Assembly: GCA_033442325.1 (NCBI GenBank)
Contig: JAWQFM010000034.1
Coordinates: forward strand, 1-64,000
Reading direction: 5' to 3'
Source: Salpingoeca rosetta
Taxonomy: Eukaryota > Protista > Choanoflagellata
DNA: 64,000 nt
Shown here in pieces: positions 1 through 64,000 of this stretch (position 1 is the first letter of the stretch; every line of letters begins with the position of its first letter). A program made the translations under genes and the position numbers. The notes under the pieces were generated by a model. The model was not told where the DNA came from and did no database searches. It saw nothing but the letters and a program-made list of their open reading frames with translations.

Positions 1-3000
1 CATCACACACACAATCACACACCTCGTCGTCGATCAACGCAGCTGCCTGACATATGCGCACACGCGCACGTACATCTGCAGTCACACACACACACACAGA
101 GTCAGACATGGTATGGCAGAGTGAGACAGTGCACCATGCACACGCATACACAGCAATGCAACCACAACCACCACAACCACCACAACGACAACATATCTCC
201 CCCCATCTCCATCCCCCAAAATGCACGGTCACATGACCAGGTGCACAGCCGTGGTGGTGATAATGGCCGTGAGGAACGCCTTCCTCCCCACTTCCCCTCA
301 ACCCCTTCCATTAAACACACACACCATTGCGTGCCCTCACCTCGTGCATCGTGTTGCTGTCGGCGTGGTTGATGGCGCTGCGCACACATGTACACGCACA
401 CACACATCGCTGTGTGTGTTCCCAGTTGAGATGAGCAACGGAGAGAGAGAGAAATGAGCGACACGACACGACGGCCAGTCAACCCCAGCCAATCTAATCC
501 AGCATCACCGCCGTGTGTTGCCTGCTGCAGTCATCATCACAATCACACAATCACAATCACAGGTACAAGCAAAAGGAATGAGCCGCTGATGTGTGTGTCA
601 TTGTCATTTGATATTGCCACCACACGACATCACGTGCATGTGTACACGCACTCCCATCCCCCAACCAACATCATCGCCCTCCCATCACTTCCCTTCCCTC
701 TCCCTCCTTTCGCTCTGCACTCCCACGTCGCCCCATCACCACCACCACCACCCGCCGTGTCACTTCCCTCCTCCCCCTGCTTCCCACCACTCCACACAAC
801 ACAGCCCACCAACCAACCAACCGCCAACGATCATCTTCACCTGTGCTTGATGCAGCCAGCCAGCCGATGGGCCACAGCGAAGCCAAACAAAAAGGAAGCG
901 CAGTCACACGCCACGGCCACCATCGTCATCGCTGATGGAGCAGAAAGAGGAGATGAAGGGGGAAGAGTGGTGGGCAAGGGCCGTGTCCTTCCTTGTCTTC
1001 ATCGGCGCAGCCCCAAACACGGTGCACAGCGCACACGCGCAACAGCACGGCCATCATCACAGCAACAGCAGTAGCAGCAGCGAGTATGCCAGCCTGCGTG
1101 GATGCCTGTGAGGCAAGGGGAAACCAACCAGAGACGAACAACAATGACCGGTGGTGGTGAGGACAGGAAAGGAGGAACACAAGGGACCACGCATGGAAAT
1201 ATGCAGCATGTTGTGGCGGGGTGCATCACCTACACACGAGAACAACAAAGCAAGCACCCAACAAGCAAGCAGGCAAACACGCGATATCACCACCACATCC
1301 ACCACATCCACCACTGCTGCAATACCTGTGTTGGCCGCTGTCTCGATCACGCCTCAACAGCTCCACATCACATGGGGAAGGCTGATGATGATGACGATGA
1401 CACAGAGCAAAGGGGATTGGTTGGGAAAAGGGGAAGGGAAATCGGTTGGGGAAACCCGCACTCATCCGCCTGCAGCCACGCACACATGCACACGCACATT
1501 TGAGTTGTGTGATTGATTCATGTGAGACACACGTCAGTGCAACCACCCCACAGCCAATGACTGCTGTGATTTGTTGGCATACATGTGTACATGCGTGTAC
1601 GTGCGTGTGAATGAGTACTACCACCCCATCACCACACACACACACGCACACACACACACACACAAATGTCCAACGTCTCACCTCGTGCCTTCTTTTCTTG
1701 CACATTTGTGTGTGCGTGTATCGCCCTGCTCGTGTCGTGAGGGCCTGGGAAGAGAACGGCCACCGTCCTGTGCAAAATCACACACATGTACACATGCGCA
1801 AGCACAAACAATCAAATCAGCAAGAATGACACCACGCAGTGAGCCAGTATGGCAGAAACAAACCACATCCACCTCGTTTGCCACATTCACATCACCCACA
1901 TCACCACCTGTGCATGCACATGTCACATCCCCAAACACAGATACACACCACCACCGCCACAAGCAGCACATCTGCACATGCGTGTGCGTGCGCCGTGTAC
2001 ATCCACCACAAACCACTCACCACCATCATTGTCGTCGTCACAACGGCACATCGACGCGCAATACACCCTGTATGTGTGCGTGTGGAGAAAGAGGCGAGTT
2101 GGCACAGAATCAGGATATCAACGACAACAACATCCATTGCCACCACATCCGACCAACGCTTCACAATCACACACATACGACATGCTGATGTTCACACCCA
2201 GCACATCACACGCCACCCACATCACCACAACCACCACCATTCTTCATCTCACCTCCACATCCATGGCCGCAGCCGCTGCTGTTGGGGACCAATGACGGCG
2301 ACGACGAGGAGGAGATGGACAAGATACAGAGGGCCCGTTCATCCAAATGCAGCCACACATCAGCTGTTGTTGCTGATGGTGGAAACGGTGAAAACAAACG
2401 GCCCCTTGCCACGCCGTGTCCATTTGCTCGCTCGCTCGGCTGTTTGGTTGGTCGGTTGGATGGAAGCGGGATACATGGCCCTGTGTCCAAATCAATCGAA
2501 AAACAGGAGAGAAGAAGAAGAAACAGACACATGAGTGCGTAGAACGGACCAGGAAAGAGGGAAGCGAAGAAGGGAAACACACCATGTCAACCATACACAC
2601 ACACACACATCTCAGTCGCCCCTCTCACCTTCATCACTCGTCATTGTCATCGTCGTTGGTTCCACCGCTTCATTCGCCTCGCCAACGCTGTGAAACGTGT
2701 GTGTGCACAGACACAAGATGGGAGAGAATGCAAGGGGGTGAGGTTGACAGCGAAGCATCAACAGCCACACGCCAGCCCCATCCAACCACCCGCACTGACA
2801 CACATCCACACGCACACATCTTGTCCCCACTCACCACCATGCACACACACACACGCACACACATGCTCACCTCTTCATCAGAGCGAGTGACATGTGCAAT
2901 GTCTGCCTCACGCCAGATTGGGGCTGGTGTCGGCCGGCGTGTGATGGCGGCTGTGCAGTCGATGGCGATGATGGTGATGACGGTGACGGCCGAGCTGAGG

Positions 3001-3213
3001 TGGAAGAGAAAGAAAGGAGAGAGAATGGGGGAAGGGTGATGATGATGTGTCGTTCATGGCGGCTACTTCCCCCTCCTCTGATGTGGCCCTGGTGTCCATG
3101 CAACCAACACGCAACGACAAGACACAACAACATCAACACACACAACACACAGGCGTGGCATGGGAGCACAGCAGACGTGTTCACCTTCCTGCCCCCTCCT
3201 CTGCCTTCCTCCA

Positions 3214-3279
<66 letters not shown>

Positions 3280-5268
3280 GCGCATAGCTGCGTCGCTGTG
3301 GTTGGATGTGCCCACCATGACCATGGATGTGTGTGTCCACAGCTGCTCCTCCCAATTCATCATGTGTGCACCGCTCATTATCCTCCAACGATCCTCAGGC
3401 AGCCATCCCCTGCATACACACACACACATGACATGTGAGTTGCACAGCGACACTGCTACGAGATACAACAGCAGCGACAACACCAAGCACACCCAGAGCA
3501 GCAACAACAACACATGCACCGTGTGCCAACCAAAACATCCATGATGGGCTGACCTTGCTCACGCATATGGGAACACTGCATGAGCACAGCAACGGCAGCC
3601 GAATCGGGGTGGTTGCAGCTGCAGTATCCGGCATGCTAGCCCACTTCCATCAACATCCTGATGTGTGCTGGCACCTCACCACCTGTGCATGTGTGCATGT
3701 GCGTGGTTGCAGGGAACGTGGATGGGAATAGAACACAACAGGCACGGAGCAAGCCATTATGTCAGCAGAGCAGAACAAGGGATTGATATCACACGCACCA
3801 CGTGTGCGCGTATGTGTCGGTGTGTGTGTGCGTGCGTGTGTCGGTGTGCGTGATCATCATCCCCCATCAACCCCTCTTCCCTTGTTCGCTTTACCGCACC
3901 CCAGCACCGCCACCATCACAGCCCCATCACACAACCAACAACCGCTCATCACCACCCACATACCATGTGTGAGGCGAGTGTAGCTGGCACGCGTGGCAAG
4001 TATCCTCGACATTTCCCTCATCCTGTTGCCTGTGCGTGCGCATCGCCTGTAAGTGTGGTTGTGTGCGAGCACCAGCATGGTGAGTGAGTGGGAGGGAAGG
4101 CAGGGGGGCATGGATATGTGCGCAGCTACACTGCTGCCACTGCTGGTGTTGTGCATGTATGTGTGTGAAGAAGAAAGAGGAGAGAGAGAGAGGAAACAGA
4201 AAACAAAAGGGAAGGAACAAGACATGCTGCACCCCATCCATTCCATCCATCCCTCTTCCTCACACCACACCACCATGCTCTGTCATCAACCAGCCAGCCA
4301 CACCACACCGTACCACACCACACTCACTCAGCATCCCCCACCCCACCTTATCCCATCCATCCAGCCATCCAGCCAACACACATCTCCTCTCCCTTTCCCC
4401 TCTTCTTCTCGCCCTCACCTCTGCTTGCTGCTGCTTCCAGCCGAAAACGCAACTTGTGCCGTCGGCACCTGTTCCCAGCTGCAAACAAACAGCCAGCTTC
4501 CGCCAGCAGCAGCGGGCGATGGGTTGGTTGGGGGATGTGTTCAGCAGCAAGTGATGCTGGTGGTCACGTCCACCTCCTCCTGCACATCTCTGCTGCATCG
4601 GCGGTGGAGGGTGTGTTGGCTGCTGCTGCTGTTGTTGTTGTTGTGATGGCCGTCAGGGAGGGCGAGAAAGAGAGGGGAATATGAGCAGCGGCTGCAAGGT
4701 GGAGAATGTGCAGGTGTGCAAGCAGTTGTGTGTGTGAGAACGACGAATGAGACAGGCATCACGCAAGGCAAAACAGGCAGCCGCACGACACACATGCACA
4801 CATTGATGTGGGACAACAAGGGGAGACAGGAGCAACAGAGACAGCGACCACAAAACACGCACACTGGTGCTGTGCTCATCACACACACACGCACATGCAG
4901 TGACGCACTCACGTTGCTCATCGCTGGCTTGCTTGTGCTGTGGTGTATTGCTGGTGTTGCTGCTTCCGCAGCCGCACAGCGTGGCTGGATGATCATCGCA
5001 TGGCAGCGCCCGTCTGTTCATCCCACCAGAGCAGTGGTTATTGGTGGAGGGAGGGGTGACAGCTGCTGGCTCAAGGGCCCTCTGTGTGGCGACAGCAGAA
5101 AGTAGGAAGGGGAAACGAGCAAGTGTGGAGGGTGGTGGTGATAGTCGTGTTGAGGGTGGGAAGGGAAGGATGTGAGCAAACACACAAGCAAATGAGGAGG
5201 TGATGATGGCGTGTGGATGGGCGGAGAAGAGAACACGCACGTCAACACACACACAGACACACACCTAC

Positions 5269-5597
5269 CTGCCAGGCGTTGTCGCCGCTGAACAGGTTGA
5301 TCCTGGCAGACTCCAGCGCTGACAGTAGCAAATAGCACAGTCATAACACACGAGTTGGCAGATGGTGAGAGTGGTTGAACGGACACGAGAACACGTGAGC
5401 AACGCACACATCACACCATACTCCCCACACTCACTCGACAGCCCCCTGTCCCAACAACATACTCCCTCACCTGTGTGCACTTGGGTGGAGATGGACTTGA
5501 AGAACTCCTCAAACATAAACACAACGCGTCTCTGCATCATCTCCACCACCTCATCAGGGATCGACCGCAGGATCCTCGGAAGCTGAACACAGTTGTG

Positions 5598-5636
<39 letters not shown>

Positions 5637-6077
5637 CGTGACATGCAAGCCATCACAACCACAATCCCCATCAAAACACACCACCCCTCACGCATCGCTT
5701 GACATCCCCATGTCACCGACCTGTCACCACACCTCGAGGAGCCTGTGCTCGGGAATGCGGATGCTGAACGTCTCCCAGTCCAGCAGGTCCTGGTAGGGCT
5801 GCAAGAATGCAAAAAGCAAACGCCATCATATCACATCACAGCACCATGAGCGACGGGAGGGGTACATCCACACAGTGATGTGACACACAAGAAACACACA
5901 CACACACAATGTACAATCCATCCATACGCACCAGCACGTAGTGATCGACGACAATGACGGGGATGGTACCCGCAGCCATGATCTGAGACGTGAAGCGAGT
6001 GGCAGGAGGTGGAAGGTGGGTGATGAGCACGAACAGGACCGAAATCGTCTGCAACACACACGCACGCACACACGCAC

Positions 6078-6147
<70 letters not shown>

Positions 6148-7850
6148 CTGAAGGGGTGGTACCCAATTGCTTCCACGATGAGCCCAAACTTGGTCTCCAG
6201 CGCCAGATCCGTGTACGTGTACTTGTTGAGCTCTTCCTCTGCCTGCTTGCACGAGGGGTCATAGCCAACCTTCGCCCTCACGACCCATGCGCTCCTCGTC
6301 AAACCACCGGCACGCGCACACCAACACAATGTCCCTGCGCATACACAAGCAAACATACAAAGAGACGATGTATGTGTGTATGTGTGTGTGTGTGAGGTGG
6401 ATCCAGACAGACACGCACACAGCACCAAAACCAGTTGACTCCGAGGCAACGCACGAGACACACCCGGAACACGACAACACACAACATCACACACGCACCA
6501 CACCTACCGTTGTGAACTGTGGAGAGATGGTTGCGCATGGCATGAGAGCGAGCAGACTTGGTGGTGCCTCTGCACATCAGGGAAAGAAGACACATGTCAA
6601 GCAGCGGCACCCCGACAGGTTTGGAGTGAGGTTGCAGCAGCACAAGAAGGGCAAGCGGTGGTGCAGTGAGCGACACCGACCCCTCGAACCCCAGCAGCAG
6701 CAGTAGTGAACATCGTACCCCACATCGCACCACGTCACAACACACACGCATGCAAGCACACACCTGAAGGTGACGAGGTACTTCCTGTTTGTGCGGGCGG
6801 AACGCGTCGCTGCTCCGGTGTGAATGAATGAATGTCACAATGGAGAAGAGTGGCATGGACACATCGAGGCCGTCACGGTGGTGGAATTCACTCAGGCCAA
6901 CCTGATGCAGGTGGTGATGCGAAACAAGGCGGCATTGGTGAAGTGTAAGCAACAGCAGTCGTAGATGGTGAGCGCAGGCACACACAGTCATGTTCCAACA
7001 CACACACACGCACACATTGTACCTCTGCAAGAATGGGGTGTTCTGCATGCCAGGGAGACATGGTGTGTCACTGTACTCAAACAGGATGTGGTAGCGGCCC
7101 TCATTCCAATACGCAAGTCTGCCATGCATCACATGTATTGTTATGTGTGTTTGGAAGGCAGCCATGAACATAGGTTCTCTCGCACGCACGACATCAAGAT
7201 CCGCAAGCACACGAGCACCACAAGCAACAACAAACCACCACCTCAGCTGGAGAGATTGCGGTAGATGGCTGCGCTCACGGGATGCATCGACTCAATGCTG
7301 CCAGAGTACGTGCTGTGCATGCAATCTTTCAGCCGCAAGCGCGCACACACAGTTGTGAGGTGGTGGTGGTGGTGATGGTGACGGCTGTGGAAGCCCGTGC
7401 ATCTGCACCGACGCGACACACGCACAATCACAAACACACACACACTCACACACACACACACACACACCTTCACACCAGCACGACACGTCTGTGCCTGGAA
7501 CGAGGAGGCAAGCCTTGGACAGGTCATCGGTGCTGTACGGCCGTCAAGGATGGCGGTTCGGATGGCGCGGTCGATGGCTGGCAGGGGCGGCCTCTTCATC
7601 AGCAGTCAGACGGTACACGTACACCTGCCATAGATGCACGCACGCATGAACACGCAATCATAACACACACGCAGACAGAGAGTGTGAGGTCATCATGCTT
7701 CCGTTGCACTCCATGCCACGTCGTTGCTGTTGCTGTGTTGGTGGGTCTTCACCACCTTGAACGATGGGCGTGCGGCGATCCCTGACATCAGGGCCGTCAT
7801 TGGCAGTGCGATGGCGCAGCGGCATCTCGGTGCAGTGCGTTCTGGTAACA
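5269..7850 (-). pseudogene. Exostosin-like (EXT1-type GT47) glycosyltransferase, multi-exon, apparently frameshifted; ends approximate
   Basis: Exon pieces follow the EXT GT47 order: FKV|YVY...IDRAIRTAILDG/PYSTDDLSKACLLVP, WNEGRYHILFEYSD, DGLDVSMPLF, RKYLVTFR|G, RNHLSTVHNG|RDIVLVCAC, GYDPSCKQAEEELNKYTY, TKFGLIVEAIGYHPFR, IMAAGTIPVIVVDHYVL|PYQDLLDWETFSIRIPEHRLLE|LPRILRSIPDEVVEMMQRRVVFMFEEFFKSI. The homologous reading changes frame inside exons near 7535-7580, 6800-6830 and 6275. Confidence 0.75.
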
Positions 7851-8003
7851 GTGGTGGTTGTGGTGGAGACGATGGGTGCATTTGTTGTGTGATGAGGCGC
7901 GCGGATGAAAGGGGATGGGGGGAGTGTTGGGAGATATCTGCAACGAACCGCTGCACGCACGCACACACACACACACACACACATCACACACACACACACA
8001 CAC

Positions 8004-8166
8004 NNNNNNNNNNNNNNNNNNNNNNNNNNNNNNNNNNNNNNNNNNNNNNNNNNNNNNNNNNNNNNNNNNNNNNNNNNNNNNNNNNNNNNNNNNNNNNNNN
8101 NNNNNNNNNNNNNNNNNNNNNNNNNNNNNNNNNNNNNNNNNNNNNNNNNNNNNNNNNNNNNNNNNN
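8004..8166. other. Assembly gap (N run)
   Basis: Run of N. Confidence 1.
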
Positions 8167-10094
8167 AGCAGCAGCAACAACAACAACAGCAGCAGCAGGG
8201 AGCAGCGGGGGGATATTGATGATGATGACAATGACACATGCAATCCATCAATCAATCAATCAAGCAGACGAGCAAGCAGGCAAGCGAGCCAAACAAAGGA
8301 CATGTATTCATTCACTCCACGTGGACGAGCGACACGCCCACCACGTGGTGCGTGCGTGTGTGTTGTACTCACTGCTCTGCTTCCTTCACACTGTTCCTCT
8401 CTTCCTCGCAGTCCACTCTCCCTTTCTTTCTCTTGCACACCCCTTGCTTGACCTGCTCTCTGCACACCCTCTCTTCTCCACCCCCCCCCACTCACACGTC
8501 TCAAGTCACATGCCTCCCACCTCCCCCTTTGCTTTTGGCTGCAACGCTGCGCGTCTTCATCTCCACCTCCACCACCTGTTTTGCAGGCTGACGTTGAGGA
8601 TGATGATGGTGGCTTGAACAACAGTACCGTATCCTTGAGCGGGTGCCATCACCGTGTGCCACGGCAACAAGAGGCACTTCCTTCTCTCTCGCTCTGTCTC
8701 GGTATGTGCATGGCTGATGGCGTGGGGGGGGTGTTGCCTGGGATTTCCATTCGGCTGCACTGCACCTCAATGCGCTGTGTGACGCGACATGCACACCACA
8801 GCTTGCACTCCTCCTTCCCCCACTTATCCCCTCTGCAAGTCCTTGTCCTTGTCAACCGCGTCCCCTCGTCAATCACACCCCCCACACACACTCTCTCCTT
8901 TACCCCTGTCACGATGTGTGCTTGCTTCAGAGCAGGCCGCTGACATTGTCATCACCACTGTCAGACGGTGGTCGGTGCCATGCACGGGCATGGAGACAGT
9001 GAGCCAGCTCGTGGTCTCCAGCGTGGTGGCTGGAATGTGTGTTGAGGTGAAAGATCCCACCACCACACTTCCGCTTCCATATCACCATGGCTGACACCAC
9101 TAGCACTGCTGGTTGACACGCACCAGCAGACATCGCTCCCAGCGCCACACAAGATGTGTGTGTGTGTGTGTGTGATTGAATTCATTTGCACTCGTTGCTC
9201 CTCCCGCATGTCGAAACAACCACGCACACCGACCACCCCTCGTCAACACAACACCATTCAACATCCCCACTGGGCTGATGCAGGGCTGCACTGGCACGTC
9301 GTGCACGACAGCTTCTCATCGTCAGTTCTCCCTTCTCTCCTTTTTGGTCTTCACACAAGTCGCATCACCCCCGCCCAGCAGAGCGCCTGCATCTTACGCC
9401 CCACCCTCCCGTTGCACGCGTGCGCACACCGATTCCGACCCAGCGCAGGCTCTGCTGCTGCAGCCAACCACCCACACACATCGTCACCGCAACGCCGCTT
9501 CAACCAATCGCAGCCACTGACAGCCACCGGCATTGCACCTTTGCTGTGATTGAGTGCTGCCAGCACGTGGCCCCACCTCAACCTGCCACATCATCATCAC
9601 TATCCCCGACACTGCCATGTGTGTGTGTGCATGCATGCGTGTTCACACCATCGTTAACCACACCACATTGACACAGCAACAGCTGCACTGCTTGCTGTCC
9701 TGCGCGGCGTTGTGGCGGTGCACTCAAGGCCCTTTTGCCAGCCAGTTTCTCGCTGCTGCTAGCTGTACTTCTCCCTGCCCATCTCAATCACCTCAGCTTC
9801 AACCACAACTGCTGCTGTTTTCCGCCACCTCATCGTCTGCCAGCGAAGCATCACACCGCGGCCACAGCCGTCACTGCACGCTGCCGGTTTCAAGCAGCTC
9901 ACTGCGCTGGATGCTGTTGGCTCGTGGACCACCACACCGTGGTTGGAAGAGGGATTGGCCGTGATTGTGGCGGTTGTTGTGGTGGTGCTGCACGCAATGA
10001 CAACAACAGCGGCAGTTGATGAGGTGATGGTGTGCTTGCGCTCCTCACTGGTTGCAGCGGCAGCAAGGAGGTGGCCATCGTGTTTCTGGTTGGC

Positions 10095-10645
10095 ATGCAT
10101 GTGCTGGCCGACGTGGCGCAGGAGCGGTTCAGGGACTACGACAATGACTCTGTGCCGTTTATGAAGAACATTCTCCAACACGCAAACAACAGGCAATACC
10201 GCATGCTGCGCGGCCTGATGGGCGTGTCTGTTTGCAAGGACATGTTTGCGCCGGATGCACACGACTTCATGCGCATTATGCAAGCCAGCGCCGCCCAGAT
10301 TGAGGAGGATGATCCACAACCCTCATACATCCACACAAGGTGCGCTCAAGGCCAAGAGAGACAGAGAGAGAGAGAGAGAGTGTGTGTGTGTGTGTGTATG
10401 TGTGTGTGTGTGAGTGAACATGTGTGAACATGTCGCTTCGTCGTTTCCCTCCTTTCTCCACTTTCGGCTTGCCAAGCCTCACCGCCACCCCTTGTCGTCC
10501 TGCCGCGTTCAGGCTGTTGAGTCGCTGCTCGCTGTGATCCAGGGTGCCCGGCTCCCGCGAATCGCCCAACACCAGCGCGACCGAGAACTGCATCTCCGTC
10601 TTTGTCAAGATTGCACGCAACCGAGCACACGGCCTCTCAGAGGTG

Positions 10646-10700
<55 letters not shown>

Positions 10701-11513
10701 GTGCGTGCGTTGGTACACTCCTTCTTCGCCGTCCTTTTGCTTTGTTTGTTTGCTCTTGTCACTTTTTCGTCGCTTTTTCTTTACCTCCTCATCCACCCAT
10801 CCACCACCAACCCTTGCACAGCCGAGATGCTGACACATTTGCTTGACTGGCTGTCCATTACAGAAGACGACGATGAAGCAAAGTACATCTTCACATACCT
10901 CGTCGAGGTCCTCCAAGCGTGAGTGCTACCGCTGTACTTTGTGTGAGTGAGAGTGTGTGTGTGTGCATGGCCTGGTCGTGCTGCATGTGTCGGTGGTGTG
11001 CTCTGCCGCCTGTCGTTCTTGTTCCCGACTGACTCCCCCGTCCCCTCCTCATTGCTTCCTGTACCTCCCTCGCCTTCCTTTTGTTGTTGCTTCAGTCGGC
11101 AAGATCCCACGCGTGACCGCGCCTGAGAGCCCGGTGAAGATTGTGCGGGCGTTTGTTTGTGCAGATGATTGGCACCCCGGCGGCCGCCGTCGACGAGCCC
11201 CACTGCCAGGGCATGTACACAGCCTCATGGTGCGTGGGTTGTGTTGTGTGTGATTTATGTGATGTGTGTGTGTGTGTGTGTTTGCTGCCTCGAATATGCG
11301 CGACTGTCGTGTACTTCGTGTACTTTCCCATCCTCCTCCTCCTCCTCCTCCTTCCTCCTCTTTGCACTCCTCATTCTCACGCCCTCGTGTCGTTTCCTCT
11401 CGTAGAACATGCAGGATTCGCCTGCCCACGGGGTGGTGGGGCAGTTGATGCAGGATCCTGAGGTGCACGCCCGCGTGCAGCGCGCTGTTAAGGCGCTTGG
11501 CTCGTCCGCGTAG
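10095..11513 (+). pseudogene. Importin-5 (karyopherin beta-3)-like relic, internally deleted and frameshifted
   Basis: LADVAQERFRDYDNDSVPFMKNILQHANNRQYRMLRG-LMGVSVCKDMFAPDAHDFM...EEDDPQPSY resembles mid IPO5 but lacks the KTIECISL-equivalent segment. It then jumps to the C-terminal SATENCISVFVKI and LLDWLSITEDDDEAKYIFTYLVEVLQ. There is a 1-nt frameshift at ~10542 and no N-terminal half was found. Confidence 0.75.
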
Positions 11514-12452
11514 TCGCCATGTTGTGATGTGTCGTGTCAACTTGTGCACAAGTTGAACGAATGGCTGGATGTCTGTCGATTCCTCTGTCGCATTCCTCTT
11601 GTTGCTCTCTTCCCTTGTCTTCTTCTCTTCTCTTCTTGTTCTTCTCTTCTCTTCTGTTCTTCCCTTCCTTCACTCTCCTTCTCGCCTGCTTGCTTGCTTG
11701 CTTGCTTATGTCACGCCCTTCTTGTGCTTGCCTGTTCTTTTCATTGTATGGCGCTGTGTACGGCTGAACACGTTCTTGGTGTGGTTGGTGGATGTGTGCT
11801 GCTGCTGCTGCTGTGCGTATTTGATTCTGGCTTGTGACTGGAGGGTGTTGTTTGATGTGCAGAGGGGTTGGCTGTTGTTTGGTTGGCTTGGCTTCATGTT
11901 GCATTTGGGCACTGCTGTGTGTGTGGATGTGTGTTGAGGTGTTGAGAGCGTTGTTTGTGGGTTGTGTGGCGGACCTGTTCTTTCCTCAGTAAAATGGCTC
12001 GATGAAGATGATGAGACCCGCTTGACGGTGGTGATGGTGGAGCGGCGGTGATGTTTGTGGTTGATGTGGCTACAGACACTGGTGTGTTGTACCAACCAGG
12101 CAAGACCAAGCGAGGAGGGCGCGGCTGTTGTTCCTTTCGGCGACAAGAGAGTCGGGTTGTTGCTGGCTGGAGGCACTTCATCCTGTTTGTTTGTTGTGTT
12201 TCTGTCGACAACGAGGGCTCGAATGAGATTGTTGACGAACATCTTCCACGGAAGCGCTGCTGTGCGGATAACCTCTGTAAGGTTTTGCGAATCGTCCAGA
12301 TGGCTGAGTCGCAAAACACACACACACAAAACAAAGGAAACAAACAAAGCAGCGCGTTGAGTTGTCGTCGTCCATTTTGTCGTCGTCTTCTTCCAGTCAC
12401 TCACGAACACGTCACAACAAGCCACAAGGAGAAAAGACGACGCGCCGTCGCC

Positions 12453-15400
12453 ATGTCCGGCGGAGAGAAGAGAGCGAGGGAGGAGGTGGAGGCGTTGCTG
12501 GCGCAGACGAAGCTGAAGGATGGGGTGAAGGAAGAGATCAGGGCCATCGCCAACAACACGTGTGGGGACAATGTGGGGTGAGTGCAAAAGCAACCAAAAC
12601 GACGTGTTGGAACATGCATGCATGTGTTGGAGAGAAGGACACTTCTTGTGGTTGTGCTTATTCTCCCCTCTCTCTGCTGCTTGGCTTGTCCTTGTGTTGC
12701 AATGAGCTTGGTGTGGCTTGCTGTTGGGTGTTCACGTGTACGTGTCCTGTCCCCTCGCACCGCCTGGACACACTGTGTGTGTTTGTGTGTGTTTGTGGCA
12801 GGTTGTGACTGGCACCCTCATGTTTTTGCTCTCTTTATCCTCATTATTCTTGCTCATTTCATGACACACACCATTCATTTGTAATTACAGCTTGGTTGGT
12901 GCTGGCCTCGGCGACATTGAGGCGCGTGCAGTGGCTGAGGCGCTCAAGGACAACACTTGCCTCAAAGCACTCGAGTGCGTGGTTATGATGAATCTGCATC
13001 GTGTGACATGCATGGTTGATTGGGGTGGCGGTGTTGCATGTTGCACCCCTTTCTCCTCTCCTGCTGGCGCATGTTTGGACGTGTGTTCACCGTCGCTCCC
13101 TGCGGTTCTTGTGTGTCTGCACAGCCTGTGGGGCAACTCCATCGGTCCTGAGGGCGCTGTGGCGTTGGCGGAGATGTTGAAGCACAACACGACCCTCGAA
13201 AGACTCGAGTGCGTGTGTACACGCACACACGCACACACATGTATGCTGCGTCACTGCCGTTGCACCTTTATTACGTACACATGTGCCCATGTGTGGTTGA
13301 TGACTGTGTTGCCACCCACAGCAATCATCATCACGCACTCACTCTGACTTCCTCACTCACGTGGCATCATCGCCCTGCGTGACAATACACCAACTTGACA
13401 GCCTGTTTGGCAATGACATCGGCCCTGAGGGCGCCGTGGCGTTGGCGGAGATGCTGAAGCACAACACGACCCTCGAAAGACTCGAGTGCGTGTGTACACG
13501 CACACACGCACACACATGTATGCTGCGTCACTGCCGTTGCACCTTTATTACGTACACATGTGCCCATGTGTGGTTGATGACTGTGTTGCCACCCACAGCA
13601 ATCATCATCACGCACTCACTCTGACTTCCTCACTCACGTGGCATCATCGCCCTGCGTGACAATACACCAACTTGACAGCCTGTTTGGCAATGACATCGGC
13701 CCTGAGGGCGCTGCAGCGTTGGCGGAGATGCTGAAGCACAACACGGCCCTCAAACAACTCTAGTGAGTGTGTACACGCACACATGCACACATGTATGCTG
13801 CGTCACTGCCGTTGCACCGTATCACGTGCACATGTGTGGCTGGTGGGGTGGGGTTCAACGACTGTGTTGCCACCCACAGCAATCATCATGCTCTTCCTCA
13901 CCCATGTGGCATCATCCCCCTGTGTGGCATCATACCATCTTGACAGCCTGGGAGGCAACCGCATCGGTCCTGAGGGCGCCGTGGCGTTGGCGGAGATGCT
14001 GAAGCACAACACGACCATGACATTGCTCGCGTGAGTGTGGACACGCACACACACACATGTATGCTGCGTCACTGCCGTTGCACCTTATCATGCGCACATG
14101 TGTGGTTGATGACTGTGTTGCCACCCACAACAATCATCATCACTCACTCACTCACTCTTCCTCACCCATGTGGCATCATCCCCCTGTGTGGCATCCACCA
14201 TACCGTCTTGACAGCCTGTACAACAACCGCATCGGCCCTGAGGGCGCCGTGGCGTTGGCGGAGATGCTGAAGCACAACACGACCCTCGAAAGACTCGAGT
14301 GCGTGTGTACACGCACACACGCACACACATGTATGCTGCGTCACTGCCGTTGCACCTTTATTACGTACACATGTGCCCATGTGTGGTTGATGACTGTGTT
14401 GCCACCCACAGCAATCATCATCACGCACTCACTCTGACTTCCTCACTCACGTGGCATCATCGCCCTGCGTGACAATACACCAACTTGACAGCCTGTTTGG
14501 CAATGACATCGGCCCTGAGGGCGCTGTGGCGTTGGCGGAGATGCTGAAGCACAACACGACCATGACAGGGCTGGGGTGAGTGTGTACACGCACACATGCA
14601 CATGTATGCTGCGTCACTGCCTGTTGCACCTTTATCATGTGCACGTGTGTGGTGGAGTGGGTTCAACGACTGTGTTTCCACCCGCAGCGATCATCCCGCA
14701 CGCACCCTTCCTCACTCATATGGCATCATGGCCCTGTGTGGCTTCATACCATCTTGACAGCCTGAGCAACAATTCAATCGGCGATGAGGGCGCTGTGGCG
14801 TTGGCGGAGATGCTGAAGCACAACACGGCCCTCAAAAGACTCTAGTGAGTGTGTACATGCACACACACATGTATGCTGCGTCACTGCCGCTGCACCTTAT
14901 CACGTGCACATGTGTGGTTGATGACTGTGTTGCCACCCACAACAATCATCATCACGCACTCACTCACTCTTCCTCACCCATGTGGCATCATCCCCCTGTG
15001 TGGCATTATACCATCTTGACAGCCTGTACAACAACCGCATCGGCCCTGAGGGCGCCGTGGCGTTGGCGGAGATGCTGAAGCACAACACGACCCTCGAACG
15101 ACTCGGGTGAGTGTGTACACGCACACACACACATGTATGCTGCGTCACTGTCGTTGCACCTTATCATGTGCACATGTGTGGTGTGGTGGGGTGGGGTGCA
15201 ACGACTGTGTTGCCACCCACAACGATCATCATCACGCTCTTCCTCACTCACGTGGCATCATCGCCCTGCGTGGCATCATACCGTCTTGACAGCCTGGGGG
15301 CCAACTCCATCGGCCCAAGGGGCGCCGCGGCGTTGGCGGAGATGCTGAAGCACAATACGACCATGACATCACTCTTGTGAGTGTGTCCACGCACACGTGC

Positions 15401-18400
15401 ACATGTAGATGGAAATGGGCTGCGTTGCTGCCGTGCTGTCACTGCCGCCGCTCAAACCAGTTGCAAGCAAGCAGGGCGTATTCCTGCCTGCAACAGTGAC
15501 CCGCTTCGTTCCTGTTGCCAACTCACCTGTTTCTCCATCTCATCCAACAGCATTTCCCACAATGGTATCACGGAGCGTGGCATGGTGAACGTGCTGAAGC
15601 AGCTGCAACACATTGACGCCAAGGCCAAGATTCTGTGAGTTTCGTGTGCTTGCGACCTTGCTCCACCCACATGCACCGAATCAATTTCAGTTCAAGTTCT
15701 TTCATCTCACATTCCCTCTTCACGGCATCACAGGCTGTTTGAGGACAAGCTCAAATCCTCCACTGCCGTTGCCCGTGCACTGGCCACGCTCCGCACCAAG
15801 CGGCCACACCTCCACGTCGTCTACAGCCTGTGAGTTCATACAGAGTGCTGCGTCAGGCGTGCTCTTGTTAAAACCACCCGTCTCATCCCCATCTTCTTGC
15901 CTCCGTTCACGCTGCATTATTCTTCTCCTCAGGTACGACGGAACAGAGGACGACTTCAGCCCTGCCGCCAAGGCCGCCTACCAAGACCAGCTCGATCTTC
16001 TCAGGCTGCTAGAAACAGGCTCCGTTCCTCTGGAGACAGCAAAAGTGTTCGTGTGCGGCCATGGTGGCATTGGCAAGACGACCATGATCGAGTCGCTCCC
16101 AGGTGCTGATGAGGCCAGCGGCTACCTTTCCCGATTCCTGTCATCTTGGTTCGGGCAGCCACGTCACGATCCAGAACAGCCTGGTGCGCGCACACCCGGC
16201 ATTCGGGTCTGTGAAATGAAGCTCAAAGACTCCAGCCGTGCCAATGATGAAGCCGCCTCTCTCCGCGTGTACGATTTTGGCGGGCAGCTCGCATATCACG
16301 TGATCCACACGCTGATGATGTCGGATCGCTTCGCTGCGTTTGTCGTCTGCGTCGACCTGTCTGAGCCGGAAGAACATGTGAAGGAGCGCGCCAACTACTG
16401 GCTGCAGTTCATCTGCACACGACTGAAGCAGGGCATGGCAGCCGCGACAGCAACGGCAGACGGGGATGCCATGGAAGAGATGAGGCCGCGTGTGCTCATT
16501 GTGGGCACCAAGAGGGATCTTGCTCGCAAGAAGAGACTTGTGGATGAACATGGCCAGCCACCGTGGGGTGCAGCGATGGTCGCACACTTGAAGACCACGT
16601 ATGGCAGCATCGTTGACATCCAAGACAGCCTCATCTCCCTCAACTGTCATCAGGGTGGTGAAGCCGGGTTTGATGTGCTCCGGTCACGCCTTGTGCGACA
16701 CTGGCGATGGCTGAGAGGGCGTGAGCTTCTCGTCCCCAGAGTTGTGGATCTACTTGCCACAACCCTTCGACCAGCCAGGGAGGAGAAACGAGTGTGGGCC
16801 ATCGATGCGCTCTTTCAGTTAACCCTATCCCGCGCACCTGGACTCGATTTGACATCCTTCGACATGGCCATGTTTTCGTCTGCCTTAAGGTACTCTGTCA
16901 TCAAGACTTCGCAGATCTGTCATCCGTGGTGTGTAATCAGCTAACTGACTTGAGTACCAGTGCAAGAATTCTCACCCCTCCTCCGTTGCTACCTATGCTT
17001 CCCACACATGTACACAGGTACCTCCACACGCGCGGCGATCTGCTCTGGTACTCCAACAACTCCACCTTACAGGATTTCGTCTTTGTTGACCCGAACTGGC
17101 TGTTACATGACGTGTTGGGGAGAGCGCTGACGCCGGATGGCGTGCAGCAAGGCTCGATCACAAAGAAAGGGGTCGTGACATTCACGGACCTGGAGACCGC
17201 ATTCCGAGGCATCGCCGACGCAGATCTCGTCATCAACGTGCTGCAGCACACGCTCCTCTGCTTCGAGCTGCTGCCTTCAGACGATGGCCAACGGCGATTC
17301 ATGCTGCCGAGCCGCGTTGAGAAGAAGGTCGATCTCGCAACCGCCTGGCCTCAAGCTGGTTTCTGGCCTCTCTATGCCGGACGACTGCTGGTGGTCGAGA
17401 GCAAGGCACTTGCGCTGCCACCTGGCTTCTTCCCGCACGTGCAGACGCTGTTGCACAGGTCTTTTGGCGCAACGCTGAAGGTGTGGCCAGACGCCTTTTT
17501 CTGTGAACACGATGCTGTGCAGTGCCTTGGACTACTGCGGGGCGATCGAGAAGTCGACGTCTGGGTGCGGGCACCTTCTGGCGCAGAGCACAAGGCCCTG
17601 CCATTCATGACACAGGTCGGTTTGTGAGCGATTATGAGTGCTTGTGGGCATGTGTGTTGTGTGTGTGAGCTTGCGTTGTTGTGCCCATCGCTTGTCAGCA
17701 GATGATCAGCTTCCATCTTTCACCCTCATCCCATCCTCTGCTCACTTGCGTGTTGATGGCAGGTGCTGTCTGTGCTACAAGGGGAAGCAAGAGGGATTGA
17801 CCACGTCCACCTTGTTCTCAGCACGAAACGCCTGAAGTGCCACGAGCAGTACCCAGCCGCTCACAAGCTCGAGGATCTGACGGACAAGGGCCCAGACGAG
17901 CTCGTCACGTCCACGCACCACAGGGAAGGCCAGACCCCAGTGTCCGACCGCGTTGGCGATCTGTTGCTGCAGGCGCCCACGCAACCACCACCCATCATGC
18001 CGTCTTGGCAATTGCGCGACCACGAATGGCACCACCCTGCTTGGCGGCTTGATGACACCTTTGATGAGCAGCTCCCGTGGAGCGGACCGAGCTCGCATGG
18101 CGTGTATTCGGCACCCTTGCCACCAAACACCGACCTCTATCGATGGATAGAGAGCCAGATGACGCCGGGCCTCACCCTGTCGCGCGTGGAGATGACCAAG
18201 TCCACCACGATGCTGCGGGCGTTTCAGACGCAAGTGGAGCGGTCAGCGACGCGTCGTGGTGATCCAGACCCTGCAAATCCCTTCAACAAGGACTTTGGAC
18301 TTGGTGATCCAGAGAAGAAAGCCATGCTTCATCGGCTCAGGACGCTGTTTGCAAAAACACGCACCGGCTTGAAGCACGTCAACGTGCTCATCGGTTTCCA

Positions 18401-18881
18401 CGGGTGTGCAGAAGATGTCGCTGACAGCATCACCGCGTGTGGGGCAGCGAACTTCAGCAGCCCGGGCGACCGTGGCTTCTTCGGATCTGGCATCTACCTC
18501 ACACCGCAGACAAGCTATGCCGCAGGGTACTCCACGCGTGTTTTGTTGAATGGTGATTTGCGCTCACCAAACTCAAATGACGAGCACGTGATGCTCCTGT
18601 GCGCTGCCAGCGTTGGCCTGGCATACCCGATCACCCGGGCCGCAGATTACCCCCATGGCTCGAATGAATGCTCCTACTATGGGAAGCCTTTTGATGAAAG
18701 CCAAGACACCCACTATGCGCAGGTGACACGCGCCACCAACTTACAGGCCACGCCCACACCTGGCACGTTTGCCTTTGAGGAGTACGTCGTTTCGCAAGAG
18801 GCGCAGGTCCTCCCATTTGCCAAGGTGTTCGTGAAGGTGGACATGGACGCCTATTTGTCGCACTTGTCAACCCTGCCATGA
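12453..18881 (+). CDS. ROCO-family protein: 11 RI-type LRRs - Roc GTPase - COR - PARP-like ADP-ribosyltransferase domain (~1272 aa, 16 exons)
   Basis: Exons: 12453-12577; eleven 84-nt exons starting 12891, 13125, 13402, 13679, 13947, 14215, 14492, 14761, 15023, 15293, 15551; 15734-15829; 15933-16889; 17018-17615; 17763-18881. All introns are GT-AG and the total of 3819 nt is in frame. Roc motifs: GHGGIGKTT, TPGI, YDFGGQLAYHVIH, IVGTKRD. COR-like: LRYLHTRGDLLWY...FVFVDPNWL. ART motifs: IGFHG, GFFGSGIYLT, MLLC, EEYVVSQEAQVLP. Confidence 0.9.
13125..15376 (+). repeat. Tandem array of ~262-277-bp exon+intron units (9 near-identical 84-nt LRR exons)
   Basis: Core GGCGCYGYRGCGTTGGCGGAGATGYTGAAGCACAAYACG recurs 9 times. 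Introns 13209-13401, 13486-13678 and 14299-14491 look identical by eye (193 nt each). Confidence 0.95.
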
Positions 18882-19488
18882 ACACCAAGAGTGGAGACGA
18901 TGTCATTCACATGCAACCTTTGTTGTTGTTGTGTGTGTGTGTGTGCGTGCGTGCTTGTGTGTGCGTGCGCGCGTGTGCGTTTGTGCCTGTGGTGGTTGGC
19001 AGCTTCGTACTTCCGCCAATTGTCTTGCACATGTTTTTGCGTTTGCGTTCATGCACAGCCTCCGTTCCCGTGTGTTTGCTGTTTCCTTTCGTTCCTACAG
19101 TGGTCATGCTGTTCCTTCTCATACCAGCCTGTTGCCACCGAGTTCCTTCTGCATTTGAATCCTGTTCAGTTACCACCACACATGTTTCCGCGTTACCGTT
19201 GCTTTGGGCCCAATACACGGTCCTCTGAACTTCGTGATCGTCTCGCCCCCATTGTAATCTTGATACCAATGTACAAATGCCCCCCCCCCTTCTCAATCCC
19301 CCTTCCCCCAGATTCATGCACTAATAACGCAAGCATTGCGAATCAACTGAAGCATCGATGAAATACAACAAGACAAAGCGATGGCTGCAGCCACGCACGC
19401 TTGCAGCAGCACTGCAACAACAACAACAACAACAAAGCACCACTAACAACCACCCAACACAATCGTACAACCCCCCTCTTCACCCACA

Positions 19489-20844
19489 TCAATGCAAGTA
19501 GACGGGGATCTGGCAGATGAAGGGGCGCTTGAGTTCACACTGGATGTCCTTTGGCACTGCCATGGCCCTGGACTGTCTGCTCCGAAACATGAGCGCGGGG
19601 CAGTTGAAGCGACACTCGCTGCGGGCTGTCGTTGGCGTCCACGGTCCAAACGCCAACGTCTCGGACGGGTTGGCTACACCACCGTCGCCTGCAAGACTGG
19701 CAGGCAGGTATGTCTCGATCCACGCCTGCGTGTGCAGTTCTGTATCTTCACTGCCACCCACAGCACGCGTCGCGTTGCGCGCCAGCTTCGCCACGTGGTC
19801 GCTGACAACATGTGATTGAACGATGGCAAGGAAGCCGCCTCGTGACGCGCATGCACTTGTTGCCTCAAACCACGTTGCAGGGGAGTCGGCCACTGCCTCG
19901 TACCGGTACCCAGCGAATACGGTTGTCGTGGTTGTGGTCGTGGTCGTCGTGGTGGTTGTTGTTGTGGTAGTAGTGGTCGAATCGAAGATGAAGGTGACAA
20001 TCACGCTGCCGGTGAGCTGGACTGGGTCCTCCAGCGTGCCACGCACGATGACGGAGTAAGCCACGCCAAACTGCAGTTCCCGCTGCAACAGAATGTCGAC
20101 CCCGCTGTTGGTGAGGTAGAAGTACTCGCTGTCCGGTCCGCCGAGCGTGTAGTCGAAATCGTGCCGCTCCAGGCCGAGGCCAAAGTCACGAAGCGCGGGC
20201 ATGCGGAACACGCCCTTGCCGACGACGTTATCGCGTGCAGAGAGCGATACAGTGTATGTGGCATCCCCAACGAACAGCGAGTTGGTGACGACGACTCGGT
20301 AGGAGACGGTGTCGTTTGGGTTGTCGGAGCGGCTGCGCACACCAATGTACACCAGGTCCGACGAATCCGTGTTGTTCACAAGCACGGCCTTTACGGGGGC
20401 GTCCCCCTCCACAGAGGCGTCGTTGTTGAAAGGGCCAGGACTGTCATTACCCGACACATACAAATCGCTGCGTTGGAGGGTGGTGTGCGAGTGAGTGTGA
20501 GTGTGTGTTTGTGAGTGTGTGATTGAGTGAGTGTGTGTGTGAGAGGATGGCTGTGTGATTGGCTGTGGGAGGATCGTTGCGTGCACCGTACCGCAATACG
20601 CCGCGGGCATGACCAAGAGTGGCACCACGTACTCGTGTACACAACGGCCAGCGACCAAGCATTGAAGCGAGCAAGCAATTTCGCGTACACCGCTGTCATT
20701 GCAAGTCGGTTCGGTGGCCACTCACGTATCGCCGGAGAGCTGCTCGATGTAGATGAGGACATCGTCAGTCAGGTCCTGCAGGTTTGGTTGGAAATAGCGG
20801 ATCTCGCCCGGGGCAGTCTCGTTCACCATTATCTGCCGCCGCAA

Positions 20845-20930
<86 letters not shown>

Positions 20931-21367
20931 AACGTGTTCGTGTGAACATGTGTAGTTGCGTGTACATGTGAGGGCACTTTCAGAGTACTACATGAACAAC
21001 CCCACTGCCTCCTCACGCTTCACAACGCACACCCTCACCCCCAAGCCACAACCGTACGTCTTGTGTCGCAGAGACGGTGGCGGCGCGGTCGCAGTTTGCG
21101 CGGGAAATGGCTGCAGCCAGCGTTCCGAATTCGCTGAAGGTGGAGATGAAGACGACGTTGCTGGTGATGGGCGGGCTGGCGATTTCGTTCAACTCGTTCT
21201 CGTTGGCACCGGCAATGCCTTTATGTCGGGTGCCCAAACATGCGGCAAGCGATGTACGCACGTGAGAGTGTGAAAGTAAATGCTGAGCCAGTCGCTGCGC
21301 GCCCACGAGTAGTCACACGCAAACAAGGCAAGAAGACACATTACACGCACTCACTCACACACACGCA

Positions 21368-21432
<65 letters not shown>

Positions 21433-21930
21433 GCACTCACACGCACTCACACACGCACTCACACACACAGCCATCCCTCCTCCATTTCACATGCTTACAC
21501 ACCAATGGCGTAGAGCGTCACTCCTTCGTCACGGAGCTGCTGTGCAGGGGCGGCCACGTCATCGGCAGATGCGCCGTCTGTGATGACCATGGCAACACGC
21601 GGGATACCCTCGCTGCTGGGGCGGACCTGGGCACAGACAAAACGAAAAGAGGGGACAAGTGAGCAAGTTTGACAACGCTGGGTTCTTCCGGCACATGATC
21701 GACAGTTGGTGAGTGCAAGGCATGCAGCGAAGTCAATCGCGCAAAAAGCACACACCCTCACACGCACAAACACACAAACACTCACGCCTCTATCAGCGGT
21801 GAACATGACGGTACGCGCGTAGTCGAGGGCACCACCAGTCCTCGTACCGCCTGTGATGCGAGCGCGTAGCGCAACATGCATACAGTGAGTACCCGAAGCA
21901 CCCACTTATGTGCCCTTCGCTAACACAATA

Positions 21931-21973
<43 letters not shown>

Positions 21974-23176
21974 CACACACACACCAGACACCAACCATAC
22001 GGATAGTTGATTGCGCTGATGGCGTCGAGCAGCTCGTCTTTGGTGTGCGTGAGGATGTAGTTGAAGTCGAATATGAGGTAGTTGTAGGACGCGTACACCA
22101 TCACGGCAATGCGTGTCGTGTCCGCCGACACGTCGAAGAACGTCGCAACCTGGAGGGCATTGTAAAGGCGCATTGTTGTGTCCACAACCAGGAGCACAGA
22201 GAGGTAATATGCGGGGAGTTGAGCTTGAGTACCCCCACATGCACGCGCACACATACACACACACACAAACACGCACGCACACATACATACACATACATAC
22301 ACATACATACACATACATACACCTACCGTGCGAGTGAAGGAGAGCATAGTCTGGAAGTTGGAGGAACCAACAGAACCTGACCCGTCGAGGATGAAGAGGA
22401 GGTCTGCTGCGGCGTTGCCACACGTCATTTTCGGAACGCTGACGTGCACGTAATTGTCTGAGCCAATGTCATTTGGAACGGACACAAAGTCAAAGCCAGC
22501 GTCGACACACGCCTGTGCCAATGTGGCAAGGCGGGACGCCGTTGCTGCTGACCCGTCCGCTTGATACCGAAGTCGAAGTGCGCGGCCCACGTCCAGCAGG
22601 TTTGGCGCGCGCACCGCCACTTCTGGCCGTGGCGTGAATCCGTCAACGACAACAATTGTTTCCGTGCTCACAACATCAAGGCTGAGCAGCAGCTGTGCCA
22701 TGTAGTCGGTCATGCGCTTGAACGTCTCATCCTGAAACGCCACGTTTCCCTGTACACAGGAAGTAGGTACGTGCGTGCGTGTGTGCGTGTGTGAGAGAGA
22801 GAGAGAGAGTGTGTGTGTGTGTGTGTGCCTATGTTTGTAAGGCTTGTTTGTGTGTCTGCAACAATGCAACACGGTTCTCGTTCATGCACACGCATGTCAG
22901 ACGCACTCACCCACAAACACACACACATGTACACATACACCACACACACACACACACACCACACACGCACACACTCACTGATGTTTCGTAGACGACAAGG
23001 TCGTTGTATTGCGCGGTGCCTGTGTCAATGTAGTCCACCGCGACTCCACACACTTCAGCCTCTGTGGTGTCGCTTGGGTGTGATTCACCAGGTGCAAGCC
23101 CGTGCGCCCCTTGTCCAATATGAAGCAGCAGCGCAGCGCCAGCGAGTACCAGTGCACCAGGCACAGTCGCCACCAT
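19489..23176 (-). CDS. Secreted Hedgehog-N (Hedge) domain - vWA - beta-sandwich - cadherin-like - Thr-rich linker - C-type lectin protein (multi-exon)
   Basis: Signal peptide MVATVPGALVLAGAALLLHIGQGAHG (exon 23176-22979). Hedge-like segment in exon 22749-22327: VAFQDETFKRMTDYMAQLL...VGRALRL...LATLAQACVDAGFDFV...YVHVSV. vWA: DLLFILDGSGSVG...GGTRTGGAL...VITDG. Poly-Thr linker near 19920-19980. CTLD: TWFEATSACASRGGFLA...DIQCELKRPFICQ, then stop; no TM segment. Confidence 0.82.
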
Positions 23177-23512
23177 TGTTGGGTCTTGCGCTCAGAGGTC
23201 CTGCTTCTCTTGACAACCTGGGGTGGCTGTAAGTCGTGTGTGAGATTCGATATTGGGGGTGTTGTGCTGTACGCCTCACGCGTTAACAGTGTATGGAATC
23301 CGTATGACATCATCGCTCCTCCTCTCGATTTTCGATTGCTCGATGTACACATACGCCCAGCAACAGCTTCGCACGTACAGCAACAACTACACACACATAC
23401 ACACAGATACACACACACACATACACATACACAACTACACACACACATACACACACATACACACATATACACACAACCCAGCTGCATCAGCCCCTCGCCC
23501 CACAACTTCAAC

Positions 23513-24778
23513 ATGGACGCGAGTGGCAATGTGCCTGTGCGACAGGGAGCGCGAATGCGCAAGATGCTCCTGTTGTGCGGCGCGGGCCTCGTGGCTGCAG
23601 TTTTGTTGGTGGCTGTCCCCATTGACTTTGGCGGTGGCAGCAACAACAGCGACAACAGCGCGTCGGGTGCAGCGTCGAGCAGCGACAACACCAACAGCAA
23701 CACCGACACAAACACGGCGACCGGGCTATCTGGTGCCGGCTCTGCTTCTACAACGCAGTCATGTACGCGCGTGTACGATGGCGTTCTCGATTGCTCCAAT
23801 GCCACGTCCCGGCGGCTGGTGAGCGAAAGTGGCGCCTGCGCTGTCGCGTCCGTGGTGGAGTGCTGCTGCGACGAGTTCTACGCGCTGGAACTTGTGCTGG
23901 GTTCCATTGCCGTGTCGAGGAACACCACGGAGCTGCAGTTTGGTGATGTGCAGTACGTCGGAGGGGATGTGGTTGTCCCTGGCTCTTACTACGACACTGG
24001 CGTGTTGGTGTCTGCGGCGTTTGAGGCGCTGCAGTTTGTTGGCGGGGACGTACAGATGGTCTTCAACCACGTGACCCAGGTAAGCACTGGGCAGCTCACA
24101 AACCTCAACGGCTCGCTCCTGCTGGCCTACAACGACATCACCAGCTTCGACTTTGGCGGCCTGAGCATTGTCAACGGTGACGTGGACCTGAGCAACAACG
24201 CGCTGACGACCATTGACTTTGGCGCTCTCACGCGCGTGGAAGGCGACGTCGACCTCGCCTACAACCGCCTGACGAACATTGACACCTTCGCCCGCCTGCG
24301 CACCATTGCCGGCCGCCTCGACCTCAGCTCAAACCGGCTCACGAAGCTCGTCGTGGACACACTGCCGAACACCATCGACGAAGGCGCGTCCTATGCCTGC
24401 AACGCTGTGTCGCGGCTTGACTGGTCTGGCGTGTTCAGCACCACGGGCCTGTGCCTTGCTGGCAATGACCTGACATCACTGGAACTCGGGTACACACGAC
24501 GAATCGATGGGTCGCTGAATCTCGAAGACAATGACATCGCCAGCATTGACTTTGGGTTCCTCACCACCATTGACGGCAGCCTGGTTGTTTCGAATAACGA
24601 CTTGGCTGCCGTGGACATGTTCTCGCTTGCGTCTGTCACAGGCTCTCTCCGCATCAGCGGCAACCCATCCCTTGTCGCGTTTGACTGCAGCGATGTTGGC
24701 GAGTGCGTGTGTCCGGGCTTCAAGGGTCCCCTCACACGCTGTCCTGCATTCTGTGCTACCTGCCCCACCTACAACTGA
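23513..24778 (+). CDS. Intronless N-terminally anchored/secreted LRR (receptor-L-domain/Ecm33-like) protein, ~421 aa
   Basis: Hydrophobic segment MLLLCGAGLVAAVLLVAVP, a Ser/Asn/Thr-rich stalk and Cys caps. About 9 repeats of ~22 aa with consensus NxLTxIDFGxLxxIxGxLxLxx. Confidence 0.8.
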   Translation: MDASGNVPVRQGARMRKMLLLCGAGLVAAVLLVAVPIDFGGGSNNSDNSASGAASSSDNTNSNTDTNTATGLSGAGSASTTQSCTRVYDGVLDCSNATSRRLVSESGACAVASVVECCCDEFYALELVLGSIAVSRNTTELQFGDVQYVGGDVVVPGSYYDTGVLVSAAFEALQFVGGDVQMVFNHVTQVSTGQLTNLNGSLLLAYNDITSFDFGGLSIVNGDVDLSNNALTTIDFGALTRVEGDVDLAYNRLTNIDTFARLRTIAGRLDLSSNRLTKLVVDTLPNTIDEGASYACNAVSRLDWSGVFSTTGLCLAGNDLTSLELGYTRRIDGSLNLEDNDIASIDFGFLTTIDGSLVVSNNDLAAVDMFSLASVTGSLRISGNPSLVAFDCSDVGECVCPGFKGPLTRCPAFCATCPTYN

Positions 24779-24829
24779 CTGTGTGTGTTTGTGTTTGTGT
24801 GTGTGTGTGTGTGTTTGTGTTTACGTGTG

Positions 24830-24864
<35 letters not shown>

Positions 24865-24867
24865 GAG

Positions 24868-24951
<84 letters not shown>

Positions 24952-25587
24952 GAAGTGCCTTGTTTTGCTTGCGTGCTGCACAAACAGCATTTCGCGAACG
25001 CGGGCAGCTTTCAAAATGTATGCGTGTGCGTATCTTGGATCTTCTTCACTGCCTTTCCATGTACCTGCGAGCTTTAGAAGCACATAGCTTCACCCCCTTT
25101 AGCCCCGTTGTTGCCGTCTGCACACTCGCATTCCAATGGGCTTGTTACATTACACTACAACATCATTTACAAACGCTCAACGGTCGAGAAGGGCTCGTGT
25201 TCACCGTGAACAGGAAAAATGCCATCACAGCACACGAAACGTAATAACAACAGACCGATACGTTGGAAGAGATGGCCAGAACTCGCACACTCACCAACTG
25301 TTACCCAGTGGCAGGGCGTCAGCAGTGGGGAAGCAGAGACAAGGAAAGAAAGGCGCAGGGAGAAACAAGCGCCTCAGCACGCACCAACATGTACCAAGTG
25401 AACGCAACGACATGCGCACACACAGTACATGACAACTAACACAACCACACACACAACCACACACATAGACACACACACACAACCACGCACACAACCACAC
25501 ACATAGACACACACACACAACCACGCACACAACCACGCACACCCACAACCACAACCACACACACACTCACACACAAGCACACACGCC

Positions 25588-26877
25588 TCAGCAGCCAAGG
25601 TCAATGGTGATGACCGAGTGCGACGCGGACGGAACGGCGTAAACGAGTTCCGTGGCGGGGGAAAACACGCCGCCCGTCCACTTGAAGTTGTCGCTGTCCG
25701 GGACGGCGATGGTCGTGGACACAGTCTCAGTGGCAGGGTCGATGACGAGCACATCGTCGGAACCAAAAGGCACGCCGACCACCAAGCCGTTGTTCGCAGC
25801 CAGGGCACCGCCACGCCACTTGCCTGGCCTGGTTGGCACGCCGTTGGCGATGGCGCGCGTGCTGTTGTCCGCGGTGTCGATGACGAGGACGCTGCTCGCG
25901 GAGAACGGGATGCCGTAAATGTGGCCGTTGTTAGCAAGGACGGCGCCAAAGTAGCCCTGGGTGTTGGTGGACAGCCCTGTAATGGCGATGGTGTCGGTTG
26001 CATTCGTGTCTGGGTTGATGACCAGCACGGAGCGCTCGTTGTACGGCACGGCGAAGATGAGGCCCGCATCCGACTGCGCGCCAGCGTACCACCGCCCGCC
26101 CGTGGCCGTCGCAGTGCTGGCTATGGCGATGGTGTCGCTGGCGTTGGTCACAGGGTCCACAACCAGCACGGCTGACGTGTCCCATGGGATGCCGTACACG
26201 AGGCCGTTGGAGGCTGCGACGCCGCTGATCCACTTGCCACTGCTGGTGCCGAAGCCGGCGATGCTCGTCGTGTCTGCCGTGTTGGTGGCAGGGTTGATGA
26301 GCAGCACGCCGTCTGCACGGTGCGGAAAGCCGACGACAACGCCGTTGCTGGCCAGAGCTCCGCCGCCCCACTTGGCACCGGTTTCGCCCAGGCCGCTGAT
26401 GGTTGTGGCATCGGCCGTGCCCGCGCGCGGGTCGATGATGAGCACCGCCGCCGCGTCGTATGGGATGCCGAAGATGCGGCCATCGCCTGCCAGCACGGCG
26501 CCGTTCCACTTCGCCCCCTCCATATCCAATACGTCACGGGACGCGGTATCTGTTGAGACAATGCTTGTCGTGTCGGCTGCAGGAACGCGCATGCGACACA
26601 CGGCTTCCGACAGCGCGGCGATGCGGCGCTGCTGCTGCTCAATCATGCGCTGCTGTGTTGTTGCTGCTGAGAACAAGTTGCCAACACTGACGCCATTGAC
26701 AAAAACGGGCTGGCGTGCAGGATCGCTCGTGTTGATGTGCAGTGTCCCCGCCTCATCTTCCACAAACACCACCTCTGCAGAACACCCCACCGCCACACAG
26801 GCAACAAGCACGAGTGCGACAAGGCGCGCTGTTGTGGCTGCTGGTTGTGTGCGGTTGTTGTTCCTCCACCTCATCAT
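25588..26877 (-). CDS. Intronless secreted protein with a coiled coil and ~6 tandem ~50-aa repeats (probable beta-propeller)
   Basis: Signal LVALVLVACVAVGCSA and coiled coil QQRMIEQQQRRIAALSEA. Repeat consensus KWxGGxLAxNGxxYGxPxxxxxVLxIDPxTxTxDT. Confidence 0.82.
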   Translation of the reverse strand: MMRWRNNNRTQPAATTARLVALVLVACVAVGCSAEVVFVEDEAGTLHINTSDPARQPVFVNGVSVGNLFSAATTQQRMIEQQQRRIAALSEAVCRMRVPAADTTSIVSTDTASRDVLDMEGAKWNGAVLAGDGRIFGIPYDAAAVLIIDPRAGTADATTISGLGETGAKWGGGALASNGVVVGFPHRADGVLLINPATNTADTTSIAGFGTSSGKWISGVAASNGLVYGIPWDTSAVLVVDPVTNASDTIAIASTATATGGRWYAGAQSDAGLIFAVPYNERSVLVINPDTNATDTIAITGLSTNTQGYFGAVLANNGHIYGIPFSASSVLVIDTADNSTRAIANGVPTRPGKWRGGALAANNGLVVGVPFGSDDVLVIDPATETVSTTIAVPDSDNFKWTGGVFSPATELVYAVPSASHSVITIDLGC

Positions 26878-27426
26878 CGTCGTGCTGTCGCCGATGATTT
26901 GTAATAACTTCCACCAAACGTCACAACTTGGTGGTTTGTTTGCGTGTTGTGTGTGTTGTCGCACTCACACTCTTATTTGAGTGCTTCACTCTCCAACACT
27001 CTTTACCCGAGTGCTTCGCTCTCCAACAACTTCAAACAACGGCTGCGAGGGCCGTATGATGGTGATGCTGATGGTGACGATGTCGTGGTAGCAAGGAGAA
27101 TGACAACGATGAGGACAACGACACATGTTGGTGATGGTGACGGCAGTCGTCGTGATGACAATCATGGCAAATGATGAACGATGACGTGCAATTGCACGAG
27201 GTGCAGGTGAACACGGAGGAGGATATGTTGAACTGGGGAAAGCGACAAAGCAAAACAGTGCGCGATGCAGCAAGCATATTGGGCGAAACAGCATGCGCTT
27301 GTAGTAAGGCACCTCACAAGACCGACACATGCGCTGCGAACGAGGAAGAAACCTGTGATGAGAATCGAAGGACGGCAGCGCAAAGCACAGAACAAATCAC
27401 ACACGCACACATGTGATTGCTTTTCG

Positions 27427-30400
27427 TTAGTTGCCCTGGCGCCGCGGTGCCGGTGAAAGCTCCGTGTCGGGTGTCACTGTCAAATATTCATCACGATCCG
27501 CTGTGGGAAGTGTGTGTGTGTGTGTAAGTGTGAGTGTGTGCGCGAGTGTGTGTGTGTGTGGGGGGGGTGCTGTACATGATCGATGGCAACTGTCAAACAT
27601 TAGTCTCATGCCAAATTGTCCCATGCACGCACAGTTGACATAATCCATAATCACTCACGTGATTCGTAGATGGTGTGGTCTTCGTACAGACCTGCCAGAG
27701 TTTGGCATATCGCATGTCCATCGCATGTGAGAGAAAGTTGGCGTGATAATTCACATCAACGCAAGACGGTGCTCTGTAGCAAAGCTGCAAACCCCAACAT
27801 CCATCACTTCCCCCTGTACGCGCGCTAACACACGGTACCTTACTCCCCTCCCCCCCCCCCCCTTTCACACACACACACACACCTTCCTCCTCGGGCTTCG
27901 ACTCGTTCGCCGCCGTATTTGCGGCCCATGATGGCCTGCTCTGCACCCACGACGGGTCGTTGATCAGATACGCGGGGTTGGTCATCGTGCGCACGTCCAG
28001 GCGCCGTCGGTCGTCGTCCTTGGCATGGGCGCTGCCCGCAGCGCTACCGGTGGCAGGGAGGACGTGGTGGCCGCTGTAGTGGCGCTTGAGCACAACGACG
28101 ATGATGATCATGGCAACCGCAATGATGACACCAACACCGACAGCGACGAACACGAGCGGGCTGGTGGCCGCGCTGTTGCCGCCCGATCCAGACTGCGAGG
28201 CGGACGGGTCACGCGTGGTCGTGGCCGCATTGTCGTTGGCGTTGTTGCTGTCAGTATTGGTGGTGGTTGTTCTGCCGTCGCGCGCCTGCACGCAGCGGCC
28301 ATTAACCAGCTCGTCCCCACCAAAGCAGGCCGTGCACTGTGTCGGCAGGGTGCCAGAGCACGCCCTGCATGATGGGTCGCACATCTTGCATTCGCGTGCG
28401 CCCAGCGTCGTGGTGGATGCAAAGTACTGGTCCGGGCACGCGTCCACGCATGCGTCGCCGGTTGGCAGGAGCAGCTTGGTGCCAGCGCACTGGGTGCAGC
28501 CACCAGCATTGCATGTGGCGCAACCAGTGGTGCATGGTACGCATGAACCGAAGTTGGTGTCAGCGTACGAGCCAGCGGGGCAGCTGCTGACACAAGCGCC
28601 GTTGGAACGGAAGTACCCGCGACGGCACGTGATGCACAGGTCAGCACTCGTACAGATGTCGCACGTGGCGGGGCATGTCAAACACTGACCGCTCTCCGTG
28701 TATGTGGAGGCGGGGCACGATGGCACGCAGCGCCCAAGGTACACGCTGTAGCTGCCATAGCACGACAGGCACTCATCAGCTGCCTCGCCAGCGCACGTGG
28801 CGCACGTCGGGTGGCACGGGACCCTGCAAGTCGTGGAAGTGGTGGTGGCGGTGGCGGTGGCGGTGGCGGTGGTCGTGGTGTTGTGTGTGGGCGTGTGCGT
28901 GTGCGTGTGCGTGTGCGTGCGTGTGTGTGAGTGCGTGCGTGTGTGGGCGTGTGTGTGTGTGTGTGTAAACATGTGATGACAGAAAAGAGTGCCGGGATAG
29001 TGGGCGAAGACGGTGAAGCAGCCTTTGGCATGCGTGTTGTTGAACACATACACGGCAGCAGTTTCACAACAAAAACAACAAGGGTTATTGTTAGCTGCAA
29101 CGAACGTGGTGGTCGGAGACGTCGTGGTGGTCGTCGTTGTCGTTGTCGTCGTCGTCGTGCTGTCGCCAAGCAATGACACAGAGCAGGCGGCAAATGGTGT
29201 GAGAAGCAGCTACACATGTGACTGTACACGTTCGGCAAAGTTCATGGACACACAAACAAATAAACACACAACTGCATACACACAAACACTCAGAAACACT
29301 CACAAACTACCCCTCGCTAGACACACACACACAGACAGACACTTGCTCCACGTACGTGGTGAGCGGGACACAGATGGCGTCGGAGTATTCGGTGCACGCT
29401 GCAGCCGTGAGCTGATCGCTGCCACAGGTGGTACATGGCGAGCACTCCGTGTCGGCATCGGCCGTGCACGGCGACGACACCCATTCCCCGGCACCACATC
29501 CGCCCCGACACCGCTGACACACGACATCGCTCGTGCGCGTGCATGACGCAACCTCGTACTCCCCAGCGCCGCACGCGGTGCACTTTGCACACTGGCGATC
29601 GGTGTCACTCGTCGGAGGGATAGCTTCGTACTCGCCTTCACCGCACTCCGTCGCGGGCATCGTGAAGTCGGCAACCGCACTGAGTCGACCATCCCCACCG
29701 CTGTTGCGCGCATACACAGCGGCACCATAGCGGCGCAGCGGCAGCAGTCCACCGATGACGTGCGACGTGGCAAGCCCAACATCAATGGGTGGTAGGAGCA
29801 CATTGTTCTGCTGCACAACCACCTGATACCCAGTCACGGCGGCCAGCCGGCGCTCAGCCAGCACGGGCGTCCACGACACGCGCACGTGTGTGCTGTTGAT
29901 CACAGACGTCTGTTGACGATGGATGTTCAGTCATTGAGGAAGGGGTTAGAGTGCGGTGCGAAAGTGGTGACGTGATGGATTGTGCGTGTGTTGTGTGCAT
30001 GTTTGCGCGTGCGTGCGCGCTTGTGTGTGTATGTGTATGCGCGCATGCGCATGCGCCAGTGTGTGTTTGTTTGTTTGTTGCCCTTCACGACCGCTGCAGA
30101 ACGCTGCGTGCTCCCCTCTCCCTTTCTCCGCTCACACACACATACAAGCAACGCACCACGACTGCCTGCGGTGGGGCTGGCGGGCGAACAGCGGTGTCAA
30201 ACTGGAACTGAGCAGTGAGACCGAGGCCTTCGTCAGTGTCGGCCTGAACGCGAATGGTGTAGGACGTGGCATGCTCCAGCGAAGAGAGGGTGAACGTGGT
30301 CTCACGATTGCTGCGGGACACGGGGAATGTCTGCTTTGACGTAAACTTCGAGTCCTAGCCCATGTCAATGTACGCAGGTGTGATGTGTTGGCGAAAGTCA

Positions 30401-33400
30401 CGCGATGGTGATGCGCATGAAGCATCACGGGTAAGCGGCTGTCGCGAACGCCTGGTAGCCTCCCATGGTGGCGTGATAAACGACACACACAGAGACTATC
30501 ACATGGCACATTCACGTTAACAGCCACCACACACACACACACATACCACGCCCTCCCCCGCACACACACACACACGCAACACTCACCCCCTCTGCCTTGT
30601 ATTGGAGGTGGAAGGCAGTGAGTGGGCTGGTCCAAGTGGCCTTGAGCCGCAGCTCTGTCTCTGCTGCGGATTGAAGCGTGATGATGGGCGCCGCCACGTC
30701 GGCGGGGACTGTCGTGACGACGACTTGGCGCAGCGGACCAGCACCCGCGCCCGTCAGCGCAACCACGTTCACCGTGTACGTCGTGCCCTGTAAAGAGAGG
30801 AACACCGAAGGAGGATGTTAACGGTGTAGATGTCAGCGACATGATGTCAAACACAGACGTTCGGCAAGGCGGCAAACATCACACGCTCGCACACACGCAC
30901 ACGCACTCATGCACACGTACGCACAAACACACACCCACAAACACATACACACACGTACAAACACACAGCATACGAAACACGTACTGAGAGCAGGCCTGAA
31001 AATGTGCAGTTCTGCGTGGGCGTGGTAATGACACTGCTGGCGTTCACGATGCTCGGCTCTATGTGTGCACGATAGTACAGGATGCCGTTTGCGGGCGATG
31101 GCGGCGTCCACAGCACCTTCACCACGTCGCCAACCTCCTGTGCAATGAGCGAGCCCACAGCACCGGGCGTCGCTTCGGCGGTGCGGAACGTGTAGGGAGC
31201 AGACGTCGGCGAAGACACGCCAGTCGTGGTGATGACCACGGCCTCCACGTTGTACACCGTGTACGCGTCGAGCCCAGACAGCGCCTGGCTGGCGTTGAAG
31301 CCATCAGCAGCAGAGAACACGAGCCATGCCGGTGTTGCGCCGGTGATGGGGCGGCGGTTGGAGTCCTCGACGGCCGTGACGGTCACGTTGATGGTGGCAA
31401 TGGTGTTGCCGTTAAGCTCAACCGTTGGTGGTGGCTTCACCCACACGTTGGCGGATGTGCTGGTGACGTCTGATGTCCACACGGACGGACCGGAGCACAC
31501 CTGTGACCCGCCGTTCGTCATGTGCAGCGCTGGTGCAGAGTATACGCCCTCGCCAGCAGCAGTGCGGGCTGCAACCTGGAACTCGTACGGATACACGGCA
31601 GTGTCCTCCAACTCAAGCACGGTGTAGGTCTCAACACGTGGTGTGTCGATGTAGACAACGTCGATGCTGGCGGGGTGGCGTGTGCAGTCGGTCCTTGGTC
31701 CCTGACGCACAGAGATGGTGTAGCCAATGAGGATGCCATCAGCCTGGAGCGGGCTGATTGGGTCCCAGCTCAGCGTGACAGTCTCGGTTGTTGTGCTGTC
31801 CACCTGCACGTTCGTGGGTGCAACGGGTGGTGTTCCCTCTGCTGTTCGAGCAATCGACGCATCGCTGTACGGACCCAGGCCATCAATGGTGGAGGCAGCC
31901 ACCTTGACCTGTTGTTGTGGTTGTTGCGGTTGTGTGTGTGTGCGTGTAAGGGTGTGCATGTGTGTGTGTGTGAGTGTGTGTGTGGTGGTACAACCCCGGT
32001 CAATCTTGACAGAGAGCAAGTTGAGCAAACGATGCCACCAACATGTTCATACACATGTGCACACAAACCTGGTAGTATGTGTATGCGTCGAGGCTTGTGA
32101 GGTTGAAGTTGGTGGGATCGTTGCCTGTGACGATGGTCCAGGGTGTGCCCGCTGGTTGGCGCATGCTGTTCAGGCGCTGCACCCACAGCTTGTACGATGA
32201 GATGGTGCCGTGGCGCTCGCCAAACAGCGGCTGCTTCCACGTGATGTGCAACACGGTCGTTGCTGCCGCTCGCGCCACCACATCCTGGGGTGGACCTGAA
32301 GGGTTGAGGAGGGAAGGAAAGGCGAGAAATGGCGCGTGGATGAGGACAGGGCACAAACGATCGTGTGCGAGGGAGAAGGCAGCCAGGCGAAGGAATCACG
32401 CGCACTCAAAGCACGACTCGCACACACACACACGCACAAGCGCCAACCTGTTGGGGTGCCGGAGAGGGTGCGAGCGCGCACGGCGTCAGAGGCCGGGCCC
32501 TGACCGCGGACGGTGCGGGCAGCCACACGGAAGGCGTAGGTGGTGTACGGATCGAGGCCAGTGAACGTGTGCTGGTTGTCCTCCGTGATGACGGGATGGC
32601 GGCCGATGCAGACGTCGTCCTGGCACGCGTCAAATACGGTCGCATCGTCGCCTGTATGGCGTATGTGAAGGGGGGTATGTGGATGTGTTTGTTGATGAGG
32701 AATGGGGAGACGTGTGGTCGCGAAATGATGCTCTCAAAAGCACACACATACACACACACTTACGCACCCACACACACACTTACGCACCCACACACACACT
32801 TACGCACACACACACACACACACACATGCACACGCACACACACACGCTTACACACACACACTTGGCAATACTGACCGTCGTTGCATGGGGTGCCATTCGG
32901 GGCGACATCATAGACGCACTCGCCGCTGACGCAGCGGCCGGGCAGTTTGCACTGACCCATCGGTGGATCACATGTCTGCATGTTGTGTAATGATTCGTAG
33001 GCAAAGGGATGCATGTGTTGAGTCTCAGGTGCACTGCATCAAATCAAACATCTCACTACATTGCGCACACCACAGGCACATTGCTCGCAAACCACCAAAC
33101 CTAACCCAAGCGTCAACTCACCACATCAGCACACGCATCTGGCGCTTCGGTGACGCGATAAAACACCTCCATGTCGTCCACCTCCCACGCGTTGAGCGAA
33201 CCGGCCAACCAGGTGTTGCTGTAGGAGTCGATGCTCTCATGCACCCTGTTGTTGCGTGTGATCCCACAAAGGACACACATGTGAGGCAGAACGAGCACAT
33301 GGAATCAACTGCATGGCACATCGCAGTGTGATTGGCCCCACCACCGCCGCCTCCACCTCATGTTTACACAAAGTACCATCATTTCATTTCTTACGTGTAC

Positions 33401-33464
33401 GAGTTGGTTTGGGTGTTGGCCGTTCGGCAGTCCGTTGACATGCGGAAGTCGGACGCCCCTGGTT

Positions 33465-33532
<68 letters not shown>

Positions 33533-34233
33533 AGAAAATGTGTACGTGTGTGCGAGTTTGGAGATGCCAATGAATCACCAAGCTGCAGACCTTTCCACAC
33601 ACACAACACACACACACAACCACACACAACACATACAACACATACAACCACACACAACACACACACAGTCACTCACCAAACTCAGGGCAGTAGCCTGAAC
33701 GTGTGTACTGCGCATATTGCGGCTGGGACAGGAGATCTGTGCGCTCGAATTGGCCGTTGTTGACAAAGCGGAAGAGGAAGGCATCATTGCTCTGCAGCCA
33801 CGTGGACGTGTCGGAGCGCCAGCTGTTGGGGGCAAAGGCGCCAAACACGCGCGGGCCCTGTGGGCTGCCCTCTGTCGAACGGACAACAACGACTGTCTGG
33901 CCCTTGTTGTCGCAGCGCGAGTGGAAGGTGGAGCCGGAGAAGCCGTGGTCGGATGCGCGGAAGCAAAGCTTGAAGCTCGAATCGCTGTTGGGCGACACCT
34001 CCTTGGAGATGGCCAGGTTCATCTCCTTGCTCAAGATCTCAGAGCCCACAATGGACGGAAGGGTCGGACGAGCAGACAGCACGGCGCGGTTTCCGTAGAT
34101 GTTGCGGTCAAACACTGTCAACAGAAGGTGCGGTGGGGTTAAGGTGTTGGTTACACCTGACAATGCAATGGGGGCGATTTTGTTTTGACACAGCACCCGC
34201 CATCTCACGCTTACACACACACACACACACACA

Positions 34234-34281
<48 letters not shown>

Positions 34282-36648
34282 NNNNNNNNNNNNNNNNNNN
34301 NNNNNNNNNNNNNNNNNNNNNNNNNNNNNNNNNNNNNNNNNNNNNNNNNNNNNNNNNNNNNNNNNNNNNNNNNNNNNNNNNAACGATGACACTATCTCCT
34401 GCACGGGGCTACCGCACGTATTCTTTTCTTTTTTGCACTCTTCTGTTCGTACCGCCGGCTATAGCAAATTTGCCCACTTCGACCCTATAACTGAACTATT
34501 ATTCTCTAAGCGGAACGTAAAGCCAGCTCCCCTCCCACCCCCCACCGTAGAGTAGAGTAAGTGAGGAAGATCCCCTTCGCATACAATCGTATTACGTCTA
34601 CAACTTGGTTGCCAATGGTCATGTATATAGGAGTGATCAATACACTCACGCACACCAACACACACACACACACACCAACACACACACACACACAAGCACA
34701 CACACTCAAACCCCCCCCCCGGCCCGGTTATTCTGACCTTGCCAGCACTCCACGGGCGTTGATGTGGTGCTGGTGCAGATGTTCTGCCCGTCAAACGCCA
34801 GCTTGCGCGTGCTGGTGCTCGTCGTCCAAAACACGTTGTCGTAGGTCTCCGTTGCAAGGTCATACCTGAAGACATCGGAAGGCCATTGCGACAAAGACCC
34901 GAACTTTGTGTGATGACCACGGAGGGCACGGAGCAGGAGCATAACAACAAGCCTCACCTAGACCAACACCAAAAAGCACATCCGATAGCACCCAGCAGCG
35001 CCATCAGCAGGTATGCCACGCGCACAGCAAACTGTACTTTGTCACCCGCACCTGTACATATTGGTATCATCGTAGTCTCCGGCAAAGATTTTCCCGTTGG
35101 CGACGGCGAATGTGCCGTACATGTTGGAGAAGGTCTGTGGGGAGCTCTTCAGGCTGTAGATTGGGCGATATGTGGCAACGGTGCAGTGGAGAAGGAAATG
35201 ATGGCAGGCCGTGAGAGTCAATGCACAGGACGACACAGAAGCATACACAATGTTACTGCGGACTTGTAGCACCACATATAAGGCCTTGCAGACGCACGTC
35301 TAACTCGTCATGCACACGCACACACACGAACAATGCGTGTATGCGTCCTTGCGGACACCGATACACCACCACATCGACGTACGTGAATGCGCGTTGATAT
35401 GCGCCAGTTTCCCAGTCGAGCACGCGAATGTTGAGGCTGTTGCTCTGCATGGCGTAGACAGCGCCGTCGTACATGGCAACACCGCCCACCGTTGTCCCAA
35501 AGTTGTAGTTCCAGATTTGCTGTGATGCCATGCGACATGATACGGTGTGATGCGGCGTGAGGAACAGGGCATCGTGTTGGAGCATGCTTGTTGAAGAGCA
35601 CATGCACACGTTCATACGCTCGCACCCACAGTCACACAACGAGTTGCGCACCCTCATCCTTCTCACAAGTATGAACCCACACACACACACACACCACACA
35701 CACACACATGAACATTCACACACATCCCCAACAATTTCCTCACACATACATGCGCTCACCGTGCTCAGTGGGAATGGCCCGAAGCGGTAGACGCGATTTT
35801 GCGAGTACGTGCTGACGAGGTACGTGTCGTCAATGTGCGGCCAGATCTGAAACACCTGTGTGTTGGAAGACAGCAGGTGGGATATAGCAGGTGGGATATA
35901 GCAGGTGGGATACATGCATTCGAGAACAACACATGTCAGGGAAATGCAACTGTAACCAGCAAGGCGAGGTGCACGACAATTCCACTCCATGAACCACCCC
36001 ACCGCAAATCAGGCTCAAAGCAGTCTGCAATGCTACCACTACTGGCTCCCGCGTCACTCACATATGCGATGGGAATGCGAAATGAGCCGATCCGTGTCGA
36101 CAAATCCGTCGCAGCGTATCTGAACAGACGTGAACACGACCACGCACACACACACACGCACACACATGCACACACACACATGCACACATTGGGGAGTCCG
36201 CAGGAATCCGCGTGGGACATGAGCATGTGAAACAATTGCAGCGCGTTGGGATAACGGCTTCCCACAACGATCACCATCATCCATTTCAATCTCACTGTAA
36301 CGACATACACAACATACATGCAAATAATGCACAACACGCACACACACACACACACCACGCACATCAGGCACACGCACACCACGTGCAAATGCAACGAGTC
36401 TATCTGCATGCGCACCTGTGCACGGTTGTCCCCGGGTTTGAGGTGGTGGTGTAAATGGGGAACCACCACTCATGTCGTCGTGGACTGTACGCCATTCCGT
36501 AAGAGCTCGAGGGGAACGATCCCGAGTAGTTGAGTGCAACCGTGTCCAGTGGCGTGGCGATGGGCAGGCCACCCCGGCACACACCCGCCACACACACGTC
36601 GAGCTGCGTACTGCAGTCACGGGCAAATGAGGCGTGTGTGTGTGTGTA

Positions 36649-36725
<77 letters not shown>

Positions 36726-39336
36726 ACCTGCATGTCAGTACCAGCATCGAAATGAGAACCTCACACAACAGCACCCTCGTCGTTGATCCTCACCCGCACC
36801 CACCCACCCACACACTCACTCACACACACACACACACACGCACATTTACCCACACCTCACCCTAATCTCAACACTCACGTGTCGTCGCCATCGTTACAAG
36901 GGGCTCCATCGAGTTTCACCGGCTGCGTGCACATTGGCCCATACTAAACAAATTGTCAGAGCAGGAAGGGGGTGTGAGTGGACACGCAAGCACAAGACGT
37001 GAGATGGCGTGTTTGTGTTTGTGCGTGTGTGAACATGTTCACACAGACGTGTGTACACACATGTACATATCCACGTGTGCGCACATCCAACCAACACACA
37101 CACACGCGCACACACACGCACACACACACGCACACCCACACACATACACACACATACACACACACGCACGCGTTCATGCCAACACAGCGTTCAAACATAA
37201 TCTCACATATGGATCGTAGATGCACTCGCCCTCCTGATGGCACTGACTGCGCGCTGCGCAGGAAAGGTCATCACACGATTGCGGCCGCAACTCTGCATCG
37301 ATGCGAAATGGTGGGATGTGAGAGTTGGTGTGAATGCTTTGCCCACAAGCATACCAAGACAAGCGCATTACGTCTGCACACACACACACACGCACAAACA
37401 CACGTACACACACACACAGTACACAGTACACCCACACACACACACTCATACACACATGCACGCATTCATCTTCTCTCCCTTCCCCTTGCTTTCAGCACTC
37501 ATCTTCATCGCAGCGATCATGCGCCAGCGCACCTGGCATGAAGTAGATGCTGTACGCGATGACTTCGCCCTCATCCGACGGCGGCAGCTCATACGTCACC
37601 TGATGGGCGTGTGATGGCAGGGGATGGGTTAGCCAGGCAGTGGTGTTGTTGGCAAGCGAGGTAGTGGGCGCAGACAGTAGTATTAACATACACACACATT
37701 CACACACACACCACCACAGCACCTTGATGGCCGTTTTGTTGAGTGCGTTGGCGTTGACGTTGTCAGGCGGTGTGCGGGGAATGCCCTGACCGGTGGTGGG
37801 CGCGATGGTGTTGCTGCGCTCGCCCTCGCCAGCTGACGTCCACGCAGACACTTGCACAAGATAGGTGGAGATGGGGTCCAGGCCATCAATCTCAACCGAC
37901 TGCTGGCTGCCACTGGACGTGGTCACAGAGTTCCACGTGGCACCAAGCCTGAAGGGACAACGATGGTTCAAAGAAGAGGGGAATAGTCACGTGTGAGCAT
38001 GGCGTACAGAGTGCATCCAAGCGCGAAATCGTCACAAACACACACACACACACGCCCACACGCACACACACACATACACCACCACCAAGATCGCTCACTT
38101 CTGGTAGTAGACGGTGTACTTGGTAACGACGCCGTTGGGTTCGTACGGCGGCTGCCAGCTGATGGTTATCACTTCGCCGTTGTCAGACAGCTCCTCATCA
38201 GCCTGCACGTTGGACGGCGGGCCGGGCGGCGCCTCTGGCGTCTGAACGGTGATGCTTTGAGAGGGCGGAGAGGCGCCAGCGCTGTTGTAGGTGGTGACGA
38301 AGATGGTGTGGTTGCTGTACGGCTGCAAGTTCGTGACGGTGAAGGTGAAGTAGTTGAGGGTGGCCACCAATTCGGCCGGACGGTCGGCAGACTGGACAAA
38401 CACCTGGCGGTGATGACGATGGCCGTGGTGAAGAAGGGGTGCGCACGCATCGTGGTCAGTAAGGCAATATGTTGGTGGCGGTGGTACTGCTCGTGCTGGT
38501 GATGATTGATGATTGCACGAGGAGACAAGCAGGCACACCAGCCCGCACACACACCCACACACACACACACACGCCAATGAACACTAACAAGTACAAACAC
38601 ACACACATACGCACATACACACACACCAACACACACACACAAACACACGAGTAAGCACATACACACACACACGAGCAAGCACACACACACACAAAACACC
38701 ACGCAGCTGCACCTGGTATCCCAGCAAGCGCCCTTGGTGTGTGGGCAGCGGCGGTTCTGCCCACGTCACTTCCATGGCCCTGGCAGAGATGAGGCGTGCT
38801 GCAACATCCACGGGACCCGATGTTGGTGGCGCCTCGCGTGTGGTGCTGTGAACGGCATCGCTGAGGGGGCCACCGCCAATGCTTGTGTACGCCTGCACCT
38901 GCACGGCGTAGGTGCGTCCGGGGTGGAGGTCGTCGAGGGTGAAGGAGGACGTGTTGGAGTAGCGCGCAGCACCCACGCACTGGCCAGCGACACACGCGTC
39001 AAACGCCGTCGTGGTGTCGCCATCGTCGCAGGGGGTGCCGTCGGGGATGGTCGTGGGCACGCACACACCAAGTTGGCACACGTTGGTGGGGGTGCACGGG
39101 TTCGTTTGGCATACAACACCATCACACGGATCGTACGAGTCTCCGGTGATGGAAAACACCTCAATCTCATCGACATAGATGTTGCTTGAGCCGCCAGCCC
39201 AGGAGTTGGAATAGCCACCACTATCAATTCGATAGCTGGAGGGATTGAAAGACACGCGCTGGCAGTTGGAGTAGAAGCGAAGGTCGTGTCCACCGCCTAT
39301 TTGGTTGGTTGGTTGGTTATGTGTGAGTGTGTGTTT

Positions 39337-39377
<41 letters not shown>

Positions 39378-39751
39378 TGTGCGTGTGCGTGTGTGTGTTA
39401 GTAGGAAAACATGTCACTGTGTCATGTCACTCTGTCAATCATAAGCAGCACACCACTTCTTGACGTGCTCTGGGCGGTATCCGGCTGTTGACCCCCTCCC
39501 CCCGTCCCTGCCTTCCCCCCCCCCCCCCTGCACCTCACCGAATGTCGGGCAGTAGGAGTTCCTGTGGTACACGGCGTTGCCGGGAGACGAGAGGTCCTGA
39601 TCCGTGCGCTCAACTTGTTCGCCATTGAAGCGGAAGAGGAAGGCCAAATAGTCCGTGCGGTACCTGTCGAGTGACAACCGCATATTCACAGGGTGTGCGA
39701 TCATGTGGGAGTGTGAAACAAGACGCTGAAGATGTGCAAGGCATCACCACC

Positions 39752-39785
<34 letters not shown>

Positions 39786-39825
39786 TCATTACCATCATCA
39801 CCATCATCATTACCATCACCACCAC

Positions 39826-39864
<39 letters not shown>

Positions 39865-39883
39865 TACCATCATCATCATCATC

Positions 39884-39915
<32 letters not shown>

Positions 39916-39946
39916 CATCATCATCGACTCCACGACATCGTCATCA

Positions 39947-39977
<31 letters not shown>

Positions 39978-41789
39978 TGAATGCACCAGCACAACGTCCG
40001 AAATACGTGTGCCCACCCACCCCACGTACGTTGAGCTGCTGGTCCAAGCGACGTGAGTAAAGCCGCCAAACACTCGGCCCGTGTCCCTGTTGCGACCAAT
40101 GGTAAGCGTGGGGCCCTTGTTGTCGCAGCGGCTGTGGAAGGTCGCTGAGCTCCAGCCATCGACGGTGCCGGAATAGCAGCGAGCAAAGTAGTGCGACGAC
40201 GGCAGAAGGTCAGAGAGCTGTGCGTTCATGTACGCGTTGAGGATCTTTGAGCCGACGATCAGCGGTGGGCTGCCGCGTGTAGGGTTGTCGTACACGTTTC
40301 GCTCCAGAATCTGGTAGCAGCGCACGTTTGAGTCGCCGTCACTCACGCAGATGTCCCGCCCGTTGAACGCCATCGTGTAGATGTTGTAGGCCACGTTGAA
40401 AAACATGCCATCGTAGGCACCCGTGTCCAGATCGTACCTGTGTCAGTGTGTGAGTGCGTGTATGTGTGTTTGTTTGCATAACATTGTGGCGACGAGAGGT
40501 TTTCGGCCGTTGACGCAAACAACACCACAAACAACAAGCGACAGAAAGCCAGACACTCACACAATCAACAAACACACTGACACGCACATACCCTTCTCCC
40601 CTCTCCTCTATGTGCCCGTCGCCGTGCCTACCTGTAAAACCTGCGCGTGGAGCCGTGTGCGTGGTACAGCTTGCCCTGGACGGCGACGAGGCTGCCATAC
40701 ATAGTGCTGAAGCTGCTGCCACTCGTCGTGTCGAGATCAAACGATCGCTCCAACACGCCATCACGGGCACGCAGCACATATACGGTAGATCCTGACGCCT
40801 TCATTGCGTACACGCTGGCGCCGTGCGTGGTGACGCCGCCAGCCGTCGTGCCCAGGTTGTACGACCACACCAGCTGGTTCTGCGGCCACGTCGCCTTGTA
40901 GATGTAGTTGCTGGCTGCCAGGTAGTAGTGGGGCGAGTCGGGCGATCCCCACACCTGGCGGATGGGGCGAACGCCGTTCACAGACGTAAATGTTGACAGC
41001 CCAAACGAGCGACCCTGCACGTCGTAACGGTAGATGGTGCTGCCACTCCACGACGGGTACCAGTACTGGCGAAGCATCGGCATGTACCCGCCGCCGTACG
41101 ACCGCGTGTTCATGGAGCGCGACTGGAACGTGGACACCGTGTCAAGGACTGCGGGCTCATCATCGCTGTGCCAGATGTTATGCGACAACACCTGTTCATG
41201 TCGAGTGGTGGTGCATGTGTCAGTAATGCTCCAACACACACAAGTGGCTTTTGGATCGTTGTAACAGCCCACCAGTGTCAAGGCAAACACGCACATGCGA
41301 GCAACACGGTATGCACATACGCAACACGCACACAAACACACACAAACACACAAACACACGCAAACACACAAACACACACAAACACACACACGCACATAAA
41401 CACACACAAGCATAAACACACACAAACACATAAACACACACAAACACACACACGCACATAAGAGCATTGATGTACCTGGTAGCAGTTGACGTTGTCGTTG
41501 TTCTGACTGACGCAGAGGTGCTGACCAGTGAATGCCATGCTGTAAATTGTCTCACGTGTCTGGAATCTGCGATGTACACAGGTGCCACGAAAGCAAGAAC
41601 ACGTGTATGAGATACAAGCACCTAATGTCGTGCATCGTATGCATACACAAACCAACACGTTAAACAGCAGTAAGCCCCTGCAAGTATGTGCACGCGGGCA
41701 GCACACACACACACACATACCCAACTAAACATAAACACACGCACATACCCAAGCAAACACACACGCACATACCACGAACACGCCAACCA

Positions 41790-41831
<42 letters not shown>

Positions 41832-44321
41832 TAAAACAGCAACCACAAACACACACCTGAAGCCATCAAAGCTGCCGTCTGCCAGGTTGTGGCGGTAGAA
41901 GTACTGGCCAGTGCCGTAATAGACCTTGTCGTTGGCAACAGCAAACGCGCCGTAGAGACTACCGATGCCGCCACCAGTCAGGTCAAACGTGCGCACGAAC
42001 GCCCCGGTCATCTTGTCGACCACGTGCACAGTTGAGCGGCTGTTCTGGATGCAGTACGCATACTTGCTGTCCGTTGCAACGCCACCAACCGTGGTCGCTG
42101 GCTGCGGGGTGTAAGTCCAAACGACACTCGTGCTCGGGAAGGGCCCAATCTTGCGACAGTATTGGTTGTTCCAGTTGGCGGTGTAGTAGTACAGCGAGTC
42201 TGGTTCGCCCCACAGCTGCATGATGTTGGACGTGCCGCTGACGCTGAACGTGTACAGGTAGGTGCCGTCGCGGTCATGGCGGTAGATGGTGCTGCCGCTC
42301 CACGACGGATAGAAGAACTGCCTGAGCCGCGGCATGTACCCGCCGCCGTGCGACTGCGAGCTCATGGACCTGATGGTGGGTGGAGGCGATGATGGGCATG
42401 GAGGGCGATGTTGGTTGTCGTTGTTGTTGGTGGTGTTGGTGGCGGTGGTGTTGGTGTTGGTGGTGGCGGTGGTGTTGGTGTTGGTGGTGGTGGTGGTAGT
42501 GTTGGTGTTGGTGCGACGGTCATCGTGGTGGCATTTCGATGGTCTGAACAAGCACACACACCCAGACACACTGCTGTAATCATGCACGCACCCATACAAC
42601 TACCCAGACACGCACTCGCAGACCCACTGCTGCACAGCTCCTCATGCCTGAACTGTAACACGACATACACCCTAACGTACAAATGGACGACGGGAGGTGT
42701 TTGGTCCATGTGCTGGTTGATGAGCTCCCCAACGCACGCGCCCGCCACACAGTGATCACGGATGGTGTCCTTGTTGCCATCGTCGCACGTGATGTTGTCG
42801 GGCTTGTTGGTGTACATACACTCGCCAAACTCACAGGTTGGCTCCTCCTGGCAGGGAGATGGCGGCGGGCAGGCCATGTTAGTACAGCCGCGGTCGGCGG
42901 AGGGCACGTGGTAGATCCGGTAGCCCACGATGTCGCCGTTGCTGCCCGGTGTGCTGGCGCTCATGGCGCTCCAGGAGAGGTTGAAGGCAGTGGCAGATGT
43001 GTCGTCCACGCTGAGGCCCGTCGGTGCAACCGTGGGCAGGTGTGGGCGTGTCTTCTCCGTGGTCATAAACGAGCCCGTACTGCGGTCACCGTCCAGGCCA
43101 ATCGTGTACACGCGCACCACGTACTCCGTGTTTGGGGTGAGGCCCGTGATGGACGCCGTGAACTGCTCATCGGGCGAGTCGCCGTCCTGCCACTGCACAG
43201 GAAAGCGAACGGTCACCACTTCGTCCGTGGTGCTGCCCGGCACGGGCGTGGCCACGAGGTCAAAGCCGAGGACGGGCGCATTGCGGAACCAGATGCCCGC
43301 AGGCACAGCCCAGCCAACAATAATTTCGTCAGCATTCGGCGGGTACGTCGACGGGTCCACAACAGGCAGGGAGGTCGTCACGGAGCGCGGCTGGCCGGGC
43401 GGGACTATGCCGGACGCGTCAATGGAGAGCATGGCAAAGGGGCCGAGGCCTTGCGCGTTTTGGGCAGCAATGCCGACGCTGTAGCCTGAGAATGGATAGG
43501 CAAGCTCATCAACCAGGGTGTACGAGAGGGTAGCGGCAGACACGGTTACGTCCGTGGCGTTGAGGGTGACGTTGCCGTATGCCCACGTCCGTGGCTGCGG
43601 GGCGGTGGGGCGGATGCGCACGACGTAGCCCGTGATGGCGCCGTTGGTCGTGGTGGAGTCGGGGGCATCCCAGTACACTGTAAACCCGCCATTGGGCGTT
43701 GGTGTAGTGGTCGGGTTCCTCGGTGGTGCAGTGGGCTGGAAATGGTCCACAAGCAGGTCAGAATGAGAACGAGTGCTGTTGTATTGTAGTTGTAGTTGTA
43801 GTTGTTGCGCTGTGTTGTGTTGTGTTGTGTTGTGTTGTGTTGTGTTGTGCGCTCAACGAGGTGTGCGCGTCACTTCGAGGCATCCACAACACCAGCAAGA
43901 GATGCGCTCATTCGCGCAACACCAAAACACTGCGAACGTGGTCTTGATGTACTGACTTCGTTGGCGCGCCGGTGTCTATGCTCACGCCACCACATGACGG
44001 GCAGTGCCACAACCCACGCACGCAAGGCACGCAGCAAGAGCAAGTAAAAACATGTGTGGAGTGGTGAGCCGTCAGGTATTTATGTGTGGCTTCCTGACAC
44101 ATCACATCATGAACGAAAACACAGACGAAGAAAATGACGGCGAATGATGTGTAAGTAAACAACCTTACAGTGTAAACAAAACAACACAACACAAACAACA
44201 CTGTCACTCACCTGAATGCATCGGCTGCTGCTTGACCAGATGCAGCTGCACAAACGAGCAACAGGGCAACTGCAAGCGAGACTGCTGCGCCAGCCAAAGG
44301 CCGCCGGCAAGGCTTCTTCAT
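27427..44321 (-). CDS. Very large type-I membrane receptor: SP, many FN3, Cys-rich repeats, 3 propeller-like domains, 2 TLDc, TNFR-like repeats, furin-like Cys repeats, TM, Tyr-motif tail (many exons)
   Basis: SP exon 44321-44212 (MKKPCRRPLAGAAVSLAVALLLVCAAASGQA). FN3 motifs such as LTPNTEYVVRV, LHPGRTYAVQVQA and LDPYTTYAFRVAA. TLDc motifs FHSRCDNKGPT...FGGF...FLF...PTFG|GGHDL...EIEVF at ~40260-39150 and ~34040-33150. TNFR repeats ~29360-29660, furin-like ~28290-28830, TM VFVAVGVGVIIAVAMIIIVVVL ~28090-28155. Tail exons end ...DEYLTVTPDTELSPAPRRQGN, TAA at 27427. Not every internal junction was verified, and one N gap lies inside. Confidence 0.8.
34282..34381. other. Assembly gap (N run) next to a (CT)n tract, intronic
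   Basis: Run of N. Confidence 1.
39742..39925. repeat. Imperfect (CAC/CAT)n trinucleotide tract in an intron splitting the first TLDc domain
   Basis: Directly visible; flanking minus-strand exons join as WTSSST|YRTDYLAFLF. Confidence 0.9.
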
Positions 44322-44496
44322 CCTAACTTCTGCGATACCACTGCTGCTGGTCGACTGAGAGGACGACAGACAACACGTTGAGAACCAGCAACAAGTTAGG
44401 CATTGTTAGATTTGCGCAAAGCTCGGGAATGGAGTGTTGACCTTCGCGCACCAGACACAGTGGCCAACAAAGCATCGCCGCACAAGACACAGACAC

Positions 44497-44782
<286 letters not shown>

Positions 44783-45098
44783 CTGGGGCACACGGAGCCC
44801 ACCGTCGTCATCGAAGTAACAAAAGAAACCCGAAAGGAAATGGGGCAAGAGGCAGTATCTCCAAAAGCTGTGAACAAAAGGTGTGCAAAAGAGGAATGAA
44901 ATGACGTCATTGCCGACATTAAATATTTTCCCAAATGATTCGATGCATAAAGTCCTACTCGGATGATGTCACAACTTGCTGCGTAGCCAACCAACACCCC
45001 CAGCAAACACTCCCCACACCCACCAACCCGTCACACTGCACATTCACATAGCAACACACTGCACTGCACCCACCCCAACACACACACACACACACACG

Positions 45099-48000
45099 AT
45101 GGCGGACGACATTGTCGACCGCAGCACGCTGAGCAACGGTGACTTTGTGTCACTGTTTGTGCAGAGTGCGGGTGGTGTGGCGAGCGTGGACTTGCTCTCG
45201 TCAAAGGAGATCTCCGTCTTCCAACCCACCAAACTACAGCAAGAGCACCAGAAAGCAACACAGCAGCAAGGCGACAGCACCAATGCAACCTACTCCTCCT
45301 CCTCCACCGCTGACGCCACCTCTACCAAGGCAGACACGGCACCCACCACCATCCCAAACTTTGAGCAGGCATGCATCTTCCAGATCAAGGCGGTGACGGA
45401 CCTGCCGGAGGGCGCCAGCCTCAAGTACGGCGACGTCGTGCGCATCATCCACCGCAGCACCCAGCGCAGCATCACGCGCCAGACCCGCGCCGTTGGCGGC
45501 GTGTACTCCGTGGCTCTCGATGCCACCAGCGCCGGCGCCAGCCACTTTCGCCTCCTGCCGCGCTTCAAGATCAGGGCCATCGGCGACCCGGTCCTCCTCA
45601 ACGACCAGGTCGTCTTCCAGAACGAGCTCATCCTCGACGGAAACCGCACCTTCCTCACCTCCTCCTCAAGCCTCGACCAGTCCAAGGTCCTCCTCGCCTG
45701 CGGGCCGTCCGAGACATCCGGCATACGCATCCGCCTCTTCGCCCCCTACAACGTCTCTGGGGAGGCCTTCATCCACGTGCTCAAGGGCGGCGACTTTGTG
45801 CGCCTGTACCACCACGAGGCCAACGGGTTCCTCGTCGTTGCGCGGCAGATTGGCGACGGCGACGAGGATGACTTCCTTGGCCACGACAACACCGTCTGTC
45901 TCCGCGCCATCGGGGCAGGCAACCAACCGGGCGACTACCACGACGCAAGCTCCATCTGGCAGGTGGAGCTCGAGGACACCCAGCGCCGCGGCGGCAGGCC
46001 CGTGCTGTGGACCGACCACGTGCGGCTCAAGAACGTCCTCACAGANNNNNNNNNNNNNNNNNNNNNNNNNNNNNNNNNNNNNNNNNNNNNNNNNNNNNNN
46101 NNNNNNNNNNNNNNNNNNNNNNNNNNNNNNNNNNNNNNNNNNNNNNNNNNNNNNNNNNNNNNNNNNNNNNNNNNNNNNNNNNNNNNNNNNNNNNNNNNNN
46201 NNNNNNNNNNNNNNNNNNNNNNNNNNNNNNNNNNNNNNNNNNNNNNNNNNNNNNNNNNNNNNNNNNNNNNNNNNNNNNNNNNNNNNNCCCAGCTGGCAGA
46301 GGAGCGGGTGCTCTCGGACGTATGCAGCCCACGGCACGCGAGCTCTTCAAGCGCGCGCGAAACAGCATCCAGGCGCTCATCCAGTTCTGCTCCGAGGACA
46401 AGATTGAGGACGGGCAGGACGAGGTGGGCCGTACCAACACCCTGCACCAAAACATCCTCTTTGACCTGCAGGTGCACACGCCCCTCATGACCGTGGTCAG
46501 CGTGCCGTTTCCAGGGCGCACACTGCGCGGACTGGGGCAAGGGCTGGCGCACGCGCCTGGCGCAGCCAAAGTGCCGCCGCTTCAACAAGCTGTGCCGCGA
46601 CATCTACCGCCTCATCAGCTACCTGTGCCACGGCAACGTGCACGTGGGCCTGGTCATGGCAGACGCCTACCTCACCGACATGGTCAACCAGTGCCGGCTC
46701 ATCAGCTGCATCGACAACATCCACTGGCACATTGCTGACACCCTGGACAACATTGTGCGCAACAACCACATCCTGCTCAACCGCGTCACGAAGCGGTCCG
46801 TCAACCTCTACATCTCCCTCATCCACGAAGCACACACCATGAGCGACCTCGAGCAGTACCTCGGCCTCCTCGCCTCCCTCTGCTCCGTCGACGGCTCGGC
46901 CATCCCCTCCATCCAGAACATCATCCGTGAGCTCACCCTTGCCCCAGACGCGCCCGCAGCGGACATCCTGCCCGTCACCACCATCGACAGCGATGGAAAC
47001 ATGACCATCTCCACGCGCGTGCCCACGCGAGGCAAGCCCTTCCACCAGTGGCGCGTCGTCACCATGCCGCTGCAGGAGTACCTCAAGGACCAGGACCACC
47101 TCGAGTACTTTGACTCCATGCTCCAGCTCTACGCCCAGCTGTGCCTGGAGGGCAACTGCCAGGACGAGCTGCGTGACGCGCGGCGGGCGCCCTACCCCAT
47201 GATCATGGGTGTGCTGCAGTCCAACCTGCCAGCACACATCAAGGCGCGCTTCTGCACGCTCCTCGTCAACCTGTACATTGACGGCGACGACCTGCCCGAG
47301 GTGGACCACTCCAACCGGCGCTGGAACGACCTGGCCAACCACAAGTCGCACGCCAAGCTCAGGGCCGTTGCAGATCGCCTCTTACGCGTGGACGAGGTGG
47401 TCAACTGGGTGGAGGCCTACCTCTCGCAGAAGGGTCTGCTCTCGTACACGACAGGCTACTACTCCGGTGCAGACAGCAAGCGCCCTGAGATTGCCGAGCT
47501 CAAGCAGGCAGAGGTGCAAGCCAACGTGCTCACGGAACAGGTGCTGCGACTGTGCCTGGCCATGGTGAACAGGGGGCTGTACAACGACGTCGAGGCAAGG
47601 CAGCAGCTGACGCGCAGGCTGGTGGTGCTGCTGATGCGCTCGCACCCGAGTGACACGGACGACCTCACGCCCACCGCGGCCCTTGACGTCGTCGTGCGCG
47701 CAAAGACGGTGCTCTGCCGCATTCTCGATGCGTGCGTTGACGTGCACCTGGACGACATTGTCACCCAACTCCTGCACGCCTACAAGAAGGAGTGCGAGCA
47801 GAACAAGCGCAAGGGGCGCAAGCGTCGCCAGCAACAGCAAGAGCAGCAGCAGCAGCAGCAGCAGGGAGATGAAGGTGGAGCAGACCTGCAACAGCAGCAG
47901 AGCACTCGCTCCCTGCTTGACATTGACATCATCAAGCAGACGGGCGACAACCACCACTTTCTCGAGTACCAGGGCTTCACCCGCAAGCAGGCTACACACC

Positions 48001-51000
48001 TGCTGTTGGCCCTGACCGTGTACCCGAGCGACGGCCTGCGCGTTGCGGCGCTCAACCTCCTCCTCCGCAACTTCAACATCAAGGGGTGCCTGCTGGCGCG
48101 CCTCTCAAATGTGGTGGTCATCTCCGACAGCAGAGACGAGGCCACGCTGGAGCATTTGGAGGAGCTCATGCTCATCCTCAAGCAGCAGGACAACGACGAC
48201 CTGCCCACTGTCGCCAGAAACCTGACCAATGACATCCAGTGGATGTGCGCAGAGTGCGTCACCGTCAACGACAAGCCAGCCTCAGACTTCCTCAACAACC
48301 CCGCAGCAATAACAGCAGCAACAGCAGCAACAACAACAGCAGCAGCAGCAGCAGCAGCAGCACCAGGAGCAACAACAACAACAACAACAGCACGAGCAGC
48401 AGCACCAGGAGCAACACGCGGTGGTGGCCGGCGTGGAGCGCTGCCCTGGAACCAGCCAGATGTGGTGGTGGAGCCACAGCATGGGCGGCAGGAGATGATG
48501 CGTAACGCCAGCGCATACAAGGCCGTGCTGAACCTGGTGCAGCAGCGGCTGTCGGGTGCCACCTTCAAGAAGGCCCTGGAGAGCGAGCGCGTGCAGGAGT
48601 TCTTTGGCTCGTGCTTTGAGTTCCTTGCCTTCTTCTGCTGGGACAACAGAAACAACCAGGAGCTGCTGAGCCACCCGCGCAACATCGCCTTCTTCGTCGA
48701 GGCGTGCACATACGGCATCCACGCCGAGCGCGTGCTGCACCGCATCTTCGATGGGCAGCCCGAGCTGATTGAGGAGCACGTCGTTGGCGAGGGCAACGTC
48801 GACCCGCTGCTCACCTGCTTCATGCAGGAGCCCCGCTGCCGCACCGTGGCCTTTGTGCAGCTGCTGGAGACGCTGGTTGCGCCCGCGGGCACGCCGTCGC
48901 GCGACATGCAGGAGGCCATTGGCGAGAAGCTGCTGGGCGCCGAGGAGGACAAGGCATACCTCTACCCGGCACATACTGCCGGGGTGCACTTTGTTGCGTA
49001 TTTGGTCGCCACGTACACCAAGGCTGGCCAGGACCTGCACGGCTCGATCCCAACGCTCAACACCATTGGCTCTGTGCTCTCTCGCAAGGAAGAGCGGCTG
49101 TGCGCGTACTTTGAGCAGCTGTTGTCGCTGCTGGCCACCCTCGCCCGCGCCAACTCGAAGATTGGCACGCTCGTGTCCAAGCTTGTGCCCCTGCCAGTGC
49201 TGGTACAGCCGTTTGTGAATGGGGCGGCGCTGCCCGTCACGCTCAAGGCCCGCCTGCTCACCCTGATGCGTGACGTGTACCTGACTGAGGAGTCTCTGGA
49301 GGCCGAGCTGGAGCCCAGCGATGGGGCGGGCGCGGAAGGTGCCCATGGCAGTGGTGATGGCGGGAACGACAACGTCGACACGTGGGAGATGCTGTGCATA
49401 CCGCTGGCAACTGAGCTTCAATCGCTCGCCTCCGTGCATTGCAGCATCACCAAGCTGGACAAGTACCTGTTTGAGTCGCTGCTGCCCACCGCACTCAACG
49501 TGTGCCGCGCCCTCTCGCGCCACGTCCTCAACGACCCGTCCATGCAGGCGCTCGCCGGGCCCTGTTCGCGCCTGCTCACCGCCATGCTCGACGCCCTGCG
49601 GCAGCGGCGCAACGTGGTGGAGGCAGACATGTCGCGTGCTGTTGTTCAAGGCCACCGCATGCTTGCCGTGCATGTGCTCGATCAAACACTAGAACTGGCC
49701 GTGCTTGAGGCGGATGCGGACATCCCCGCATGCATTATCACAGAGCAGCGCTTCTTCTCTCAGCCAAACACATACGGTTTGTCCAGCAGCGGGCCAGGGC
49801 AAACGCGCGCTGCGTGGAAGGCAAACGCAGAGACAGCGCGCCTCGACCGTTTCCGTGGGCGCGTGCGTCGTCTGCTGGCCAAGTCAAGCAAGCGGCCCAC
49901 CCTGCCCTGGATGCGGTTCATGCAAGTTGAGCTCAGCTTCGGCGGCATGTGGGGCCTGATTGATGTTGTAAGGTCAGGCCTGCTGGGCGAAATCGAAGAG
50001 GACCAGGAAGAGTTGGAGGCACTGGAAGAAAAGCTGCGCGACGAGCGTGGCGAGATGCCAACACAGGGTCTGTTGGACGCCCTGAGGGCTGAGGAACGGC
50101 AATCGCGCCGGCAACAGGGGCAACGTTTCCAGCCGATCGCTCGCTGCTGGGTTCTTGGACACGCTTGCCCGCCCCACCGTGAAGGACGTGACCGTGGATG
50201 TGCAGCAGTGCCTGTCACGCATTATCGCGTTGGTGGATGACCCAAACNNNNNNNNNNNNNNNNNNNNNNNNNNNNNNNNNNNNNNNNNNNNNNNNNNNNN
50301 NNNNNNNNNNNNNNNNNNNNNNNNNNNNNNNNNNNNNNNNNNNNNNNGGCATGCTGTGCAGCTGCTGACGTCGCCCAGAGACGGCAGCCAGCACGAGGAG
50401 GCACCTCATTGCATCGTGCCTGCTGAGCATGGGCGCAGCAGACATGGTGCTGCACCTGCTTGACTCCGACGACCGCCGCCTGGTGCTGATGGCGTGCCAG
50501 CTCGGCTGGCAGCTGCTCAAGGCAACCCCGCGCGTGTTTGAAGTAAACGACGAGCCCGACGCTGCCGCCGACCGCCAGAGCCCCGGCGGCGTGAGCGGGA
50601 ACCGCAGCCTCTGTGCGCAGGAGGTGTTCTATCGCGCGCTTGAGTCTGGTCCAAAGGCGGCCAGGGGCATGGCAGCGCTGCACCGGCACCTGCAGGGCAT
50701 GGTGACGGATTTGGCGGAGCGCGAGCGTGAGGGCCCGCTGCAGCGGCTGAAGCGAAACCAGGACTCCGAGGACCTGGACATGGCGATTGGCACGCGCGTG
50801 CTCGGCTTCATCGAGGCCATGTGCGACGGCTGCTACCGTGACATGCAGAACCTGCTGCGGTCTGCGGAGGGCCAGGGCACGGCCGTTGTCTCCGAGGTTG
50901 GTCGCCTGGTGCAGGGCATGGACCACATCGTTCGCGCCAAGAGCAGCGCGCCCATTGGAAGCTCGTGCGAGGAGGGCCAGCCAGACGCTGTGCTGCACCT

Positions 51001-53584
51001 GCACAACGACCTGAGGCGCGAGGTGAGCGACATCACTTTCACGCAGCAGTTGTTTGCCACTCTGGGTGCCCTCATCAGCGGACCAAACATTGAAAATCAA
51101 ACGGTCATTCTGCAGCACAAGGCGACCAAGTCCGTGCTGCTGTTCTTGCAGTACCTCAACGACCCGGACGCCCAGCACGCGCCGCGCCGGTCTGTGCACG
51201 CGCCCATTGGCACCAGTGAAAGACCAGGCAGTGCCAGCAGCTCCAAGAGCTCTATTCTCCGCAGTGGGAGGCAAAACATGTTCACGCTCAACGCGCAGTG
51301 CGACGAGGCGCTGGAGACGCTGGACTCGTGGTGCGACCACTTTGGCCTCGACCGAGCAGCCCTGTTTGATGAAGGTGGCAAGAAGCGAAAGCAGCTGCAG
51401 TTTGTTGGTATCATGCACCAACGGAAAGGAACCAGCGTGAAGTCCAGTCTGGCTGGCGAGATGGGCATGCTGAGTCCTGGACATGCCAGCACGGAAGAGA
51501 GTGATCTTCAGCTCCAAGAGGCTCACAATGACAGTGACTTGAGCGACAGTGAAGCAATCACGGGAGAAGATGGGAAAGACTATGCTGATTCGCGGGGTCA
51601 GTGCGACAGCGCCTTCAACAGCGTCATAGAGCAGGGGTCTCGCGGACCTGTGAGTCACCACGACAGCGTCACAGGCAACCTGGGCAATGCTGTGCTTGGA
51701 AACGGCAACCGTCGTGTGCAAGCAAGAAGAAGTGCGCAGGCGTGGGCTCCGTTGACGAGCGAGCACCTGATGGCCGCACGCGGGGCGCGGCAGCTGGCCC
51801 AGGCGCTCGACGTGTTGGACGAGCAGTGCGAGGCGGCTGTGCTGCAGTTTCTCTTGAGCGTGCTTGAAGGGCGGCTGAAGAAGGACTCTGTGCTGGATGT
51901 TTTGTGCTTGCAGTTGTTCCCGGAGAACACGGGCACACAGAGCACCGATTTCAAGCAGTGTGCCATGTTTCGGATGCTGAACGAGCACTACGTGAGCGCA
52001 GGCCAGCAGCGCCGCAAGAACAAGAATGAGCGAAATCAAGCGTTTGAGGCCGTGTCACTCGTGCCGAGGCAGACCCTTCACGATGAAGACGTGGCGCTGC
52101 TGTACTACATGATGATACGCATGTTGAGCGAGCTGGCAGAGGCCAACGGGTCCGGTCTGCGCCAGCTGCTGTTGGAGTGGGAGGACAAGGCGGCGCCCTC
52201 AATCCGGCAGCGCGTGGCGCGGGTGGAGCTCGTGCACCAGGATACGCTTCAACCCGTGTACATGCAGGTACCGGACATGGTGCGCCAGACCAAGGACAGT
52301 TTGCAGGTGCGGCAGCTGCGAAATGCCATGATCAACGATAGCGTACTGCTAACGCCCGAACAGCGGCTGCACACCTTCTTTGACGAGGCGCCATTGCTGA
52401 TTGACGTGATGGAGTTTGAGAGCAAGGCCAGCGGCTACCGGCTGTCTCACATTGTGTCGCACCAGCGCGTGCTGCTGCTGTGCTGCTTTCTTCTTGCCTT
52501 GTTCATCAACGGCTGGGTTGTGCTGGCCCCGCCGCCCACGCGCCCAGAACACCACGCTATACCACGCATCGCCGCCACCGTGCACACCGCGCTGGCCGCG
52601 CTCATCATTGCCGGGCAGTCGCTGGCGCCGCTGCGCGTGGACATACAGCGGTGGCACGAGGCGAGCGAGGGCTTGTCGCTGACGAGGAAGATTCTGTTGT
52701 TCCCCGTGCACTGGGCGTTGCACGCAAGCTACACCTACTATGTGCTATACCTGATTCTGAGCGCTGTGGGCATCTCGCACCTTCAGTTCTTCTGCTTCCA
52801 TCTCTTTGATGTGGTGCTGCGTGTTGAGGTGATGACGCTTGTGCTGCGAGCGGTACGCGTCAACCTGTCAAAGCTGATTGGCACGTTTGTCCTAACCTTC
52901 TTCATCATCTACGCATTGATGCTCATTGGCCGCGATGCGTTTGGTGGCAATTACGGGTTTGCCGACTCTGATGCCGCCTGCACAAGCAACCACAGCATGA
53001 TTGAGTGCCTGAAGGACCACCTGTACTACGGCTTCTACTCGTCGCCCGTGTTTGGGTCGGAGGCGTCCACGTGGGAGTTTGCCTACGCATTGATCTACTT
53101 CATGGTGGTGGTGCTGGTGATGGCTGCGATTGTTTCCGGTATCATCATCGACTCGTTTGGCGAGTACCGTGCTGAGATGGAGGCGATTTCTGCGGAGAAA
53201 GAGACGCGGTGCTTCGTGTGCAACTTCAGTCGTGATCATATCCAGGAGTCTGGCGAGGTCGGGTTTGAAGGGCACGTTGCCAACGACCACAACGTGTGGA
53301 ACTACGTCTGGCTCATTGTGCGCGTGCTGGAGAAGCGGCGGACGCACCAGCTACTGACGGGCGTGGAGATTGAGATTGCGCGCCATTGGGACACCATCAC
53401 CAGCATCGGGCCCATGATGCCCGTGAACAAGGCGCTCTGCTTTGGCGCACGCGAGATGCATGTGGAGGACGACGTGCAGCAGTTGGCGTTGTCATTCCAC
53501 CAGTTTGCTGCATCCACGGAGAAGGCGCTTCAGACCATTCTCGCACAGCTCTCTGAGCTCAAAGAACGTGCGCATGCCAAGTAG
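45099..53584 (+). CDS. Divergent inositol-1,4,5-trisphosphate receptor-like Ca2+ release channel; two gaps and gap-proximal frameshifts
   Basis: N-terminal beta-trefoil/MIR: LSNGDFVSLF, LKYGDVVRIIH, HFRLLPRFKIRAIGDPV, VLKGGDFVRLYHHEANGFL. RIH-like: LLASLCSVDGSAIPSIQNII. RIH-associated: FIEAMCDGCYRDMQNLLR and ALISGPNIENQ. TM region ends IVSGIIIDSFGEYR...CFVC...FEGHVANDHNVWNY. Frame changes at ~46509, ~50110 and ~50370. Confidence 0.88.
46046..46287. other. Assembly gap (N run) inside the ITPR-like gene
   Basis: Run of N. Confidence 1.
50248..50347. other. Assembly gap (N run) inside the ITPR-like gene
   Basis: Run of N. Confidence 1.
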
Positions 53585-54259
53585 CAAGGGGGGGGCATTT
53601 GCGTGTATGTATTCACGTCCGATGACGCCTGCTTGTTGCTGAGTCGGATCCATTTGCCTTGAGGGGTGTGTTTGCTGTGTGTTCTTGCGGATCTTTGTGT
53701 ATTGTCGTGCCTCACATGGTGTTGAGGCTTGATGTGACTACGCACGTGTTGGAGAACAGATTTGCCAGGTTTCTCTATCTCTGATTTGGTTATTGTGATG
53801 CTTGCATGTGCAGTACACTTCTACTTGCTCGTGCCCGTGGGAGCGTGGGTGCCGTAGTGCCGTGTTGTTGAGTGCTTTCTTGACTTGACCCTGCTGTCGA
53901 CGTGAACTAGGATTGAAGCATGGAAGGAGGAACGCAGACGAAGACAGGAGGAAATAATGGCGCTGGCGAGAATTGGGGGTGGGGAGGGAGGGGCGGCGGT
54001 GTCTTTGTTTGTGTGCTGACAGGAAGGGAATACTGGAATAAGAAGCAAAGAATTGTGTCGTGGAGGATGGGAAGCAGGGCAAGGCCGCAGCGGCCAAATG
54101 TGACTCATGTCAGCAAAATTCTGCGCTGCCACTTTTCGCGTTTGCGTGTTTTGCTTTGTTTTGCACCACTACACTCCCTCCGCTGTTGTCCTGTCCACCG
54201 CACACCACACTGACTGTGTCCTGTCCACCGCACAGTGCTGTCCTGCGCACCAAAGCACC

Positions 54260-56470
54260 ATGAGCTTGAATCGCCCTCTTCTTGAAGAGGAGGAGCTGCT
54301 GGTAAGCAGCTCCGGCGATGCAGTCAATGCTGAGGAGAATGACGCGGGCTCCGTCCTGTCCAGCACGCTGGACGACATGGACGACATGGACTACATGGAA
54401 GGCGATGATTTCCTTGACGATGCCACCGTGGTCAACATGTGCGACGTCACTGACGAGGACGAGCAGGACCAGGAGGGGCAGCGTGCCGTTCAATACTTGA
54501 AGAAGCAGCTGGCCAGACTTGAGCGCTCCGCCAACAAACGGTCCACCATGATCCCCATCATTGCTGTCACCCGACGCGCCCTCACCAGCACCGCAATCCT
54601 TTGTGAGAGATGGGCGTGCTGTGGAGCACTCTTCAAGCAGTGTGCACTGCGTTGGAGCAATGGCACTACTTGTATGCGTGCAGTTTTGCTGCTTGTGTTA
54701 TCGTGTCGCGGTGCTCCGCAACCTGTTCCAGCCCTTGTCTGCCTGTGCTTCAGCAGGAGCTGCAAATGGCTCATATTTGTCTCATGTATGCTGTGCGTGC
54801 GCTCGTTTAGGGATCATTTATGCTCTGGCTTGGGTGGTTATCGTGGAGCGCTGGGTGATTGCGGTGTGTACGTAGGTGCTGCATGCGTGCTTTTGTTTGT
54901 ATGTGCGAAGGTGCTACGTGTGTGTGTGTGCATGTGTGTGTGTATGCGTGTGCGTTGTGGCTGCCTGTGTGGTGCGTGCTTGTGTTTGTATGATGTGTGT
55001 GCGCGTGCGCATGCGTGTGTGTGTGTGTGTGTGTGTGTGCCTGCAAGTCCTCAAGTCTGCTCCAACCTCAAAAGAAGCTGTTTAGGCTTGCGTCACGCCT
55101 GTGCCTGTATGCAAGCTCATGTCCTTCCTACCCTACCTTGTAGCAGCACCTCCCCATTCCTCCCACTTCTCATCGGGTCGGGTGCATTATGCATGCATTG
55201 GACACGTGCAGGATATCCAACGGAACAGCGCCTCTGACAAGAACAAGAGCGAAAGCCGTTTTCCGCCCATCGCAACCACTCTCATTTCCCTGGCCTTCCT
55301 CAACATGCTGCACCTCATCAGGTAAGGTTCGAACGAGAACGCTCCTCCCAACCGACTGACTGTGCGCACTTGCTTGCATGGCGCGACGACCATGACGACA
55401 CTCTGCCACCACGCTCACGTCAATCAACAACTTGCACCCGCACCAACAACTTGCATCCCCTTCAACAACACCAGGCGCCGATCACACTACATTGCCAAAA
55501 CACCGGCAGATGTGATGCGGTCGCTTACTGCTGGCCTCTCGTCCGGCACGTTTGCTGTGTCGTATTCCTGGGGGCATTGGACCAAGACGGTTGCACGCAA
55601 CGCGTTCAAGTGCTTTGCAAACGGTGTGTGCTGGATTGACATCCGTAACATCTTGCCGGGCCACCGCATCCAGGACACGTGTGCAGAGGCCATGGCAAAC
55701 GCTGATGCAGCCATCGTCTTCCTGTCGGACCAATACCTTCGGTCGCAAAACTGCTGCATCGAGCTTCTCAACCTGGAGCCACAGTGCGCGAGGGTCTTGG
55801 CAGCCATGCGCAACAACTGGATCGACGACCTGCAAGATGCCGAGAGCAATGGCGGCACTGGCACGATGCCAGATGGTGGGCGCAGACCTCGCGTCGCCGG
55901 AACACAGCGGAATACTACCGAGTTTGACACCTACACCCTCTCCCAACTCCTGCAAAGAGAGCCTGGCCGTGCGTCCCGCCTTGTCGTCATCGTCAGCCTG
56001 AACGCTTTCGACAATGTGCGTGGTGTGTGTGGCCGGGGGGGGGGTAGGAGGAAGCGTGTGTGTGTGCATGTGTGAGTGTGCATGTGTGTGTGTGTGTGTG
56101 TGCATGTGTGTGCGTGCGTGTGTGTGCATGTGTGCATGTGTGTGTGTGCACTTGTGTGTGTCAAGACTGCACGCGCTTGTCCTTGGTACGTGCAGGTGTG
56201 TACACTAGCCAACCTTGCTGGCATGCACCTTTATTGGGTTGGTGCTTCATTCGTGGCTCCACCTGTCAGCCGCCTTTCTTGCACCAGAATTCACGCGTCC
56301 CTCTCTTCCCACATCTTCACAACCATCCCTGCTTGTCCACAGCAACGTGAGCTCCGGACTGAACTCGTGAGCATCCTCAGCAATGCAGGGCACTACGTCT
56401 GGTTTGCAAGGCCATCCACAGAGATCCAACTGCGTCGTCGCCTCCCAAGGTCCAGCCTTGCTACTTTTGC

Positions 56471-56534
<64 letters not shown>

Positions 56535-58423
56535 TCCCGTGGTTGTCTTTTTGTTTTTTCACCCTGCATGTGAGTGTGTGCAAGGCCCTATGGCCGCGCA
56601 GGGTGCACGCTAACAGCTGCACAACGTTGCATTGATCTCGCTCACTTGCCCATGAGATTCAAGTTGCATTTGTGCACCACTGCTCTGTACACACAATTGC
56701 ACCGAGCATTGTGAGGTCCTGTATCGCCTATTGCTCGTGTTCACGACGTATGTTTGCGTTCCCTGGCTCTCCTACCTGCTCTGCAGGCTGGTGTTGGAAG
56801 GGTTTTTGCGAATCAACACATTTCAAGACATTTACAAGCGACAACAAACAACGCCGGCCGTCAATGATTACTGGCACGGCACCGCCGCATCCATGTTCAA
56901 GACGGTGTGTGTGCTGTTATTCTGTGACGAGACCTGCTTCGTTTCAAAACTGTTGCTGGCTGCACATTCGGCACATTGTAATGCATCCCTTCAACCAACG
57001 CTTACGGTTGTGTGGTTCCTTTGCTTTGATTTCGTTCAGGCCAACCTCCACATTGCCACGCCTTTGTTGGCACTGCTCATGTGTAAGTCATTCCTGTTTG
57101 AGAGTTGGGAGTTTGGGTCACTAGGAACGGGTGTTTGAAGCTTTCGTGGTGATAGCTGACCGCAGCCCATTGTGTGTGCAATGCATGTATGCAGTTGAGA
57201 CAGTGTTGCGCCCTGTGTTTGTTCATGTTTGCTTTGCGCTATTGCACTCATGTGTGTTCAATGGCACAAGCTGGCTCGTCACGACCTGTTATCCACTCAC
57301 GCATCCTCGTCACCTCACTGATTGCTCTGTTCGCGATGGTCGTGCCAATTTGTTCATGTGTAAAGGGGTCGTTGATGGTGTGTTCTTTGTCGTGGCGAAT
57401 CTGCAGGACGACACGACGGACACCAACCTCACCAGCTCAGGCATTGAGCTGCTGATCGACATTGTGGCAGCGGCACTGATCAGTGAGTCAGGCGAAGTTG
57501 AGCATAAGTGTCTTCGTTCGTTGTTGTTCTTTGGCTGCTGATGCTGCGTGCAGATGGCATGCTGTCCCTGCTTCTCGGCTGCCTGTAAGCACACACGTCA
57601 ACATACACGCACACACACACATGCACATGCACACGCACACACATATCCCACACATACACGTCAACACACGCACACACATGCACGCATGCTCATGGCTCAC
57701 GGCTGCACCCTCGCTGCACCATCCTGTGCTGTCGTGCAGTTGTTGCACTCGCCGTGCACATTGCACTCGTCGTTGCTATGCGTGGATCGTACTCGCACAA
57801 GCACATGCGGTGGCTGTGGATCATCAACCCGCTGATTGGCATCGAGTACCTGCTGTCCTACATCTCGCCACCCATTGCGCAATCCATCGACTTTGCGTCC
57901 CTGCCTGATGCGGGCTATCTCCTGGCCATTGTCGTGCGCCTGCGCATCGGAAAGCGGCTGCGTGTGTGCGCAAAGGGGATCGCCAAGATGCCGCAACTCG
58001 TCAAGGGCGCCCTGCGCACACTCATCCAGTGAGCAGCCGCCGAGCAGCGTGGGGGTGTGGCGGTGGTGCTTGTGGTTGTCCTTGGCGCCCATCAATCTGC
58101 CTCGCTTGGGGGGCAACCAGTGCCAATGTTCCCTTGACTTGTTGGTGTCTTGGTTGCCTGCGTTGCACGCGTGTGTGGTGGTGTCTCCTACACGTTCATT
58201 CCTTGCTTGCGTCACGCCTTGGTTGCCTTCACAGGTATGGCGTGATTCAGATGACGGACACCCAAGACCAGGCTGACTTTTCACTCGTCTGTCTTGACGT
58301 AGATGATGGTGTGACCGTTCGGAAGCCCCGGCTGGGGTTTGGATCAACAGGTGAGGGCAAGGGAGGGGGGAACAGAGATTGCGTATGTTCGTGTGTGTGT
58401 GTGTGTGTGTGTATGCGTGTGTA

Positions 58424-58467
<44 letters not shown>

Positions 58468-59533
58468 TGTGTGTGTGGGTGGGTGTGTGTGGGTGTGTGG
58501 GTGTGTGTGTGTGTGGGTGTGTGGGTGTGTATGTATGTGTGTATGTATGTGTGCATGTATGTATGTATGTGTGTATGTATGTATGTGTGTATGTATGTGT
58601 GTGTGTGTGTGTGTGGGGGGGGGGTTGTGTGTGTGTGTGTGGTTGTGGGTGTGAGTACAGCCGCGTGGGAGAACCCATGGGCCAGCTAGTGTGCGTAATG
58701 TTCGCTTTGATGCTTGTCTTGGCCACTCTTCACCCACAGGAGGCGTTAAGCTCTGTGTTCCTGAAAACCTAGACACTTCTGGCGCCACTCTCTACTGGAC
58801 ACGCTTCACGCTTGAAGACATTGTGTACGTGGCATAACAACTGCTTGCAGGCTCGCATTGTGTGCTCAGTCATTGCGTCGCGATACATTTGGTTCTCGTT
58901 CTGTTGTTGTAATGTGATATGGCTGCTCTCTCACGCTCGTAAGGCACTCCTTGTTGTTGCTACTGTTGTCGTGCTTTTGCTTTGTTCGGTCACCCACCTA
59001 CACACTGTCATTTTGTGTCCACAGCAAGGTTGCCCCTGATGCAAAGACGGCCATGATCAAGTGCTCCAGCAACAAGCAGCTCACCAGCGCGCAAGCCTGT
59101 CCAGGGTGAGTCTTTGTGCGCACCGCACGTGCGTGCTGGAGCGTGCTGTCCCTATGGACCTCATGCTGGCGTTCAGTTGATTGCAAAAAGCTGTCTTGTT
59201 GACGTGCGCAGACACGTTCGTTGACAGTGGCCCACACGATGACACACACACGAACACTCACAAATACACAGGCCAGAACCCACGTCCCACACTTTTCACA
59301 CACACAGAGCTCACCACACCACAATGCAACATTGTTGTTGCCGTTGGCCACCACCATCCCTTGCATCTTCTGTTCTTGGGGTTTGTAGGTTGGAGACGAT
59401 ATTCGTGCAGATGCTGAAGCGCTCCCTCGGGCTGACGCTGACGGCGCACGTGGCCGCTGGTCGAGGCAACTTCGAGGACATTGATTTTGAAGACGTGCAG
59501 CAGTCTTCTTTCCTCTCCAAACTCTTTGCATAG
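54260..59533 (+). CDS. Multipass membrane protein with an internal TIR (TIR_2-like) domain; exon model approximate
   Basis: Acidic N-terminus from ATG 54260. Hydrophobic exons GIIYALAWVVIV and IATTLISLAFLNMLHLI. TIR at ~55550-55780: FAVSYSWG...WIDIRNILPG...AMANADAAIVFLSDQYLRSQNCCIEL. Further hydrophobic exons IATPLLALLM, IELLIDIVAAALI and WLWIINPLIGIEYLL. Last exon ends ...SFLSKLFA TAG. Confidence 0.65.
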
Positions 59534-59639
59534 ATGGGTGTGGTGGTGGTGGTGGTTGTGGAGTGCCACAACAAGAGTTCCTACAAGAGCATCACAAGCC
59601 TTAAGCTTACATGGCCTCCATAGCCAACCGGGGTAAATG

Positions 59640-60963
59640 CTACAGAGCCTCTTTTATTCCGGCTGTGGAGGTGACGTTGTTTGCATTGTTACTCATCATG
59701 TGCTGTGTGTGCTTGCTTGGAGAGATGCTGGTACGTGCGCTGTGGGTTGTTGTGTGCTGGTCTCTGCTGGTGCAGTTAAGTGGTGCCAAGCAAGATAAAG
59801 ACACTGCTTGCCGGTTGCTTGCTTTTGGTTCCATTGCTTGGTGTACAAAGGGATGGGACGGGTAACAGCACGAAGGGTCAGACCACGTGCACGGAGGGTA
59901 GGAACGGAAAGTGACAGTAACAGTTGCACGTGTAAACGAAAACGACGAACACTGAGTGCAGCGCCACACCGCTCACTCCTGAATGCGGAGAACACGTTCG
60001 CTGAATGACAGGGCGACACCACCTCCCGAGTTGATGGATGCACAGGCACGAAGGGGAAACGGAAACGAGTCAAAGATGTTGGTGATTGTGTGGTCACAGC
60101 AGCCCATGTCATGCGACAATGGCTGATTTGGAGCGGACTGGAATGCGTCGCCAGCGTTGCCACTCGTGCAGTCTTGTGTTTCGAAGTTGCCGCTGCCCGG
60201 AAATGTTTCGATGGCAATCCAGTGGCCACTGGGCGCAGCTCCGAAATCATCATCACAGGAGGTGGTGTACACCTGCACAAGTAGAAGCAGAAGCATGAAG
60301 GCGTATGGAGTGAGTTGGCATGGGCAGACGCACGGATACACGGCACACATGCACACACAAGCACATTTGTATGCATGCACACTCACGTCAAAGTTGCGAT
60401 TGCTCCTGCTCTTGCTTAGCGAGGAGATGCGCGTCACTTGCTCAGCTGTAAGATCGTGGCCACCGGATTTGTAGGCGATGTCAAAGTACGCTTCGCATTG
60501 CAGCGTGTCCACGTTCGCAGGGATTGTCCCGATGTACCACTCTCCGGTTAAGTCCTGCAATGTGAATGTGGATGACGCGGCTGTGACTGTGTCGAGAAAC
60601 GTGGAATGGTTCGCAGGAGGCCAAGCACGCTGAGCAGTGGACACAGGGGCGGGCTTTTTGATGGTTTGACCAAAAGCGCGGTTATGATGTACCTGCAGGC
60701 GCTCCATGGCAGCGGAGCAATCACACTTGTACCAGTTTCTCAACGTCAGCTGGGAGAACATCCACCCAGTTGAGGAGAAGTTGCTTCCCTGCACATCCAA
60801 CTCCACGAACCCGTCCATGCATGTAACCTGCGTGTGTAAATGCGAATGTGAATGTGCATGACATGTGCGCATGCATGCATGGGCGTGCATGTGCGCGTGG
60901 AATCGGCGCAGCTGCTGTGCTGTTTTTCATTGACATGTTGTTCAGCACTCAATCTTCACTGAA

Positions 60964-61014
<51 letters not shown>

Positions 61015-62087
61015 CCTCGCGCAAGTACGCCGCACCTGGAATGGCTCGGCTTCTCCAATGGAGATCCACTTTGTTCCGTCTGCATTCTCTGGAAAGCTGG
61101 GTCAGGCAAGGAATGGGTGAACAAGCACAGAGTACGCAAGTGTAAGCACGGTACATAGGGGAGCAAGAACAGAGCCAACTGAGCACCAGGCAAGAGCACT
61201 CTCTAAGCTCACAGCAAACTGCATCGCCACACTCACTTTTCTTGAATCGTCTTGCACGAGTACCCAACGTTTTCGCGTGTGTCGCCGTTGCTGCCAAGGT
61301 TTGTGGCTGGGATGCTGCTCATGTCACAAACCACGTGACGGGTGCCATCCGCTTTGTGCCTCACGAAGTACACACCGGAGACAAAGCCAAGCTGCCGCAG
61401 CTATTGAAAACAGCAAGCGAGCATTTAAGTTCCAGGCAAAGCAAAGAAGCAAAAGTGGTGAGAGCCCACAGGACAGTCACACCACCACACCACGTACACC
61501 ACACATACGCACACTCACGCACGCCACGCACACCACCACCACCACACACTCCCTCACTCACAATCACACCTCTTCGCAGCTTGATGCTGGGTTGAGTGCT
61601 TCCTTGCCAGGGATCGGAGACACACACTTGTCCTCAATCAACAGCTGTGTACACAAAATTGTAGAGCGTAACCACAATTGCAAACAAACATGATGACCGT
61701 CATTAGCATTGACAGCGTAGCAGGGCAGAGGTCTCACTCTCTTCCCACACACATCAAGACAACACAGCAGAACTGCAGAAACGGGATAAGTCACAAAATC
61801 TGCGGACGCTTCGTACAACACATGGCAGCGTAAGTCTGCCCCACCTTTCCCTGTGCTGCACACGCCTTTATCGCTTGCACTTGTCCAAACAACTCCACGA
61901 GGTCCATGGCCTCCACCAAGACGGTGCCATTGCGTCCACTCTGCAGCACGAGGTTGCCGTGGTCGTCCGCTGCAATGATTGGCTTCTGCTCAGCCGGTCC
62001 ATCTCCCATCGTACCTTCACCAGCGACACATACCGCCATTACCACTGGCACCAGCACCAGCGACAACCGCACGCTCAACCATCTCAT
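59640..62087 (-). CDS. Secreted protein with two fibrinogen/COLFI-N-like motifs and a Cys-containing C-terminal domain; 3' end uncertain
   Basis: SP MRWLSVRLSLVLVPVVMAVCVAG. Spliced motifs GKEALNPASSCEE|LRQLGFVSGVYFV...VVCDM and GDTRENVGYSCKTIQE|FPENADGTKWI...PFQ|VTCM resemble the PAxSCxxI...GxYW...VxCDM start of FReD/COLFI domains. Confidence 0.6.
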
Positions 62088-62467
62088 GCTGCTTTGTTTT
62101 GTGGTCGACATGGAGACATGGAGACTTGGAGCGGAGCAAGGGAAAGGGAGCAGGACAAGGTGACACCCGAGGACGTGAGGACAAAGAGAGACAAGCCCAG
62201 ACCAGACAAGCGACGCACAGCTGGAGCTGAGTGTCTTGTAGTTTGTGGTCGTCTCGCATCTGTTGCGGACAGAAGGGACGTTGGTTGTGGAGGATTTGCC
62301 ATGTTCTCAACGAAAATTCCGGGGTGTTGGTGGCAACCGATTGCGACACCATAAGGTTTGCATTTTGTTCACTGCCGCCGCAACCGACAACCACCCAACG
62401 ATCGACACAAACAACCAAACCAACCAAACCCCATCATCATCCAAACCCCCAGCCCACCACCATCGCC

Positions 62468-63657
62468 ATGACCACTGTTGCCGACAACACGCATGCTGCT
62501 GAGCTGTCTGCGCTGATTCCCGCGCAAGAGACTGGTGCCCTTGCTATTCAGGTCAGGTTGTCACGCGTGCAACGCACCACCTTGTTTGTGTCGCTGCGTT
62601 GCATTCCATGACGTCAGTGAACATCATCGGTTGCAAGCCTTCATTCTTGTTTCATTTGCGCTCTCTCACATTGCACGTTCCTCTGCTCTTCGTCTGCTGT
62701 GATTTGGGGAATAGCGCAACGACCCGGAGTGTGACGGGCGTGGCATCCGCATCGCCGTCTTTGACACGGGTATGTGTTTGGATTCTTCTATCTGCATGTG
62801 TTGTGTAGGCTTGAGCATGCACGAAAGAGTCATATCACGCCACTGTGGCTGACGCACGACCACATTTCGTTGCATATTCTCTCGCCCATCCATAACTTCA
62901 GGTGTCGACCCTGCGGCCCTTCATCTCAAGACCACCACCGATGGCAAGCCAAAGATCATCGACATCGTTGACACCACAGGTGTGTTGAATCGCGTTGTAC
63001 TGCAACGCATAAACCGTTTTACTTGCTTGCACGTGTGTGTTTGTGTGCTTGCGCGTGTGTGTTTGTGTGCTTGTATGTTTGTGCGTGTGTGCTTGTTTGT
63101 TTGTGTGTTTGTGTTTACGTGTTTGTGTGAGTGTCTTTGTGTGAGTGTGTGTGCTTTTGCTTTCACGGGCATATGAACACGAGCACTGATAGTGATGGTT
63201 TGCAACGCATTCGTGTTCTCGACAGGGAGTGGTGACGTTGACATGAAGAAGGTTGTCAAGCTCGGAGATGACCGCTCCTTCAAGACGCTTACAGGCCGCA
63301 CCTTCAAGGTTGCATTCGCGCGCATGCGCGTGCGTGTATGTACGTGTGCGTCGATGAGTAAGACGCTTGCGTTTGCGTGTGTGTGTGTGCTTGTGTGTCC
63401 TCGCCAGTGCGTGCATGCACACCTTTGCGCTCACCGATTACCCAATCAACTGCTTGAACAAACACGCGTGTGTGCAGGTGCCGGAGGCGTGGGCGTGCCC
63501 GAGTGGTGAAGTCCGTGTGGGCGTGAAGGCGGCCTTTGAGCTATTCCCAACGCCGCTGATTCGCCGACTCAAGGTGCGCACGTTGAGTCGAAGTGGCGAC
63601 ATACATGCAATGCACGCACGCACGGGCGAGGATGATCTCGTGTGACTCATCTTCCAA

Positions 63658-63696
<39 letters not shown>

Positions 63697-64000
63697 TGCA
63701 CACACACACACACGCGCACACACCCATATGTATGCAGCGCAAGCGGAAGGAAGACTGGGAGAAGAAAGCGCGTGCAGTGACGCGGGCGGCGGAGGCCGAG
63801 GAGACGGCGGCAAAGGACAAGACCCCCGACGACGAGGTGCTGCACACGAACACACGTGTTTACAACTTGCAACCTTGACTGTGCTTTGTTCTGTGTTGTG
63901 CGTTTGGAAGGCTGTGTGGTCGTGGAAGTGTTGAGATGGCGAGCGTTTGCTGTGTTCCAGTGTTCACCCCATCTTTCTCACCGCGTTTTTTAACACCTAT
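62468..64000 (+). CDS. TPP2: Tripeptidyl-peptidase II (subtilase S8), 5' exons; runs off the window
   Basis: Spliced: LIPAQETGALAIQ|RNDPECDGRGIRIAVFDTG|VDPAALHLKTTTDGKPKIIDIVDTTG|SGDVDM...LTGRTFK|VPEAWACPSGEVRVGVK. This matches the TPP2 N-terminus including the catalytic Asp motif DTG. Confidence 0.92.

Follow-up and report, generated by a model that had tools for sequence, protein, structure and literature searches.

We found that the plus-strand gene at positions 12453-18881 of the window, the 64,000-nucleotide stretch of Salpingoeca rosetta DNA analysed here, probably encodes a cytosolic Roco protein with a predicted PARP-type (H-Y-E) ADP-ribosyltransferase (ART) as its output, a putative GTP-gated enzyme. 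The locus is an intact, transcribed S. rosetta gene, and its product carries, in order, an N-terminal segment, 11 RI-type leucine-rich repeats (LRRs), Roc, COR and ART. The GTPase and ART activities are predicted from sequence motifs and structural models. The parts of the gene are as follows.

12453..12577, + strand: exon 1, holding the start codon and coding for a hydrophilic N-terminal segment of 41 aa (gene model; paralogue amino acid identity 100% on C28 and 92% on C27)
12891..15634, + strand: 11 exons of 84 nt, each encoding one 28-residue RI-type LRR (gene model; LRR_6 match)
15734..15829, + strand: linker exon of 32 aa, leading from the LRRs to Roc (gene model; RNA joints on both sides; 65-81% conserved in paralogues)
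15933..16889, + strand: Roc GTPase exon and start of COR-A (Pfam Roc; G1, G3 and G4 motifs; RNA contigs)
17018..17615, + strand: COR exon, with the remainder of COR-A and the bulk of the presumed COR-B (match to COR-A profile positions 47-140 at E 6.5e-8; 16889/17018 joint in RNA)
17763..18095, + strand: initial third of the last exon; low-confidence linker, possibly the COR end (AF2 pLDDT 34-69 over exon residues 1-80; dN/dS 0.23 among paralogues)
18096..18851, + strand: predicted PARP-type ADP-ribosyltransferase catalytic domain (VIA, Foldseek, Pfam PARP; conserved H, Y and E)
18852..18881, + strand: C-terminal tail and stop codon (gene model)

The gene model joins 16 exons into a CDS of 3819 nt (1272 aa), from the ATG at 12453 to the stop codon that ends at 18881. 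All introns are of the GT..AG type and measure 99-313 nt, and the only stop in the model is the terminal one. Residues 1-1272 are colinear from end to end with residues 1-1250 of the independently annotated paralogue PTSG_09285, at 78% identity. The GT-AG ends of every intron and this colinearity bear out the in-frame spliced gene described in the initial annotation.

RNA read mapping covered 3.9 kb, the repeated LRR region being deliberately excluded. The last five joints (15376/15551, 15634/15734, 15829/15933, 16889/17018 and 17615/17763) were present in RNA contigs from two studies; the last of them, proposed as a check at the outset, indicates that the final exon is spliced to COR. RNA contigs X4 and X6 carried joints 15634/15734 and 15829/15933, the former of which was also seen in X21 reads. 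The stranded X21 reads all derived from plus-strand RNA and left the intron bins empty. At least 99% identity to the window was seen for 107 of 203 reads, while the nearest paralogue is 88-91% identical to it in the one stretch compared (17560-17960). RNA contigs covered 16392-16887 with 0 mismatches. In three RNA runs, depth fell to zero at 18263-18393, just 5' of the His codon, a dip that alone is no finding.

That the model mistakenly fuses two separate genes, or that this copy is a silent pseudogene, is extremely improbable. Although the contig with joint 17615/17763 and the assembly disagree in three positions (17846, 17847 and 17861) and the copy (C34:12453-18881) was absent from the public protein collections searched, that contig matches the window at 97% identity, compared with at most 91% for any other assembled copy. 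The contigs carrying the remaining joints showed 0 mismatches, the 1272 codons contain no internal stops, and the identical exon order recurs at 11 further loci.

The LRR module has 11 repeats of 28 residues; every repeat is encoded by a separate 84-nt phase-1 exon, and the LRR introns measure 150-193 nt, many of them being nearly identical. In the Pfam scan, single exons matched LRR_6 with 18-20 bits and paralogue P0001 reached 63.1 bits; the module is thus of the RI type, defined by repeats of 28-29 residues that match LRR_6. Within the gene, differences between repeats fall on the x residues of the LxLxxNxI strand, and the helix is almost invariant. No 19-residue window rose above a Kyte-Doolittle value of 1.5, and the N-terminus is hydrophilic, so nothing points to a transmembrane segment or signal peptide. 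The AF2 model of full-length P0001, made with a 9-sequence alignment, had a pLDDT of 58 and was confident only in the LRRs, so that packing or contact between LRRs and ART cannot be read from it.

The Roc exon holds a P-loop (G1, GHGGIGKT, 16057-16080), G3 (DFGGQ, 16273-16287) and G4 (GTKRD, 16504-16518), and scored 33.9 bits with Pfam Roc (PF08477) against a cut-off of 27. Its best solved relative by phmmer against the PDB was 4wnr (E 3.5e-4), deposited as 'Leucine-rich-repeat protein', which we take to be a fragment of a Roco Roc-COR. COR lies directly C-terminal of Roc and is cut by the intron 16889/17018, in the Pfam queries as well; the COR-A profile (PF16095) gave E-values of 1.8e-8 (34.9 bits) and 6.5e-8 (33.0 bits), just below the cut-off of 35.3. 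A single-sequence phmmer search of the PDB with the COR exon found no match. Precomputed domains in the annotated paralogues include PF08477 in 6 of 7 and PF16095 in all 7. The pairing of a Roc GTPase bearing G1, G3 and G4 with a COR directly behind it is that of Roco proteins. Scanning the Roc, COR and last exons with Pfam revealed no kinase domain after COR, the mark of the LRRK type, and in Pfam there was no NACHT or NB-ARC, only Roc/Ras families and a 16-bit AAA_16 match over the P-loop. A homodimer prediction for two COR-region copies of paralogue P0159 scored 0.00, which speaks neither for nor against dimerisation. These results agree with the initial annotation, which had listed 11 LRRs, an intact Roc P-loop/G3/G4 and COR, and had found neither signal peptide nor transmembrane segment.

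In the last exon, the ART triad comprises H1113 (18399-18401, in FHG), Y1145 (18495-18497, in GIYL) and E1240 (18780-18782, the second E of FEEY), all three codons lying where they had first been placed. Across 45 homologues, in which the triad is numbered H213, Y245 and E340, the Tyr and Glu are invariant and the His is conserved in at least 90%. The AF2 model of the ART fold had a pLDDT of 84.6. Compared with tankyrase, Foldseek returned E 6.7e-11 (prob 1.0, TMt 0.71-0.74) and VIA a Z of 17.5, with an rmsd of 2.5-2.9 Å over ~188 of 209 residues (model residues 112-363). In the model, the C-terminal domain adopts a PARP-type ART fold, as had been proposed. Sequence searches gave fainter matches: a single-sequence phmmer search of the PDB with the last exon found none, and a 45-sequence profile matched tankyrase and PARP14/15/16 in the PDB at only ~1e-4, with no clade favoured. 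In the profile alignment to tankyrase-1, HG and GxGIY fell in the scored stretch, and the Glu stretch only in a second, non-significant one. The Pfam PARP profile (PF00644) scored 25.4 bits for this copy against a cut-off of 26.7, with paralogue P0002 above it (35.3) and P0001 below (23.5).

The sub-threshold Pfam score is one reason to ask whether the domain might be a pseudo-enzyme that serves for binding or as a scaffold in spite of its conserved triad. Another is that the position aligned to a Ser of tankyrase-1, presumably a nicotinamide contact in PARP1 and tankyrase, is an invariant Ala in the family of 45 homologues. Diphtheria toxin also has Ala at the same position. PARP-fold proteins without catalysis do exist; plant SRO proteins are among the remote PDB/Atlas neighbours, and one neighbouring Atlas cluster is named 'probable inactive'. 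However, the glycines around H, Y and E are, like the triad itself, invariant or nearly so over 45 divergent homologues, and dN/dS is 0.22 in the catalytic part. We consider a pseudo-enzyme quite improbable.

Rather than the single odd gene first described, the locus is one of 12-13 paralogues, seven of them public. The S. rosetta genome holds 13 copies of the PARP-like exon, 12 of which stand behind Roc and COR exons with the order kept; a search for paralogues with the same C-terminal effector, also suggested at the start, thus yielded 12 loci. The public paralogues (PTSG_09285, 13043, 09099, 10355, 08520, 08728 and 09169) are 54-79% identical to this gene and have the same architecture; they are listed as hypothetical or uncharacterised, some auto-named 'Poly [ADP-ribose] polymerase'. 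Identity of the COR exon to those of 11 paralogues ranges from 57 to 90%, and the number of LRRs differs among paralogues. dN/dS was 0.19-0.23 in the Roc, COR and ART exons (26-66 paralogue pairs) and ~0.2-0.25 for the family overall, which in sequence terms marks a 12-13-copy family under purifying selection. For 11 of the 13 PARP-like exon copies, the nearest contig end is no more than 65 kb away (naive binomial p ~1e-7). No telomere repeats were found at the window start, so the copies can be called near contig ends, and not subtelomeric.

We compared this architecture with known Roco proteins (C. tepidum Roco, M. barkeri Roco2, Dictyostelium Roco1-11, LRRK1/2, DAPK1 and MASL1/MFHAS1), which likewise have an LRR module followed by a Roc and COR tandem, with G1, G3 and G4. 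Unlike them, the S. rosetta protein would end in a PARP-type ART as output, neither a kinase nor a death domain, and the output is not missing as it is in bacterial Roco; its LRRs are of the 28-residue RI type, one per exon. The modelled domain has the fold of PARP/ARTD enzymes, of which tankyrase 1/2, PARP12 and PARP15 matched best, along essentially the full length of the catalytic part, and it carries their H-Y-E triad as well as GxGIY and HG. It is only 12-19% identical to them, has the invariant Ala for the aligned Ser, and comes with none of the ankyrin/SAM, WGR, macro or WWE accessory domains of the named clades among the domains detected. By comparison with C. tepidum Roco and LRRK2, Roc-COR may act as a GTP-dependent conformational or oligomerisation switch. 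As in other Roco proteins, the LRR module might bind a partner or ligand, or restrain the enzyme, and the switch would then gate NAD+-dependent ADP-ribosylation directed at the protein itself or at a target.

The initial annotation had read the gene as an NLR-like sensor, switch and effector. The LRR-Roc-COR-ART fusion proved real. Animal and plant NLRs (STAND NTPase, LRR and effector) share with this protein the logic of a repeat sensor, an NTPase switch and an effector, as well as RI-type LRRs and a multigene family. In contrast to NLRs, the S. rosetta protein lacks a NACHT or NB-ARC and has the reverse domain order, with the LRRs N-terminal. Because its NTPase is a Roc GTPase and not STAND, 'NLR-like' describes an analogy only, and the protein is not an NLR family member.

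Two biological roles have to be weighed. By analogy with NLRs, it is plausible, if somewhat unlikely, that the family serves as immune receptors: a variable LRR face would sense a microbial or viral ligand, Roc-COR would switch on, and ART would modify a pathogen or host target or burn NAD+ to stop the cell. RI-type LRRs, which animal NLRs also use, fit such surveillance, as do the expansion to 12-13 copies with differing LRR numbers, the repeat variation at strand x positions beside an almost invariant helix, and the clustering of copies near contig ends. Yet repeated families can themselves break assemblies, the window start is without telomere repeat, and purifying selection acts on the Roc, COR and ART exons (dN/dS ~0.2). 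Expansion alone does not amount to immunity, because the 11 Roco genes of Dictyostelium serve non-immune roles (PMC2927912).

The other role is ordinary signalling, in which these proteins, like the Roco proteins of Dictyostelium and LRRK2, would regulate the cytoskeleton, trafficking or the passage between life stages, with ADP-ribosylation in place of phosphorylation as output. This is possible, though we hesitate to call it likely. The Roco core is as in non-immune members (PMC2927912), transcripts of the gene come from several unrelated S. rosetta studies, and the same ART domain is elsewhere fused to actin, ARM-repeat, PH and ANF-receptor modules, typical of cell-biological regulators. 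On the other hand, a dozen near-redundant copies near contig ends with variable LRR faces would be unusual for housekeeping regulators. A broader form of the immune reading, which we regard as doubtful, is that choanoflagellates possess a Roco-based family of innate immune receptors, in which diversifying RI-type LRR faces detect microbial or viral cues and GTP-loaded Roc-COR frees a PARP-type ART to modify some target or use up NAD+. A close unicellular relative of animals would then have arrived independently, with a Roco scaffold, at the sensor-switch-NAD+-enzyme logic known from NLR, TIR and SARM1 systems.

Roco proteins have been studied mostly through LRRK2, in connection with Parkinson's disease, and how Roc-COR controls the attached enzyme is an open question. 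Here the Roco switch is wired to a different, easily assayed predicted enzyme, an ADP-ribosyltransferase. S. rosetta is genetically tractable and among the closest unicellular relatives of animals, and its dozen natural variants offer a comparative system for the gating of an output domain by Roc-COR. If the family is immune, pre-metazoan immunity gains a non-STAND, ADP-ribosylating class of receptor. Our literature search found no published description of a Roc-COR-PARP protein, in line with the initial view that the architecture was uncharacterised, and the papers whose text was searched did not mention the tags PTSG_09285, 13043, 09099, 10355, 08520 or 08728. Accessible PARP surveys make no mention of Roc-COR-PARP, so the family widens the catalogue of PARP architectures.

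COR with the same ART domain also occurs in at least two other sources, S. infusionum and an SRA contig, the latter with Roc upstream. A search for swapped effectors identified six more distant Roc-COR genes (36-43% identity), and the ORFs downstream of them held no recognisable effector except a TPR array at one locus. Separately, one TIR_2 match on the same strand precedes the Roc exon of the C13 paralogue by ~4.3 kb.

The window region is from a eukaryote; its introns are short and of the GT-AG type, and its G+C content is about 55%. By joining open stretches at canonical splice sites, we obtained a gene of 16 exons with a 3819 nt coding sequence for 1272 residues and a single, terminal stop. 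The exons of this model and the Roc motifs are as follows:

12453-12577, + strand, exon 1
between 12891 and 15634, + strand, eleven 84-nt exons
15734-15829, + strand, exon
15933-16889, + strand, Roc exon
16057-16080, + strand, Roc motif G1, GHGGIGKT
16273-16287, + strand, Roc motif G3, DFGGQ
16504-16518, + strand, Roc motif G4, GTKRD
17018-17615, + strand, COR exon
17763-18881, + strand, last (ART) exon

The independently annotated paralogue PTSG_09285 is colinear with the model from end to end (1-1250 against 1-1272, 78% identity), which bears out the initial annotation of one in-frame gene joining 11 LRRs, Roc, COR and a C-terminal ADP-ribosyltransferase (ART) domain. The Roco-ART gene is real and intact. 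As also proposed there, the protein is likely cytosolic: its N-terminus is hydrophilic and no 19-residue segment of the predicted sequence has a Kyte-Doolittle mean above 1.5, so a signal peptide or transmembrane segment is not indicated.

Each of the eleven 84-nt exons encodes one 28-residue LRR of the ribonuclease-inhibitor (RI) type. Among the eleven repeats, amino-acid differences fall at strand positions 1, 3, 4, 6 and at 24-27; the helix GPEGAVALAEMLKHNT is almost invariant, and most variation falls on the x positions within the LxLxxNxI strand. Across 12891-15634, the LRR exons and introns are tandem duplicates, with introns of 184-193 nt, several of them near-identical.

Four sequencing runs, three RNA-like and one DNA-like, were compared with 15250-19150. 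Contigs from X4 and X6, runs of two studies, contained GT..AG joints at 15376/15551, 15634/15734, 15829/15933, 16889/17018 and 17615/17763, the last of which splices COR to the last exon as had been predicted. The contig pieces flanking the Roc exon showed 0 mismatches over 307 and 496 nt, whereas the nearest paralogue's Roc exon is merely 69% identical in protein; they therefore stem from this gene copy. Raw stranded reads of run X21 revealed + strand RNA throughout, with empty intron bins, and 107 of 203 reads matched the window at 99% identity or more. A loose end at 17612 leads into the C28 paralogue's last exon, so the homologous joint is also used there.

Three assembly bases, G, C and T at 17846, 17847 and 17861, are not those of the contig that carries the last joint: the DNA-like run and the three RNA-like runs all have A, A and G there, as do the copies on contigs C2, C24 and C20. 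Over that stretch these copies show only about 91% identity, whereas the contig is 97% identical to the window. Therefore, we take the differences to reflect either gene conversion over a short tract or a mistake in assembly or polishing at this locus; their sole coding effect is Q929K. At 18263-18393, depth was zero in all three RNA runs and the DNA-like run gave coverage, a dip that is not in itself a finding; no splice joint was reported there in the runs compared. On paper, 18259-18411 is an in-frame GT..AG stretch of 153 nt whose removal would delete the catalytic His, and this joint was not seen in the runs.

The Roc P-loop, G3 and G4 had been described as intact, and all three motifs are present in an exon scoring 33.9 bits for Pfam Roc, above the cut-off of 27. 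COR holds up as well: COR-A was matched at E ~1e-8 with 33-35 bits, slightly below the cut-off of 35.3, by queries that divided the domain at the 16889/17018 intron, and precomputed Pfam matches place COR-A in 7/7 annotated paralogues and Roc in 6/7. The sole solved relative found by sequence was 4wnr (E 3.5e-4), deposited as 'Leucine-rich-repeat protein', which we take to be an archaeal Roco Roc-COR fragment.

The Pfam PARP score of the last exon is 25.4 bits, the cut-off being 26.7. As query in an exhaustive HMMER search, this exon recovered 389 cluster representatives at E <=1e-3; in an alignment of 45 of these, G214, G241, G243, Y245 and E340 were invariant and H213 nearly so (last-exon numbering), giving the triad H1113, Y1145 and E1240 in the full protein. 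Run against the PDB, the 45-sequence profile matched tankyrase-1, PARP15, PARP16 and PARP14 at ~1e-4; HG and GxGIY align within the scored part, and the Glu region does so only within a second part that is not significant. AlphaFold2 with the same alignment yielded a model with pLDDT 84.6 (core >90). Foldseek matched it to the tankyrase 1/2 catalytic domains (E 6.7e-11, probability 1.0, target TM-score 0.71-0.74), and VIA-align superposed model residues 112-363 on ~188/209 tankyrase residues (Z 17.5, 2.5-2.9 A). Every ESM Atlas neighbour was a PARP catalytic-domain cluster. The agreement of AlphaFold2, Foldseek, VIA-align and 45-sequence conservation upholds the proposed ART fold with an H-Y-E triad, and we assign the domain as a PARP-type ART by predicted fold and conserved triad.

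Identity to solved PARPs is merely 12-19%, with no PARP clade clearly favoured. Unlike tankyrase-1, the family of Roco-ART and ART homologues has an invariant Ala in place of the aligned Ser. In PARP1 and tankyrase that Ser contributes to holding nicotinamide; diphtheria toxin likewise has Ala there. A mono- and a poly-ADP-ribose product cannot be told apart from the triad alone.

The nearest database proteins are S. rosetta PTSG_13043 and PTSG_09169. In the 55.4 Mb, 68-contig assembly, whose contig C34 begins with the window, the last exon has 13 copies of 53-100% identity without stops. All but one (12/13) lie downstream of a Roc exon and then a COR exon in constant order; among the eleven other complete loci, the conserved N-terminal exon was found upstream at 7 and LRR exons at 6. 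The thirteenth copy, L024 (C27:5977-6855), is an ART exon truncated to residue 82 onward at the extreme start of C27, preceded by neither a Roc nor a COR exon, and matches the public 244-aa fragment P0003. Pairwise dN/dS among copies was 0.23 for the ART exon (catalytic part 0.22), 0.19 for COR and 0.23 for Roc, so the copies are maintained as coding genes. The copies L015 (C24) and L016 (C20) are ~95% identical over the C-terminal 300 residues, and this pair is a recent duplication. At L016, the Roc exon match begins at residue 108, and LRR exons lie ~6 kb further upstream.

Of the 13 ART-exon copies, 11 lie <=65 kb from a contig end (naive binomial p ~1e-7):

C34, 17.7 kb
C27, 6 kb and 24 kb from an end
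C2, 37 kb
C24, 2 kb from an end
C20, C28, C33, C25, C13 and C32

We describe these as near contig ends rather than subtelomeric, because C34 begins without a telomere repeat and assemblies can break at repeated families.

A search for paralogues with the same or swapped effectors had been suggested. The former are these 13 copies, 12 with Roc-COR; for the latter, the only candidate in the ORFs scanned is a TPR array. Six more distant Roc-COR genes, 36-43% identical in COR, are without an ART exon:

C1:491761
C19:110318
C29:20815, large TPR array downstream
C2:396073
C19:345460
C26:762192

No recognisable effector was found for the other five in the ORFs scanned.

Outside this assembly, an S. 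infusionum protein of 1233 residues has this ART domain behind COR-A, and an SRA contig with Roc as its upstream ORF has it behind a COR segment. Other proteins join it to ARM repeats (in one case on a Tara Oceans contig) or to PH, actin, ANF-receptor, F5/8-C and DUF4116 modules; these varied fusions mark it as an output domain that is mobile among protists. For S. rosetta, Perina et al. 2014 (PMC4245714) mention actin-linked 'PARP4-like' proteins, but neither that paper nor Citarelli et al. 2010 mentions Roc, LRR or GTPase fusions, and a Roco review (PMC6337361) mentions neither PARP nor ADP-ribosylation. Nothing relevant came from searching full texts for Roc-COR together with PARP or for the locus tags of 6/7 annotated paralogues. 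Public proteins for 7 copies are named hypothetical, 'PARP catalytic domain-containing protein' or 'Poly [ADP-ribose] polymerase'; the subject gene's own protein was returned by neither public protein search. Roco-ART proteins are thus present in public data, uncharacterised there, and the gene is a Roco family variant with a predicted ADP-ribosyltransferase output.

To the architecture, motifs, fold, expression and constraint documented here, analogy with the Roco family would add a mechanism in which Roc-COR switches in a GTP-dependent manner, the LRRs either engage a ligand or partner or serve as a brake on the enzyme, and the ART is a gated, NAD+-using output. That the sensed partner might be microbial, making the family immune receptors, is no more than a hypothesis, though one that merits testing: what speaks for it is circumstantial, namely the number of copies, their location close to contig ends, RI-type LRRs and strand-focused repeat variation over a nearly invariant helix. 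Against it, the 11 Roco genes of Dictyostelium have non-immune roles (PMC2927912). Moreover, a Pfam scan of the protein's exons found no STAND NTPase, so the Roco-ART protein is not an NLR.

Of the 48 TIR_2 matches in the genome, one (C13:1706318-1706632, - strand) lies ~4.3 kb upstream of the C13 paralogue's Roc exon on the same strand, and another is at window 55554-55769 (+), ~37 kb downstream of the Roco-ART gene. Next door, on the opposite strand, a gene at 19489-20721 (-) contains a long poly-Thr run and, by eye, what is presumably a C-type-lectin-type segment.

Follow-up and report, generated by a model that had tools for sequence, protein, structure and literature searches.

A transcribed LRR-Roc-COR-PARP-like gene of Salpingoeca rosetta with a tandem array of 84-nt single-LRR exons and a family of paralogs near contig ends

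Introduction

In the lamprey VLR system, receptors are assembled somatically by copy choice from an incomplete germline gene and flanking donor cassettes that are not spliced. Brown-algal (Ectocarpus, Saccharina) LRR-ROC-COR genes carry exon-shuffled LRRs, with 24-residue LRRs in 72-bp exons (Zambounis et al. 2012, PMC3341825; Teng et al. 2024, PMC11378527). In human NOD/NLRC genes, each exon encodes one 28-aa RI-type LRR, and NLRP genes use 171-bp exons of two LRRs (Hoss et al. 2019, PMC6642158). The one-LRR-per-exon arrangement as such is therefore already precedented, in the brown-algal ROCO genes and in the human NOD/NLRC genes.

Here we describe a gene of the choanoflagellate Salpingoeca rosetta, located in a window of 64,000 nucleotides (the whole stretch of DNA analysed, at the start of its contig). 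New here are the repetition of a 277-nt exon+intron unit, a multi-array family near contig ends, identical introns shared between chromosomes, and an excess of pN over pS at the variable (x) codons of the repeat.

Gene structure

The gene lies at 12453-18881 on the + strand and comprises 16 exons with canonical splice sites and an intact open reading frame of 1272 aa; it is transcribed, and its protein order is LRR-Roc-COR-PARP-like. The features of the locus are the following:

4750..12400, no strand assigned: upstream block common to other chromosome ends (subtelomeric duplicated region), found by blastn
12453..12577, + strand: exon 1, start codon and 41-residue N-terminal peptide, phase 2 end, intact ORF in the gene model
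12891..12974, + strand: LRR exon 1, N-terminal cap type (LVGAGLGDIEARAVAEALKDNTCLKAL); every paralogous array opens with this cap type
13125..15376, + strand: nine core 84-nt LRR exons starting at 13125, 13402, 13679, 13947, 14215, 14492, 14761, 15023 and 15293, with introns of 178-193 nt
13178..13434, + strand: first of three copies of a perfect identity tract, the others at 13455-13711 and 14268-14524
15551..15634, + strand: LRR exon 11, C-terminal cap type (ISHNGITERGMVNVLKQLQHIDAKAKI), a cap also present in the paralogs on contigs C27 and C28 and in PTSG_13043
15734..15829, + strand: linker exon of 96 nt, in the phase of the LRR exons (RNA-read splices and gene model)
15933..16889, + strand: Roc GTPase exon (Pfam Roc PF08477), with P-loop GHGGIGKT, DFGGQ and TKRD in its translation
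17018..17615, + strand: probable COR exon (Pfam COR-A PF16095)
17763..18881, + strand: C-terminal exon, PARP-like ADP-ribosyltransferase domain (Pfam PARP PF00644) and stop codon

The Roc domain is identified by its profile score (E 4.9e-8, 33.7 bits against a cut-off of 27) together with the G1, G3 and G4 motifs. The COR-A match lies marginally under its cut-off (E 1.8e-8, 34.9 bits against 35.3), in the position expected for it, directly after Roc, and the paralogs score much alike. The PARP match is likewise just under the cut-off (E 1.2e-5, 25.4 bits against 26.7); relatives carry PF00644, and the translation contains FHG, GIYL and FEEYVV, candidate motifs of an H-Y-E type NAD+ site. No signal peptide is apparent, judged by eye, in the peptide of exon 1. 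The product looks like a cytosolic protein in which the LRR would serve as sensor, the Roc-COR GTPase as switch and the ADP-ribosyltransferase-like domain as effector; this signalling logic is inferred, and by analogy the protein may have an immune or other recognition role.

The first-pass annotation had reported 11 consecutive 84-nt exons in one phase, each starting with C, and an open-phase scan for 84 nt bounded by AG and GT recovered exactly these. All lie on the + strand:

12891-12974, 13125-13208, 13402-13485, 13679-13762, 13947-14030 and 14215-14298 (first six)
14492-14575, 14761-14844, 15023-15106, 15293-15376 and 15551-15634 (last five)

Each of the 11 consists of 1 base, 27 codons and 2 bases, which gives phase 2 introns and symmetrical exons throughout (11/11), and encodes one 28-residue ribonuclease-inhibitor-type LRR. 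It is true by construction that any subset can be removed in frame without a stop, since the junction codon NN+C is never a stop codon. The LRR class follows from the 28-29-residue pattern LxxLxLxxNxIgxxGaxxLaxxLxxNxx and from Pfam LRR_6; single exons match LRR_6 with E values of 8.6e-5 and 6e-4, just below the whole-protein cut-off because one exon carries only part of one repeat, and the paralog PTSG_13043 reaches 63 bits. In the PDB, single exons match LRRC34, NOD2 (5irm) and RI-like proteins. The intron splits the beta-strand (LxxL-x/LxxN), and each exon thus starts midway through one strand, continues through the helix and stops halfway along the following strand; in the AlphaFold model of PTSG_13043, the junction residue is in mid-strand and strand and helix recur every 28 residues.

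The array is a tandem repeat of a 277-nt exon+intron unit (8.4 copies, 81%, Tandem Repeats Finder) and not a product of chance. Every identity tract extends from the middle of one exon across a 193-nt intron into the middle of the next; between copies 2 and 3 the identity spans 297 nt (13417-13713 and 14230-14526), and introns 13209-13401, 13486-13678 and 14299-14491 are mutually 100% identical. Because of these very recent intron-centred duplications, three of the nine core strands are the same (TLERL-D-LFGND). The residue strings earlier listed for the binding face (D-WGNS, D-FGND three times, Y-GGNR, A-YNNR, G-SNNS, Y-YNNR, G-GANS) and the tails ER/KQ/TL/TG/KR/TS are all correct, but with three of nine strands identical this gene alone is less diverse than the list suggests.

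Family and chromosome-end location

The genome holds at least 106-131 copies of the 277-nt unit, distributed over about 17 arrays. A first look gave 131 exon candidates and 69 intron matches, and 106 same-phase, C-initial 84-nt exons were collected from 17 arrays, their uniform form following from how the scan was built. The number of core repeats varies from 1 to 9 per array, the present gene having the most. Exon 1 has at least 23 copies elsewhere (at least 70% identity), and there are 12 close Roc paralogs. Most of the collected arrays share the N-terminal exon and the LRR cassette type and then have another cap exon, an exon weakly resembling ankyrin and, at 6-10 kb downstream, a Roc exon; in the window gene and the genes on C27 and C28, the LRR cap is followed directly by Roc-COR, with the PARP-like domain at the end. 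Exon decay is visible in several arrays, and the Roc exon of some paralogs is interrupted by in-frame stops. Orphan donor cassettes, which the first-pass annotation had envisaged, did not turn up in the genome-wide search: each cassette found sits within a paralogous array having its own first exon.

Twenty of the 23 family genes have a contig end at a distance of 12-75 kb and are directed away from it: those at contig starts lie on the + strand, those at contig ends on the - strand. Of the other three copies of the N-terminal exon, one is interior and two are on contigs of unknown length. When window positions 1-30000 were compared by blastn with the fetched paralog loci, the 7.6-kb upstream block matched the end-side flank of arrays on six of the nine contigs for which that flank had been fetched, mainly C13, C26, C27, C28 and C29, plus C14 over 10.5-12.4 kb. 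Most family members thus lie near ends, within common and co-oriented duplicated blocks. Since TTAGGG is not assembled at the start of the window's contig, the basis for the term subtelomeric is that the genes are consistently oriented, that they lie beside shared blocks and that fosmids were mapped in published work. Shared subtelomeric repeats have been reported in S. rosetta, with fosmid mapping supporting telomeric ends (PMC4054682). One caveat to the location is that assembly effects also enrich contig ends near repeats.

We consider it probable that this is a germline-encoded cytosolic LRR-Roc-COR-PARP-like gene, one of at least 23 chromosome-end paralogs, whose arrays evolve by recombination and selection. 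To hypothesize, 277-nt exon+intron units would be duplicated in tandem and lost through unequal crossover or gene conversion, with identity tracts that start and stop within the middle part of the exon, which is conserved and codes for the helix; sequence would also pass between arrays located at different chromosome ends. Homogenisation, recent duplication and purifying selection may keep the helix and the framework alike, and selection may keep or drive apart seven beta-strand and loop codons. Reading frame and solenoid geometry would survive each such event because every exon is 84 nt long, in phase 2 and C-initial.

Transcription and splicing

In two stranded RNA-seq runs, RNA depth is strand-specific and confined to exons, peaking at exon 1, partly via cross-mapping of paralogs. 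Six adjacent GT..AG junctions were seen (13762>13947, 14575>14761, 14844>15023, 15376>15551, 15634>15734 and 15829>15933), and a 538-nt spliced contig covers the last three of them. Joints were reported above a threshold of 2%. All exons appear to be spliced constitutively.

The main alternative is a repertoire of exon-skipping isoforms, in which one gene would, through alternative or stochastic skipping, yield LRR domains of varied length and surface, possibly in addition to the germline process. Symmetrical cassettes permit it by their phase, precedents exist in Ectocarpus ROCO genes (PMC11378527) and human NLRP3 (PMC6642158), and identical exon ends hide some skipping events from 101-nt reads. 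However, all GT..AG joints among the best 15 of 23 join neighbouring exons, which is a weak test given two runs of 101-nt reads, low depth and repeated exons. The non-adjacent joints are cross-mapped reads, because their inserted letters match beta-strands of paralogs, and the backward joint 14844>14215 was rejected as a real splice, being explained by the 98% identity of exons 6 and 9. We regard skipping as an unlikely source of the diversity, and recombination and selection among germline arrays as the better account.

Selection on binding-face codons

The claim that variation is concentrated at the x positions of the beta-strand and loop holds over 70 core exons from 15 arrays, where codons 2, 3, 5, 8, 25 and 26 have an amino-acid entropy of 1.2-3.5 bits and the remaining codons at most 0.9 bits, and the junction codon takes 10 residue types. 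Nei-Gojobori counting on the same set, with bootstrap over arrays, gave pN 0.51 and pS 0.28 for the seven x codons (JC dN/dS 2.5), against a dN/dS of 0.19 for the helix. The resulting pN/pS of 1.85 (bootstrap 1.55-2.17; never at or below 1) is a simple count, not the estimate of a codon site model, and the pairs of recombining 84-nt sequences behind it are not independent; read as such, it bears out the nonsynonymous excess anticipated in the first-pass annotation and points to diversifying selection at concave-face positions of an exon-modular array.

When exons were paired, x sites differed by about 50% where introns differed by less than 6%. The synonymous sites beside the x codons are diverse too, at 0.25-0.27 for pairs with less than 4% difference in the adjoining 60 nt of intron and 0.39-0.43 at higher intron divergence, so the excess of x-site change over introns may partly reflect intron homogenisation or the shuffling of old variants rather than new mutations. 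Helices differ between repeats in the older paralog PTSG_13043; the invariance of the helix in the present array therefore reflects recency or homogenisation and not only protein constraint.

Solvent-exposed positions tolerate substitution in any LRR protein, and the LRRs of Roco and NLR proteins also act in autoinhibition. It could thus be argued that concerted evolution and relaxed constraint suffice and that the LRR, a scaffold or autoinhibitory lid with drifting exposed residues, has no recognition role; the decayed exons and the Roc-exon stops are consistent with weak constraint on part of the family. We find this quite improbable, as drift cannot raise nonsynonymous above synonymous change, nor lift x-site change about five-fold above intron divergence, and homogenisation that keeps introns 86% alike would erase the x-site differences as well unless opposed by selection. 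Germline recombination together with diversifying selection fits the data.

Sequence exchange between arrays

Introns that are 100% identical occur on different contigs (C32 and C36, C13 and C35), one pair has an identical intron and head and a different tail, and the nearest relative of an intron lies within its own array in only 14 of 52 cases. Typical intron divergence is 5-15% (intron pi 0.14), and most exchanges are therefore old. The earlier proposal of diversification by recombination and/or exon skipping is thus partly supported: recombination at the DNA level is evident from the 1-9 repeats per array, the intron-centred tracts and the introns identical across contigs, and skipping finds no support in the RNA reads, a weak test. 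The diversification that can be seen is evolutionary, probably through birth-and-death in the germline with unequal crossover and gene conversion, and not a demonstrated combinatorial system inside a cell.

Slow evolution in the germline might not be all that lies behind the position near ends, the shared orientation and the perfect tracts from mid-exon to mid-exon, which occur on one chromosome as well as between chromosomes. In a more speculative proposal, which we hold to be a long shot, frequent mitotic ectopic conversion among the subtelomeric LRR arrays would act as a contingency system, by which clonal lineages would differ in their cytosolic receptor repertoire. If true, the unicellular organisms most closely related to animals would have a mechanism of receptor diversification based on recombination.

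Mitotic recombination, programmed or of high frequency, in which ectopic conversion between arrays at chromosome ends rewrites the expressed LRR domain in clonal lineages, as in antigenic-variation families or, loosely, lamprey VLR, would draw on the same location, orientation and tracts and on the mosaic structure, and somatic recombination was raised as a hypothesis for the algal analogue (PMC3341825). We judge it very improbable: there is neither an incomplete germline gene nor a spliceless donor cassette, each array belongs to an apparently complete paralog, bulk RNA shows many paralogs co-expressed, and the intron divergence dates most exchanges as old. No signs of somatic or programmed rearrangement were seen at the gene, which is complete, spliced and open in the germline.

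The exact repeat number is read from a gapped Sanger/454 assembly with perfect identities of 257-297 nt, and although such repeats, an N gap close by (about 7.9-8.2 kb) and the breaking of short DNA contigs from public runs within the array would suit an artefact in which the three identical 277-nt units were over-expanded or collapsed, making copy number and order in the window unreliable, this is hardly credible, because the same unit structure recurs in varying numbers in the arrays of paralogs on 14 other contigs, several unique junctions are confirmed by RNA reads and a Sanger read, at about 700 nt, is long enough to cover over two units. Only the exact length is at issue; there is no question that the array exists. 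The reading that we prefer remains germline recombination with selection.

Comparison with known systems

Lamprey VLR genes resemble this family in that receptor diversity is built from LRR cassettes, with conserved framework sequence used there for homology-guided copying. Unlike them, the S. rosetta gene is complete and spliced in the germline and its cassettes are ordinary exons of paralogs; VLR-like somatic assembly was accordingly rejected, the germline ORF of 1272 aa being intact and all cassettes lying in arrays with their own first exon.

Plant NLR / R-gene clusters are also a multigene family with hypervariable solvent-exposed xxLxLxx residues under diversifying selection, exchange of sequence between paralogs and birth-and-death evolution (partly PMC3341825), but their LRRs are of another class and mostly in large exons, and the switch is NB-ARC.

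Human NOD/NLRC genes share the LRR class, the 28-residue-per-exon module, the exon border inside the beta-strand and the frame-preserving exons, and a single exon of the window aligns to NOD2 repeats (5irm). However, their switch is a NACHT ATPase where S. rosetta has a Roc-COR GTPase, and the arrays in animals are of old origin, their introns have diverged, and they do not form subtelomeric multi-copy units. Skipping of exon 5 was demonstrated in human NLRP3 (PMC6642158), whereas none is shown in S. rosetta.

The brown-algal ROCO genes differ in several respects: S. rosetta belongs to an unrelated lineage (Holozoa), its exons are 84 nt long and encode 28-residue ribonuclease-inhibitor-type LRRs, its introns are duplicated and conserved together with the exons, it has the C-terminal PARP-like domain and the near-end clustering, and the alternative splicing reported in Ectocarpus is not seen in its RNA reads. 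Both nevertheless have the LRR-Roc-COR order, one LRR per symmetrical phase-2 exon, repeat numbers that vary among paralogs and positively selected concave-face sites, and the algal genes have been proposed as immune receptors.

Structure of the LRR exon array and its gene

A mechanical scan of positions 12500-16100 for AG, 84 nt and GT with an open phase recovered exactly the eleven exons listed in the first-pass annotation, all 84 nt long, of one phase and C-initial; they are read as one base, 27 codons and two bases, and all their flanking introns are phase 2. Every residue string quoted in that annotation was reproduced in the spliced translation, and its claim that exons can be lost or gained in frame and without a stop also holds, because the junction codon is always NN+C, so that the skipping, duplication or deletion of a whole exon gives neither a stop nor a frameshift. 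In Tandem Repeats Finder the array comes out as 8.4 copies (81%) of one exon-intron unit of 277 nt. The introns within the array measure 174-193 nt, GT..AG in all. The first and the eleventh exon are diverged "cap" repeats with 31-62% identity to the others, and identity among the nine core exons is 75-98%.

Joining the canonical splice sites gives 16 exons at 12453-18881 and an ORF of 3819 nt encoding 1272 aa, with the following parts.

Features of the gene at 12453-18881, plus strand
N-terminal exon: 41 residues (gene model)
Eleven LRR exons: single exons match Pfam LRR_6 (ribonuclease-inhibitor class)
Linker exon: 96 nt (gene model)
Roc exon: Pfam PF08477, over the cut-off
COR exon: PF16095, E 1.8e-8, 0.4 bits below the cut-off
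Last exon, PARP-like domain: PF00644, E 1.2e-5, slightly below the cut-off

The PARP-like domain (18360-18800) carries the motifs FHG, GIYL and FEEYVV, which resemble the H-Y-E NAD+ site, with a Pfam score slightly below the cut-off. Among the solved structures compared, the best alignments of single LRR exons were with LRRC34, NOD2 (5irm) and RI-like chains. The LRR domain was represented by an AlphaFold model (pLDDT 79.6) of the paralog PTSG_13043, residues 1-265, which shows one strand/helix unit per 28 residues with the junction-codon residue in the middle of each strand, meaning that the intron splits the beta-strand. In this model, each strand is composed of codons 25-26 of one exon, the junction codon and codons 2, 3 and 5 of the next exon, and codon 8 lies in the strand-to-helix loop.

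The closest database proteins are all hypothetical proteins of Salpingoeca rosetta (PTSG_13043, PTSG_09169, PTSG_11448 and others). The family is narrow, since a search of 1.8 billion proteins with the Roc exon gave only seven representative clusters below E 1e-30, and it is restricted to S. rosetta and close relatives.

Gene family and chromosome-end location

Against the whole assembly, a one-exon query gave 131 first-look candidates, 40 of which were scored, and the 193-nt intron gave 69 matches of 74-100% identity. The family analysis is based on merged paralog pieces of 3-16 kb, which cover the downstream architecture of most paralogs in part; from the fetched pieces 106 exons of the same form (84 nt, same phase, C-initial) were gathered in 17 arrays. 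Each array starts with the same cap type, followed by 1-9 core repeats, with the maximum in the window's gene. There are at least 23 copies of the N-terminal exon (identity at least 70%) and 12 close copies of the Roc exon. In the six-frame match, four close Roc-exon paralogs are each interrupted by one in-frame stop, TGA or TAG (contigs of the searched assembly being written G000:Cn or Cn: G000:C33:61920, C2:35453, C24:1204265 and C20:1228860); pseudogenes, intron positions and sequencing errors are all candidate explanations.

For twenty of 23 family genes the distance to a contig end is 12-75 kb, far more than chance would give, since about 18% of the genome is that near an end. Those at contig starts are always on the plus strand and those at contig ends on the minus strand, so that transcription leads away from the end. 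Of the other three genes, one (C9) is interior, and two sit on contigs whose length is unknown. Upstream of the window's gene, the 7.6 kb at 4750-12400 has homology to the flank that faces the contig end in the arrays of six of the nine contigs with a fetched flank, mainly C13, C26, C27, C28 and C29, and C14 in part; it is a shared subtelomeric block. An assembly gap lies within the block (N run at about 7900-8200, X in ORF translations), with GT/CA microsatellites on either side. The S. rosetta genome paper reports repeated subtelomeric regions common to most telomeric supercontig ends (PMC4054682, Table S3), and no description of their genes was found in the parts read. A telomere call at the window start by means of TTAGGG was dropped, since the search found none in the assembled start of the contig; the repeat is assembled at only a few contig ends. 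TTAGGG arrays were seen at G000:C12:1,380,104-1,380,211 and C1:2,745,611-2,745,652, either at or inside the contig ends.

Two architectures are built on the array. In the window's gene and in the C27 and C28 genes, the core repeats are followed by the cap ISHNGITERG... and by Roc-COR-PARP. In most other arrays, there follow an intron of about 350 nt, a different cap (L.NNSITPVGGAALGAALDQNRTL), a further repeat and an exon that is weakly ankyrin-like (E 0.019 at one locus, no match at another); paralog loci L019 and L067 are among those with the alternative cap. On C32 and C13, a Roc exon lies 6-10 kb downstream of such arrays (G000:C32:31355, C13:1700993). It seems that the same N-terminal exon and LRR cassettes serve both PARP-type and TIR-type receptor architectures.

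Copying of exon-intron units

Three 193-nt introns of the window are identical, and they lie in perfect tracts of 257 nt (13178-13434 = 13455-13711 = 14268-14524) and 297 nt (13417-13713 = 14230-14526). The tracts start 31 or 69 nt ahead of the intron and stop 33-35 nt past it, in both flanking exons within the conserved stretch that encodes the helix; because they run from one helix-coding part to the next, the copied unit is a whole beta-strand with its intron, and the copied strand TLERL-D-LFGNDIGPEGA is present three times in the window's array.

Across the family, 52 core introns have a mean pairwise identity of 86% (pi 0.14), and 100% identical introns occur on different contigs (C32/C36, C13/C35). 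In one identical-intron pair the downstream head is common and the upstream tail different, which places the breakpoint at the exon-intron boundary. The nearest relative is within the same array for only 14 of the 52 introns, against a random expectation of 4.3, so intragenic duplication and inter-array relationships both contribute. Some arrays also hold decayed, frame-shifted remnants of 84-nt exons within enlarged introns, and there is one in-frame variant exon of 81 nt (merged loci on G000:C14, ~1,681.6 kb; C15, ~13.9-14.2 kb; and C26, ~1,052.4 kb); such sequences represent birth-and-death evolution at the level of the exon. The C13 array (G000:C13:1,711,000-1,715,300; loci L005, L027, L028, L051, L052, L059 and L060) has an internal repeat with a spacing of about 2.75 kb, its intron matches recurring at 1,711,175 and 1,713,926 and at 1,711,443 and 1,714,194, and this is either a larger segmental duplication in one array or two adjacent genes.

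Variation and selection at the binding face

Site variation was analyzed in 70 core exons from 15 arrays. The variation claimed in the first-pass annotation for the x positions of the binding face is borne out: codons 2, 3 and 26 reach an amino-acid entropy of 2.9-3.5 bits and codons 5, 8 and 25 one of 1.2-1.5 bits, the junction codon takes 10 residue types, and all remaining codons have at most 0.9 bits. The comparison of dN/dS across exon copies that it proposed points the same way. Nei-Gojobori counting with a bootstrap over arrays, used in place of a codon likelihood model, gave pN 0.51 and pS 0.28 for the seven x codons (Jukes-Cantor dN/dS 2.5), with dN/dS of 0.19 for helix codons and 0.41 for other framework codons. 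The pN/pS of the x codons was 1.85 (1.55-2.17) and never fell to 1 or below, with the caveat that the pairs are non-independent and the sequences recombining.

Where the introns of two units are less than 6% apart, the x sites are already about 50% different, and helix sites are about 4% different at any intron distance. Diversity is also seen at the few synonymous sites next to the x codons (0.25-0.27 where the neighbouring 60 nt of intron diverge by less than 4%, 0.39-0.43 at higher intron divergence), so the contrast between x sites and introns may partly be due to homogenisation of introns or shuffling of old variants. In the older paralog PTSG_13043, helices vary between repeats; the near-invariance of the helix in the window's subfamily is therefore due to recent shared ancestry or homogenisation in addition to protein constraint. 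No DNA-level element is claimed for the helix-coding part, as a seven-fold synonymous deficit against introns, obtained from third positions only, fell to about 2.5-fold with site counting (pS ~0.055 for codons 12-22 versus intron pi 0.14), which is too small for such a claim.

Expression and splicing

In two stranded RNA-seq runs, depth is on exons only and first mates fall on the minus strand, so the RNA is transcribed from the plus strand. GT..AG junctions were found at 13762>13947, 14575>14761, 14844>15023, 15376>15551, 15634>15734 and 15829>15933, and a 538-nt contig from another run is spliced through exons 10-11-12-13.

Apparent skips of 219-1295 nt in the read alignments were rejected as isoforms, as those with a listed joint sequence hold 5-26 extra letters that spell beta-strands of paralogs (TW-L-S-LERN, LSENS). 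Other joints that skip or go back were rejected as isoforms or back-splices because their ends are not GT..AG or the exons joined are 98% identical, as with exons 6 and 9 in 14844>14215. Evidently, several paralogs are co-expressed. At 12404-12570 (exon 1 and 5' UTR), RNA depth is 3-10 times that of the rest of the gene; loose ends occur there together with several high-frequency "variants" (12446 C>T, 12533-12534 AG>CA and loss of 1 nt at 12432), and reads of co-expressed paralogs whose first exons are almost the same are the simplest explanation.

Interpretation

The reading with the best support is a germline family of cytosolic Roco proteins that look like sensors, with LRR domains that would evolve via unequal crossover and gene conversion of exon-plus-intron units, exchanged both inside arrays and between chromosome ends, with selection maintaining the diversity of binding-face residues. 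Exons of this design (84 nt, phase 2, C-initial, border within the strand) keep each such event safe for both frame and fold, and they also make every new junction a hybrid strand.

The first-pass annotation had proposed combinatorial receptor diversification by exon skipping and/or recombination, and recombination among germline arrays is the part that fits. Regulated skipping of LRR exons is possible but unsupported: no GT..AG skip is among the 15 best-supported joints of the two stranded runs (ahead of eight weaker ones), which is weak evidence against it as the reads are only 101 nt. Somatic or programmed rearrangement of the arrays has no support, and the defining features of VLR-type assembly are absent.

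Among living organisms, choanoflagellates are the closest relatives of animals, and to our knowledge little is known about how they recognize microbes or viruses. The locus shows that S. rosetta expresses a large family of cytosolic sensor-switch-effector genes, which sits at chromosome ends and has population-genetic hallmarks of immune-receptor repertoires, namely copy-number variation, exchange between paralogs and an excess of amino-acid change at the binding face. Because CRISPR works in S. rosetta, the family is a tractable test system for pre-animal innate immunity.

Comparison with known systems

A literature text search for Salpingoeca and ROCO together gave only one paper, with a passing mention, and a search for 84-bp exons of NOD2 gave no paper. 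What is new is the exon-cassette ROCO combination in a choanoflagellate, the introns conserved and duplicated together with the exons, the outputs of the family (PARP-like or TIR domains), and a co-oriented family near chromosome ends with inter-chromosome exchange.

The closest precedent is the LRR-ROC-COR family of brown algae, whose 72-bp phase-2 exons hold a single LRR apiece and for which exon shuffling, alternative splicing and positively selected concave-face sites are reported (PMC3341825, PMC11378527); beside it, the S. rosetta family is a second, independent case of exon-cassette ROCO receptor evolution. The exon module itself is that of human NOD/NLRC genes, in which each exon encodes one 28-residue RI-type LRR with its border in the beta-sheet (Hoss et al. 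2019, PMC6642158); in S. rosetta, arrays built alike are attached to a Roc-COR GTPase with a PARP-like or TIR output, and they offer a way to ask if the module of one exon per LRR in animal NLRs is older than animals.
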